From: the human T2T-CHM13v2.0 reference genome, Homo sapiens
Length of the DNA stretch: 64,000 nt
Strand: one strand, 5' to 3'
NCBI RefSeq assembly: GCF_009914755.1
Contig: NC_060930.1
Position 1 is the stretch's first letter, and every line of letters starts with the position of its first letter. The notes beneath the pieces are model-generated. The model saw only the letters and a list, made by a program, of their open reading frames with translations. It had not been told where the DNA came from and searched no databases. This document shows, one piece after another, positions 1 to 64,000 of this stretch. The position numbers were made by a program, and so were the translations under genes.

Positions 1-175
1 AGATCAGCCTGAGCAAGACAGTGAGACCCCATCTCTACAAAAAATAAAAAAAGTTAGCCAAGCATCCAGGTATGGTGGTGCAGGCCTGTAGAGGTTTGAG
101 GCTGCAGTGAACTGTGACTGCATCACTGCACTCCAGCCTGGGCAACAGAGTGAGACTACATCTAAAAAAAAAAAA
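1..175 (+). mobile_element. AluJ-type SINE, partial (cut by window start; internal deletion in right arm)
   Basis: Alu motifs cagcctg...gagaccccatctctac, A-rich linker, gaggctgcagtga, cactgcactccagcctgggcaacagagtgagac, poly-A. Confidence 0.9.
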
Positions 176-732
176 TAGAAATTCAACAAGGCTCCACCCC
201 ACATGCATTGATTCAGAATTTCAGGAGGTGACATCAGGCCGAGTATACACTTTTAAACCTCTGCTGATGATTGATGCTGTTGCATAACCTGGGTTGAAAA
301 TTGTTATTTTCAGATGCAATAGCTCCTGGTTACATTCATTAAGTAAAGCTCCAAGCCTATAGAATTGAGAGATCCGATCTCAAACCCAGAGTATCCTCAC
401 TCACATGTAGGACACTATGGGGCTCCTCTAACCAATCTGCCAGGTCTTGTTTTTGTCTGCATTTTGCTCATATTATATAACCCCAAGCTACCCAGTGGAT
501 GGGGATAGAAACCCAGACTGATTCTGACTAATTTTTGTGTTTGAGGGATGACTGATTGTACCAAGCTTAACTATCTCTCCTCAGCAATGCTAGTCTGGAA
601 CTATCCCTCCCCAGCAATGCTGGTGTTGTTTTTACTTAAACTTCCAGCTCCTCTACAACTATTAGGACAAATGAAGTGGCTGAACACACTTCATTCAAAA
701 CATTAAACACCTAATAATCTTTGTAAAGTTGT

Positions 733-826
733 ATCTTCATCATGAAATCTTTGCCCATCTTTGCCACATTGTCTTCCACAATGGTTGAACTAATTTACAC
801 TCCCACCAACAGTGTGTAAGTGTTCC
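733..826 (-). mobile_element. Two fused short inverted L1 ORF2 fragments
   Basis: 733-758 is the reverse complement of 1521-1546 (25/26); 761-826 is the reverse complement of 1951-2016 (64/66). Confidence 0.9.
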
Positions 827-1112
827 ATAATACATCAGAAATGTATTATGACATTCCTGATGATCAACCCCAATGTTTAGATTTCATTTTCATTCTTATA
901 GGAAAAAGAAATACCAGCAAATCAGCACTTCACCCGTCCTCAGTTATCTAAAAGTAATTCTTTAATAAACTTTCTTGACCCAAATCCAAAGCTGGGGAGG
1001 CAGGAAGATAGTCAGGGCCCCCAGGGCTAGACAAGGCTGTGGCCGGGGAGGTAGACCTTCTGTTGTCACACTCTTCTTTTTGGGTGACTTGCTCCAATTA
1101 AAACATGGCTCT

Positions 1113-2589
1113 CCGAATAGCCAAGGCAATCCTAAGCAAAAAAAAAACAAAGCTGGAGACATCACAGTACCCAACTTTGGACTATACTACAGGGCTACAG
1201 TAATCAAAACAGCATGGTACTGGTACAGAAACAGACAAATAGACCAATGGAACAGAATAGAGAACCCAGAAATAAGGCCACATGCCTACAACCATCAAAT
1301 CTTTGACAAACCTGACAAAAGCAAGCAATGGGGAAAGGATTCCCTGTTCAATAAATGGTGCTGGAATAACTGGCTAGCCACATGCAGGTGACTGAAACTG
1401 GACCCCTTCCTTACACCGTATACAAAAATTAACTCAATATGGATTAAAGACTTAAATGTAAAACTGAAAACTATAAAAACCCTGGAAGACAACCTAGGCA
1501 ATACCATTCTGCACATAGGAATGAGCAAAGATTTCATGATGAAGATGCCAAATGCAATTGCAACAAAAGCAAAAATTGACCAGTGGGATCTAATCAAATG
1601 AAAGCGCTTCTGAATAGCAAAGGAAACTATCAAGTGAAGAGAAAACCTACAGAATAGGAGAAAATTTTTGCAAACTATGCATCTGATAAAGGTCTAATAT
1701 CCAGCATCTATAAGGAACTTAAACAAATTTATTAAAAAAAACCCATTAAAAAGTAGGCAAAAGACATGGCAGACACTTCTCAAAAGAAAATGTATACGCA
1801 GCCAACAATCATATGAAAAAAACCTCAACATTACTGATCATTAGAGAAATGCAAATCAAAACCACAATGAGATGCCATCTCACACCAGTCAGAATAGCTA
1901 TTATGAAAAAGTCAAAAGATGACAGATGCTGGTGAGGTTGCAGAGAAAAAGGAACGCTTACACACTGTTGGTGGGAGTGTAAATTAGTTCAACCATTGTG
2001 GAAGACAGTGTGGCAATTCCTCAAAGACCTAAAAACGGAACTACCATTTGACTAAGCAATTCCATTACTGGATACATACCCCAAGTAATATAAATCATGC
2101 TATTACAAAGACACATGCACATATGTGTTCACTGCAGCACTGTTCACAATAGCAAAGACATGGAATCAACCTAAATGCCTATCAATGACAAACTGGATAA
2201 AGAAAATGTGGTACATATATACCACGGAATACTATGCAGCCACAAAAAGGAATGAGATCATGTCCTTTGAAGGAACACGGATGGAGCTGGAGGATATAAT
2301 CCTTAGCAAACTAACACAAGAACAGAAAATCAAATACTGCATGTTCTCACTTATAAGTGGGAGCTAAAGGATGAGAACACATGGATACATACAAGGGAAC
2401 AACACATGCTGGGGCCTATTGGAGGGTGGAGGCTTGTGGGAGGGAGAAGGGAGGAAAAATAACTAATGGATACCAGGCTTAATACCTGGGTGATGAAATA
2501 ATCTGTAAAACAAACCCCCATGACACAAGTTTGCCTATGTAACAAACCTGCACATGTACCCCTGAACTTAAAATAAAAGTTAACAAAAC
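1113..2589 (+). mobile_element. 5'-truncated L1PA (older primate, about L1PA11-16): ORF2 3' part plus 3'UTR
   Basis: ORF2-like peptide [30 protein letters not shown]...[14 protein letters not shown] with stops and frameshifts; L1PA 3'UTR ending aacttaaaataaaagtt; TSD aaaaca(t/c)ggct at 1100-1110 and 2590-2600 with TT|AAAA site. Confidence 0.95.
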
Positions 2590-3671
2590 AAAACACGGCT
2601 TCTACTACCTTGGAAACTTTAATAGAGGGGCAGAAGCAGGAAAAACTATACTGATCCACGTCAATGACAACCTGAAATAGCCAATGTTTCTTGTACCTTT
2701 GAGTAGCAAGTATTCTCTAAGTGACTGAAACTAGTTTGAAGCACATACTTTTTTCTCTACTGAAACATTTTACTTTCTAGTGGATTAAATAGTTTACCTA
2801 GGGGTTACAAAAAGGCTTTACTGTCACAAATATCAGAAATTTTTTCATTTTCATAGATCTGCTTTATTTGTGTGCTAACAGCCCTGTCTAGATACAACAA
2901 GGCAATCAGAATTGTTTTTATCAAAGAAAATCAGCCAACTGGAAATCCTTCCTAATTCCAAAGATGAATGTTGCACTCATTTATGGCTATTGTTGACTTT
3001 TCTAAAATCAGGTTATCTTTCTGATGGAAAAAAAAAATGGATTTAGTTTGAGCAGCTACACATATATGTCCCTGGAATTGAAGCTGGAAGGGGAAAGACT
3101 CTTTAGATAATCATGAAACATGAAGTTGTGTCTGACAGGAATAACAGCTCACGAAAAACTACCCATGAGAACGGACTTCCAGACAAGGGTGGTTCATAGT
3201 CCAGGGGGAAACACCCCTGACAATAGACACACAGCTTCAGAACCACACACCCCCTACTGATGCCAGGGAGATCTGTGGGCAAATCTTGCCTTATTCCATG
3301 AAAGACTAGTCTACATCTAAAAATGTATTTATATTTCATTTATATAAATAGGAACCCATATCATTAAGTAACCTAGAAAGAAAAAAAAGGCAATTTTCAG
3401 GAAATACTTGTAAAACACTGAATGAAAACTTCTGAAGTATAATTTACACATTCCTCCTTTATGATGACTTGGTGCTTAGAAGAGATTAAGATTTCTGGGC
3501 ATAATTGATAATGATTCATAAAACAAATTCAGAAGAAGAAAGATAGCCATCTCCACAGATTCATATGTTTGAGTTTATTATATTATATACACATACATAT
3601 GCATTCTCCTTCCCCAATATGAGGACAGCTCCTATGTTTAAAACTTTCTTTCCAAATTTGAGGTGGTGATG

Positions 3672-4128
3672 GATCCACTACAGTTCCAGTAAAGATTCAG
3701 ATACCATATTAAAATATTTAACTGAAACTAGTTTAAAGAAGGAATTATTTATAGTGGCATGATCAAGATTAGGGAAATCAATAAGGAATGGTGAAATGTC
3801 AAGGGACTAGGAACAGGAGGAAGTTATTCCTGGCACTCGTCCTGAATGAACAGGGGGGCAGCATTATCAGAAAGGGAGGGCCTTGGTGCCCTGAAAGAAG
3901 CCCCTCCACAATAGAAGCTGGTAGTAGAGAAACTTAATGAGGCAGGGAAGAAGCAGTGATGGAGTGGGAGGGTTTATCACCTGACCAATTTCAGATACCT
4001 TCCATTGGCCCAGTTCATCTGGAAGCCAGAGGGCAAGGAAGGAGATGGTGCAACCCAAAGGCTGGCCTCTTAAGGCCCAGAGCAAAGCAGAGAATAGATT
4101 TGGGGAGGGTAAACAAAGAATAACCACC
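3672..4128 (-). mobile_element. LTR33-like ERVL solo LTR
   Basis: Motifs ccattggccc...ggaagccagagggcaagg...ggcccagagcaaagcagagaatagatttggggaggg resemble the reverse complement of LTR33. Confidence 0.7.
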
Positions 4129-4230
4129 TTAATGGGAGAGAAGACACACACAGAAGAGTCAACTAATGACACAAAATAGAAAATGGCCCTGCAAACCCAT
4201 CGTGACAATCTGTATGGACAATAGGTGAAA

Positions 4231-4460
4231 GCACAGTCTAGTAGGTAAGAGCATGGACTTTGAAGGTCAGCAGGTACTCCTTCAAATCCAGGCTCTGCTG
4301 CCTCAGTCCTCTATGTGCAACCTGGGTACATAACTGATTCTCTCTGCTTCATATAGATGAAAATAATAGTGCTTACCCTATAGAGTAATTATAAGATTTA
4401 AGTAAATCCTTTGGCTTGGTTCCTGGCACATGGCAAACACTCAATCAATGTTAATTACTA
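4231..4460 (+). mobile_element. MIR SINE
   Basis: gtaagagcatggactttgaag...ttcaaatccaggctctgc...cctggcacatggcaaacactcaatcaatgtta. Confidence 0.8.
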
Positions 4461-5227
4461 TCATCATCATCAACATCATTTTGTCATCATGATAACTATC
4501 AATAGGTGGATTTAGTAGAGGAATAACTTACCAATAACTTCTAAGGTCAGAGAAGGATGGGTAAAATTCGGAAAAGCAGGAAGTGATAGGAAAGAATTCG
4601 GAAGGGATTTAGTTGGGGAGGGGCGGAATGAACAAAGGTTAGGATGCAAGAATTCACAGAGTATGTTGATGGGGTTATGTCAGGGGCAGTAGATGCAGAT
4701 TGGGAGCGATAAAATATAGGAGGAGGGGATGATCCAGGGATACAGGCTCTCGGCTGTCAAGTCATATAAGTTTGGCCTTTGTCTTGTGCATTGTGGGAAA
4801 CAACCAAACATTTTTAAAGCAAATTACAAAGTAATAATAGTGTTTTTAGAAAGATTTACAATGTGGCAGAATTTAAAATGAATTTAGGCATGAATCTGAC
4901 TACTAGTCAAATCATAGCAGTGAATTATCAAATTCCTTGAAAAAACATGGGGAAAATGAATACAAGTAAAGCTATTAATTAATATCTATGAGTTAGTATA
5001 AGGATACTTCCCTACTCATCCTCCTAATAGTTACTGGGATCTTTGTATTTTCTGAGTCTTGGATGTTGCATCTATTGAAATTTCAGTCTGCTTCTGCATT
5101 CACTGACTCCAATCTAGCGACATTTGACCATTAGTTTCTTATAACTTAAAAATTTTAAACAGAATAGTTATTCTGGAGTCCAAGGAAGAAACAAGGGCTT
5201 TAAATGATAAAAGCATAAACTTTTTTT

Positions 5228-5385
5228 GATGACTTACAATGTTCTAGGTGCTGTGTTTTATAGATCTTCATGTATCTAATCTTCACAATAATCCTGTGAG
5301 GAAATTCTATTACCATTCCCATTTTATAGATGAGAAAATTAAGGCCCAAGGCTTTAAAGCAACATATGCAACACATACAACCAAT
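5228..5385 (-). mobile_element. MIR SINE
   Basis: tctaatcttcacaataatcctgtgagg...cccattttatagatgagaaaattaaggccc (MIR core). Confidence 0.8.
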
Positions 5386-5554
5386 AATAATTTATAGAAT
5401 TTGTATGCAGGTGTTTCTGTTCCATGTTTCCCAAGAAAGACACCCATAGAATGCACAGCTTCAGTTATTAAAGTTGATATCAATAATAGTGTTTGTTTTG
5501 GGCTACATTATATTTCATCTCTGTATCTTTGTTATAGTTTCAAAAGTCCTTTAC

Positions 5555-5715
5555 TATTTGCAAGGTTTACATCCATGATTATATCTGATCCTCACAATGA
5601 TGAAACAAGTTTAAGGTGGTTAACTAATTTGTCCAATATCCTCCAATTAGTAGGTAGCAGAGTTAAGACTTGAGTGCAAGTCTTCAAATTCCAAATTCTG
5701 TATTCTTTCCACTAG
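5555..5715 (-). mobile_element. MIR SINE fragment
   Basis: tgatcctcacaatgatgaaacaagtttaagg...aatttgtccaatatc...ggtagcagagttaagacttgag. Confidence 0.65.
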
Positions 5716-5754
5716 ATTAAAGAAGAATTAAGAACACAAAACTTAAAGAGGCAT

Positions 5755-6700
5755 CTATTCATTTATGTAATAAATTATAATACTCATTTACAAAGCACAG
5801 GTTATGTCTCTGACAATATCCTGGTTCTGATACAGAGGAGCAAATAATTTCTACCCTTAAAGTAGTCATTACTTAGAGAAGAGACAGAAAAAAAAAAAAA
5901 GGCAGTCCCCAGGTTGGAGTTGGGGGAGATAGCAGTTTTGGTGGCTTGTGGCTGGGTTGGGAAGAAATATTTACTAGAGAAGAAACACATGGTTGAATTT
6001 TGAAAAATATACGCATGGATGTGGTTAAAGAAAAGGAGCATGTGCAAAGATCTGGAAGCTTGGGAGAACACAGCGTTGGGGAGGTGCATGAAGCCCAATT
6101 TGGCTGGAGCTCAGAGGGGAGAGATAAGGCTGAAGGGTGAATCCGGGACCTTAAGGTCCAGGGTGGGGAACTAGGACTTCAGGCTGAAGTAGGGAAGTGA
6201 CACGCTCACATTCGCATCTCAACAAACTCACTCTGGAAGCAATCTAGAGGATGAACTGGAGGGGACTGAAACTAGAGCTTCAGCTATCACAAAGGTAGCT
6301 TCTTCATGATAGTCATGAGAGAAAGCATTGCATGGAGATGTACACGCAGTGATGGAAGGATAGATTGATTGAAGAGTGAGTAGGAGGTAGAATCATCAGG
6401 ATCTTATGATTCTTTAGACACCAGAGTAAGGGAAAGAGAAGGATGTCAAGAATGATTTCCCAGATTCCTGACTTAGACAACTGTAGAATTTAGTGGAAGT
6501 AAAAACTATGGTGATGGGAGAGAGATTAGTCCTGTGGGAATGTTGAAATCCATTCTGCACAAGCTGGTTTGAGCTGACTGTTGAAAATCCAAGTGGAGGT
6601 ATCTCATAGGAGTTTGACACATGTGTTTACAGACAGAAAGGTTAGTGTGGGCTGGTGATAGAGATTTAGAATTCAGCAATACATAATTGGTGCTTGACAA
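5755..6700 (-). mobile_element. L2 LINE remnant
   Basis: attcattt-type 3' end followed by purine-rich L2 antisense motifs (gagcatgtgcaaagatctggaag, tcactctgg, gtcaagaatgatttcccagatt). Confidence 0.75.
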
Positions 6701-6714
6701 TAACAACAGTTTTA

Positions 6715-6870
6715 GTTGACAACTATGTGTTGGGCACTCATTTTTCTGGGTATTCCAAATGTTTTATCATCTCATTTAATCATCACAAGAACATTTTATG
6801 AAGAACATAATTTTTCCCATTTTATGGGAGAGGAGACTGAGGTTCAAAGAGCTTATTAAATTAGTATGGC
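6715..6870 (-). mobile_element. MIR SINE
   Basis: atctcatttaatcatcacaag...cccattttatgggagaggagactgaggttcaaaga. Confidence 0.75.
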
Positions 6871-7574
6871 AGTCATGTCGGTGGATGAATTAGGGAGATT
6901 ATGTAGAAATGAATAGAAGATACCATACAGCTCAGAATTCCCAGAAATATCTGTATTGTATTGAATTGTATCTGTATTGAATACTCATTATGTGCCAGAC
7001 ACAATTCTAAGTACTAACAATATTCTGTAGAATTGAACACTTCAAAAAAGCCCGTGCTTTTGAAAAATCTATAAATACTTCTTTAATGATGATGTTAGAA
7101 AAATGCAACTGTTGGATTTCAAAGTGTAAGTTTGTGTTTACCTATGGTGAATTAGTGGTAGGATCTTGAAGAGCAAGACAATGTTAAAGAATAATGCCAA
7201 ATCATCCATGAGGAAAAGAAATATAAAGACTTTAGATTTCAGTCAGATGTGAAAGCTCTCTGGGGCAAGTTAGCAGAGGATGGTGACACAGGGCCCAGCA
7301 TTTGCACTTTGGTTTTACTCATTATCTGTGTGATCCACTTAATAAATACACAGCAGGGTGTCAGTGTAAAGAATGAGATAATGCTTATTAAAAACATGAG
7401 TTGGCATAAGGCAAACACAATCGAATGTAGATGTCGTCAGAATCTAACTCTGAATCATATGTCATCTTCTATGGTTTTACATATAAATTTCCTAATTCTC
7501 CAAAACGGTAGGTTTCATTTAATGGAGGCTGATCATGTGCCGGACTCAGTACCAAGAATGTTATAAACATTATT

Positions 7575-7745
7575 TTATTTATCTGCCTAATGATGGTTCT
7601 TGGCCTCATATCAATCCTGTAAGGTGGTTCTTGTTTATCACAAGGACCTTGAGTCTCATGAAGGTTAAATGACTTGCCCAAAGTCAAATAACTAAGTGCA
7701 CGGACTCTAAAGAAGTGACCATCTGATTCCATCACATGGCCTCTT
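7575..7745 (-). mobile_element. MIR SINE
   Basis: aaggttaaatgacttgcccaaagtcaaataactaagt. Confidence 0.7.
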
Positions 7746-8289
7746 GGAGGTGGAACTCCTCCGGGGGCAGGGGGAGGGGCCAGTCAAGGAAAGCCTGTCA
7801 CAACTTCACTTAAAAACACTTATTTGTTTTGCCCATAGCTTATGGTTTTCAGCAAAAAGCACTTGGAATATGTACCTTATTCTCATCATCCTTTTACTCA
7901 TACATTTTAACCATCTTCCTCACCATCATCATCATCAACGTGAATGCACATAGGGAAAAGCAGAGTCAAAAACACGAGATGCTTTTTTTCTTACATATTT
8001 ATAGCCTTAGAGGCTAAAAATGACTCAGATTAACTATTTTTCTTTGTGTAACTAACAGGCCCAACATTGTGGAACTATATATGAAGAAAGTGTGTCATGA
8101 CATATATACTAAGGGAAGAAAGGAATTTAGAGGAAATTATAGTTCTTAGTTTGCTTGTCACCTCTTCTAATTAACGAATATAAAAGAATTCATAGAAGAT
8201 GTGGAATTTCAGGAAATGTATAATTTCACACATCACTGTATATCATTGTGCCTGGCTGCCACAGGATTTGTATGCAAATAATATACTAG

Positions 8290-8596
<307 letters not shown>

Positions 8597-8786
8597 AACT
8601 AGCTTTTTTTTAAAAAAAAACATGATGGCCATCCATGGTTTTCTCTGGGTATTATGTCAACTACTTTGATTTCCATAATGTTCACCCAAATATGTTACCT
8701 GAATTATGATATTGCAGAAATATATTAGATGAAATAAAATATTCCCAGTCAAATACAAAGCATTTAAATTTTATATTTGCTAAGTC

Positions 8787-9106
<320 letters not shown>

Positions 9107-9788
9107 TGATTGAACCCTGTGGCAGTTTCCTTTGTCCCTTACTTAGTAGTGACAATACAGTTTAGATAGAAAATATTAGCATGGGAAATATTATCCGTTA
9201 AGATGTTCATGATGGTTAGTTTCTCCTGAAGCCAATGTATTTCCTTGGAATTGCTGAAGGAACTTTGCCAATATTTATGATCTGGAGAGCAATGTGTGCT
9301 ATGCACTTCACTTTTGTACTACAAATAAAATTAATTTTAACTGTTCATATGGAGTTTCAATTAGTTTTGTTCACTTTTTACCACAACCAGCTTGACGTTA
9401 AAAAAATAAACAACTTCGCTACTTGGTTTGGAATTAATTTGACAGCTTACTGAATGTTCCTGTATTAAGTTAGGAGGAGAAAACAGAACTCAAAATGCAA
9501 CTCAACTAAAATGTCAATTAAATACGTCCTTGGACTTTTAGCCATTCTGTGGTTATAAAATTGTTTTTAATAAATACATATGAATAAAATATCGTTATGG
9601 TGATAGATCTTCATCATATGGCCACATGAAATTACTTTGAGAATTAAATGATATAAAATATTAGGCATAGCCATAATAGCAACTAATACAGTTATTACTC
9701 TTATTATAAATTATTTTTGTCACCATTATTATATTTTCATATCTGAAGGCCAACTTCCAGCAAATGCCTTTTACAGTAGAGAAAATAA

Positions 9789-10083
9789 GTCTAGGTACAG
9801 TGGCTCACACCTGTAATCCCAGTGCTTTGGGAGGCTAAGGTGGGAGGATTGCTTGAGGCCAGGAGTTCAAGACCAGCCTGGGCAACAGAGCGAGACCCCA
9901 TCTCTATAAAAAATAAAAGAAATTAGTCATGCATGGTGATGTGCATCTTGTAGTCCTACCTACTTGGGAGGCTGGGGCAGGAGGATTACTTGAGGCCAGG
10001 AGTTCCAGGTCACAGTGAGCTATGATCCTGCCACCACAGGCCCAGCCTGGGTGACAGGCACCCTGTCTCTTAAAACAAAAAAA
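9789..10083 (+). mobile_element. AluJ
   Basis: gggaggattgcttgaggccaggagttcaagacc...; TSD agagaaaata. Confidence 0.93.
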
Positions 10084-11586
10084 GAGAAAATACAAAATTC
10101 ATTTAATAGGATAATGCTTCTTAGTTCATTGTCATCATTTACTGGGTTTAACTGAAATGTGAAATTGATTACCATCATCAATAATGTGCTTAAATTTCAC
10201 AAGTGTGAGTGAATTTTATCCTTTGGCAGCCCCTGACAGGAACTCACTTGGTCACTGTGTTCATACTTAATTGCTGTAATCATGGCACAGGATCTTTCTG
10301 AAAGCTAAGAAATTATTATCCCCCATAATATATCTACTAGGACTGTAGTTATTAACAATGCTTCGGATTTTCTTATAATCTTCCTTATTGATCATTGGGT
10401 TCAAAATATCTTGAATAACAAGTTTATTAATCATTTATACTGGGGTTGATAATGCAGAATTATTTAAGCATATAACTCTTTTTACATTTTTAAATTTCTG
10501 AATCTCTAAGACTTTTCTAAATATTATTTTAATTGATTGTGCTACATAGTTTCTCAGCAAGTTGGTGACAGAATCACAATTATGAACTGACTTATTTACT
10601 TACAGATCTTAGTTTCTTGGTCACAGTTTTCAATTTAGACACACTGGCTGAAATATGGAGTGAGAAGGATTTGAAGAGGATTTTTAAGGATAAAAATCCA
10701 ACAAAGAAAGGTCCTATCCAAATTGCATCAGATAATAGTTCAATTAGTATCCATAGCAATATATTCTCTCCAGAACAACATAGGTGATTACCAAGATACT
10801 GTTTTGGACTACAGTAAAGTAGGGGATAACATCTTTCCAACTCTCAAAAATATTCACCCCCAAAGGGTTTTTCTGAAGAACTGCAATGACTGAACTGAAC
10901 TGACACTGCATAAAGGCGAGGGAGTGGTGCTGTAGATGGATCACAGACCAGTTCTTCCAGGGAAAGCCTAGAGTTAAAGTGAAAAGAAGTAATCCAAGTC
11001 CCAACTTGCACACTCTGTCATCGGAGTTTCCAAGTAAGAAATACTTGGCTTCCAGACAACTGAATGAGACTTAGACTTTAAGCGGATTATCTGAATTGTT
11101 TCTCTAAAAGCCTTTACACCCCCACCCTTTTCAATAATCTACTTTAGAAAATAGTGGCAACATACTTTTGGAATTAAAAAAAAACTCTCACCACTTTACT
11201 ACATTATGTTATATTTTCTCTTAATTGTGAAAGACAGTATCTCCACATTTGGCAATGTTAAATGTGGCAGAAGGAACATTGTATTATAGCTCATTGATGA
11301 GTTGATATTAATCTGAACTATTTGGACACACTGCAGGGAGTTATGAGAAAAGAGAATATTACACCATTATGCAAAGTTGAAAATTTTGAATTAATAAATT
11401 GTCACATTTGAGCACTCTATTTCTGTAACTCCTTTGTTAAAATGTCAGTGCATTGCAGAAAAAAATTTCCTTAAAAAACAAGTGATTCAAGGACATGTTC
11501 TCAATAAAAAAATGGGTGGGCAAATTAAATACCATGCAAACACATAAGAGAGAAGAATATAATGGAAGTTCAAAATCCATCAATCC

Positions 11587-12014
<428 letters not shown>

Positions 12015-12239
12015 CTACTACATTAGCTATTTAACTATCTCTGTACCCCACTCTATCCTTATTAAATCCATCATTTTCTCATTTTTAACTAGAAAAGGCT
12101 GTGAAGAGTGTTGGGCTCATTGGAATATTGAGGTTTTGCCCCCAAACCTGCAACTGAGAAAATTACTTACACTTGATGGAGACATATTTCAAGTAATGCA
12201 GAGCCTTTTCCATTCATCCCATGTGTCATACCTGTATCA

Positions 12240-12540
12240 AATTAATATCTACCTGGGCTTGAGTCATTCTTACCTGTCTACCTGCCTTATCAAAATATAC
12301 CCATCCTTCAAGATTTGGCTTAGATACAAATCCCTTGGGTAATTCTCTCTTAATACCCCAATTTAGTTAACTTTCTACTTAACATAACATTCTTAATCGG
12401 TCTGTACTATGGTTATGATTTATTTGGCTACTTCCCCTCTGTAAGTTTCCACAGGACAGGGGTCTCCACTATCAATCACTTTCTCTCCAGTCCCCAAAGC
12501 AAGCCTGGCACATGGAAGATCCTCAAAATATATGGTTGTA
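12240..12540 (+). mobile_element. L2 3' end remnant
   Basis: ccatccttcaag...ctgtaagtttccacaggacagggg...gcctggcacatggaagatcctcaaaatatatggttg. Confidence 0.65.
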
Positions 12541-13149
12541 CAATTGTGGAAGACAGTGTGGTGATTCCTTAAGGATCTGGAACCAGAAATACCATTTGAC
12601 CCGGCAATCCCATTACTGGGTATATACCTAAAGGATTATAAATCATTCTACTATAAAGACACATGCACACATATGTTTATTGCAGCACTATTTACAATAG
12701 CAGAGACTTGAAACCAACCCAAATGCCCATCAGTGATAGACTGGATAAAGAAAATGTGACACATATATACCATGGAATACTAGGCAGCCATAAAAAAGAA
12801 TGAGTTCATGTCCTTTGCAGAGACATGGATGAAGCTAGAAACCATCATTCTCAGCAAACTAACACAGAAACAGAAAACCAACCATGGCATGTTCTCACTC
12901 ATAAGTGGAAGTTGAACAATGAGAACACATGGACACAGGGAGGGGAACATCCCACATGGGGGCCTGTCTGGGGGTGGGGAGCAAGGGGAGGGAGAGCATT
13001 AGAACAAATACCTAATGCATGTGGGGCTTAAAGCCTAGATGACAGGTTGATAGGTGCAGCAAACTGCAATGGCGCAAGTATACCTATGTAACAAACCTGC
13101 ACATTCAGCACATGTATCCCAGAACTTAGAGTAAAATTGAAAAAAAAAA
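12541..13149 (+). mobile_element. 5'-truncated L1PA (about L1PA7-8) 3' end
   Basis: End of ORF2 plus 3'UTR (gagaacacatggacacagggagggg...cagaacttagagtaaaatt); TSD aaaatatatgg(t/c)tgta at 12525-12540 and 13146-13161. Confidence 0.95.
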
Positions 13150-13508
13150 TATATGGCTGTATACATTCTGAAAACCATAAAAATGGGCATTATCACTTGT
13201 ACTAAGGCTATTTTTTAAGATTAAAATTTCAAAAATTATGTTGAATACTGAAAAGTTAGAATGAAAAAAAATCATGTGATGTTATTTTTAAAAAGCTTGG
13301 TAAATCAGCAAGGAAAGAGAAGACATATTCACATACTTTGTAAGGTATGTTTTTATACCAAACATGTGTTGCAGTGTGTACACATGTTCTTAGAAAGAAC
13401 AGATTTGCCATGAGTACCCAAAAGGAAGGTGTGCTTTGAATGGTTGTTGTAATCCATGAAGTGAGAAGGATTTTACTATGAAAAGAAGTACCCAATTAGG
13501 TGATACTT

Positions 13509-13802
13509 GTTTTTTTGAGACAGGGTTTTGCTCTGTTGCCCAGGCTGGAGTTCAGTGGTACCAGCCATCGTGGCTCACTGCAGCCTCCATCTCCGTGGCT
13601 GAAGCTATCTTCGCACCTCAGCTTCCTGGGTAGCTGAGACCACAGGTGCAGGCTACCATATCCAGCTAAATTTTAAATATTTTGTAGAGATAGGGTCTCA
13701 CTAGGTTGCCCAGTCTGGTCTCAAACTCCTGGGCTCAAATGGTCCTCCCACCTCAGCCTCCCAAAGTGCTGAGATTACAGGTATGAGCCACCACGCATGG
13801 CC
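13509..13802 (-). mobile_element. AluJ
   Basis: Antisense Alu with gctcactgcagcctcc and ctcctgggctcaa; TSD gtgat(a/t)cttgttt. Confidence 0.93.
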
Positions 13803-13974
13803 GTGATTCTTGTTTAAATATTCTCTATCTATATTGGGGTAGGTTCAAATCTAAATACTAAAAATTCTGCTATTTTATTTTCACACAACCAAAGGTTGCG
13901 AAACATAGTTTTGAAAAGATAAAATGCTATGACATGACTGAGAATTACAACACTGGTAATTTGGAGAGGCAATA

Positions 13975-14200
13975 CTACTCAGTGAAGAAAGACCAGTCTT
14001 AGAGGCAAATAGTTCTGGGTTCAAATCCCAGCTCCATCCTTTAGCTGCTTGACCTTATGAGAGGTATAAAATTTTTTTTTAAAAAATTGCTAATTCATCG
14101 GCAAAGTGCGAAAAATATTACCTATTTTTCTAGGTAAAAAATGCATTTATAGTACTTGACACATAGTATATTATCAACAAATATCATTTATTATTATTTT
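13975..14200 (+). mobile_element. MIR SINE
   Basis: ctgggttcaaatcccagctcc...gaccttatg...gtacttgacacatagta. Confidence 0.7.
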
Positions 14201-14246
14201 ACTTCAGCTCACTTGTCCTGTTAATTACCATTAAGAACTCAGGCAC

Positions 14247-15578
14247 CAGGATAAGAATCAACACAGCTGTATTGCCTGGTGATAAAAATGGCTCACTAGG
14301 CTGGGTGCGGCAGCTCACGCGTGTAATCCCAGCACTTTGGGAGGCTGAGGCCTGTGGAATGCTTGAGCTCAGGAGTTCAAGACCAGCCTGGGCAACATGG
14401 TGAAACCCTGTCTGTACAAAAACACAAAAAAAATTTAGCCAGGTATGGTGGCAGGTGCCTGTAATCCCAGCTACTCAGGCGACTGAGGTGGGATGATCAT
14501 TCAAACCCAGGGGCAGAGGTTGCAGTGAGCTGTGATCCTGCCACTGCACTCCAGACTGGGTAACGGTGACAGAGCAAAACTCTGTCTAAAAAAACAAACA
14601 AAACAAAACCAGGCTCACTAGTTGGGAACGTATGTGACCCTACTGTAAATGAGTGGAAATGGACTAAGGGGCAGCACTCACTAGACTAGTACTGCTACCA
14701 GCAACCTGGACCAGCATAGTGGCTGAACCTAGTGTCTCTCCCAAAGATGGAAAAATTTGGGTAAAAAGTGGAGAAAAGGAAGAATAATAGCTGAGGGTAA
14801 AGAAATGAATAAATAGGTTATAAATGGAGGGGCATCCAATATTACATTATCAACTCTAAATAGCCTCAGAGCAAGAGATGGCCTTATCTCTTAGCTCAGT
14901 GATTCCAGATGCCTGAAAGGGTGAAGCTGTGTGTTTGCCGAGACCACTCCTGCTTTTGGAACCTGACGAGATTGAAGGAAAGTCTACAAACTTGAGTGGC
15001 CTCACCCTGGGAGACATTCAGACAATATGATGGACTGGACTACTTATTAAAAATTGTGTACATTCATTTTGCCATAAGGGATATGTGGTCCACAACCAGG
15101 GTGTGACCTGTGGTGTTATGACATATATTCTGGTTTTTGTTATATATTTGGTTTCCTGGCTTGTAACTCCCATAGCCCTTGTCATGGTCTTGCTATAATG
15201 TGGAGTGTGTTAGGCCTCAGGGGCAGGCCTCAGGAAATGGAATCTCTCTCACCTTCTCCTACCTTCCTTTCACCTGCCCCAAGGCAGGACTCTAATATTC
15301 TCCTACCTTTCTGACTGTAGGTCATAAGATCCTCCCCAGAGAGGGTCCAGCTTTATACCCTGGGAGAAGAAATGTTGGCTTTATGAAGCTTCCATAAAAA
15401 CCCAAGAGGACTGGGTTTGGGGAGCTTCTGGATAGCTGAACACAAGGGGGTTCCTGTTATGCCCAGGGAGGGCATGGAAGTGCTGCACCCCTTCCCCCAT
15501 ACCTTTCTCTAGGCATCTTTTCATCTGTATCCTTCGTAATATCCTTTATAATAAACTGGTGCATATATTAAAAAAAAA
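14247..15578 (+). mobile_element. ERVL (MER21/LTR47-type) processed retrocopy: 3' internal region + U3-R LTR + poly-A
   Basis: 14-bp exact TSD aagaactcaggcac (14233-14246, 15577-15590); degenerate dUTPase-like and integrase-C-terminal-like codons; LTR starts TGTGGTGTTATG at 15109; AATAAA at 15550 and A-tail from 15570. Confidence 0.8.
14299..14608 (+). mobile_element. AluJb-like, inserted into the ERVL internal region
   Basis: Full-length sense Alu; TSD core ggctcacta on both sides. Confidence 0.93.
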
Positions 15579-16404
15579 GAACTCAGGCACATATCTCAAA
15601 TCTTCTCTTTTGGATCTCAGTGTGAAAAGTACAGCTAATAATTATACACATCTGATTATAAGGACTGTTACAAGACTTCAAGTCAATAAGGTACCATATC
15701 AGTATAAAGTCCTAAGTATAAAGTACTATGGAATATAAACACAGAAAATATTTTTCAAACTCAAAGAATAGATGAAAATTGGCAATGGCAGAGGTCCAGG
15801 GAAGGGAATTATACCAAGTTGTCATTATGGGTTTATTTACTATTCGTTCTTTTTCTGGAAACATGGAGAACTTATCATTTACAAATTAAAGGAAAGCCAC
15901 ATTTAATAGTGCTTTTCAAAAAAATTCAAAAGAGAGACTTTAGTTGGCACGCCACATAACCAAAATAATATGTATATCAGTAACTCTCCAGACATCAAAG
16001 TTTCTATTCAGTAACTAGTTACTCTGTCTATCATTTTAGGGATCTTGCCTGTTTGGCTTTAGCTGGTGATCTTTTTTCTTTCTTTCTTATTTTAGCTAAT
16101 GGATAGAGGTATCGCTACTTCCTGGGTTTCTGGTGGTTCTGAACCTTGGCCCACAAATGTGCTAAAGTATAAAATGAACGCTTTGGCATTCTGTTTTAGG
16201 CATATTATGAGAGAAAGAGACCATGTCCAAAGGTCACACTGAGATCCTTAGGGAGAAAAAGCTCAGGGTAGAAAGATGGGATGTCAGAGGAGCCCCTGGC
16301 CCTGGTACAGGTTACGTCCCGACTTGTGAGTCTGTTGTGCCACTTACAAGAAAGTCATCTTATTTTTTTTCTTACTTTCTTCTTTAAAAAACAAAAGATG
16401 ATAA

Positions 16405-16902
<498 letters not shown>

Positions 16903-16944
16903 AGACTGAACTTCTTAGATCTTGAGCCCTTTCTCCTGATGACT

Positions 16945-17195
16945 AAGTTTCCAAAGTGCTCTATGGAATATTAGCTTCATGTGATACTGTATGATAAACA
17001 GTTCCATTGCCAAAGAAGATAAGAAACATTGTATTAAAGAACGTTCAACTGTTTTCTCTATTGCAGGCCCTTGATATGGTAGCATGTCATATGAACAGTA
17101 TAGAAGAAGGAAAATGTGCCGTAATTCCCTAAAATCATTCGTCCAGGATTGTCTACAAGTCAGATAAGATGATTACTTTAGGGGAAAACTGTTCT
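16945..17195. mobile_element. MER103-like hAT DNA transposon relic
   Basis: tttccaaagtgctctatggaatattag...aagaaacattgtattaaa...tattgcaggccct...ttagggg aaaactg. Confidence 0.5.
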
Positions 17196-18189
17196 ATATA
17201 TCATACTTTTCAAGGAGCACAGATACTTTAGTAGATGTTTAATAGTTAAAAATTCTGCTTTAGCCCCTGGCTATGTCCTCAGAACTTGACTGCCATGTTG
17301 TAACCATAATCCCCCTGCCTGTGGGGAGGGAGGAGGCACTGCCTTTTGGTCCAGGTACCCCAATGGGTTCACATTTTCACAAAGGTCCAAGAAAGTGGAG
17401 AAATTTGTTTTAATTTAGAAACTATTATGATATAGAGAAAATAGTCTTCAATTTCGACCATGTGTATTATTTTAAAAGTTGTCTTGCCTTAGACTTTAGT
17501 ACGAAAGTTAAAATAAGCCATTCCTTATGTTTTTGAGTCGTATTGAGTCTGTCCGGGGAGCTCTCAGGGCATTTTTGAAAAGGGAGATGGATGTCACCAT
17601 GTGGAACTAATAGTGTTTTTTGTGGGGGACAAAAAAGAATATTATTTTGTGTTATGTGGACTCATTCCCAAGGGAATATACACAGAAAAATTAGAAAGAA
17701 AACCTTCCCACTATTGGTGAAACAAATGAAAGATTCTGTTTTCACTGGCTTACAAAATAATCTCCCAAATGTTTAACAACAGTATTTTTATTTCTCTCAT
17801 TTTAGATGCTTCATGGGGATAAAAGATTGAATTTACAAGTGGAAAATAGCCATACATACAATTTCAACCATCCACATTAAAAACTGGTAGCATCTCATGT
17901 TTTTAATTAATAGCATTACTACCATTCACTTTAACTCGTATGGGATTAATGCTAGTGAATGTGCTATAATCTCATTCCAAACAGAACTGCCAAAATAGAA
18001 AAATGGCTACAGAGACAGATGCAGTAGATACATTCCTGTCATTATGGTTTTTACCTAAGATACTTCAAATGCATAGCTGGTATAAAGGAACTGTGAATGT
18101 TAAGGATATATCCATACCCTAAAAGATAAGGTTCAACCTAAAGGAGTAAGAATCCATCCAATGAGATGGGCTAGAAAGCAATTTCAGCT

Positions 18190-18390
18190 ACTCATCTGGG
18201 TACTTAGAGTCAGGACTGGATTCAAACCCAGTATTGGGTTTTAACTTCTCTCTAAGCCTCAGTTGCTTATTTGTAAAATAGGGATAGTCTTGCCTATTTT
18301 TCAGAGGTGTGGTGACGATGAAATGAGATCATGTAGGCAGAGACTAAATGTTCTGATTTAGCCTAATTACTAAGTAACTATTTTCTTCAC
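18190..18390 (+). mobile_element. MIR SINE
   Basis: ttagagtcaggactggattcaaaccc...ttaacttctctctaagcctcagttgcttatttgtaaaatagggata. Confidence 0.8.
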
Positions 18391-18594
18391 CTGAACAATA
18401 TTAGGGGTAAGGTAGGGAGATTGACAATTTGAGAAACCTTTAATAAAACTGCTGAATTGGCCTGTGCAGTCAAATCAAATAAGCCTTGCTCTCTGGAAAT
18501 GTTCCTCCAAACAATGCAGGACATTTTATTTCTTTCTAGACCATTATGTATCTCCATGTTCACTGCAAAGACTCCCTATTAAGAAGTGAGCAAA

Positions 18595-18886
18595 CACGCC
18601 TGTAATCCCAGCACTTTGGGAGGTCAAGGAGGGCAGATCACTTGAGGTCAGGAGTTCGAGACCAGCCTGGCCAACATGGCAAAACCCGTCTCTACTAAAA
18701 ATACAAAAAAATTAGCCAGGCGTGGTGGCGGGCACCTGTAATCCCATCTCCTCAGGAGGCTGAGGCAGGAGAATCACTTGAATCCAGGAGGCGGAGGTTG
18801 CAGTGAGCTGAGATCATACCACCGCACTCCAGCCTGGGCGACTGAGTGAGACTCTATCTCAAAAAAAAAAAAAAAAAAAAAAAAAA
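18595..18886 (+). mobile_element. AluS (Sz/Sx-like), slightly 5'-truncated
   Basis: cacgcctgtaatcccagc...gatcacttgaggtcaggagttcgag...poly-A. Confidence 0.95.
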
Positions 18887-19089
18887 GCAAAAAGGATCTT
18901 TGCTCTACTTCTGAGATTCTGACATTTATAGGTTTTCTTGATAGTCCTACTAAAATGGCCAAAAAAACACAAAAAAACAACAAAAAAATATTCTTTAGTC
19001 TGAAAAAGCAGAGGTTGAGATCTACAAAATTATCCAAAGTGTGGGGGAAGAAAACACATTTGTTTACAAATGTGATTTAATTGAATGAG

Positions 19090-19250
19090 AAAAATCACCT
19101 GTAAAATTCAAGAGACAGAAATTTAGTTCAAACAAGAATAAACCACTTCACACAGTAAATAGTATATGTTACTTATTATTGGATAGAGATATAAATCACT
19201 TCTCAAGTAGTTAGCTGAATTCATGGATGACAGATCCATGATGAACTTCA
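19090..19250 (+). mobile_element. CR1/L3 LINE 3' remnant
   Basis: aaatttag...aaaccacttcacacagtaaatagta...atataaat...gaattcatggatgacagatccat resembles the L3 3' region. Confidence 0.5.
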
Positions 19251-21841
19251 GAGACAAATGGGAATGCTTGTGGTTCATCTAGAATCTTTTGAGGTAACTA
19301 GGATAATGGGGAAGCATTGCCCACAAAACATCCTGGGTCCAGCATGGTATTGATCTTGTTATTGTAAAACTTAATGCTCTTACTTGGAGATTTTTTGGTA
19401 CACTTTTCATCGTAGTTTTGTTGCTATATACAAGGAATGGATTATCAGGAAGCCAATCTTGTGTTTTGCTAAATCCTGGATTACCTAAGGTCCTTCTGCT
19501 CTCCTCATCCACACGCTGGGTTGGAGACAGTTACTCAAGTTCCTGGAGACAGCTGATCTCAGTGAAGAAACCATAGCTCAGCTTCTTACTCATCAAGCTA
19601 AGACAAAGGAGAACAGTGCATGACCGAAAAATACGTTCTTTATCCAGGCTTTTGGATTATGATCATGGCTTGGGAAACAATTTATTTGATATTAGTCTGC
19701 TTACCAATTTTGCTTCATTTTCAAAACATTTCCTAGTTCCTGGAAACACCTGAAGCTCAGAAGAGACATGATAAATTACTTTTCTCTAGAAGACATCTGA
19801 ATTGCTTTACAGTATTTGTTTTCTCAAAAACATTGATGTTTGCTTTGGACTAACTTTATCAAGATAAAATAGCAATCTTATTTTTTTTTTTTATTACAGT
19901 ACTCTCCTAACTGAATGGTAAACACCAGCTTTTAATATGGAAGCCACCATGGCAATATATGAGTGATATTTCTCATGTGATTGGTTCTGGAGTTCGATGT
20001 CCTTAAAGGCTGGCCTGGGAAAGTGGTTCCCCAATTGTTTACTCTCCTATGCTATTTATACACAGCTATTGAAAGTTAGAGCCTTTCTCTGGGACTTGGC
20101 CTCTTTAATTGGAGTGTGAAACACAATTCCCATTAAGATGCCACTTGAAGCAAGGAAACCGTATTCATATCCTGTGAGCAAATGTGGATTTTTCCACTCA
20201 TGCCCATTTAAATGTCTCAGTTCCTGAACGCAAGAATGGGGGTGTCCGAAGCTTAGCGTTTCCAGGATTTGGGATGAGGGAATCCTGTGAGCGCTGTCTC
20301 ATGACTTGAGGAAACTTATCTATTCTGAGAAACTCACAGTTATTTATCCCTATAATAATTACTCATTTCTAACATAAGACAGAGTCATCAGGGATGCGCG
20401 TCTTGCTGCAGTGATTCATTTCTTTCTTTCATGAGGATTAAGTGCCCTACTGGACAAAGTACAACGTAAGTTGCATCATTTTACACTGCAAATGAGAGCA
20501 ATATGCGATATTAAGGAATGGATAGTTTCCAAAGTCGAATTCTGCTTTCTGTCAACAGCAGGATTAGCTTTAAGAGTATTCTTTTTTTTCTTAAGTACCT
20601 CCAATTCTAATGTCATGTGCAAGGGGCTCTCAGAAAGGCCACCAGTACAGAAAATATGGGGTAAAACCTCCTGTTTCTAATCTTATAGAGGACCCTTAAG
20701 TGGTGGTCCTTTTGAGGCTGGCCTTTGTATGAATTGTGGGAACACAGCTCGAGGACAGGGACTGTCTCTGAGTGAAGCTCAGACCATCTGCATGCTGGTA
20801 CACAGACACGACACAGACACAGTAAACACAGTCAACTGGCAGAGCTACAGGCAGCTATAGGAAAATGGGAATACTTTTACATGACAAAGTTACAAGTGTG
20901 TGGCTGTGAAATTAGGGACCAAGATGACTGGAAGGTAGGTGATAGATGTAAATAAATAATACAGGGAGCAACCAAGACAATAGGTAGATGTAAATGTAAA
21001 TACAAAGGTATAGAATGAGGAGAAGGCAAATGCTTTCAGTGCATACAGTTCATCCTCCTACAGCTCAAAGCACTTTGGATGCCCTTCTAGTTATGAACAA
21101 GAAACCTCTGGGAGTTAAATGGACAGCATTATTATATTCCTTTCAAAACCAATGATAACTTGGTTTAGGAAGAGGAAATCCTTTGGGGTAGTAGTGGTTG
21201 AATGGAGGTTGAGAGATAATTTTTTTTTGTCCTGGCCATATAATTAGACAAGTCACCAGACCTCTCTGGGCCTGTTTTCCCATCTGTAAAATGGGCTAAT
21301 AAATTCTAAAGTTCCTCTTATTGCTGAGGTAATCAACATGAAAGTATGATTTTTAAAGAACATTTTGGACCTTTGTTCATATAACAATGAATGTTCTCTC
21401 ATTCTTCTGATTCACTTTAACTTTCATATATTTCCTTCAGAAGATAACTATAGAAGATTTGTTTGTTTTTAAGAAAGCAGACCTTCATTTAAAAGATAAG
21501 AACTCAAAATAAACAGAAGTACTTGGATTTGAGGTTACGAATTTGAATTATTGCTGTTATCTGAAGCTTTGGTTATTTATTTCTTAAATTTTGTACCTAT
21601 TCTTAATTCCTTTGCATTACCATATTTTTTTTTCTGCTCACTGAAGATAATTTGTTATCTCTTCTTGTATTACTAAAGAAGGAGAGGAAGGAAGGCAGAA
21701 AAGAAACAAAGGGAAGGAGGTAGAAAAAAGGGAGGAAGGAATATTAAAAAATGTAGGGTGTCTGTTGTTACAATTTTATGTGCTAACATCACTCTATCAC
21801 TCTTAAGCTAGAGGAATAGATGACGGGGTTTCTCTTCGGAG

Positions 21842-21861
21842 GTGTGTGTGTGTGTGTGTGT
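21842..21861. repeat. (GT)n microsatellite
   Basis: About 10 GT units. Confidence 0.95.
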
Positions 21862-21917
21862 CAGGGAGTATTATTTTTACTCCAAAACATAAACACACAG
21901 ACCTACACGTTTACTAA

Positions 21918-23600
<1,683 letters not shown>

Positions 23601-24101
23601 AGCTTCTGAAGAAGCCTGAATCTTACCTTTATCCATTGCTGAATAAAGCACAACTCAATACATAAACTGAAAGCTAATATTTAATTTTCAAGTTGCTTTT
23701 AGAAGTTAGTTCAAAATTGCTATATAATTAAAGCATGCTTTATTTCCTCTTCTACCCTTAGTTTCATTAAATTATGTATTTACATTTTTTTCTGATAGAA
23801 ACTAAGTTTTAGTTTACTTCCATGTCCAATTCCTAAAAGACTTATTTAAATCATCTCCTTCAGTGATCATCCACAACCAGTAATCATGAATCATTTAGAC
23901 ATTTTTCTTGACTATTCTGAACAAAGTATAAAAACTTAGTTGCTCGTTATTAAATGAAGGAAAAGACACTTTTAAAATTTCACATGAATAAGAAGTTCAT
24001 GTGCAAATTTTCTTCCGAGAGAATAGTTACAATTCTTTTGTTTGGTAATGAATGTTGCTCCTCAGTTTACTTTGTGAATAATGAACCAAACTTACACCTG
24101 A

Positions 24102-24501
<400 letters not shown>

Positions 24502-27500
24502 CTATAACAGTCTCTTCATACGTATTTATTTAATGTGTTCAAATATTTTGTTTTTGTTTTATGTGTTACCTTATAAAAACCTAGTTTTTACACACATAAA
24601 AGATGAAATTAATTTGCAAAAGATGAGAGAAAATGTCACGCCTGGTCATAAAAACTGTGCTGGGCCAACTGTTTATCATAAAGAGACAAAAAGAGGTTAT
24701 TTTTTCTATTCCATGTGTGTCATTCTAAGCTTGACTCTTAAGCACAACTTGTTGAACATTTTGCAATTCAAAGTTACCTTTTGGTCAGCCATAGACAATC
24801 CACTAAATGAATCTGGAAAGAGTTTAGTACTGATTAAACTTGGCGAGTAACTCTATGAGACACAAGGCACTACAACAAAGTAGATTTCTATTTCTAAGTC
24901 AGCGAAGCGAAGAAAAACTTTTCAAGAATGACTCTGCCTATAACAACATGAACATTAGGTTCAGAAGTACCCATTAACTCAAATAGCTTATTCAGCAATA
25001 AGCTTTCTCAGTGTTATAAAATAAGTTTTCCTTCTTCAGTTTCTTCATTAGTGACCATTTGTCAGGAAGTCATACCACATCAAGGGATGCTCATAATAGA
25101 CTCAATATTCTCCACTTAATAACATTTAAACAAGCATTGTCTTCACATTCATGGTTGTTAAAAAAAAAAAAAAGAGTCTTTTCAAAGTATGTGCATCTGG
25201 TTAGGAGAGAATAGGATAAACCCAGAGTTATAAAAAACTGACATTTTTGTTTCCTGATTCAGCACAAAGAAAGCCAGAATCTGCAAGTCCTACGTTTTTT
25301 TCTGGTGTGGGGTCTTAGAGTTGAAACCCTGACCCAGACGTGGATATTGCAAAAACAGAGTGAGGTATCTTGCTAAGGTGACAGTGCTTCAAATGGTCAA
25401 AATATTTTCCATCTTTCTGGGAAATGTCACTCTGTTTTGTAATAAAGCTGGAATGACTTCCCAACAAAGATGCAGTCAATGAAGAAAAGCAAGAACTTTC
25501 CAGTTTCCCAAATCCAGGGAGAAAACAAGTTAGATAACTGTTTATAAGAATGAATCTAGTGAAAAGGGGGCTCTGTCAATGATAAATATTTATTTTATTC
25601 TGCGTGTTTAGCATGGGAAAGGAACATGTTAAAAGTTGGCCAAATATGGTAAGTATCAGTCTCCACAGAGTCCCAAACCTTGTGTTGAGAATGCCAAGAT
25701 CTTTGTTTTATTCCAGAAGGGATTAATAGTAGCAGACAGGGGAAAAAGTGAGGGTAAACTAAAATAGCATAGAAACCAGCATGCTTACTGCACAAGTTAA
25801 GTGATGCAGTTTCCCTAAGTCTGCTGTCTAAATTCTGTCTAATCTCAGAAGCTGGCTCTTCTCTGACTCAACTGGATATCACCTCCAGCACTTCATATCC
25901 TCAGATACATACCTGTATTCTGCATTATGTGATTGTGGCCTGTGTACTCACACTTTGGAGTTACATGTAGACATCCTTATTTACCTCTGCAATACCGGGC
26001 ATGATTTCTTCTCAATGGAATATAATACGTAACTGAAATAATTGTCTCTTTAATTAAATTTGAGCATTTGATCATACTATAACTGCTATAAATAATCCTA
26101 AACTGCTATAAAACTTGAATTTAATATAGGAAAATTTAATAATATTCTTAATATAAAGCAATTTATAGAAATGAAGGAGATTGGCATGAAAATGGCATAA
26201 TTTTTTTTTCCTCTTTTATGTCATTGTTCCTAGTGTCTATGACAGCATTTCTGTGGATGATCTTTCCTGCTTCTGTGCGCACTGTTTAACTATAATGGTC
26301 ATTTTTTGCACACAGTGATGTTCACATACATCTAGTATTTTCCTCCCCAACATCTGGGTTTCCTCTTATTTTGAATGCCTTAGATGTCACTCCTCTGGGT
26401 GTGTCGTTCACATGTTTCATTCACATCCTCATTTTTATTTGATCTATTCTCTGATTCCCAGCACTCAAAGACTTTTATTCCTTAATTCACTGGTAAATAA
26501 TTGTGTTCGGGGGAACTCAAAGCAAAATAAACTGTGGCCCTTACAGGGTAGAGGGGTGAAGGCAACTGTTGAATTACCGTTCTGCAACAGGAGACCCACG
26601 CTAATGCTGATATTACAGGGAAAGTCCAAGGGAAATGGAGAGGTTTCAAGAGAATGAACACTGGATTCCCAGGATCTGAGATAAGAAAAGCTAAAATTAT
26701 GAGAGGCTGAAGATGGAAGGAGTATCATAATCCATCTGGCTTTGTCCGCGACATTTGCTGGACTAGGGAAAGGACTGAAATCACGGATAAAGGAGCAAGT
26801 AGTAGGAGAAAGAGCCTGACAATAGCAAGGCTTTCTACTGGGAAGAGTAGTCAGGGATCCCCATCCCAGAGGCCAAGGGCTAAGCTCAGACCTGAGGTAG
26901 GCCAGAATCAACAGCTTAGTCAAGTTTAGTGATTACAAAAGGCAAGGCTGCAGGAATATCTGGGTGGGGGCTGTGGAGGTGATTTAATCAGATTCAAGGA
27001 GGTCTTTCCGTGCTACAAAGAGCCTCCTGAATGGCAAGTGGCTAAAGATTCAGAGATTTTTAGCCACAACGAAAGACTGGAGTGCAAATGAGAAACCAGA
27101 ATAAAAGTCCAACCACGCAAAATAAGGAACAAGTACTAGGAGATAAGGGAAGGAGTTATGACTCAGTGTACACAGTAGCCAGGGCACACCATAAACCCCA
27201 CTGGAAAGAGGAAATTATGGCCAGTCCCACTCCCTCAGGGCAGACAGAGCTCTGAATTTATTGTTTCTTTTGTTCCCATTAATGTGCAGGTCCATGATTA
27301 CAGGACCATTTGTACCTGTGTTGCATGACTCAGGCACAAGCAGGTAAGACACAGGAAACGAAGACAGGAAATGTGAGCTTGGCTTCGGACGCTTATCATC
27401 CCCAAAAGCCTGAAATGCCTAGCACACTTCAATGTACCATTCAAGACCCAGGTCCAGCGTTTGTTTCACAGCAGCTTTCAACATGTTCCTCACACACAGT

Positions 27501-27699
27501 AGGCAGCTAGGAAGTGAAATCCATCACTACCACCACCGTCATCATCATCCTCATCCTCAATAGTATTATTTCCTTCAGGGTCAGTACCATCATCTCAGGA
27601 ATTAGATGATAACCCCTCTGGACTTAAAATGTCATCCTGTGAATGATGTTTAAAGTATAAATGGGGAGTTCAAGTTCAGATGGTTTTAGCTGGAGAGAG

Positions 27700-28135
27700 C
27701 AAAATATCTGTTTCCCGTAGCTTAAAAAATAAGGGCAATTGACTGGCTCGAGTGATGACAAGTCCACTGGAAGAGCTGACTTCAGGTGTGGCCTGAACCA
27801 GCAGTTCAAAGATACCACTAAGCACCAGATTTCTTCCCTTCCTTGTTTCTAGTCTTGTGTGGTTGACTTCTCTTTGAGGCAGGCTTGTCAGAATTGCTAG
27901 GCTTCAGGCATCTTTATGTACAGCAGGAAAGATAGAATATCTTTGCCTCAGCATTCCTAGAAAAGGCCTGGCACTTCGCTGTGATTGGGTCATCTTCAGA
28001 AACTTGCCTACTTGGAAAAGGAATCACTATGTGGATTGGCTAAACAGAAGTCATATGCTCTACCCAGGATCCTGGGGTGAAGTCATTTTCCCTAGAACCA
28101 CGTGAATCCTAAAGTGGACATTAAAACTGTTGAGA
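27700..28135 (-). mobile_element. Old MaLR LTR (MLT1K-like)
   Basis: gcttaaaaaataagggcaattgactggctc...gacttcaggtgtggcctga...ctgtgattgggtc...gattggctaa. Confidence 0.6.
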
Positions 28136-28283
28136 AAGAGAAAGAGAAAAATGGATACAAAAAAAATCAATCAAGGTCCTAAGGGGTAAACAAGAAGTTA
28201 AGAAAAGGAATGTATTAGAAGGACATTGGGTAGCTCAAAAAAACTGTCAGAAAGGCTGGAAAACTAGGTTTGGTAAAAGTGCA

Positions 28284-28565
28284 TGTATTAGTTTGCTAGG
28301 GCTGCCATAACGAAGTTCCACAAACCAGCAACTTTAAGAGCAGAAATGTTTGATTTCACTCCTGGAGGCTAGATGTGTAACATGAAGGAGTCAGTAGGTT
28401 GGTTTTTTCTGAGGGCTGTGAGCGAGACTGTTTCAGACTTCTCTGGTGGTTGGTTGGCAATCTTTGGCATTTCTTGGCTGGCTGATGCATCACTCCAATC
28501 TCTGCCATCTCGCTCACATGGCCTTCTTCCTCTATGTGTGTCTGTCTCTGCGTCCAAACTTCCTG
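28284..28565 (-). mobile_element. MaLR LTR (MLT1B/C-like), partial
   Basis: tgtattagtttgctagggctgccataac...gatgcatcactccaatctctgcc...cacatggccttcttcc. Confidence 0.85.
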
Positions 28566-30022
28566 GAAATGGCAGGCTGGAAAAGCCAACGACAAACTTC
28601 TGTCCTGTATTTTGTCTTAGAGGTGACTCAGTTTGTCTTTCTCTACCCATGGAAGGAAAAAAGCTGTGTCTTGTGGTTCTTTTATGTGAGCAGGCACATG
28701 AGCATGCTCAGGAGTGAGGGTTTCTGCTGATGGGGTCTGCAGAAGAGCAGCAGAGGCTGAGCTGCCCTGATATCTGCACATTGCAAGCTCACGGGACACC
28801 TTGTGAGATAAGCTTATGCAGGTGATAGGTTAACACTTATATTCTGATGATGCCATAATTCATTTCCAAATATTCATATACTAGTTGTACTTCTCCCTAG
28901 TGACAAGTTATTTCTTTATAGGCCCACCTCCCTTACAGAGTTGTATCTTTCTGGAGTTCAGAGGACTTCTTAATTATTGCAATATTTTCAGTGCCTAGTC
29001 CAGCACCTGGCATTTGACTTTGAGGATGAAGCAGGAACAAGGGGAATTTATAAAGTAGCTTTAAAAGGCTCTCAATTTGAGAAGAACATTTCCTCAGAGC
29101 AGTTCAACTGTGATCCATGACTATGCTTTATTTTTTAATTTATTTTTTAAAGCATAGTCATGTATACAGTATGATAACAGAAAACAAACAGAAGTAGTAA
29201 TACCCTAAAAAGTGCAGGTCTTGCTGGGCCCTATTTTCATTTTAGCAGAGGTTTCTAATGTTGCAGCATTAATCTACTTCTGCTCATTCTCCAGTGAGAA
29301 ACCCTGGACACGAGTAGAGACACAGATTTGCCAGTTTGCACCTTCCTAAAGTGACCTTGAACTAAGTTTTCATTATATCTAGATTCTAGATATTATATCA
29401 ATATTCCAGGTTATTTATTGGTACGTATTTTTACTTGTATCCCCAAAATCAAATAAATAATTTAAATAAAATGATTTCCAATCTGAACTGAGAACAAAAC
29501 TTAAAATGTTTTAGCTTCTGTTGCCTTCAAATCTGACAATGTATTAGCTCAGCCTTTTGAATTTGATTTTCCTAGTAGTTCTAGAAGCAAACAAGAATTA
29601 ATTTCAAACAAAAACCTGTCTTATTTGTATAATACAAGTTTGAATTTAGTTAAAACAACATTTTTTAAATTAAATTTCCTTTGAAAAACAAAGGCTGAAG
29701 GGGAAAATGTTTTAGAAAACTTGAAGTTTCAAACAACAAAACTTGAAGGAAAATAAAAATGGTTTTAGGGCTTTCTGAAAAATCCCTGATACTGCTAAGC
29801 CCCACTCCGTCATTCACAGTAGGAACCAGTTTAAATGCTCTTGCTGTCCCAACATTAAAATAGAACTTCTTTAGAGATTTCAATAAAGTGTTATTTACTC
29901 ATTTCTTTGTTACCTCATTTCCTCCCTTCTAGCTTTGATTATACTCTTCAATTAAAATGGAAATGATTTGACATTGCAAATACAAAAAAATTCAGACATT
30001 TACTTCTCAGTGTAGAACAAGT

Positions 30023-30814
30023 TTGTGATGTTAGGGTGTTGATATGTGATCTTCTAGCTTTCTGATGTGGGCATTTAGTGCTATAAATTTCCCTCTTAAC
30101 ACTGCTTTAGCTGTGTCCCGAGATTCCATACATCGTGTCTTTGTTCTCATTGGTTTCAAAGAACTTCTTGATTTCTGCCTTAATTTCATTATTTACCCCA
30201 GAGTCATTCAGGAGCAGGTTGTTCAATTTCCATGTAATTGTGTGGTTTTGAGTGAGTTTCTTAATTCTGAGTTCTAATTTGATTGCACTGTGGTCTGAGA
30301 GACTGTTATGATTTCAGTTCTTTTGCATTTGCTGAGGAGTGTTTTACTTCCAATTATGTGGTCGATTTTAGAATAAGTGCTATGTGGCACTTAGAAGGAT
30401 GTATATTCTGTTGATTTGAGGTGGAGAGTTTTGTAGATATCCATTAGGTCCACTTGATACATAGCTGAGTTCAAGTCCTGAATATCCTTGTTAATTTTCT
30501 GTCTGGTTGATCTGTCTAATATTGACAGTGGGTTGTTAAAGTCTCCCACTATTATTGTGTGGGAATCTAAGTCTCTTTATAGGTCTCTAAAAACTTGTTT
30601 TATAAATCTGGGTGCTCTCGTATTAGGTGCATATATATTTAGGATAGCTAGCTCTTCTCAATGAATTGTTCCTTTTATCATTATGTAATGTCCTTTTTTT
30701 AATTATTTTTGTTGGTTTAAATTCTGTTTTGTCAGAGACTAGGATTGCAACCCTGTGTTTTTTTGCTTTCCATTTGCTTGGCAAATATTCCTCCATCCCT
30801 TTATTTTGAGCCTA
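30023..30814 (-). mobile_element. L1PA internal fragment (ORF2 endonuclease region), no 3'UTR or poly-A
   Basis: Antisense L1 ORF2 5' sequence (gtgggcatttagtgctataaatttccctct...ttaaagtctcccactattattgtgtggg...ccatccctttattttgagccta); direct repeats at 30009-30026 and 30814-30831. Confidence 0.93.
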
Positions 30815-31249
30815 GTGTAGAGGAAGTTTGTTTGATTCGCCAGCAACAGTCAAAAGTACATGAACTGAACAATGTCAATCACCTTTTATCCTAAATTATT
30901 CCTTTGAAGTTTCTTCAAATTGGAAACATAAAATATCTGACTGACCTACAATTTAAAAAATGTATTTAGAAACGTTTATTTAACAAGCAGGTATTGAGTG
31001 GTGTCCTATTAGGTGCATATCCAACTGGAAAGATGTTTAAAAGATATTCCTGTATATCTCTAGTACATAAGCTTTATTCATACCTTACTTCAGGCTCAGC
31101 TCCTAGATTTCTAGAATATATCTAACTTCATTTTTATAAAAGTCATTTGTTTGCCTCATGTAGTATCTTGTGATCATTCTGTTATAAAAATCTTCCACTC
31201 ATGTCTCATTTGCATGAATGTTCTGCTTATGCTACTACGGCAACCTTTA

Positions 31250-31545
31250 TACTATTTTATGATACGGGGTTTCACTCTGTCGCTTAGAGTGGGGTGCAGT
31301 GGTGCAATCATAGCTCATTGTAACTCTGAACTCCTGGGCTCAAGGGATCCTCTTGCCTCAGCCCTCCGAGTTGCTAGGACTACAAGCACTCACCACCACT
31401 CCTGGCTAAGTTACAATTTTTTTTTTTTTGAAATGGAGTCTAGCCATAATACCCAGACTGGTCTTGAAGCCCTGGCCTCAAATGATCCTCCTGTCTCATC
31501 CTTCCAAAGTGCTGGGATTACAGGTGTGAGCCACTGTGCCTGGCC
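31250..31545 (-). mobile_element. AluJo-like
   Basis: gcaatcatagctcattgtaactctgaactcctgggctcaag...; degenerate TSD tac(g/a)gca(a/g)ccttta. Confidence 0.92.
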
Positions 31546-31623
31546 ATACAGCAGCCTTTAATCAACTGCTGATCAGTATCTGTACTAGTTTGTGGCAATA
31601 GTAAGAATCATATTTTTATTAAG

Positions 31624-32040
31624 TGTCTTAGGCCATTTTCTGTTGCTTATAACAGAATACCTAAAACTGGGTAATTTATAAAGAAAAGAGGTTTGTGTCT
31701 TACAGTTATGAAGTCTGAGAGGTCCAAGGTTGAGGGGCTACATCTGGTGACGGTCTTCTTGCTGGTGGGGACTCTGCTGAGTCCCGAGGCATCACATGGT
31801 CCAGCACATGCTAGCTCGGGTCTCTCTTCCTCTTCTTATGAAGTCACCAGCCTCACTCCTGTGATAACTCATTAATCTAGTAACCCATAATTTACTAATC
31901 CATTAATGGATTAATTTACTTAAGTGGGCAGAGCTCTCATGACCCAATCACCTCTTAAAGGCCCCACTTCTCAATACTACCGTATTGAGGATCAAGTTTC
32001 AACATGAGTTTTGGAGGGAACAGATATTCAAGCCACAGCA
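31624..32040 (-). mobile_element. MaLR solo LTR (MSTC-like)
   Basis: TG...CA termini, 5-bp TSD ttaag, ctgggtaatttataaagaaaag, atgacccaatcacctcttaaaggcccc. Confidence 0.9.
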
Positions 32041-32062
32041 TTAAGTCTCCTGATGATCTGGG

Positions 32063-32200
32063 TAGGGGTGGTAAACTCAAATGCCTTTACTGGCCAGGAG
32101 GGCAATGTAAAATGTGAAATAAGGAAATAATAGGAAATGATCAGCCTTCGGCAAACTGGGGAATATATGCTCTGCCTAAAGACATTCAAATTCATTTAAG
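32063..32200 (+). mobile_element. MER102-like hAT relic, 5' part
   Basis: aggggtggtaaactcaaatgcctttactggccagg...ggcaaactggggaatatatgc. Confidence 0.55.
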
Positions 32201-34847
32201 AACATGGTGCTAGCTAGATAGAACATATCTGTGAGTATTTTTGTTTATTTGTGGATTTTGGTTTTCTTTCTTAACATTTTGCACAATGACAAGACTATAT
32301 ATAGACCTCTCCCTTTTTAAAACACAAATACACAGATTTGTGGTCTGTGGCTTACTTTTAACTATGATAAAAATAAGTACTTTAAAATGTTTTCTGATGA
32401 GAGTGCTGTTAACTAAAATAATAAAAATACAAATAGCTGAAAACCAATTTTTATGGCCAGATTGTCCTGTGAGAGCCACATGGCATATTGAATTCCCAAA
32501 ACTGTTATAATTGTATTGTTCTTTTTTATTATGAATTAATTTCTTGAGAGCTCTTGTGGGCAAATTTTTACTCTGTGTGTTTACTAGGAGTCATTAGAGT
32601 GTTTGTTTTCTATAGTGCTAACTACAAAGTCAACCCAACACTCTTCTAAATTCAGCCCAAATTCAGAGGGAATGCTCAGTTTACCACCACAGAGGAGCCG
32701 AAAAAATAATGGGAAAGGACAGCAGACAATTTAAACAAATTTTACAAACACAATTTAGCATAGACACAGAACAGGAAGAGAAAATCAAGACTGACTAATC
32801 AATAGTGGACTTGGTTGCGCCTTGAAGTATTGAATCAGGAAATTATTAATTCCTACGTCTTCCTCTCACCTTCCTAAAGGTTCAGTGTATACATTGATGT
32901 CTGGAGTAAAATCTACACAAGATGCATTTTCACCACAGCATCTGGTCCTCTGGGAACTCCGTTGCCTGCTTTCTTGAGAGCTTTAAGCTTTTTGTCTGAA
33001 GTATGTTCTGGCAGCCAAAGATGTGTCTGAATTACTTTGTGTTTTTAGGAATCCCACTTTCTCTTCACTCGTAAAGTCTGCAACCTGGTGCGGGGATGTT
33101 GGAAATATGTTTCCTGAGTGCATACGTGTTGTGGGGAGGGCAATGGAACTGTCCGCTTTAGATCCATCTACATTTCAGTTTTCATCCCACCCAGAGACGG
33201 GTTTCTTTTCGTCAGATGGTCTGCAGGTAAAACCACAAACCCTCTGGTGATCAGTGAAATCACATCTTTGTTGTCTTTGCCTGGTGAATGAGGTAGCTAT
33301 GAGATTGCTGTTCTTTTGTAAATAGAATACTAAATGAAGTGAGTATAAAAAGGAAAAACCCATACAGTTTTTAAGGGCAAATGTACTCATTTGAAAAGTA
33401 CTTTGGATTTATTACACTATTGTTGGCATCAAATCCAGTTGCTTTGTTATATTAAAAACATCTTTTTTTAAAAAAAGTCAACCATTTTAAGAGAGGCGTG
33501 AAGAGCCTAATGTGTCTCTCAGAAAAGCTTCTTCCTTTTCTGAACTAAAACCAAATATGTTACATAATGTGAATAAGATCAAACCACAATCAGTGGCCTT
33601 CCTCCTCCAAATGGAGGTGATATCTAAAATCATATGGCCTAAATACATTATCTTCAGTGTCTTAGGATCACGGGGAAGACCATAGCCATAATGATTAAAG
33701 TTTTCCAAAGGATATTTCATAAATCCTTATAGAGACACTTACTTTTGGATTTCAATACCAGACTGTGGGAGGTTACTCATGGGTCAGTATTTCTTTCTTT
33801 CCTTCTCAAACGGTGCATTCCATTTTTTCAGAGTATCTAGACTATGCTACAGAAGTTTATTGCAAGCATGGCCCATCAACTTCACACTGATTAATATGTA
33901 AACCTGGATATTTAATGAGCCTTTATGACTCTTTCAATTACAAATTACTTTTCTAATCATTTGAGGGAACCCTCAAATGGCATTTGTTCAAAGGCATATA
34001 TGTTCTTAGAGTGGGAAGCTGGTTCGTATACTGCTACACAGCACCATTCTCTCAATACAATACCATGAATAGTGTGATATGCAGATATTTGTTTGTGGTG
34101 CTTGTTACTATCATATATATTAAGCTATAACCTGTATTTGAAAGGCTTGTATGTAAACCACTTATTCTGATAGAAGAGAGACTTTATATCTCTCAAAGTA
34201 CTTGAGCAAACCAGGAAATAATGCTCTATTAAAATAAAAAAAAATTCATTCCATATTTGATGATAGGATTGAAAATCTTCATTCACATATCACTTTTATT
34301 CAGCCATTTGTATAAAATTACTGGAGTGAATCATCAGCTTAGACTTAACTTAATAATTTTTTACCTAGCACATCACTTATCCAGTTTGAACCTCATACAT
34401 ACGAAGAAACTTGGGCTCAAATAAGTGATGTCTTTTAAGGTCATTGACAGTAATAGAAATGGGATTGAAGTGCCTTATGTCTGACTCCACAGCCCATGGG
34501 CTAGTCCTTAGAACAGTGGTTTCAATGACTCACAGCAAGAAACAGACACATAGATACTCATATTTGAATTACAAGTTTCACAATATGAGGCTTATCCTTA
34601 TTTGTAAAACACTTCTATTTCTAAATTATGTGTGTATGTATGCATGTGTGTTAAAGTTGGCCACAGACCACATTTAAATAGGTTTAACAACCACCAATGG
34701 ATCGCAATTTACAAATGAGCTAGAAGCCACATTTTGAAAAATGATACCACACAGCCCTTCTTTGCCGGGTCCTTCATTGCTTGCAACCTGCATAGTCACA
34801 CAGGGCTCAATGCTTAGAAGGACCTCATGCTTGGTTTAATGCTCTGA

Positions 34848-35104
<257 letters not shown>

Positions 35105-35626
35105 AGAAATTCTTAATAATTTTATCTTTCAACTTGTGGAAGTAAAGTCCAATAGTACAGTGGAACATGTATGTGAGCAGAGATAAACTTAACATGCATG
35201 CCTGCTATTCCTTGCCACCCATTCACATAACTGCATTCATGATGCCCCACTAGCACAGAATTCTGGAAGACCTGCAGTGTGTGGGAATGCAGGGAGACTC
35301 AGTGAGTACAAGCTAAGTGTGTAATGTCTATGTGAGTGAGAGTGGGTCCTGATACTGTTGAAAGGCCATGCTTTTCATCAGAATCAGAACTTGTTTCCAG
35401 TGCAAAATAAGGCAATGCCATTCTAGGCACCATGTATTACCAAGTGGCCTTCTCATATCCTTTCTTACTCATAATACTTCCCTGTATTAGCCAACCACTT
35501 GTGTGGAAAATGATGACATGGAAGGAAAGGGGAAGATAGGTCAGCCTAGATTTCCTTTTCCTTTCAGTCCTTCCTTAATCATCACTCAGCCAAAGATAGA
35601 GTGTTGGTAGAAAGTGTGTATATTGT

Positions 35627-35932
<306 letters not shown>

Positions 35933-36348
35933 AGGTTATGTGCATCCACAGATATAATAAAAAGGGTTGAGTTAGTTTTGTGCAGCATCTCCATGGTTCT
36001 GGTAAGAATAAAACATGTAGGCATGTATTTGTTATGAAATACAAATTGTGTAATTTTGGTGGTTCTGCATATGAGTTAAATACTGTTATATTTGTATTTA
36101 AAACTGGCATTGCACAATATAAATATAAATGGCCAAATTCTTGCAAAGGGCTTAAAATTTAAATTTCCTTTTTTTAAAGAATGACATTAAATAACAAAGA
36201 AAAAAATCGTGATAAGTTAAGAGAGGGAGACCATCAAAGAAAGCAAGCTTCTCAGTACTTTTAATGACACAATTTTCCTGGTTTTTGAATGAATATGGAG
36301 GGCAGTATTTTCATTTTGCACTAGGTCCTGCAACTTATGTAGGTGCCA

Positions 36349-36824
36349 ATAGTGGGTTGAATGGCGGTCCCCTAGGTGTTATGTCCATGTCCTAATCCCC
36401 AGAACACGTGAATATTTAATACCTTATAAAACAAAAAAGGAATATGGCAAAATATATGATTAAATTAAGGATCTTGAGATGATGGATCTATACTGGATTA
36501 TCTAGGTAGGCCCTAAATGCCATCATATGTATCCTTATGAGACAGACACACAGAAGAGAAGACACAGAGAAAAGGAGGAGGCAATGTGACCATGGAGGCA
36601 GAAATTGGAATGATGTGGCCACAAGCCAAGGAATGCCTGGGGACACCAGAAGTTGGAAAAGATAAGGAACAGAATCTCTTCTAGAGCCTCTGAAGGGAAC
36701 ATGGCCCTGTAGAACTCTTAATTTCAGACTTCTTGCCTCTAGAACGGTAACAGAATAAATTTCTGTTGTGTTAAGCTATCTAGTTTGTGGAAATTTGTTA
36801 CAGCAGCCCTGGGAAGCTAATACA
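36349..36824 (+). mobile_element. MaLR solo LTR (MLT1C-like)
   Basis: gggttgaatggcggtcccc...ccacaagccaaggaatgcc...agaataaatttctgttg...ctaataca. Confidence 0.9.
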
Positions 36825-37570
36825 CTGATTCTTTCTCATTCTTTACTCAAATAAGACATATAGACTGTGCTCTGGAAGGCTTTACCCATGACACCAACCC
36901 ATTGAGATCTCTTTCTTCTCTAGATGAGGCTGCTCTTCATAATCCCTTACCCTGAAGTTGGTATTCTTAAATAATTTCACACATTAATTCTGCCCCTTTC
37001 TCTTGGCTCTGCACACAAAATTCCTTGGGAATGAAGAGCATACCTCAATGCCCTTTAAACACCCTGGACTGTCATAAACAATGCTAGTTTCATAGAAAAT
37101 GCTCAGTGGATTCCTGTTGATTGGCCACAGACTTGAAATACTGATGAGATGTTTTTAAATCTGAATTTCATTTTCTTCCATTCAACATCTAGAGAATTTA
37201 CACTAGGAAACTAACCTCCCATTCCTACTTGAAATGGATAGAGAAACCCTTAGTGTTGAATCTCAGGCAGATAGAGTTTACTTTAACAAAGGAATTGTTA
37301 TTGGAGGCCTAAAGGTAATTTAAATGGAAAAACTGCTATTGAAGGGGGCCAGTCCCAGGTGGCATGTGCAACAGAGGCCCTTCTGCTCTGTCAGATCTTG
37401 CCCTTATTACACATGATGGGATTTAAGGCTGATGATGGATTAGGACATTTTAGGCTAAGGGCCATTCTACATCCTCTGAACAGCAACTTGAAATAGGGCA
37501 GTCTATATAGCAGATTCGGTATAGAGTCTTAATTAAAGGATATATAGACCTTAATTTAGCTCCATTTTAA

Positions 37571-39306
<1,736 letters not shown>

Positions 39307-39810
39307 CAGTATAGTGCTTTTTGAATAGGTATGTAGCCTTTTGAGTTTGGCTTCCTTTGCTGAGCATAGTATACTTGACATTCACCCATATTCTTATGAG
39401 TATCAGTTGTTTGTTTCTTTTTACTGCTGAGCTGTATTCCATTCTGTGGATAGACCTCAGTTTATCCATTAACCAGTTGACGTACATTCGGGTTGTTTCC
39501 AGTTATTGTTGATTTTGAATAAAGCCACTATAAACATGTGCATATCAATTTTTGTGTGAACATAAGTTTTCCTCTCTCTATGGTAAATACTTACGAGTGG
39601 GATTGTCGGGTCACATGGTAGGTATATATTGAACTTTATAAGAAACTGCCAAACTGTTTTCCAAAGTGACTGTACCATTTTGCATTCCCATTTGTAATGA
39701 ATGAGAATTCTAGTTACTCTTCCTGCCAGCACTTGATATTGTTAGTATTACTAGTTTTATTATTTTTAGCCAATAGATGTGTGTGGTATTTCACTGGGGT
39801 CAAATTTTTC
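39307..39810 (-). mobile_element. Old L1M (L1MB/MC/ME class) fragment, ORF2 end and 3'UTR
   Basis: gtattccattctgtggat...ggttgtttccag...agaaactgccaaactgttttccaaagt; antisense ORF WECKMVQSLWKTVWQFL. Confidence 0.88.
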
Positions 39811-40898
39811 TGTGTATAGAAATATCCACAGTCCTCTGGGAAAAGCTTCCATAACTCCATCAGATTCTCAAAGGTACACGGCCCAGAAGGTAAAGCATCA
39901 TCAAATTCAGAGGCTGGAAAATGAAGGAGTCAGCCAAACACACTGAGAAGACTGGAAAAGAATTGTGAAATGTATAGTCTATAATACCAAGTGAGGAAGA
40001 AAGCCTGTACCATGAACTAAGAATAGGATGCTGTACTTAGCAAGAGGATTCCTGGTGATCTTTGAGAAGCCAGCCATCTCACTGGAGTGGAAGGGAGGAG
40101 AGGTGAAAAAATAGGGGTGTGCTGGGGTGAAGCATAAATGAAAAGTAAATGGAAGCACCACGTGCAGACCGAGGAAGTATCATGATAAAGAATAACCCAA
40201 ATGTCCCTATTTTACTAGAAAAAAATTACTTATAGGAGTCCTCAGCAGAAGAACTTTTGATAATGGTGAGCAATGTTACCGGTATTAACATTATCTATTT
40301 TAAAAATCTGTTTTTACTGGCATTTACTTCAAGTTTCCCTGAGAAGCAAATTCACTTTACCACTGATGCCACTAACTTGGCTGACAAGAAATTTTGGGCA
40401 CATAGAGTGTAATTGTGGCAATGAGATCTTTCCCCAAGTACATGTCCAAGGGTTTTACAACATGCAATAAGTGTGCTGTCAGGAAATTTTACAAGTCAGC
40501 TGATGCGTGCCACAGTGCCACAATCATTACCCTTTCCCGTACAGCATGCTGTCACGCGCAACCTCAGCTAATCTATCTGGGCATTTCTGCCCCACACAAA
40601 AAAGATGATCACACCGAAATAAGAAGGAAATCAGCATGTGGTCAGTAAGGATTCACCAATCTCTTTAGCCCCTGCCTGGATTACAAGAAAAGCTGCGGAA
40701 GGAAAAGAGACAATATTTTGGTAAACTTTGACATGTGCACACAGAGAATGCTTTTCTTAGTCATGATGTAGAATTTGAATATAAGGATGATCCATTCCTG
40801 GCTCTTTCTCTCTCTCTGCTCTTTGAATACATTGTAGAAACCAGGAAGCAGAAAAGAGAGATTGTACCACTTTCCCTATCACTTCTTCTCTATCAGAT

Positions 40899-40937
40899 AC
40901 ACACACACACACACACACACACCGCACACACACACAC
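40899..40937. repeat. Interrupted (CA)n microsatellite
   Basis: (AC)~12 cgc (AC)~6. Confidence 0.9.
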
Positions 40938-41149
40938 CCTGCATCCATATTTTGATTCCTGCTAGTTCAATGTCTTATCCTCCACTGTTTTGAATAAGGT
41001 CATCACATTAATGCAGTTTAGAAGACTGAAAATGTCATCTTACTTCCTCCCCTTTACTTGTCTTAGATACTAGATTCACAATTACACCTGAACGTGTTAC
41101 CTATCAATGCTATGCCCTAGACCACTTCACAAAATAAGTTGTTGCAGCA

Positions 41150-41375
41150 ACTGTGGTCCTAGGAAAAGAATGTAGACTACGGAGTCAAAAGAGATGGGTT
41201 TGAGTCATAGCTCTTTCACTTTCTAGCCATGTGACTATGAACAAGTTACTAATTCTTCTGTTGTCTCAGAGTTTTCATCAATAAGATGGAAAAAAATAGC
41301 TCCTAATTCATACTTTACTTTGCATTGGGCATTCGAACAAGGTCGTGAAAGAACTGTAGAGTTTGACAATTACTG
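41150..41375 (+). mobile_element. MIR SINE
   Basis: ggagtcaaaagagatgggtttgagtcatagctc...tagccatgtgactatgaacaagttact. Confidence 0.8.
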
Positions 41376-44124
41376 GACATTGCTATCCTCGCTCTCTGCA
41401 AATGTGGAGGCCAGTGTGCCCCTGCTAGCATGCTAGGAAGGCTGACGGGCCCTGACCGTCTTGTTTTCACTTTGACCCTTCCTCCCTGGGAGCTGCCATC
41501 ACAGCAGCTCTTGAATGCGAATTCTATCCCCTTCTTCTCCCTGCTGTGCCTTCCTTCCATCTATCTTCTGGAAACGGACTAATTCCCATTGAAAACTGTA
41601 CTTCTTAACTTGGACATCCTTACAGCAGGTGAGATACCATATTTGCTGGGCTCTGTCGCTCTTTCTTTATTAATTATGATTAAGTATAATCTTTGCAAAG
41701 TAGCCCTTTCCCCCACACCATCTGCTATTCCTTTCCCCCATAGCATCTATTTCAGTTAATGAGTGGGATACCCTTCAATGGAGAATTTAGGGAAGCACTG
41801 GTGCATGTGAACCCCCCTGGGCCAGGAGGAGGAGAAGTGGATCCCGCTTTCTGACACATTTCAGGGCAGGTAGTTATTGTCCTGTTATAGACTGTCTTTG
41901 CTCAACACCATTAGTCCACAAATATTCCCAGTCTCTGTTTAAGCAGTTTTAAAAATAAATGTTCTATCTGCATTTACTTGATTATTGAATATGGTTTTTA
42001 AAAAAGATTATGAGAACAAAAAGCCCTTATCATCCAGAGTTTCAGACAAAGCACTGTGTAGTTAGACTCGTAGAAACAGAAAACATGCCAAGGTGCAAGG
42101 TAGATAAGATAAGCTAGCTTATGAGAAGCCAGGACTAAGATAATGTCTACATGAATCACGGTTTTTCTTGCAGAATTGGGGCTACAAATTGCCCTTTGCC
42201 TGTAAGAATATATCCCACTCATACTAATGAGAATGGCATGCTTGGGCCAAGGACAGATGCAGCCCTTTGGGATTTCAAAACTGGGTGAAGACTTTGATAA
42301 TGGTTGAGCAGCAGGTCAATATGTTGATCATCACATGATGGAATTAGAGACTATGATCTCTTCTTGCTTCAAAGTTCTCTAGAGGAATGATATGATTTTT
42401 TTGGTGTGTTCCCTTACCTGCACCATGCCAAAAAATAACGTTCAAAGTAGAAACAAGACAGAATGATTATACATATCAAGGAAATTTGGTCATTTTTGCC
42501 TTTCATTAGATAAAATTGGGTGTGTTTTCTTTTAAAAAATAAACATGATTTGATCAACCTTATTTCTATGCATAAAGTCTAGTAGATAAAAGGCATTGGT
42601 AAATAGTCACTGAATGAAATAATGTATGATACTAACTTGTTAACTTGACCTTTCTCCCCAGCTCTTTATTTATAAAATGATTCTTGTGCTATTCCAAATG
42701 CCAATTGGAGGGTAAAGAATGAGCAGGCCCCGAGGGAAACTCCAGAGAAATGGAATTAAAATTCTAACTTATCTCAAATCTTCAGCAAATTCCTTTTCCC
42801 ATTTTATCTACTTGTAAAGTCTCCAAATTGCTCTGCAATTAGATTACTCTAAAGTTAGAATCAACACCAGCATTATTGAGCCTCTTAGAAGTAGTCTATT
42901 TCAGTTCTACTTTTTGCAGAAGGCAAACTGACCCCAGAGAGATGAGTGAGTTGGCCTCTCTTTAGTTATGCATGTTGGGAAGATTTTTATTTTGAATATT
43001 CTTTTTGTTTAATTGAAATGGTGAGTTAATATATTTGCCCATACTCACCACCCAGGAGAAAAGTCCCCAGAGTTTTCAACTTCACATTTGAACAGTTCTG
43101 GGGCAATTTCATTTGCTGGTCAAACTTTGAGGGCTGTTTGTCTGCATGGTGGTCCTTATGGGAGCTGGCTTGTGGGCGCCCCCACAGGTAGTGTATCCCT
43201 CTCCCACCCCAAAAGGCCAACCCTCTCTGGCATGGGCATTGCCAGAAAACAATAGGTTATAGATTGGATAAAAAATTCACAAACATCATTGTAGAACCTG
43301 CTTTCTTGGGAGCAAAGTATCTTCAGGTAGAAAATTTAGATGAGAAAACATCACATATGTGCAATGAAGGTAAATACTGTAGGCCATACATTTTTATCTA
43401 TGGTTGACTTTACGGGATTAGCTTTTTGAACGAGTGCAAGGCACTTTCACAGCTCACCTGAATTTTATTTGAAAAGTCAGCAGAAAGTATACATTTGTTT
43501 CAGAGAAGAGGAGATTCATGGGTAAACAGACACAGAGCTATGAAATGGTTAATACCCAGGCTAAGTATAATCCTGGCCAGTTATTTATGATATGATTCAT
43601 GAATGTCAAATAGAAAGAAAAAGTTCACTTTTAAAACCATTGGCCCAAGGATAAGGTCTTTGAGAATTTCATCCCAAACACTGTTCCCTGACTATTCAGA
43701 TCCTCCTAATGTTGACGGTAGATAACCTCTTGACTTTTTTTTGGCAATATGCCTTGTCTTGTGAACCTGGAGTTAGACAGAAAAAGATAACACCTTCCCT
43801 CCTGTGAACTTTGACAAATGACAAGTTCTGAGTCTACTGGAACCTCTTTACTCTTATCCAGAGAAACCTACTAGTCAGCATGTTCTTTTTAGTTAAATCA
43901 CTCACTTTCTAAGTTCGGCTTAACCTTTGACATAGCATTTTGTTATGGGGCTATGGATTCTTCGTAGGTTTAACAAAGATTATGATACCAATAAGGATTT
44001 TAATCTCATGTGGGCTTGTGAAATTCAGTGATAATGAATATAAACTAATTTGTGATGTGGGGGATGGAGGTGGGATTGAGAGGCAGTTTTTCACATGTGA
44101 AGCTAATATCTCACAGCTACTTTA

Positions 44125-44395
44125 GTGGCACATTTAACACACCATGTGCCTAGGGTGGTATATGTGACCGGATGTGGGCTCTGCAGTCACATGTCCCAGT
44201 GTTCAAATCCTGATGCTGCCCCTTTCTGGCTGGGTTTTCTTTTTGACAAATTATTCAATTTTGTTAAATTCAGTTTTCTCATCAAAATGCAGTTACAATT
44301 CCTATTTCATAGATCTATTGTGATGATTCAAGAATATATAAAAATTCCTACACATAGTGCTTGATAGTGATAGTAGTTCAATACAAGCTACTTTT
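44125..44395 (+). mobile_element. MIR SINE
   Basis: gtgggctctgcagtcac...gttcaaatcctgatgctgcc...cagttttctcatc. Confidence 0.7.
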
Positions 44396-44874
44396 CTAAT
44401 CTCTCCATCTAGTGGCCATCAAACCAGCTTCGGTTATCAGAAGGTCATCATCATTATGTGGTTTTGACTCTACACCGATCCTTGAGTATAAGCCTTAAGA
44501 ATGATATGAGAATAAAGCTCTAATATCCAAAGCTTTAAAATGGGTTAATCATTTATGTTTGCACGATTGTGAAAACTTACAATGCCTTGGTAACCTAAGC
44601 TTCATATCCCTTAGAGGGTACCTTGCTGAAAGCATGCCTTTCTGTCACTGAGAGAGTCAGCTCTTCTTAGCCATTCTTTTCTGTCTCTCCAAAGAGCTGG
44701 GGAAATTTGTTTCATAATCTTCTCTGCCACAAAAAACATCTATAATTGACAGGAGAAATGTTGTTTTCATCAATCCCTGAGCCTTCCTTTCCTCACTGAA
44801 ATGAAATCTATTTGTAGTTTTGGGATTTAAGAGGCAAAGCAGATAAGCAGAGAAGGTAATGGTATTCGTATCAG

Positions 44875-45100
44875 TTGTGATAAAAATGGCTACATTTATG
44901 AAACCACAGATGCCATGTATTTTACATATCTTCGAATCCCGACAACAACTTTAGGAAGAGAATTATATGATCAACTTCATCATGCAGATGAAGAAACTAA
45001 GGCACAAAGAGGCTAACTTGCCCAAGGCTTTCTCTAAGAATGTGGAGGTGGGAATTTACACCCAAGTCACTGAATGAAGAGTCATGAACACAAGTCACCA
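44875..45100 (-). mobile_element. MIR SINE
   Basis: gacaacaactttagg...cagatgaagaaactaaggcacaaagaggctaacttgcccaagg. Confidence 0.8.
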
Positions 45101-45702
45101 CACCATTGGGAGACTGATAGCAGTGAATCAAGCCAAGGAATAGTTGTAGTAGAAGCTCACCAATGCATTCCCCTAGTGGACTATTTCCCAGCTGTGGTAT
45201 CCCAGAAATGGTGAGGTGTCCTAGAGATCCTCATTGTTCTTTAATTAAAATGAAGACAGCTGTCTCATCTACATCAACTATCATATCTACATCCCTTACA
45301 CAACTAAAAGAGTAGATTTTGGGAGGATAGTATTTGTATTTGTTAATATCTGGTTACCCTGGAAAGACTGAAGGGTACTTGGGTATCCCCTGGATCTAGC
45401 TCAGGATCTGGCACATGACTTAAATACTAAATGAAAGAAATGATATGTGTGGAATCCTAGTGCTTTCCTGCTTAGTTGGGGAATCTCAGCCTTACTTTGC
45501 ATCCTTCATCTCTTTCTATCACATGTGAAAACCTATGAAAGCCCAAATGGATGGATGAACATATAAGCCTGAATTACACTGGATACAACCTGACATATTT
45601 CCCTCTATTTCAAGCTGAAGACTGACTAGAATGTGAAGAAGTAAGATAAAAATCTAAACTAGATACTGAATGGAAACAAAGGAAAGAAAGGGGAATAAAA
45701 AC

Positions 45703-46076
45703 AGTCTTGCTTTGTTTTCTGTTGCTATAACAGGATACCACAGACTGGGTAATTTGTAAGGAACAGAAGTTTATTTGGCACATGGTTCTGGAGTCTAGGA
45801 AGTCCAAGAGCACAACACTAGCATCTGGTGAGGGTCATCCTATGGCAGAAAGGGGAAGGTGGAAGCAAGTGCTCAAAAAAGAGAAAAATGGGGGCTGAAC
45901 TTGTCTTTTTATCATGCCTGTGATAATGAATCCACTCTTGTGATAATGGCATTAATCCACCCAGGAAGGCAGAACCTTCATGACCTAGTCACTTCTTAAA
46001 TGTTCCACCAGTTAATACTGTTACGATGGCAATTAAGTTTCAACATGAGTTTTGGAGGAACATTCAAACCATAGCA
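45703..46076 (-). mobile_element. MaLR solo LTR (MSTB/C/D-like)
   Basis: gttgctataacaggataccacagactgggtaattt...ggcattaatcca...catgagttttggagg aacattcaaaccatagca. Confidence 0.88.
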
Positions 46077-46479
46077 CAAGATGTAGAAAAAGAAGGCAGT
46101 GGTCACCAATTGAGTAAGAAATAAATGTCACTAGTTACAACCTTGTCATACTGGATGTGTTGGATCATCCATTTTGGCCTCCTTTCACCTCCCCACGGGC
46201 CCTTCTCTGAGTCTCTGAGGTCTTCACCCTCTTTTTTGCAATGACCATTACCTAGGGCTTACTCTTCTTATTCCTCAGTTAATGTCTTCTTGTTCATACT
46301 TTAAACTTGTGATCACCACGGACGATACTTTTTAAATGGGTTGTTGTATAATCCTTGCTGCAGCTCAAGGGAAACATTTTCAAGTTCACACTAATATTAT
46401 TTAATGATCATCTGTATCTTGACTGTCATGATCTACATTGGTCACCTGGAAATTTCCTAGAGGAACTGGAGGTGTAGGT

Positions 46480-46640
46480 CCTGGGTAAAATCATGGGCTT
46501 TGAAGCTAGAACCATTGTAAAACATGGCTGTCTTATTTATTAGCTGCGTACCTTTAGCAACTGACCCAATCTTTCCTATCTGTACATTGGGGATGAGACT
46601 ATTACCTACAATACAGAGTAGCTACCAGGATCAAAGGACA
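46480..46640 (+). mobile_element. MIR SINE, 5' part (3' part at ~47130-47195, split by MER119)
   Basis: atcatgggctttgaagctag...tattagctgcgtacctttagcaa...ctttcctatctgtacattggggatgag. Confidence 0.65.
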
Positions 46641-46641
46641 G

Positions 46642-47127
46642 CAGGGGGTCTTAACTTTTTGTGCCATGGATCCATTTGCCAGTCTGGGGAAGCTCTTGGA
46701 ACTTCTTATCAGAATAAATAAATTTGAAATACATAAAAGATTAATAGTATAAAGCCACCCAATCATATTGCTACCAGGATATTTTATAAGCAAAATTGCA
46801 ACTAGTAATAAACATATTAAATAACAAGATCTAAAAGTGGTTTTGTTACCAACAGGAACTTTCAAGTTTGTGATGAGTAAAAAATGATGTTTTGAGATAT
46901 CTGTAACAACTGTAATACAATATCAAAATACTTGTAATTTCTATTGGTGACAAAGACATACATAATTATCACTAACATTACCAAAGTTCACCATTTGTAT
47001 CTATAATGGTAAAAAATGCCAAATTCTAGTTAAAGGTTAGTGAAAATAATATGTAAAATTTTTTCACTTAAGTTCAAAAACCCTCAATTCTAGCCCCAGA
47101 TTTTTGGACCCCAGGCAAATATCGTGG
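46642..47127 (+). mobile_element. MER119-like hAT-Charlie DNA transposon
   Basis: cagggggtcttaactttttgtgccatggatccatttgccagtctgg...ttaaaggttagtgaaaat...tggaccccagg. Confidence 0.75.
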
Positions 47128-47232
47128 ATTGAAGTCATACAGGGTTTAGCACAGTGTTTGGCTAATAGTGAGAGCTCTATAAATTACTCATTACTCAAAC
47201 ATTTTCTCTTAGGAATTGAAAAGATTCCATGC

Positions 47233-47313
47233 TATTAGGATGAACCACATGAAAGTGCCAATTTTATATGTAAAAAATCATATTTCAGTAATTTCATATG
47301 ATTCAGTCTAATT
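47233..47313. mobile_element. MADE2-like mariner MITE (~80-bp hairpin)
   Basis: Inverted termini attaggatgaaccacatgaaagtgc / gtaatttcatatgattcagtctaat. Confidence 0.8.
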
Positions 47314-47869
47314 TAGGAACTCTATAAAGTAACATGTGAAACTTTTAATTCTTCGGTATATACTGAGGGTTTTTTTTCCCTAAGAAAATGTATATTAGCT
47401 TACCGGGTTTTAAAAGGCATAGACCATTTGGAATTCCACATTTGATTATTTCTTTTGTTTTTTTTTTTTCCCAGTATTTGTGGACAAAGACAAATGGACA
47501 CCTTTTGGGGTTATTCTAAGATTTATTATGCTTCTTAACATACTTCTTTATCTTCTTAATTATAGAACATTTGTTATGTCTGGGGCTTACTCATTCCTAA
47601 TGATTCATTTAGACCTAGAAAATCTCTCCCCGATTGCCAAAAACTTTAGTCTTATTAATTTTGAGGGAGTCTATGACCTAACTGCATTTAGGTATCACTT
47701 TAGAAAGATACTTGAAATAAGGTACCCCAATAATCTTCAAATGAGTATCTAGTATAGTCACAGCAATAATCTGTCACCTTGGGCAGCACTACTTTGTTCC
47801 CAGATGCAAAGGATGGTGACGGGAAGGCTTTCAGTTACTTGATACAATGCAAGTTCTTATAACAAAGTG

Positions 47870-48035
47870 TTCTTGCCAGTTTACTTGCCTGTAGACCCAG
47901 TTAGATGGTAAAATCTGAGAGCAGGGAATTAATGCTCTCTCTTGTTCATTTTGGTGTTCCCCAGTACCTAGCTCTGTGCTGGCACAGAGTAAAACACTCA
48001 ATGAACACTCACTAAATGAAAGAATGAAGAGATGA
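47870..48035 (+). mobile_element. L2 3' end
   Basis: ttagatggtaaaatctgagagcaggg...ccccagtacctag...ctggcacagagtaaaacactcaatgaa...aaatgaaagaatgaa. Confidence 0.8.
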
Positions 48036-48214
48036 AGAACTGCTCTTCTTGCTTCCAGTGGATACAAGAGAAGAGTCAGGGGGCTACGATTCTAATTAGG
48101 TTTGTTTTCAACATTCCAGTGTTAGTTTTTACTGTCAGCAATATTGTCAATTCAATAAAGTATAATTACATAAGAGGAAATTAATTTTGTAAGCATTTAA
48201 AATAGTCAGGTTGG

Positions 48215-48423
48215 GCTGGGCGCGGTGGTTTACGCCTATAATCCCAGAACTTTGGGAGGCTGAAGTGGGTGGATTACTTGAGGTCAGGAGTTTGAGACCA
48301 GCCTGACCAACATGGTGAAACCCCATCTCTACTAAAAGTACAAAAATTAGCCAGGTGTGGTGGTGGGCACCTGTAGTCCCAGCTACTCAGGAGGCTGAGG
48401 CAGGAGAATCACTAGAACCCGGA
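48215..48423 (+). mobile_element. AluS (Sx/Sz-like), 3'-truncated
   Basis: Intact left arm and linker; stops at gagaatcactagaacccgga without the rest of the right arm. Confidence 0.93.
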
Positions 48424-48619
48424 AAAAACACCTTTCAAGCATTATCAAGCTCTTCAGAGGCATCTGCTCCCATTCAAACTGCTGATCACATTGTTAAAAA
48501 TTGATAGATTATGGGCAATATTACTACAAGAAATATTAAAATATGCTCATAAGACAACATGAAAATACACCTGGCACATAATGGAGGCTCAAAAATATGA
48601 TAATTGGATTAAGTGAAAA

Positions 48620-49440
48620 ATATCACATTGTTTTAATTTTTGTTCTTTAAAATTTGTGACAAAACTTGAGCATCTTTTCACATATTTATTAACCATGCAT
48701 ATTCCTTTTACTCTGAGCCATCTCCTTCTATATTGATTGCCCTTCTTGTTAAAAATGGGCTCTTCATATTTTTAGTTGTTTTATGAAGGCTCAATCTTTG
48801 GTCCTAAAAACTGATAATAATTTTCCCCTGTTTAACATGTGTCTTTGGGTACGGTTTGTATCAGTATGTATGTTCTTGCCAACTCAATAATAAATATTTT
48901 TAAAGTCTTTCCAGTATATTATAAAAACTATGTGCAGTTTTATTTAGTTCTCTTAATAGTTTAATTTTTTACATTTATGTCTTTGCTACCTCCATTTTGG
49001 GGATAAGGAATTAGGTAGAAATCTAGCTTTACTGTTTCACAAATGGCTATCCAGGTGTCCCAAAAACTTTTTATTGTAAACCTGATTAGAAACCCCAATT
49101 TTACTGAAGTTATCCATAATCTTGTGGTTATTTTTGAGTTCTTTCCATTGAGCTATCTATTGTTGCAAACCACAATTACAGTTGGTTTATCCACACTTGT
49201 GTTTTTCTTTCCCAGAATTTTCTTTGCTATTCTCAAATGTTTATTTTTTGGATAAACTTTACAGTCATTTTGCAAGTTTGCCTGAACTTGTGATTTTGCT
49301 TTGGATTTTATGAGCATTTAACTCAGTGCCTGACATATGGTAAGATCTCTTTAAGTGTGAAAATATAATTGTAATTATTACATCAAATATAATGACAAAT
49401 ATGAAGAGGATTAACATCTTTGCAATATTGTCTTCCTAAG
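48620..49440 (-). mobile_element. Ancient L1ME-class fragment
   Basis: ttgagcatcttttcacatatttattaacc...aaatggctatccag...ctttgctattctc...attaacatctttgcaatattg. Confidence 0.65.
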
Positions 49441-49457
49441 ATTTGGATAGGAAATTT

Positions 49458-50101
49458 ACCCATCTGCTCATAGGGAAAAACTATGCTCTTTCTTCATGTT
49501 CCTAGTGTTCACTAGAGTGCTTGTATAGAGCACATACTTAGTAAATATTTGTGAATTGCATTGGTAGTATCTAATTAATTTGCCAGTAGGTATTGTTAAA
49601 ATACTTTAATATTCCTGTGATTTCAGCTCTTTATAATTCTCTGAATTTCTGTTGCAAAGTTTGGCATTGTTTTCTGACAGTTTCATAGATGTTCATACTT
49701 TTTTTCTCTTATACTTTTAATAGATTGTGAGCTCCTGGAAATAGACACAATTTCTTTCATTTATTTGGCACCCTCCACCCTACTCCCATGACCCCCTCAG
49801 ACTTAAGACAATTCTCATACTTTCCTAAATGTTTGTGAGATTTGATTATCTTTTGAGATATTGATTTATATTTTCTCTGGTATTATCCTCACCTTTCATT
49901 TTCTTCCATTCAAGAAGGCAGCAGGCTTCCTTCTTGCTAGGGAAGGGTTGAGGCCATGTGTAAGGCAGCTGTAGAACACCAGTCATTGTGGGTTTATTCT
50001 CTAAAGGCCTAAACACTTAGGTGAATGGAGTAAGTTTGGTAGGTACATGAATGGGATTCCTAGATGTAGACAGAGCAATTGGAGAGGTGGGGAGAGCAGG
50101 T
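49458..50101 (+). repeat. Inverted duplication, arm A
   Basis: Reverse complement aligns along its length to 55581-56319; perfect blocks of 58, 43 and 70 bp. Confidence 0.95.
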
Positions 50102-50199
50102 AGTTGAAACGTTTTTCTAGCCTGCTCACTGTCCTGTCTTGCAGCTGCTATCTTATACCTTCCTTGACCTCCTTCCCCAGTGTCTACATTGTTGTGGAG

Positions 50200-51500
50200 T
50201 AAATAGATGTCACCTGACTACAACTCCTTCATTTTCCTCCACCCACCCTTGTAAGCCTATCTCCATTTGCATTCCTTCTCTCCCTCTTTACCCATTATAA
50301 ATAAATCATATCCATATTGTGGAATCCAGTGGTCACTTCCATACCTTGTCTGACTTGACACCTCACAAGAGCATTTAACAGGGCTTACTATTAAATATTT
50401 CCTTTTTGAAACACTCTCTTCCCTTCGCTTCCCCATGCCCCTCCTGGATTTCCTCTCCCTTTCCGACTGCTCCTTCTGAATCTCCTTGCCATCTCCTTCT
50501 CCTCTCCTTGCACTTTAAATGTTCAAGTCCATCAGGAATTTCCTTTGGGCCACTTCTTTTCATTCTCTTCCCACTCTCCTTTAATGACCATACTATCCCC
50601 TTGACTTTCAATATCAACAATATGCCAAGGACCTAACACCTTTATCCTTGGCTTATGCCTCCTTTCCTGGGTTCCAGTTGGAGAGATCTCCTTGCCTACT
50701 TGAAGTCTCCACTTGGAAGTCTCACTGGTGTCTTATCTTAGATTTGAAGCTGAACCAAACCATCTCCTCCCCACTTCAGATCCCCTGTTTCTCCAGTCCT
50801 CCCCACCTAAGAATAGGGCTTCTTCATCCATTCCAATTGTCCATGCCAAGACTTGGATGTAATCTTTGATACCAACATTTCACATTCAAATCACTACCAA
50901 AGTGATTTGCCCAGTATCTCCTGAATCCAATAACATACCTCTCCCATCCAATTCCAAGGACCCCCATCAGAAACCTGGACCCCTGCAATAGTTTTTTTTC
51001 CTGAAGCTTTAGGGTATCCTTTCTCAACCAAGCTGTTCTCTGCCTAAATGTCAAAGTTAATAGTTTATAAATATAAATTTGATAGTTTTACTGTCTTGCT
51101 TAAAGCATTTTAGTGGCTTCCCATTATCCTCATAATTACTATAATCCACAAGGTTCAGTATGACCTGTCACCAAGCTATTTCTCCAGCATTACCTTCTGT
51201 CAACCTTCCTGGTGATTAACCTTTTCTGTCCATGCCAAGGCACCACTCCTTCAAAGGTATGCTCTATCTTTCACCACTCTTTCTGTTGGGCCAAATCCTA
51301 CTCTTAGTTAGGCTTCACGTTAAATGTTACATTTTTGGAGAAGCCTTTCTTGACCCTTGAGTACAGATGAGGTTCTCTTGTTATATGTGCCTAGGGCACC
51401 TGATACTTTAACTACATTATAGTAGTTATTATACAATTTTTTGTGTTTATTTATAATCTGTTTCTATTACTAGACTGTATTCTACATGATGTCAAGATAA
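50200..51500 (+). mobile_element. L2 LINE remnant
   Basis: aatccagtggtcac...gcatttaaca...gtctccacttggaagtctc...cttgcttaaagcattttagtggcttccc...actagactgt. Confidence 0.8.
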
Positions 51501-51504
51501 TTTT

Positions 51505-51835
51505 TAAAAACTTATTTTAAACTAGAGTCACATGCAGTTGGAAGACATAGTGTAGAGAGATCCTGTGTACACTTCACCCAGTTTCTTCCAGTGGCAACAT
51601 CTAGAATTTAACATTTAACACAACCAAGAAATTAACATTAATAATATCCACCAACTTTTTACCAGTTTTACATATGCTCATTTGCATGTGTGTATGTATA
51701 TATGTGTGTGGTTAGTTCTATGCAGTTTTATCACATGTAGATTTGTATGACTACCACCACAGCAAAAATACAGAGCAGTCCATCACAGAATCCCTCATGC
51801 TTCCCTTTTATGGTCAGTTATCTCCCTCCCTATAA
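51505..51835 (-). mobile_element. L1MD-like 3'UTR fragment
   Basis: gtcacatgcagttggaagacatagtgtagagagatcctgtgtacacttcacccagtttc...gttctatgcagttttatcacatgtagattt. Confidence 0.75.
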
Positions 51836-51845
51836 TTTTTAAAAC

Positions 51846-51898
<53 letters not shown>
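51846..51898. repeat. Compound (AT)n(AC)n microsatellite
   Basis: About 8 AT units then about 18 AC units. Confidence 0.95.
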
Positions 51899-51899
<1 letters not shown>

Positions 51900-52359
51900 C
51901 AATAGCCCACTTTAAAATAATAAAAACAGGCTTTTGTCATAACAGAAAACACATATATACACCGTGATAAAACTTAGCAAGATATGTCAAGAAACTGTAG
52001 ACATATAAAATGAAAAATTTATCATCACATAGATGAGTCAAACGTTTAGAAATGTTTTTAAGTGAACTACATTTTTTATATATTTTGTATATTCAGCTTT
52101 GTAAATCTATTCTCCACCCCTCTTATCAGTGTATCAGAATACCTAAGACTAAAGGAAAGCTATAATAGCAAGAGTTCTTTCCTAAGCATATTTTAGGGTG
52201 TGGTCTACCAACTTGAAAGGAATAGGAAAAAGCTGTGAGAGACTGTAAGTCTCTGTGAGCAAGCAATTTCTAAGAAATAAATGCTAAGCTTAATCTCAGA
52301 ATTCACTTTCTAAAAATAAGTAGCTGGTCATGAAGAGTGGGTTATAAGCTGAGACTAAC

Positions 52360-52708
52360 TGTATTAGTCTGTGTTCACACTGTTGATAAAGATGTACCCA
52401 AGACTGGGCAATTTACAAAAGAAAGAGGTTTAATGGAATTCCACATAGCAAGGGAGACCTCACAATCATGGCAAAAAGCAAGGAGGACAAAGTCATGTCT
52501 CACATGGATGGCAGCAGGCAAAGAGAGAGAGCTTTTGCAGGAGAACTCCTCTTTATAAACCATCAGATCTCATGAGACTTATTCACTATCAGGACAACAG
52601 CTTGGGAAAGACTTGCCCCCATGATTCAATTACCTCCCATCAGCTCCCTCCCACAACACATGGGAATTCAGGATGAGATGTGGGTGCAGACACAGCCAAA
52701 CCATATCA
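52360..52708 (-). mobile_element. THE1 (B/C-like) MaLR solo LTR
   Basis: tgtattagtc...catggatggcagcaggcaaagagag...gacacagccaaaccatatca; 5-bp TSD ctaac. Confidence 0.95.
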
Positions 52709-52894
52709 CTAACTTATTATCTTGTCAAACCCCAATGTTTTAATAAAGGAAATATTTTTTTTTCATTCTAATGTATTAATCAGGATAGAAATAAAAATAG
52801 GTAAAGTGAGAAAGATGAAAACATATGAAATTATTTTGTCAAATTATAACATTCTTCTTTGACATAAAGGCTTATGTTTCCATTGTTTTATGGG

Positions 52895-53140
52895 AGGGAG
52901 CAATTGTGGAGAAATGTGCATGATTATGGAAATTAGACCTAGCTGCAAATGGCTTCAACTTACTAGGTTGTGTGGAACCATGGGCAATTTACTTAATTTC
53001 TCTCAGTTTCAGTTTCTTCACCTGGAAACAGGACTCGTGCTCATCACATTTGTACTCTTATATTGGTTAAATGAGATAATACGTTAAAACAAGGACTATA
53101 GGCACTGCCTTAGTATTTGACACACAGCAGGTTCTCAGAA
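52895..53140 (+). mobile_element. MIR SINE
   Basis: ttactaggttgtgtggaaccatgggcaatttacttaatttctctcagtttcagtttcttcacctggaaa. Confidence 0.8.
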
Positions 53141-53453
53141 AGAAGACAAAGAAATAAGGGAAAGGAAGAAAGAAAAAGAGAAAAGAAAAATATGTTGATT
53201 TCCCACAATACTCTTTCCACCTGGTTTCTTCTGAGATAGGTTTCTTTAGAAGGATCTAGTTTACATTAAACATCGTCAACCCTAAGCCTAAATCTGAATG
53301 CAGAAGTTTGGTAACTACGGCTTGTAGTACAGATCAATAAAAGAAAAAAAGACATTCAGACAATCACCTTTTCTGAAGTTCTTGTATGTTAGTCCATACT
53401 AAGACTTTCTGTTCCTCCTGGTGAAAAGATACCTGTCTACTTCCCACACACTC

Positions 53454-53815
53454 TGTATTAGTCCATTCTCACACTGCTATAAAGAACTACCTGAGACTGG
53501 GTAATTTATGGAGAAAAGAGCTTTGACTCACAGTTCCTCAGGCTTCACAGGAGGCATGACTGGAGGCCTCAGGAAACTTACAGTCATGGTGGAAGGCGAA
53601 GGGGAAGCAAAGACCTTCCTCACGTGGCAGCAGGAGAGAAAGAGTGAAGAGGGAAGTTCCAGACACTTTTAAACCATCAGATCCAGTGAGAGCTCACTCA
53701 CTAGCACTAGAACAGCATGGGGGAAATCCACTCCCATTATCCAATCACCTCCCATCAGGCCCTTCCTCCAATTGGACATGAGAGTTGGGTGGGAACACAA
53801 ATCCAAACCATTTCA
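53454..53815 (-). mobile_element. MSTA/THE1D-like MaLR solo LTR
   Basis: tgtattagtccattctcacactgctataaagaactacctgagactggg...aaatccaaaccatttca; imperfect TSD cactc/ccctc. Confidence 0.93.
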
Positions 53816-54869
53816 CCCTCAAAGTGAAGTACCAATTAAAATGCCCATTGAAATCACAGATGTTGGATCACTAACCACCCCCCTCCCCATGTTTCTCCAT
53901 TGAAATGATGGAACAAGAACGTGACTCTAATACTTTCCACCTGGCTCTCATTGAAGACCTGATCAACTACCACCTGAGAACTGTCTCCCTTGATTATCTT
54001 GTGAAACTACTGGGATCTTCCATCAAGCCCTGGATTTTCCTCAGTCAGACCCAGAGAGTTTCAAAGCAAACCTCCTTAAGGGAGTGGCTAGGATTCACCT
54101 AGCAATCCTTGAGATTGCTGTTTTCCCCTTGGGTGACCCTGTCTGGTTCTGAGTTCACGTTGCCTTTCCTTATCTCTGTGCTTTCCTAAAGCTGAACACC
54201 AGAAACATTTACCAACTTGACTGAGAATGAACTTGAAGTCACCAAGCTCAAATCTCCTGTGAGCCAAATCATTATTTAATTATGTTGGTGGATGTGGGAG
54301 AAAAGAGCAAAACCACTTAAATATGGACGATAATAGTCCCTGACTTCACCTCTACTTGTGAGAAATAATCACTCTTTCTGGTGACACATACAGTAAGTCA
54401 GAAGATTGCCATTTACTGCTCTTGCTTTTAGTGTATTCCTCATCATTATATATGGCATTCCATCCATCATTAAAAAATTGAATTTCATTGACATATAGGT
54501 TATAAATTCATCTTGGGAGAAATGACTCCTTTTCTGGCTTGTGTATATGTGAATATATACAATTTAACTCAACCTTAGTTGTAATAGACAGTATCTCATA
54601 ACTTATTTGTGTTTTCATCTTTTCTACACTTTTTAATGTTCAAAGGTCTCTGAATGCATGAATTTCTTCCTATTTTATATTTTTTTAGTTGAGAATTTTT
54701 AACACTGGGGAAGTGTTTTTGACTATTCTTAAATAGTGCTGAATTTTCCTTAGAAGTATTAATTTTTAAAAGAAAAATATTTTTTATTATTGTCAAAACT
54801 ATAATATATGATCAATACTAATTAGTCAACATGAATGTTAAGGTTCTTCAGTCTCAAAAAAGGCTTATG

Positions 54870-55070
54870 CTGTTAATATATGATAGCTACCATTGCAAAG
54901 TACTTTATAGATATTAGCTCAATTTATCTTCACATCAACCCAACAAGGTAGATAATATTAACATTATTTTATCTATTTTAAAAATATTTGATACATCTGG
55001 GACAAAAAACAGTGAAATAATTTTCTCAAAGTTATACAACTAATTAGTAACAGAGCTGGGATCCAGTATT
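54870..55070 (-). mobile_element. MIR SINE
   Basis: atattagctcaatttatcttcacatcaaccc aacaaggtag...ctaattagtaacagagctgggat. Confidence 0.7.
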
Positions 55071-55580
55071 ATGCAATGTATTCCCTTTTAATGTAATGAG
55101 ACCTGAGCTTTTTTCCCCCTTGTTAGATGTGTTAGACAATTATTTTTTCAAGTTTACATAACTGACAGATTAATCAATTAAACAAATGTGGGAGAAATAA
55201 AACCCCACATATTCAGGTAAGCATGAACACCTCGGGTTACAAGACTTTAATTTCAGATTCCAAACTCTATTATTCTCAATCCTTCTAGTATCTTCACCCC
55301 AATCCTTTTAATACTCAAGAATGCAGTGGACATTGCTTAGAAATTTAAGACAATGCCATGAGGACAGGGGCTTTTTGTAAGACCACTGCTGGCCAGTGTG
55401 GCTAGATGAATCTTGTAGCCATTTTTCTTGGAGGGTTTGCCACATCCTCGGAATTGCTGCCTTGCATGCATGACCTGGGTCCACACTACTCCTGGACCTG
55501 CAGACCTCTTTTTGTTTTCTCCCTGCATTTCTCACCCCATCTCTCTTAGCTGGAGGCAGTGAAATGGAGGCCTGGCCATC

Positions 55581-56319
55581 ACTTGCTCTCCCCACCTCTC
55601 CAGTTGCTCCGTCTATATTTAGGAATCCCATTCATGTACCTACCAAACTTACTCCATTCACCTAAGTGTTTAGGCCTTTAGAGAATAAAACCACAACCAC
55701 TGGTGCTCTACTGCTGCCTTACACCTGGCCCCAACCCTTCCCTGAGCCCATCAAGTTTGGAGCTAGCTGCTTTCTTGAATGGAAGAAAATGAGGGGTGAG
55801 GATAATGCCAGAGACAATATAAGTCAATATCTCAAAAGATAATCAAATCTCACAAACATTTAGGAAGTATGAGAACTGTCTTAAATCTGAGGGGCCATGG
55901 GAATGGGGTGGAGGGTGCGAAAAAATAAAAAAAATTGTGTCTGTTTCTAGGAGCTCATAATCTATTAATAGTTGGGATAAAAAAAAATAAACATCTATGA
56001 AACTGTCAGAAAACAATGCCAAACTCGAGATCCCGCCACTGCACTCCAGCCTGGGCAACAGAGCGAGACTCCGTCTCAAAAAAAAAAAAAAAAAAAGAAA
56101 ACAATGCCAAACTTTGCAACAGAAATTCAGAGAGGAGAATTATAAAGAGCTGAAATCACAGGAATATTAAAGTATTTTAACAATACCTACTGCCAAATTA
56201 ATTAGATACTCCCACTGCAATTCAAAAATATTTACTAAGTATGTGCTATATACCAAGCACTCTAGTGAGTCTAGAAACACGAAGAGGAAGCACAGTTTTA
56301 CCCTACAGGCAGAGAGGGT
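55581..56319 (-). repeat. Inverted duplication, arm B (contains the Alu fragment)
   Basis: Reverse complement of 49458-50101 plus an Alu fragment with TSD. Confidence 0.95.
56026..56096 (+). mobile_element. Severely 5'-truncated AluY (Ya5-like): 52-bp body + A19
   Basis: cgagatcccgccactgcactccagcctgggcaacagagcgagactccgtctc; exact 18-bp TSD agaaaacaatgccaaact (56008-56025, 56096-56113). Confidence 0.92.
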
Positions 56320-57564
56320 GATGATGACGAGGGTGATGATGTGGAAGAGAAGAGGGTAAGACATTGGAAAATGCATTTTAAAGGTTGTAGTTTTGAGCTG
56401 GGTTTTAAAGAAAGAGTGGAATTTTGCAGTGGAATTATGATGAGAGAAAACACTATGTGCAAAGGCAATGATAGAATTGATCCAGTTTTGAGCCATTCCT
56501 TTTCCATCAAGCTTGGGATTGAGTCTTGTTAGTAAAATCAGACAGCATTTGTGGAGAGAAGGGGTGTTTTCATCAGATACACCTTGGTTAGAGACCTGTA
56601 TATAAGACATGAAGGAATACAAAGCGATCCTTTGAGGATGAGACTTGAAACAGAGACCAAAGCTTGCAAAACCATCTACATTATGACTGAAGCAGACAAA
56701 TGATTTAAGGTCAAAATTGTGTAATACTTATTTGTTTGAATCCCTGTGTTTCAAGATAGGATCATGGTCAGGTTGATGAAACAGTAACTCTGCAAAGGCC
56801 CTAAAGGGCTAAAGAAGAGACCACCGACTATTCCAGCAAGTTTGGAAGAATCCATGCTAAGATCATCTTATAGACTAATTCCAGCCCCCGGGCCCTACCA
56901 GTAGCCTACTCTTAGCTCCCCTCCCACTTTTTTTTTTTTTTTTTCCAACAAATTCCCTGGTTCTTTTGTTTTGTATTTTCCCTTGCTGCAACAGGTTAAA
57001 TCAGTCTCACTTTTTTCCCTCCACACTACCGGTGTGTTCCTGATGGTCTCTGGACAGAGGGTTTTATTAAATGAGGTCTCATCAAGATTCATCTGAAACC
57101 CTTGCTGCTATGGACCAGGACTTGCTGATATCCACAGCTGAGAGCCTTTGAGTCTCCGCTTCCTTGAGGCTACTTAGAAGCCAAGTCTCACTACCAATAT
57201 GAGCTCCAAATATTTTGTCGAGCCGTTTAGCACTAATTTATTGTGTTTGTCTCATGGATGAAATCTCCCAGGACTTTTTGTTTGCTTTCTCATATTTGTA
57301 CTTGTTCTCTTGAAGCTGTGCCAAAGTATTAATTAGCCACTAGTCCGCCTATTTACTGTCTGTGTATGGACCTCCACAAGCACAGGGGCTCTTGTCCTTT
57401 TGTTGGGGATGAACATTTGTTGAATCATTTGGCACGACAGAACCTAGTAGTAGAATGTCACACTCTGGAAATCATACATTTTTGGCAACATGGCCAAAAC
57501 AGTAAGACCAGGATCATTATGGAAGTTTGAAACATTTTCCATGTGCCCCACAATCAATTGAAAT

Positions 57565-57923
57565 TTCTTTCTCTTCACTGGAGAAAGCCAGCTACCATGT
57601 GATGAGGACAGTCAAATGGCCCCAGGAAGAGGCTCATGTAGCGACGAGCCTCCTGCCAACAACCAGCATTAACTTGCTCGTCCTGCAAGTGGCTGCTATG
57701 AAAGCAGATCCTGAAGCCTCAGTCCAACCTTTAGATGAGCTGCAACATCATCTGAGAGACAACATCTCAACTGCAACCTCCTGAGAGACACCAACCAGAA
57801 CAGTCTAGCTAAGCCACTCCCAAATTTCTAACCTACAGTACTCCGTCTGAGAAAATAAATGTTCGTTTGCTTTAAGCCACCAAGTTTGTGTAACTTGTTA
57901 TACAGCAACAGATAACTAATACA
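57565..57923 (+). mobile_element. MLT1F-like MaLR LTR, 3' part
   Basis: gaaagccagctaccatgtgatgagg...gcaacctcctgagagac...aaataaatgttc...cagataactaataca. Confidence 0.85.
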
Positions 57924-58233
57924 GCAGGTAGCTAATACCAGGACAGATCCCTAATACATTCGATAGCTAGCGTCACGTAGCCTTTTCATTTAATTTGGAC
58001 ATGAATGGCATATCTTTGCCAGAGTCCGTAGAATTGGTCCCATATCTGCTTATTATTAAGGTAATGGTTTGGGAAGCACCACAACCATTGGTCAGGAGTG
58101 TCTGCTAATCACCTAGAATCTTGAACCAGCAGAAAGCTGAGGCCTTGTACTGCTTCTTCTAGAAGAGTCCATTTCTGATGATAGCTGGAGCCAGGATAAT
58201 TATAGGAAGAAGCAGGAACACCTGTGGACACTG

Positions 58234-58787
58234 AGTGTGTAGTTGGCATCTAAGACGGCTCCTAATGATGAGCCACTTCGTAGTGTTCATGTCTTTGTGC
58301 AGTTCTCTCCCTTTGAATGTGAGTGTATCTACTGACTTGCTTCTAACTAGTTAAATATAAGAAAGAGATGGATATCACTTCCAAGATTAGGATACAAGAA
58401 GCCCATGGCTTTCCTCTTGCTTGTCCTCTCTCTGTCTCTTGCTGGACTACTCTGATGGAAGTCACTTGCCATGTTTTAAGTTGCTTGATAGAGAAGCCCA
58501 CTTGGCAAGGAGACGGTATCTCCAGCCAATAGCCAGCAAGTACCTATGACCTTCAGTCCAACAGCCCACAAGGAGCTGACTCCTGCTAAGCCCAGAATGG
58601 GATCCTCTCCCAGCTGAGCTCTAGCTAACACCTCTATTGCAGCCTCGTGAGAGACCCTGAGCCAGAGGCACCCAGCTAAGTCATGCCCAAATTCCTGAAC
58701 AGCAGAAACTATGAGATAATAAACGTTTGCTGTTTTAACTTAGTAAATTTTAGGGTAATTTGTTACACAGCCATAGATAACTATAGA
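58234..58787 (+). mobile_element. MLT1E/F-like MaLR LTR
   Basis: tctaagacggctcctaatgat...cttcagtccaacagcccacaaggagctg...gagaccctgagccagagg...gagataataaacgtttgctgtttt. Confidence 0.85.
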
Positions 58788-59533
58788 GCAGGTAAAATAT
58801 TAAATTCTTTTGATTAATTTTTATAACAATAATTTTTGTTGTATTATAATATACAATATAAACAACACTATTAGAAAATAGGTGACTCTACTATGGAGGT
58901 TTATACATACTCAATTTGATGGAGACTTAGTCACTGATTATTCTGGGAGTAAGGATATATTGTGGACACTGAGAACATTGACAAATCATTAATTTAGTCC
59001 ATAAATTATATTACAAATGCCATCAGTTGACAATGACATTTAAATCTATCTTTTTTTTACCCCTTGTTATTATATTGACAATTACCACACCAGTCGTTAT
59101 GCATTAGCATGAGTATGTCTCCTTTTAATCAGAAGCATATTTATAGTAATACATTTTACTTTAAAAAACTGAACCTCTTGTTTAATTTGTCAAGGTTTTG
59201 TTTCTTTTATCATACATTTAATTGGAGAACTACTGAAATCATTTTGAGATCATTAAAATTTGAGAATGCCAAACAAATCTAATTTTTGATATTAGCTTTC
59301 AATTTATAAAGCAAGGAAGCAAATCTTTATACTACCTTATGGCCATTTAGAAAACCTACAGTTTAGATGTAATAGACATCATTAATATTTTTATTATCTG
59401 GAGCTGAAATTGGCAAAGACAATCAAGAAGAGTTGTTTTCAAAAAGCAAGGAGATATGTTATTAAAGCTACCTCACCAAAAGTCACAGAACTCAGTTAGC
59501 TTTCCAAGAGAGTCCTTCAAATACTTAAAAATA

Positions 59534-59901
<368 letters not shown>

Positions 59902-60156
59902 TTATGAAGCTAGAATAACTGTGGGAGCAAACCCAACAGAATAAATGGGCAGTTTGATGTCCAACAATGAGGGATTCCAGAGAGCGGGGCAAAGGAGTCT
60001 CTCAGAGCAGGAGAATGAAGAGGGACTTCCAGGACATTTTTACTTGAGGATCCACGAACTCTGATCAACTCTCTGCTCCAAAGAAGGGTTCTGTGCTTGC
60101 TAAATGTAGTAACTGGCAATTGAACCAGTCCTGACACTCTCCCAAATTAGATGTAT

Positions 60157-60507
<351 letters not shown>

Positions 60508-60826
60508 TAGATGTATACTCTTTTCACTTGAGACCCACCTGTCTTTTCACTTAAAAAAAAATCAGATGTTATATTCTGGCATCAATGATAGAATCTCAGA
60601 TTCCTGTTCTTTATTACAAAACCAAATAAAGTGGGGAGATTTCCCTCCTATAACCCTGAAGACATTCTTATTTCACAGCTACTCCCTTGGCCTGGACTAT
60701 CGACGGACAACAGAAGTTTCATGGAAACCAGCTAAATAACAAGATAGCTGTGCAAAGCTTTCCTATGTGGTGAAGTCACTTTTATTTAGAAGATAATCAG
60801 CTGTTGTCACATCTTCACCTATGCTT

Positions 60827-60851
60827 AAAAAAAAAAAAAAAAAAAAAAAAA
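60827..60851. repeat. A25 homopolymer
   Basis: 25 consecutive A with no adjacent retroelement body. Confidence 0.95.
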
Positions 60852-61189
60852 CTAGGGTCTGTGCATGAGCCAGGATTAAACTAAGCAGCAAACACACCCA
60901 GAGAACTGAACAAAGGAGAGCAAGAAAGGGTTTAGAGATCACATGGATAATTATTTCTAAGGATCGCTGGGTGCTGGGAAAGTGTATTCTAAGGGGATGA
61001 TACTGTGGGTAATAAAAAGCTATTTCTGGTTTTGTTTGTTTTTAATATATAATCTTCACTATCCAGCTGACTTAGAAAAAATTCATAAGTGATGCATGTC
61101 AGATATCAAATTCTATTAAAAACCTAAAACTCAGCTGTGTTCTTTCCTTCTTTCCCCTTATACCCCAAGGCAAGGAATCAAGGCTTCTA

Positions 61190-61850
61190 GACACCACCGG
61201 ATGAGTCAAGGTACCGTGGCCCAGACAAACTAAGCACTGGTTCTGTCACCACATAGACACAAAGGCATTCAAGAAACCACAGCCCTCTGGCTTTGTTGCT
61301 CCTTCCTTCATAATCAAATCAACAGAGTGTGTTTGTAGAATTCACCCACAACACAAACAGATGCCGCGAAACACCTTGGAGCGGTTGGCCGGCAGAAATG
61401 CCCACTGAGCGGGCTGTGATTCACTCGGGAGGAGGAAGGCCTCGGAGGGCAGCCAATCGAAGACGGACCCAGGGAAAAGTCGCTGGGTTCTTACAGGAAG
61501 CGATCTAATTATGTTACTGTAATCCTCAAGCTCGCATTTTTCAGCCACCTCAACACGAACTCACAGACTTCAACGATTATGTAATTACGGAAAACTTCAC
61601 AACAAACATGAAGATTCCTTCTGGAGGCCACATTGAAGACCGGGATGTGCATTAGAGCGTGGGAGGGAAGCACGCAGCTCACAAAAGGAAGAGCAAAGAG
61701 ATGTATTGAACTTAAAAGGCTACATTTGAAAAGGGGCCCCTACCAGACCTCCCCTTTTGTGTGCACATTTTTTGCACCTGCAACTGTTTGCGGGCTCGAA
61801 AGCAATAGCCCTCCCCCTTCTCCCAAGAGGCCACGCTTTCATGCCTTGGC
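61190..61850. promoter_or_regulatory. Putative promoter/enhancer (intermediate CpG density)
   Basis: Highest non-Alu CpG density in the window; AP-1 TGAGTCA at 61202, RUNX AACCACA at 61275, CCAAT box AGCCAATCG at 61451, D-box ATTATGTAAT at 61576; repeat-free. Confidence 0.6.
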
Positions 61851-63063
61851 CCCAAATGTGTCATTTTCCTGCCAGGGGGAGAAATCAAAAGAAACCAAGT
61901 TTTTAGAACTTTGCTGTAAAGAAAATAATAGTTTTGAAAAGGATTGGAGCCACATTTTCAGGTTAGACACAGTTGTTAGAGAAATGTCAGAAGGAAGACG
62001 TTCCTCTTCACTTTCTTTCCTAGCTCGTTGAAGTTCTTCATTTCACTGGGTTCTGGGTGACATCTGTAGCATCCATTTCAGCGCAGGCTGCAGCAGGCTT
62101 TTGACTCCACAGCATGTAACTGTCCTCAGACCACCGTGTTCAAAGTCGAGATTCCAAATGGACCTTCCTGACTCTTCACAGAGAAGATGCCATATAAATC
62201 ATTTCCATTAAAACAAACCTTTGATACCACCAGCGAATTGTGGAATTTTGATAATGATGCTTGTGAATGAAGTGCTGACAAATGGTCTTGCTTTAGATGG
62301 TGTTTGTGGGTGGGGCTTGGGTTAGAGCCAGGATCAACCTTGATTTTGGCCACTGATCCATTTCCTCTCTCCCCACCACCCACCTCATATGTTGAGATGA
62401 AAGTTACAGCAGAAAGCCTCTTTTGAACCATTATGAACAATTCTATTCAAAGCAGCATCTGTGAATTTGTATAAGACTGGCCAAGATTGGCTCAATTATT
62501 TCTCCATTCTCTCCAGGGGATAGAAAGTTTCCAATCAAGGGTTACAATGGAAGCAAAAATGTTATGTTCATGGGAGGTAGAATGCATTGCTAAATAGATG
62601 GAAGACAAAATAAAGTTCCTCAGTATACATAATAGCTCAAGGATGAACTTGGTTGAACAGATTAGAGGAACAGATGCAGATAAAATAAACTTCTCTCTCT
62701 TTGGTTTAACTTGGGAGACTGAGGATTTTCTATATGGTACAAACCTTGATGAATGTTGAGGATATAGGGGTTCTCATATATCTTATAATATACTAGTGAG
62801 TCATCTGGTGAGATGGCTGGAAGTTTTTTTTTTAAGTAGATATAATCTCATAAGTGAGGAGAAAATAAATCATTGTCTCAGCTAGAGAGAGTGATCCTTT
62901 TGAACCCTTATATGGTTCAATCTCATTTTAACATTTTTGAAGCAGGTAGGTTTGGGATTTCTGGTTCCTGTAAAGCAAAGCCCATGATGGTTCTTTGATT
63001 CAGTTGTCTCCTGGGGAAAATGAGGGAAGAAGGTTTAAGTGGTTTGTTATCAGTGGCTACTGA

Positions 63064-63313
<250 letters not shown>

Positions 63314-64000
63314 TGAGGTATGAAATATGGGTTGGGGGTGATTAGAAGAGAGAGATGGAAAAGCTGGGATATCAAGAATAAAGCTTGTAGGATTAGAAAA
63401 AACAGAAGGAGGAAAGATGAGATAAGGTAAACTCAGAGCAAAGCATGAAATAGGAATTATGTTGGGCTACTCAGTGGGAGAAGTGACACGTGTCTCTTAA
63501 ACATATGCTGGCCTGACCTTACTGGGGTCAAAGGGACAGTCAAGGAACCTGCCCTGAAAATGCCAAGAGGAGGCTGAGAGCCAAAGAAAGCAAGGGTCAG
63601 CCTCCTAGGAGGCCGCCTATCTACACAAATGAGTTTCCCAAGAAAGTCTCATTTATTTTAGGTCTCTTCTGTGGAATAAAACAATTCCCTCTTTGATGGG
63701 ATTATATTTGTGGGAGGGAAAGGAGCAGGAGAAAATTCAGTGTCAAGGGCAAAAGTCCACTAAGATGATTCACCTGGGAGATATTTTTTGGAAGGCCTGA
63801 TACCCTTAGGAGCTAGAAATCAATATTCAAAGATCTCCCATTCCAATGTCATTTAGGCTGCAAGTATGCAGATTTCAGGGCCTGTAGGGGGAATTTATCC
63901 GGTAGTGGAATCCTAACACATCTTTTCACTTTGTGAAGCTTGTTCTATGGGTAAATTTCATACCGCCTTGACTTGTACGAGTACAGAATAGGGGAAAGAG

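What the first reader, a model, noticed from the sequence alone, without database searches (positions are those of the whole stretch)
14233..15590. Endogenous retrovirus (ERVL, MER21/LTR47-type) mRNA apparently retroposed by L1 machinery
Seen: the element starts mid-internal region with no 5' LTR and runs into an LTR at 15109. It stops 14 nt after AATAAA (15550) in an A-run, so U5 and the terminal CA are absent. It is bracketed by an exact 14-bp TSD (aagaactcaggcac) whose left copy follows TT, giving a TT|AAGA L1-endonuclease-like site. Established: retroviral integrase makes 4-6-bp TSDs and complete LTRs, whereas 5' truncation, a poly-A tail and a long TSD mark target-primed reverse transcription; processed ERV copies of this kind are well known for HERV-W. 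Inference: this ERVL lineage also spread in trans via L1, and the copy marks the LTR's real polyadenylation site. I cannot tell whether this has been described for this family.
Basis: partly seen in the sequence, partly recalled or inferred. Interest (0 to 1): 0.75.

Follow-up and report, generated by a model that had tools for sequence, protein, structure and literature searches.

The report
L1-copied MER21 retrovirus RNAs
This 1.3-kb piece of human DNA is the tail end of an old endogenous retrovirus that stops at its poly(A) signal between two exact 14-base repeats, many of its relatives across the genome end the same way, and they were likely pasted in from RNA by the LINE-1 machinery, a route that a review calls unique to one other viral family (HERV-W).

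Summary
Observation confirmed. The element has an exact 14-bp target-site duplication (TSD) after TT, a 5' cut inside the internal region, U3-R, AATAAA, a short A-run and no U5. Relatives show the LTR normally runs about 360 nt further. The LTR belongs to the MER21 family (B likely), with class III (ERVL) marks: a tRNA-Leu primer site and 5-bp TSDs at solo LTRs.

The case is not isolated. Of 30 loci sharing the internal part, 20 lack U5 and end A-rich, 5 keep U5 and 5 are undecidable. Three copies are full mRNA images (R-U5...U3-R-polyA). 11 of 21 copies with both ends in hand have significant TSDs. A-tailed ends are 13-fold commoner than in a MaLR control (8 of 351 versus 9 of 5013). About 150-nt R-only copies also exist.

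The mechanism is known from HERV-W, which a 2017 review calls the sole such group. Six paper searches found no report for MER21. Dfam/Repbase notes and primate empty sites could not be checked. Verdict: a second, older, class III family spread partly by L1. The locus itself is dead DNA.

The parts
14231..14236 (+). L1-endonuclease-like nick site, TT|AAGA
   Evidence: sequence; TT/AAAA motif as described for HERV-W copies
14233..14246 (+). left copy of 14-bp target-site duplication
14247..14298 (+). 5'-truncated start of the MER21 internal region; homology from 14249, first two bases unmatched
14290..14299 (+). left copy of the Alu's own 9-10-bp duplication
14300..14611 (+). Alu inserted later into the retrocopy (AluJ-like by recalled diagnostics, not tested)
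14612..15108 (+). 3' end of the MER21 internal region (74-79% identical to full-length matches), ending in a purine-rich tract before the LTR; no Pfam domain in three frames
15109..15418 (+). U3 of the 3' LTR, TATA-like CATAAAA at 15393-15399
15419..15569 (+). R region, from the inferred transcription start (the position where three full-length and two R-only copies begin) to the cleavage point; AATAAA at 15550-15555
15570..15578 (+). remnant poly(A) tail, 9 A, last two shared with the duplication; U5 (about 350 nt) absent
15577..15590 (+). right copy of 14-bp target-site duplication

Best explanation
The element is the 3' 1.0 kb of a roughly 5-kb MER21-family retroviral unit, ending at the LTR poly(A) site between 14-bp repeats, and it was likely inserted when L1 proteins reverse-transcribed the polyadenylated viral RNA at a TT|AAGA nick and stopped early. 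Shown: the anatomy; the missing U5; that 20 of 30 internal-bearing relatives have the same 3' end; three full mRNA images; long TSDs; the later Alu. Inferred: L1 as the enzyme; an age of roughly 50-85 million years; that the family was non-autonomous (no reverse-transcriptase remnant recognised by eye); and that it spread by two routes at once, integrase-made proviruses (about nine in ten LTR ends, now mostly solo LTRs) and L1-made copies (about one in ten). L1-made copies would dominate the surviving internal sequence because they lack two long LTRs to recombine. The locus has no 5' promoter or open gene and is likely inert.
For: Locus anatomy. Natural LTR continues about 360 nt. 20 of 30 internal-bearing loci lack U5 and end A-rich, 5 keep U5, 5 undecidable. 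5' ends are staggered. 3 of 8 loci extended upstream begin at LTR position about 300, some 25 nt after the TATA-like box, giving R-U5...U3-R-polyA. TSD score above the cross-pair null (p<=0.05) in 11 of 21 copies, about 1 expected. Rejoined flanks of L032 and L049 align without a break to other repeat copies, L1-like by my reading, a proxy for the empty site. An 8-A run follows the poly(A) motif at 8 of 351 MER21-type sites versus 9 of 5013 MaLR-type sites, odds ratio 13, p=4e-6. Looser counts: 38 A-ended versus 410 U5-continued. Processed and U5 copies are intermixed in a star-like tree (8 changes versus 8.6 shuffled).
Against: No orthologous empty site was seen; the rejoined-flank proxy gave nothing for this locus and for 8 other of 11 tested. 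10 of 21 copies show no significant TSD, including full-length L033 and L045. I set the 5' boundaries by hand after seeing the sequences, which flatters the test. Tails are decayed in 5 of the 20 (L049, L055, L056, L058, L059). The 30 loci are the best matches to a processed copy out of 153 candidates, not a random sample. Of the 38 A-ended motif hits 16 were read; one of these (L076) and one more (also in the list) keep U5. Only one control family was tested. The nick site has one departure from TT/AAAA. Protein searches found no retroviral domain.
Confidence: 0.93

Rival explanations
1. The locus is an ordinary provirus whose 5' part and U5 were later deleted, and the flanking repeat and A-run are chance.
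For: Old copies do lose pieces (L036, L044); the tail is only 7-9 A.
Against: The exact 14-mer abuts both breakpoints; 16 of 17 copies end within +11 to +15 of the same signal; full mRNA images exist.
Confidence: 0.03
2. L1 copying is real here, but MER21 is not special: every well-expressed old ERV leaves such copies, and HERV-W's uniqueness is only a matter of who looked. This concerns the family-level claim, not the locus.
For: The MaLR control has 9 A-tailed hits, three at one position. HERV-H and HML-2 retrocopies are in print (PMC3590776). A nomenclature paper lists L1 retrotransposition as a general ERV fate (PMC6114882). A large HERV survey did not separate processed copies from proviruses (PMC4724089).
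Against: The MER21 rate is 13-fold that of the one control; 20 of 25 decidable internal-bearing copies are processed.
Confidence: 0.35
3. The copy comes from a host or read-through transcript that ended at a MER21 provirus's poly(A) site (3' transduction or a processed host lncRNA), not from a viral transcript.
For: MER21C is among the LTRs most used as host poly(A) sites (PMC2553571); this copy is 5'-truncated, so its promoter is unknown.
Against: Only MER21 sequence lies between the repeats; full-length relatives start at the LTR's own start site; no near-identical source locus was found, best LTR match 81% and best internal full-length match 79%.
Confidence: 0.04

Closest known systems
HERV-W (HERV17/LTR17) processed pseudogenes
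   Same: R-U5 5' end or 5' truncation, U3-R 3' end, poly(A), TT/AAAA-type site, 5-15-bp TSD; about two thirds of internal-bearing members (135 of 213 in PMC5016936; PMC5537654; passages read). Here 20 of 30.
   Different: HERV-W is a class I group dated 25 to over 40 Myr. This family has a tRNA-Leu primer site, 5-bp integrase TSDs, a roughly 5-kb deleted genome, an older date (roughly 50-85 Myr) and R-only mini-copies. PMC5537654 calls HERV-W the sole group so mobilised.
Retroposed HERV-K(HML-2) rec-like locus 2q32.1 and HERV-H spliced retrocopies
   Same: L1 hallmarks on an ERV mRNA (PMC3590776, passages).
   Different: Single or sporadic loci as far as those passages go; here dozens of loci.
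MER21A LTR promoter of CYP19A1 (placental exon I.1)
   Same: 66-81% identical to these LTRs in 5' U3, the TATA/start region and the U5 end; located with a published primer (PMC2750107); named MER21A in PMC4419796.
   Different: It has about 110 extra bases in U3 and a different R, so the window's LTR is a sister subfamily, likely MER21B (subfamily name from recalled lengths). It is a complete LTR used as a promoter.
SVA / SINE-R
   Same: An LTR-derived, poly(A)-ended unit moved by L1 in trans (recalled; SVA dependence on L1).
   Different: SVA is a composite with its own master genes; here the substrate is the plain ERV RNA and there is no sign that copies were recopied.

Membership tests
L1-processed ERV pseudogene (HERV-W type) | 3' LTR is U3-R without U5 | tested here: met
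L1-processed ERV pseudogene (HERV-W type) | poly(A) tail shortly after the poly(A) signal | tested here: met
   9 A starting 14 nt after AATAAA; short
L1-processed ERV pseudogene (HERV-W type) | 5-15-bp TSD at a TT/AAAA-like site | tested here: met
   exact 14 bp, TT|AAGA
L1-processed ERV pseudogene (HERV-W type) | 5' end is R-U5 or truncated | tested here: met
   truncated here; R-U5 in L033, L045 and an R start in L048
L1-processed ERV pseudogene (HERV-W type) | orthologous empty site holds one copy of the TSD | not testable with these tools
   no other primate genome is held; flank-rejoining proxy positive for 2 of 11 copies, silent for this locus
MER21 LTR family | sequence similarity to a named MER21 LTR | tested here: met
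   66-81% to the CYP19A1 LTR named MER21A in print
MER21 LTR family | Dfam/RepeatMasker subfamily assignment (A, B or C) | not testable with these tools
   no repeat library on hand; B is a recalled guess from the roughly 800-bp length
Class III / ERVL | primer-binding site for tRNA-Leu | tested here: met
   18-nt site after the 5' LTR of provirus L042; its 15 gene-encoded bases match 7 genomic sites with a tRNA T-loop; ARAGORN of 4 fetched tRNA-Leu(CAA), and the other 2 Gly and Pro over the same span. That Leu marks class III is recalled.
Class III / ERVL | 5-bp integrase TSD | tested here: met
   read by eye: 4 of 16 solo LTRs exact 5 bp, 6 with one mismatch, 6 unclear. The 5-bp versus 4-bp rule is recalled.
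Class III / ERVL | pol sequence grouping with ERV-L | tested here: inconclusive
   no Pfam, homolog or PDB hit to a retroviral protein; RNase H- and integrase-like words (WFTDGS, WWAE, VLTGIDT) seen resemble ERV-L by recall only
ERV1 / HEPSI (Repbase filing of MER21) | 4-bp TSD and a class I primer site | tested here: not met
   filing in PMC5753468 and PMC2553571; searches give 5 bp and Leu

The most novel reading that the evidence does not exclude
MER21 is a second ERV family spread in bulk by L1, the first of class III and older than HERV-W. Its LTR also made a 150-nt RNA that starts and is polyadenylated inside one LTR, which L1 scattered as a SINE-like R-only element now likely annotated as broken solo LTRs. 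MER21 versus HERV-W versus MaLR would then make the open question of why L1 picks some retroviral RNAs directly testable.
Probability: 0.45. Interest if true: 0.72.

Novelty: new member of a known kind. Interest (0 to 1): 0.55.

Why it matters
A 2017 review states that HERV-W is the sole HERV group mobilised by L1 and that the determinants are unknown (PMC5537654). A second family with a similar share of processed copies, from another class and an earlier period, would overturn that statement and give a comparison set. It also maps the MER21 start and poly(A) sites from fossils, which bears on MER21 LTRs used as placental promoters (CYP19A1, HSD17B1). It means that many annotated MER21 internal pieces lack a promoter, and that LTR-LTR dating does not apply to them. 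The locus itself has no sign of function.

Tried and rejected
Natural LTR end at this position: rejected. U5 displaced nearby: no match in the window. Alu carried in the source RNA: rejected, absent from relatives and has its own duplication. One master gene for all processed copies: not supported, but the tree is poorly resolved, 1 starred branch of 27. Protein classification of the internal region: no result from Pfam, the protein database or PDB. Splicing as the cause of the shared R-to-internal deletion in L048 and L047: junctions differ, one fits GT-AG and one does not; left open. A paper search for the length of aromatase exon I.1, to confirm the start site, found nothing. Pavlicek et al. 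2002 was not held, so whether it surveyed other families is unknown to me. The bacterial promoter scan was irrelevant. No supplements were read; the poly(A) position for MER21C is in a supplementary figure of PMC2553571 that I did not see.

Full report
Observation. The sequence and repeat scan confirm an exact 14-bp repeat at 14233-14246 and 15577-15590, preceded by TT. Across the window, 6 of 6250 box pairs at the same spacing share an exact 14-mer: three are this repeat and three lie in a masked repeat at 37640-37850. Homology to relatives begins at 14249 in 8 of 9 comparisons. The LTR begins at 15109, AATAAA is at 15550, and 9 A follow at 15570-15578. It is absent from those 9 relatives, and the nearby Alu of L036 is a separate insertion. 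The original insert was about 1.0 kb.

The LTR does not end here by nature. A genome search with the LTR gave 41 matches from 40 of 2121 candidates scored; 30 loci were fetched. Of the 29 besides this one, 26 continue past AATAAA, up to about 360 nt. The other three (L002, L007, L029) stop in A-rich sequence and are the only ones with internal sequence upstream. No U5 match exists in the window.

Family. A published primer for the placental aromatase exon (PMC2750107, passage read) matches one site on chromosome 15. The LTR there is 66-81% identical to these LTRs in three blocks, with about 110 extra bases in U3 and another R. PMC4419796 names the CYP19A1 LTR MER21A and lists MER21A as primate-specific (passages). 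The window's LTR is thus MER21-family; MER21B is my recalled guess. The Repbase review files MER21 under ERV1 (PMC5753468, passages). My tests point to class III. Provirus L042 has a primer site complementary to tRNA-Leu(CAA) (2 of 4 fetched tRNA loci were called Leu). Solo LTRs show 5-bp duplications (4 exact, 6 with one mismatch, 6 unclear of 16; by eye). Protein searches found no retroviral domain. The RNase H- and integrase-like words resemble ERV-L by recall only, and I recognised no reverse transcriptase. One full-length copy spans 4.7 kb to its poly(A) signal and has a deletion of about 270 bp relative to others.

The route is systematic. A search with the internal part scored 40 of 153 candidates; 30 loci were fetched. 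Twenty, this one included, lack U5 and end A-rich; five keep U5; five are undecidable because of later insertions or deletions. Five of the twenty tails are decayed. The sample is ranked by likeness to a processed copy and is not random. 5' ends are staggered. Eight loci were extended upstream. Three begin at LTR position about 300, some 25 nt after a TATA-like box (L033, L045, L048). One is a provirus with two LTRs (L042), one begins inside U5 (L034), one carries an R piece joined to internal sequence (L047), and two are cut by other insertions. In 16 of 17 copies the A-run starts +11 to +15 after the hexamer. Of 21 copies with both ends in hand, 11 have a TSD above the cross-pair null at p<=0.05 and 10 do not; boundaries were hand-set. 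Rejoined flanks align without a break to other repeat copies for 2 of 11 loci, not for this one.

Share and control. With exact motifs, 7 loci are A-ended, of which L076 keeps U5, against 48 that continue into U5. With two mismatches the counts are 38 against 410; 16 of the 38 were read, 15 lack U5, and one unread hit is also in the U5 list. So about one LTR end in ten is processed; tail decay would lower the count, unread false hits would raise it. With one rule for both families (8 A within 25 nt of the motif), MER21-type sites give 8 of 351 and MaLR-type sites 9 of 5013: odds ratio 13, p=4e-6. The route therefore exists at a low rate in another class III family and is much commoner here. 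Only one control was run.

R-only copies. Of 9 A-ended loci found by the motif alone and lacking U5, 8 are under 200 nt. L077 and L084 begin at the same start as the full-length copies; L089 and L091 begin within about 10 nt of it; L087 begins about 15 nt in; L074 and L086 are 40-50-nt tips; L090 begins 20 nt inside U3; L088 carries U3. TSDs are significant for L074, L077, L086, L087 and L090, not for L084, L089, L091. The clustering at the start site suggests a 150-nt RNA begun and polyadenylated in one LTR. Recombination or a template jump between the two R copies of a full-length retrocopy would give the same structure, and I cannot separate these.

Age. The tree of the shared internal stretch is star-like, with median end branches of 0.12 and processed and U5 copies intermixed. 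The two LTRs of L042 differ by 18.7%. This gives 49-83 Myr, using 0.13% per Myr from PMC5016936 or a recalled 0.22%. HERV-W is dated 25 to over 40 Myr.

Mechanism. Shown: anatomy, repetition across the genome, mRNA-shaped copies. From established knowledge: poly(A), long variable TSDs, TT/AAAA-type sites and 5' truncation mark L1 target-primed reverse transcription, while retroviral integrase gives whole LTRs and short fixed TSDs. Inferred: MER21 RNA in the early primate germ line was both packaged by a helper retrovirus and taken up by L1; L1-made copies kept their internal sequence because they cannot collapse to a solo LTR as easily.

Known and new. The kind is known. PMC5537654 calls HERV-W the sole group mobilised by L1 and says the determinants are unclear (passages). 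PMC12386078 gives HERV-W as its example (passages). PMC3590776 reports an HML-2 case and cites HERV-H (passages). PMC6114882 lists L1 copying as a general fate of ERVs (passages). PMC4724089 did not separate processed copies and does not mention MER21 in its main text (passages). PMC2553571 ranks MER21C among LTRs that supply poly(A) sites (passage). Searches (listings, with passages of the papers named here and of PMC11359688 and PMC11007075) showed no report of MER21 or ERVL retrocopies as a class. The library lacks most subscription papers, Pavlicek 2002 was not held, and Dfam and Repbase notes could not be read.

Verdict. Locus interpretation 0.93. New member of a known kind. Interest 0.55, resting on the family-level pattern and not on this dead copy.

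Noticed in passing
L077:1385-1550; L084:1374-1536; L087, L089, L091: About 150-nt R-only MER21 copies running from the start site to a poly(A) tail, some with long TSDs; SINE-like in form.
   Followed up: partly
L067:4385-4750 (upstream of L048) and L068:3760-3960 (upstream of L047): Two processed copies share a deletion of about 2.9 kb from R into nearly the same internal position, with different junctions; one fits a GT-AG splice, one does not.
   Followed up: partly
L052 (oriented 1980-2370): The same internal region is joined to a different LTR type that shares only the R-side block, so this internal sequence pairs with more than one LTR.
   Followed up: no
L050 (oriented about 1235-1305): A piece of about 50-70 nt spanning the MER21 poly(A) signal and U5 start is inserted inside the internal region.
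   Followed up: no
G000:C23:84006701 (+) and 84007316 (-), locus L041: An A-tailed end and an inverted second one lie about 600 bp apart.
   Followed up: no
L066:161-350: An inverted internal segment lies just upstream of the 5' end of copy L034; possibly a twin-priming inversion.
   Followed up: no
G000:C5:54238096, C5:101463122, C6:82872125: Three MaLR-type LTR ends switch to an A-run at the same base, likely rare processed MaLR copies marking that family's poly(A) site.
   Followed up: no
L040 (oriented 2637-2950) and L055 (oriented 2470-2630): Alu-type elements inserted at or in the A-rich tail of processed MER21 copies.
   Followed up: partly
window 13960-14230 and 15640-15760: Flanks look like decayed MIR and L2 pieces (recalled resemblance, not tested); a further Alu lies on the minus strand at about 13510-13805.
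   Followed up: no

What the first reader, a model, noticed from the sequence alone, without database searches (positions are those of the whole stretch)
49458..56319. ~640-bp inverted duplication bracketing a 5.5-kb segment: candidate invertible cassette
Seen: 49458-50101 is the reverse complement of 55581-56319 along its length, apart from the Alu fragment in arm B. Most of the arm is not a repeat I recognise (only the outer end is L2-tail-like), so this looks like a true local inverted duplication rather than two TE copies. The spacer (50102-55580) holds L2, L1MD, THE1, MSTA and MIR sequence. Established: nearby inverted repeats mediate recurrent inversions by non-allelic homologous recombination and form long dsRNA stems if transcribed. 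Inference: the spacer may be inverted between haplotypes or species. It lies ~5 kb from the promoter-like region at 61.2 kb.
Basis: partly seen in the sequence, partly recalled or inferred. Interest (0 to 1): 0.8.

Follow-up and report, generated by a model that had tools for sequence, protein, structure and literature searches.

The report
Old small inverted duplication, likely inert
Two copies of a 640-base stretch face each other across 5.5 kb of old repeat-rich human DNA; it is a real, ancient local duplication, but the copies have drifted too far apart to make flipping of the middle segment likely today.

Summary
Window 49463-50101 is the reverse complement of 55581-56319: 570 of 633 aligned columns match (90.0%, K2P 0.108). 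Arm B carries an 88-nt insert, a short Alu 3' piece plus poly-A flanked by an 18-bp target-site duplication; arm A keeps the empty site. A search of the whole 3.1-Gb assembly with arm A finds only the two arms, so these are not two copies of a dispersed repeat.

The "invertible cassette" part is not supported, though it could not be tested directly because no other haplotype or species was on hand. The longest perfect match between the arms is 70 bp. Validated IR-mediated human inversions use repeats over 90% identical; the nearest small example, HsInv0061, has 654-bp arms at 99.7%. Only 6 of 319 untargeted inverted segmental-duplication pairs were polymorphic in 54 people.

Most likely this is a fixed duplication roughly 25-50 Myr old, one of about 628,000 inverted pairs of this size class in T2T-CHM13. 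How it formed is unresolved. Interest is low.

The parts
49463..50101 (+). Arm A of the inverted duplication (639 nt). It keeps the empty site for the Alu insertion at 49658-49675. Probably the derived copy.
   Evidence: 'Derived' rests only on my recalled reading of the flanks and not on any tool result.
55581..56319 (-). Arm B of the inverted duplication (739 nt including the insert). Probably the source copy.
   Evidence: By recall of the L2 3' end, an L2-like tail appears to run on across the outer boundary into 56320-56470. No tool confirmed this.
56026..56095 (-). 5'-truncated Alu 3' fragment plus poly-A tract, inserted into arm B after the duplication. It is flanked by 18-bp target-site duplications at 56008-56025 and 56096-56113.
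   Evidence: One search shows the alignment gap of 88 columns. One search shows segments I5 and I6 both matching 49658-49675. One search shows 78-94% matches to other Alu copies in the window.
50102..55580 (.). The 5479-bp spacer. It is old, repeat-rich DNA that was already in place when the duplication arose.
   Evidence: One search finds two dispersed LTR-like repeats. By my reading it also holds L2-like sequence around 50.3-51.5 kb, an L1 3'-end-like piece around 51.54-51.84 kb and a MIR-like piece around 54.88-55.07 kb. Those family names are recalled and not tool-tested.
52358..52711 (-). Dispersed LTR-like repeat of about 355 bp. By recall it is THE1-type and antisense.
   Evidence: 35 of the 40 scored non-self hits fall here, each about 350 nt at 84-87% identity, out of 15447 first-look candidates. 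Strand and family name are recalled.
53453..53816 (-). Second dispersed LTR-like repeat of about 365 bp. By recall it is MST-type. It is 64% identical to the first.
   Evidence: 5 of the 40 scored non-self hits fall here, at 84-86% identity plus one partial hit at 77%; 52359-52709 against 53453-53816 is 64.1% over 382 nt.
51862..51898 (.). (AC)18.5 microsatellite inside the spacer.

Best explanation
This is a fixed, old, small inverted segmental duplication. A 640-bp piece of ordinary, already ancient DNA was copied once at the DNA level and placed about 5.5 kb away in the opposite orientation. The source was probably the copy now at 55581-56319. The likely mechanisms are a replication template switch or break repair using a nearby template, possibly in the same event that inverted the DNA in between. 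The copy was not made by transposition. Since then the two arms have diverged to 90% identity, and arm B took a short Alu insertion. Some blocks stay more alike than others, which may be a trace of early gene conversion between the arms. Today the arms are too dissimilar to act as an efficient recombination substrate, so the 5.5-kb spacer is most likely in one fixed orientation in humans. Shown: the repeat, its uniqueness in the genome, its divergence, the later Alu insertion and the old repeats in the spacer. Inferred: the age, which arm is the source, the copying mechanism and the present inertness.
For: (1) The arms are real and highly significant: E 1.5e-160 and 1.8e-77, with 570 of 633 columns identical.
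(2) The 3.1-Gb assembly holds only two copies (2 candidates, both scored). The same tool does detect dispersed repeats at about 85% identity (15447 candidates for the spacer LTRs), so a repeat family of that age would have been seen.
(3) 500-nt queries across both outer junctions find only themselves and the opposite arm.
(4) The Alu piece with its 18-bp target-site duplication is in arm B only, and arm A keeps the empty site. The arms are therefore paralogues that predate that insertion.
(5) K2P is 0.108. At recalled neutral rates of 1.1-2.2e-9 per site per year, that gives roughly 25-50 Myr.
(6) The spacer LTR-like repeats are at best 84-87% identical to any other genomic copy. They are thus at least as old as the arm pair, so the spacer was not built up later by insertions.
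(7) The longest perfect tract between the arms is 70 bp, then 54 and 43.
(8) Base rates: 6 of 319 (1.9%) untargeted inverted SD pairs of 1-50 kb were polymorphic in 54 people (PMC13629690, passages). The 24 NAHR inversions of Giner-Delgado 2019 use IRs over 90% identical and 654 bp to 24.2 kb long (PMC6748972, passage). The 654-bp case is 99.7% identical (Supplementary Data 1).
(9) Differences between the arms are clustered. Shuffling gives P = 0.011 for the longest run and P = 0.0016 for the top two runs. Identity per 100 columns alternates between 84-86% and 94-97%.
Against: No other human haplotype and no other species was available, so 'fixed orientation' is an inference from substrate quality and base rates, not an observation. 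Rearrangements between Alu pairs of 80-90% identity are reported to occur (PMC11794170, summary passage), so 90% identity does not exclude an inversion. The clustered differences show that the arms may have exchanged sequence in the past, which is the same kind of interaction that could invert the spacer. The whole-genome search is word-based and missed ancient repeats (one search found no relative of the L2-like stretch), so very old dispersed relatives of parts of the arms cannot be excluded. Naming arm B as the source rests on my recalled L2 consensus. Pairwise and profile tests gave no significant support.
Confidence: 0.8

Rival explanations
1. The arms are the by-product of an ancient inversion. 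Staggered breaks or a double template switch at one breakpoint inverted the 5.5-kb segment and left the 640-bp stretch duplicated, in inverted orientation, at both ends. On this reading the spacer was flipped once, in an anthropoid ancestor, and its orientation differs from species that lack the duplication. This is a variant of the origin step of the best explanation and is not exclusive of present inertness.
For: The architecture is a unique segment exactly bracketed by an inverted duplicate of non-transposon DNA whose ends do not coincide with repeat ends. That is what the staggered-break model produces (a model recalled from Drosophila and primate breakpoint studies, not read here). Small breakpoint duplications do accompany non-homologous human inversions: HsInv0059 has 2-bp and 7-bp duplications and HsInv0284 a 2-bp one (Supplementary Data 1 of PMC6748972). 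The spacer already held its old repeats when the duplication arose.
Against: The model predicts that one arm keeps its ancestral outer junction and the other its ancestral inner junction. I could not establish the state of any junction with tools. By eye, neither 50102 onward nor the reverse complement of the sequence ending at 55580 continues the old L1-like fragment that ends near 49462. A 640-bp breakpoint duplication is far larger than the 2-7 bp seen in the human cases I read.
Confidence: 0.3
2. It is a live invertible cassette. The arms still mediate recurrent non-allelic homologous recombination, so the spacer is polymorphic in orientation among humans or toggles among apes.
For: Inverted arms 640 bp long lie only 5.5 kb apart. 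The patchy identity is compatible with past exchange between the arms. Validated IR-mediated inversions include IRs as short as 140 bp (PMC13629690, section 4) and a 654-bp pair about 1 Mb away on the same chromosome arm (HsInv0061).
Against: Identity is 90.0% and the longest perfect tract is 70 bp, against 99.7% for HsInv0061. Only 1.9% of untargeted inverted SD pairs were polymorphic. The locus is absent from the 45 inversions of PMC6748972 (5 chr6 rows, none here). The Chaisson 2019 supplementary file has no chr6 row starting with 1054-1056; that hg38 range is my own estimate from memory.
Confidence: 0.04
3. The arms are two independent insertions of one transposable-element family in opposite orientations.
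For: Parts of the arms look like L2/MIR tails (recalled resemblance in the sequence).
Against: Only two copies exist in 3.1 Gb, whereas the same tool finds thousands of candidates for a real family of similar divergence. By recall, ancient L2/MIR copies differ from each other far more than 10%. No target-site duplication is visible around either arm. The outer boundary appears to cut inside an L2-like tail (recalled).
Confidence: 0.03
4. It is an assembly artefact of the T2T-CHM13 sequence.
For: None found.
Against: The arms differ at 63 substituted columns and 10 gap events, and one arm has an Alu insertion with its own target-site duplication. A mis-join would give near-identical copies.
Confidence: 0.01

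Closest known systems
HsInv0061, a human polymorphic inversion on chr6 (hg18 107275246-107278229; Giner-Delgado et al. 2019, PMC6748972, Supplementary Data 1)
   Same: It has small inverted repeats of nearly the same length (654/656 bp). [quoted passage not shown]
   Different: HsInv0061 arms are 99.7% identical and 1.7 kb apart, and both orientations have been observed in people. Here the arms are 90.0% identical and 5.5 kb apart, and no second orientation is known. By my recalled coordinate conversion it lies about 1.1-1.2 Mb distal and is not this locus. I could not locate it in the assembly to calibrate coordinates.
Intrachromosomal inverted repeat pairs of at least 200 bp and at least 80% identity (PMC11794170; summary, results and methods passages read)
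   Same: This pair meets both criteria. That class has 627,791 inverted pairs in T2T-CHM13, with median length about 520 bp and median identity about 84%.
   Different: By that paper's account, most of those pairs are Alu or LINE copies lying tens of Mb apart (median 30-31 Mb). This pair is non-transposon DNA, exists in only two copies, and the copies are 5.5 kb apart. I did not see the paper's pair list, so I cannot say whether this pair is in it.
Segmental duplications (by recall, at least 1 kb and at least 90% identity) and the inverted SD pairs tested for inversion in PMC13629690
   Same: It is a DNA-level duplication of non-repeat sequence in inverted orientation at short distance.
   Different: At 0.64 kb it falls below the 1-kb length criterion, so it would not appear in SD tracks. 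It was not in the tested size range of 1-50 kb.
Inverted breakpoint duplications made by staggered-break inversions (recalled from Drosophila and primate breakpoint literature; not read here)
   Same: An inverted duplicate of unique sequence lies at the two ends of a segment.
   Different: Whether the segment was inverted at the time is unknown here. No outgroup was available.

Membership tests
IR-mediated (NAHR) polymorphic inversion | Two repeats in inverted orientation flank a unique segment | tested here: met
   arms at 49463-50101 and 55581-56319 with 5479 bp between them.
IR-mediated (NAHR) polymorphic inversion | Arms highly identical (over 90% in the validated set, 99.7% for the smallest IR), with long uninterrupted identity | tested here: not met
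   Identity is 90.0% counting substitutions only and 88-89% with gaps. The longest perfect tract is 70 bp. The comparison values come from PMC6748972. The usual minimal tract of about 200-300 bp is recalled.
IR-mediated (NAHR) polymorphic inversion | Both orientations observed among haplotypes or species | not testable with these tools
   Only one assembly is held. The locus was not found in two readable catalogues. Other catalogues were not held or were unreadable.
Dispersed transposable-element copies | Many copies genome-wide that share the same ends | tested here: not met
   One search finds only the two arms in 3.1 Gb. One search shows that the tool does find real dispersed families.
Dispersed transposable-element copies | Each copy flanked by its own target-site duplication | tested here: not met
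   The junction sequences show no direct repeat around either arm. Only the Alu insert has one.
Segmental duplication (recalled definition: at least 1 kb and at least 90% identity) | Length of at least 1 kb | tested here: not met
   The arms are 639 and 739 nt.
Segmental duplication (recalled definition: at least 1 kb and at least 90% identity) | Identity of at least 90% | tested here: inconclusive
   90.0% without gaps and 88-89% with gaps.
Intrachromosomal repeat pair of PMC11794170 | At least 200 bp and at least 80% identity on the same chromosome | tested here: met
   The criteria are quoted.
Inversion with breakpoint duplication (staggered breaks) | One arm keeps its ancestral outer junction and the other its ancestral inner junction, and an outgroup without the duplication has the spacer reversed | tested here: inconclusive
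   Junction continuity could not be shown by nhmmer, by an L1 ruler or by pairwise alignment against shuffles. No outgroup was available.

The most novel reading that the evidence does not exclude
The 640-bp arms are the scar of an inversion that flipped the 5.5-kb segment in an anthropoid ancestor. The patchy 94-97% blocks record later exchange between the arms. If so, the segment's orientation differs among primate lineages and may have toggled more than once. That would make this a rare datable example of a mammalian inversion that created its own inverted repeats and then used them.
Probability: 0.1. Interest if true: 0.4.

Novelty: new member of a known kind. Interest (0 to 1): 0.13.

Why it matters
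It matters little in itself. The locus lies in a gene desert with no annotated gene in the window, and the class is very common: 627,791 inverted pairs of at least 200 bp and 80% identity in this assembly (PMC11794170). It is a clean worked example of how to tell a sub-kilobase segmental duplication from paired transposon copies. The tests were genome-wide copy number, an empty site opposite a filled site for a later Alu insertion, and repeat ends that do not match the arm ends. It also shows why such a pair should not be assumed to be invertible. If an outgroup showed that the spacer was inverted when the duplication arose, the locus would be a small, datable case of an inversion that made its own flanking repeats.

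Tried and rejected

(2) I tried to decide which junctions are ancestral from repeat continuity, and every route failed.
- nhmmer with 400-nt junction probes against the window found only the arms, plus one chance hit at E 0.41.
- Whole-genome searches with junction probes found only the arms.
- The L2-like stretch at 50300-51500 found no relative in the genome or in the window.
- A young L1 taken from the assembly as a ruler (L008) matched only 48937-49071 on the minus strand: tblastn E 1.5e-5, blastn 64% over 142 nt at E 2.9e-7, nhmmer E 6e-4. This confirms an old antisense L1 fragment left of arm A, but nothing reaches the junction.
- Local alignment of the spacer's L2-like 3' region against the arm B outer flank and against the arm A outer flank scored no better than shuffles: 136 of 300 and 95 of 300 shuffles reached the observed score.

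(3) Catalogues of inversions.
- Porubsky 2022 is not held.
- The supplement of the ape T2T paper is an unreadable PDF.
- The Logsdon 2025 tables, cut when stored, have no coordinate beginning 10674-10676 on chr6.
- The held supplements of the 2026 inversion benchmark have no match.
- The EJHG 2025 tables list only inversions that intersect genes.

(4) I tried to calibrate coordinates by finding HsInv0061 in the assembly. No inverted pair of at least 400 nt and at least 95% identity within 20 kb exists in chr6 107.9-108.1 Mb.

(5) Coding potential. Two ATG ORFs of at least 80 aa overlap the region, at 55308-55631 and 56167-56610 on the minus strand. Neither has a Pfam match at E up to 1, so I treat them as chance.

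(6) Rfam at E up to 1 over 47000-64000 gives only sub-threshold Alu-type hits (SRP, mir-1268, mir-1285, mir-3135) and one weak SCARNA7 hit. None lies in the arms or the spacer.


Full report
**1. The observation**

The repeat finder on 48000-58000 returns eight collinear inverted segments. They pair 49523-50101 with 55581-56253 at 80-100% complementarity.

A MAFFT alignment of 49300-50250 with the reverse complement of 55430-56480 shows homology that starts abruptly near 49463/56319 and ends abruptly at 50101/55581. blastn of each arm against the window gives two pieces: 450 nt at 88.2% (E 1.5e-160) and 219 nt at 89.0% (E 1.8e-77).

A global alignment of the two arms has 633 aligned columns. 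Of these, 570 are identical (90.0%), with 43 transitions, 20 transversions, K2P distance 0.108 and 10 gap events.

**2. The insert in arm B**

The largest gap is 88 columns. Arm B carries a poly-A tract and about 50 nt of an Alu 3' end, which match other Alu copies of the window at 78-94%.

The 18 nt at arm A 49658-49675 occur on both sides of the insert in arm B, at 56008-56025 and 56096-56113 (segments I5 and I6). This is the signature of a 5'-truncated retrotransposition into arm B after the duplication. Arm A preserves the empty site.

**3. Not two transposon copies**

A search of the whole 3.1-Gb assembly with arm A finds only arm A and the two pieces of arm B. The first look gave 2 candidates and both were scored.

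The same tool, given the spacer, reports 15447 candidates and 40 scored hits at 77-87% identity for two LTR-like repeats. It would therefore have seen a dispersed family of comparable age.

500-nt probes across each outer junction again find only themselves and the opposite arm. The tool is blind to very old repeats: the L2-like stretch at 50300-51500 found nothing. By recall, independent ancient copies differ from each other far more than 10%. A 640-nt composite that exists exactly twice at 90% identity is a DNA-level duplication.

**4. The spacer**

The 5479-bp spacer holds two dispersed repeats of about 355 bp, at 52358-52711 and 53453-53816. They are 64% identical to each other, so they are not the two LTRs of one element. 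By recall they are THE1-type and MST-type LTRs in antisense.

The spacer also holds an (AC)18.5 microsatellite at 51862-51898. By my reading it has L2-like sequence at about 50.3-51.5 kb, an old L1 3' end at about 51.54-51.84 kb and a MIR at about 54.88-55.07 kb. Those names are recalled.

The best genome-wide identity of the two LTR-like repeats is 84-87%, and that figure is the best of thousands of candidates. They are therefore at least as old as the arm pair at 90%. The spacer was already about its present length when the duplication arose, so this was never a tight palindrome later pushed apart.

A sensitive self-comparison of 47000-59000 shows no other duplicated piece except a weak direct pair at 57761-57930 and 58627-58794 (70.5%). 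The rearrangement is simple.

**5. Age**

K2P is 0.108 between paralogues. At recalled primate neutral rates of 1.1-2.2e-9 per site per year, that gives roughly 25-50 Myr, around the anthropoid or catarrhine ancestor.

The differences are not evenly spread. Identity per 100 columns alternates between 84-86% and 94-97%. Shuffling the difference vector 20000 times gives P = 0.011 for a perfect run of 70 or more, and P = 0.0016 for the top two runs summing to 124 or more.

This could be old gene conversion between the arms, in which case the duplication is older than the mean suggests. It could also be local variation in mutation rate or constraint. Without an outgroup I cannot tell these apart.

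**6. How it formed**

I tried to decide which junctions are ancestral. By recall of the L2 3' end, L2-like sequence on the minus strand seems to run unbroken from arm B's outer 100 nt into 56320-56470. The sequence left of arm A belongs to an old antisense L1 fragment. That would make arm B the source and arm A the copy.

Tools confirm only the L1 fragment, and only at 48937-49071. Against a young L1 taken from the assembly as a ruler, tblastn gives E 1.5e-5 and blastn gives 64% over 142 nt at E 2.9e-7.

Nothing significant was obtained for the L2 continuity. Alignment scores were no better than shuffles, with 136 of 300 and 95 of 300 shuffles reaching the observed score. nhmmer was silent.

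I therefore cannot separate a copy-and-paste event (template switch or templated break repair) from an inversion with a staggered break that duplicated its own breakpoint. I put about 0.3 on the latter. A possible 4-nt microhomology at the outer junction fits either.

**7. Is it invertible now?**

The longest perfect tract between the arms is 70 bp, followed by 54, 43 and 36.

In Giner-Delgado et al. 2019, the 24 NAHR inversions have IRs over 90% identical and 654 bp to 24.2 kb long (PMC6748972, passage read). The 654-bp case, HsInv0061 on chr6, is 99.7% identical with a 1674-bp inverted segment (Supplementary Data 1). Of that table's five chr6 rows, none is this locus.

In Moreira-Pinhal et al. 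2026, 319 inverted SD pairs of 1-50 kb lying less than 250 kb apart were tested in 54 people. Only six (1.9%) showed both orientations (PMC13629690, section 4 and passages). The present pair is shorter and at the bottom of the identity range, so I put about 0.04 on polymorphism or toggling.

Against too firm a verdict: rearrangements between 80-90% identical repeats such as Alu pairs are considered relevant substrates (PMC11794170, summary), and I saw no haplotype data. The Chaisson 2019 supplementary workbook has no chr6 entry beginning 1054-1056. That hg38 range is my own estimate from memory, and I could not calibrate it.

**8. dsRNA and the nearby 'promoter'**

If one RNA contained both arms, they would pair. 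Cofolding gives 593 intermolecular pairs and a gain of -639 kcal/mol, against -9 to -17 kcal/mol with five shuffled partners. The longest unbroken helix is 78 bp. This follows trivially from the complementarity.

No gene is annotated in the window, according to the hub's table. Rfam finds nothing in the arms or the spacer.

The stretch at 61.0-62.0 kb has GC 0.44-0.45 and CpG observed/expected 0.45-0.47. That is below the usual CpG-island criteria, which I recall as GC above 0.5 and observed/expected above 0.6.

**9. Comparison and verdict**

The object works like any small inverted low-copy repeat. It meets the criteria of the genome-wide map of intrachromosomal repeats (at least 200 bp and at least 80% identity), which counts 627,791 inverted pairs in this assembly with median length about 520 bp and median identity about 84% (PMC11794170). 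It differs from most of those in being non-transposon DNA and only 5.5 kb apart.

It fails the length criterion for a segmental duplication. It also fails the identity and tract criterion for the validated NAHR inversions.

It is a real but ordinary feature. Cross-species and cross-haplotype dot-plots would settle both the origin and the orientation question in minutes, but they could not be run here.

Noticed in passing
window 48215-48454: An Alu-type element lies just upstream of the locus, shown by sub-threshold Rfam SRP, mir-1268 and mir-1285 hits. It is not among the longest masked stretches listed in the hub's note. Similar Alu-type hits occur at 59535-59816 and 60217-60506.
   Followed up: no
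window 48937-49071 (minus strand): An old L1 ORF2-derived fragment matches a young L1 ruler at 64% over 142 nt (E 2.9e-7) and by tblastn (E 1.5e-5). By eye the fragment seems to extend to the arm A outer junction near 49462.
   Followed up: partly
window 57761-57930 and 58627-58794: A weak direct repeat of about 170 nt at 70.5% identity (E 1.4e-19) lies downstream of arm B. It is probably two copies of an old interspersed repeat.
   Followed up: no
These are the highest values in 56-64 kb but are below the usual CpG-island thresholds.
   Followed up: partly
window 56167-56610 (minus) and 55308-55631 (minus): Two ATG-to-stop ORFs of 147 and 107 aa straddle the outer and inner ends of arm B. Neither has a Pfam match at E up to 1, so they are treated as chance.
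   Followed up: yes
window 50000-51500: There is a strong C-over-G skew (GC skew -0.18 to -0.42) across the left part of the spacer. It coincides with the L2-like stretch.
   Followed up: no
window 49836-49874: A short tandem duplication (period 20, 2.1 copies, 85% matches) lies inside arm A. The corresponding part of arm B aligns through it without a large gap.
   Followed up: no
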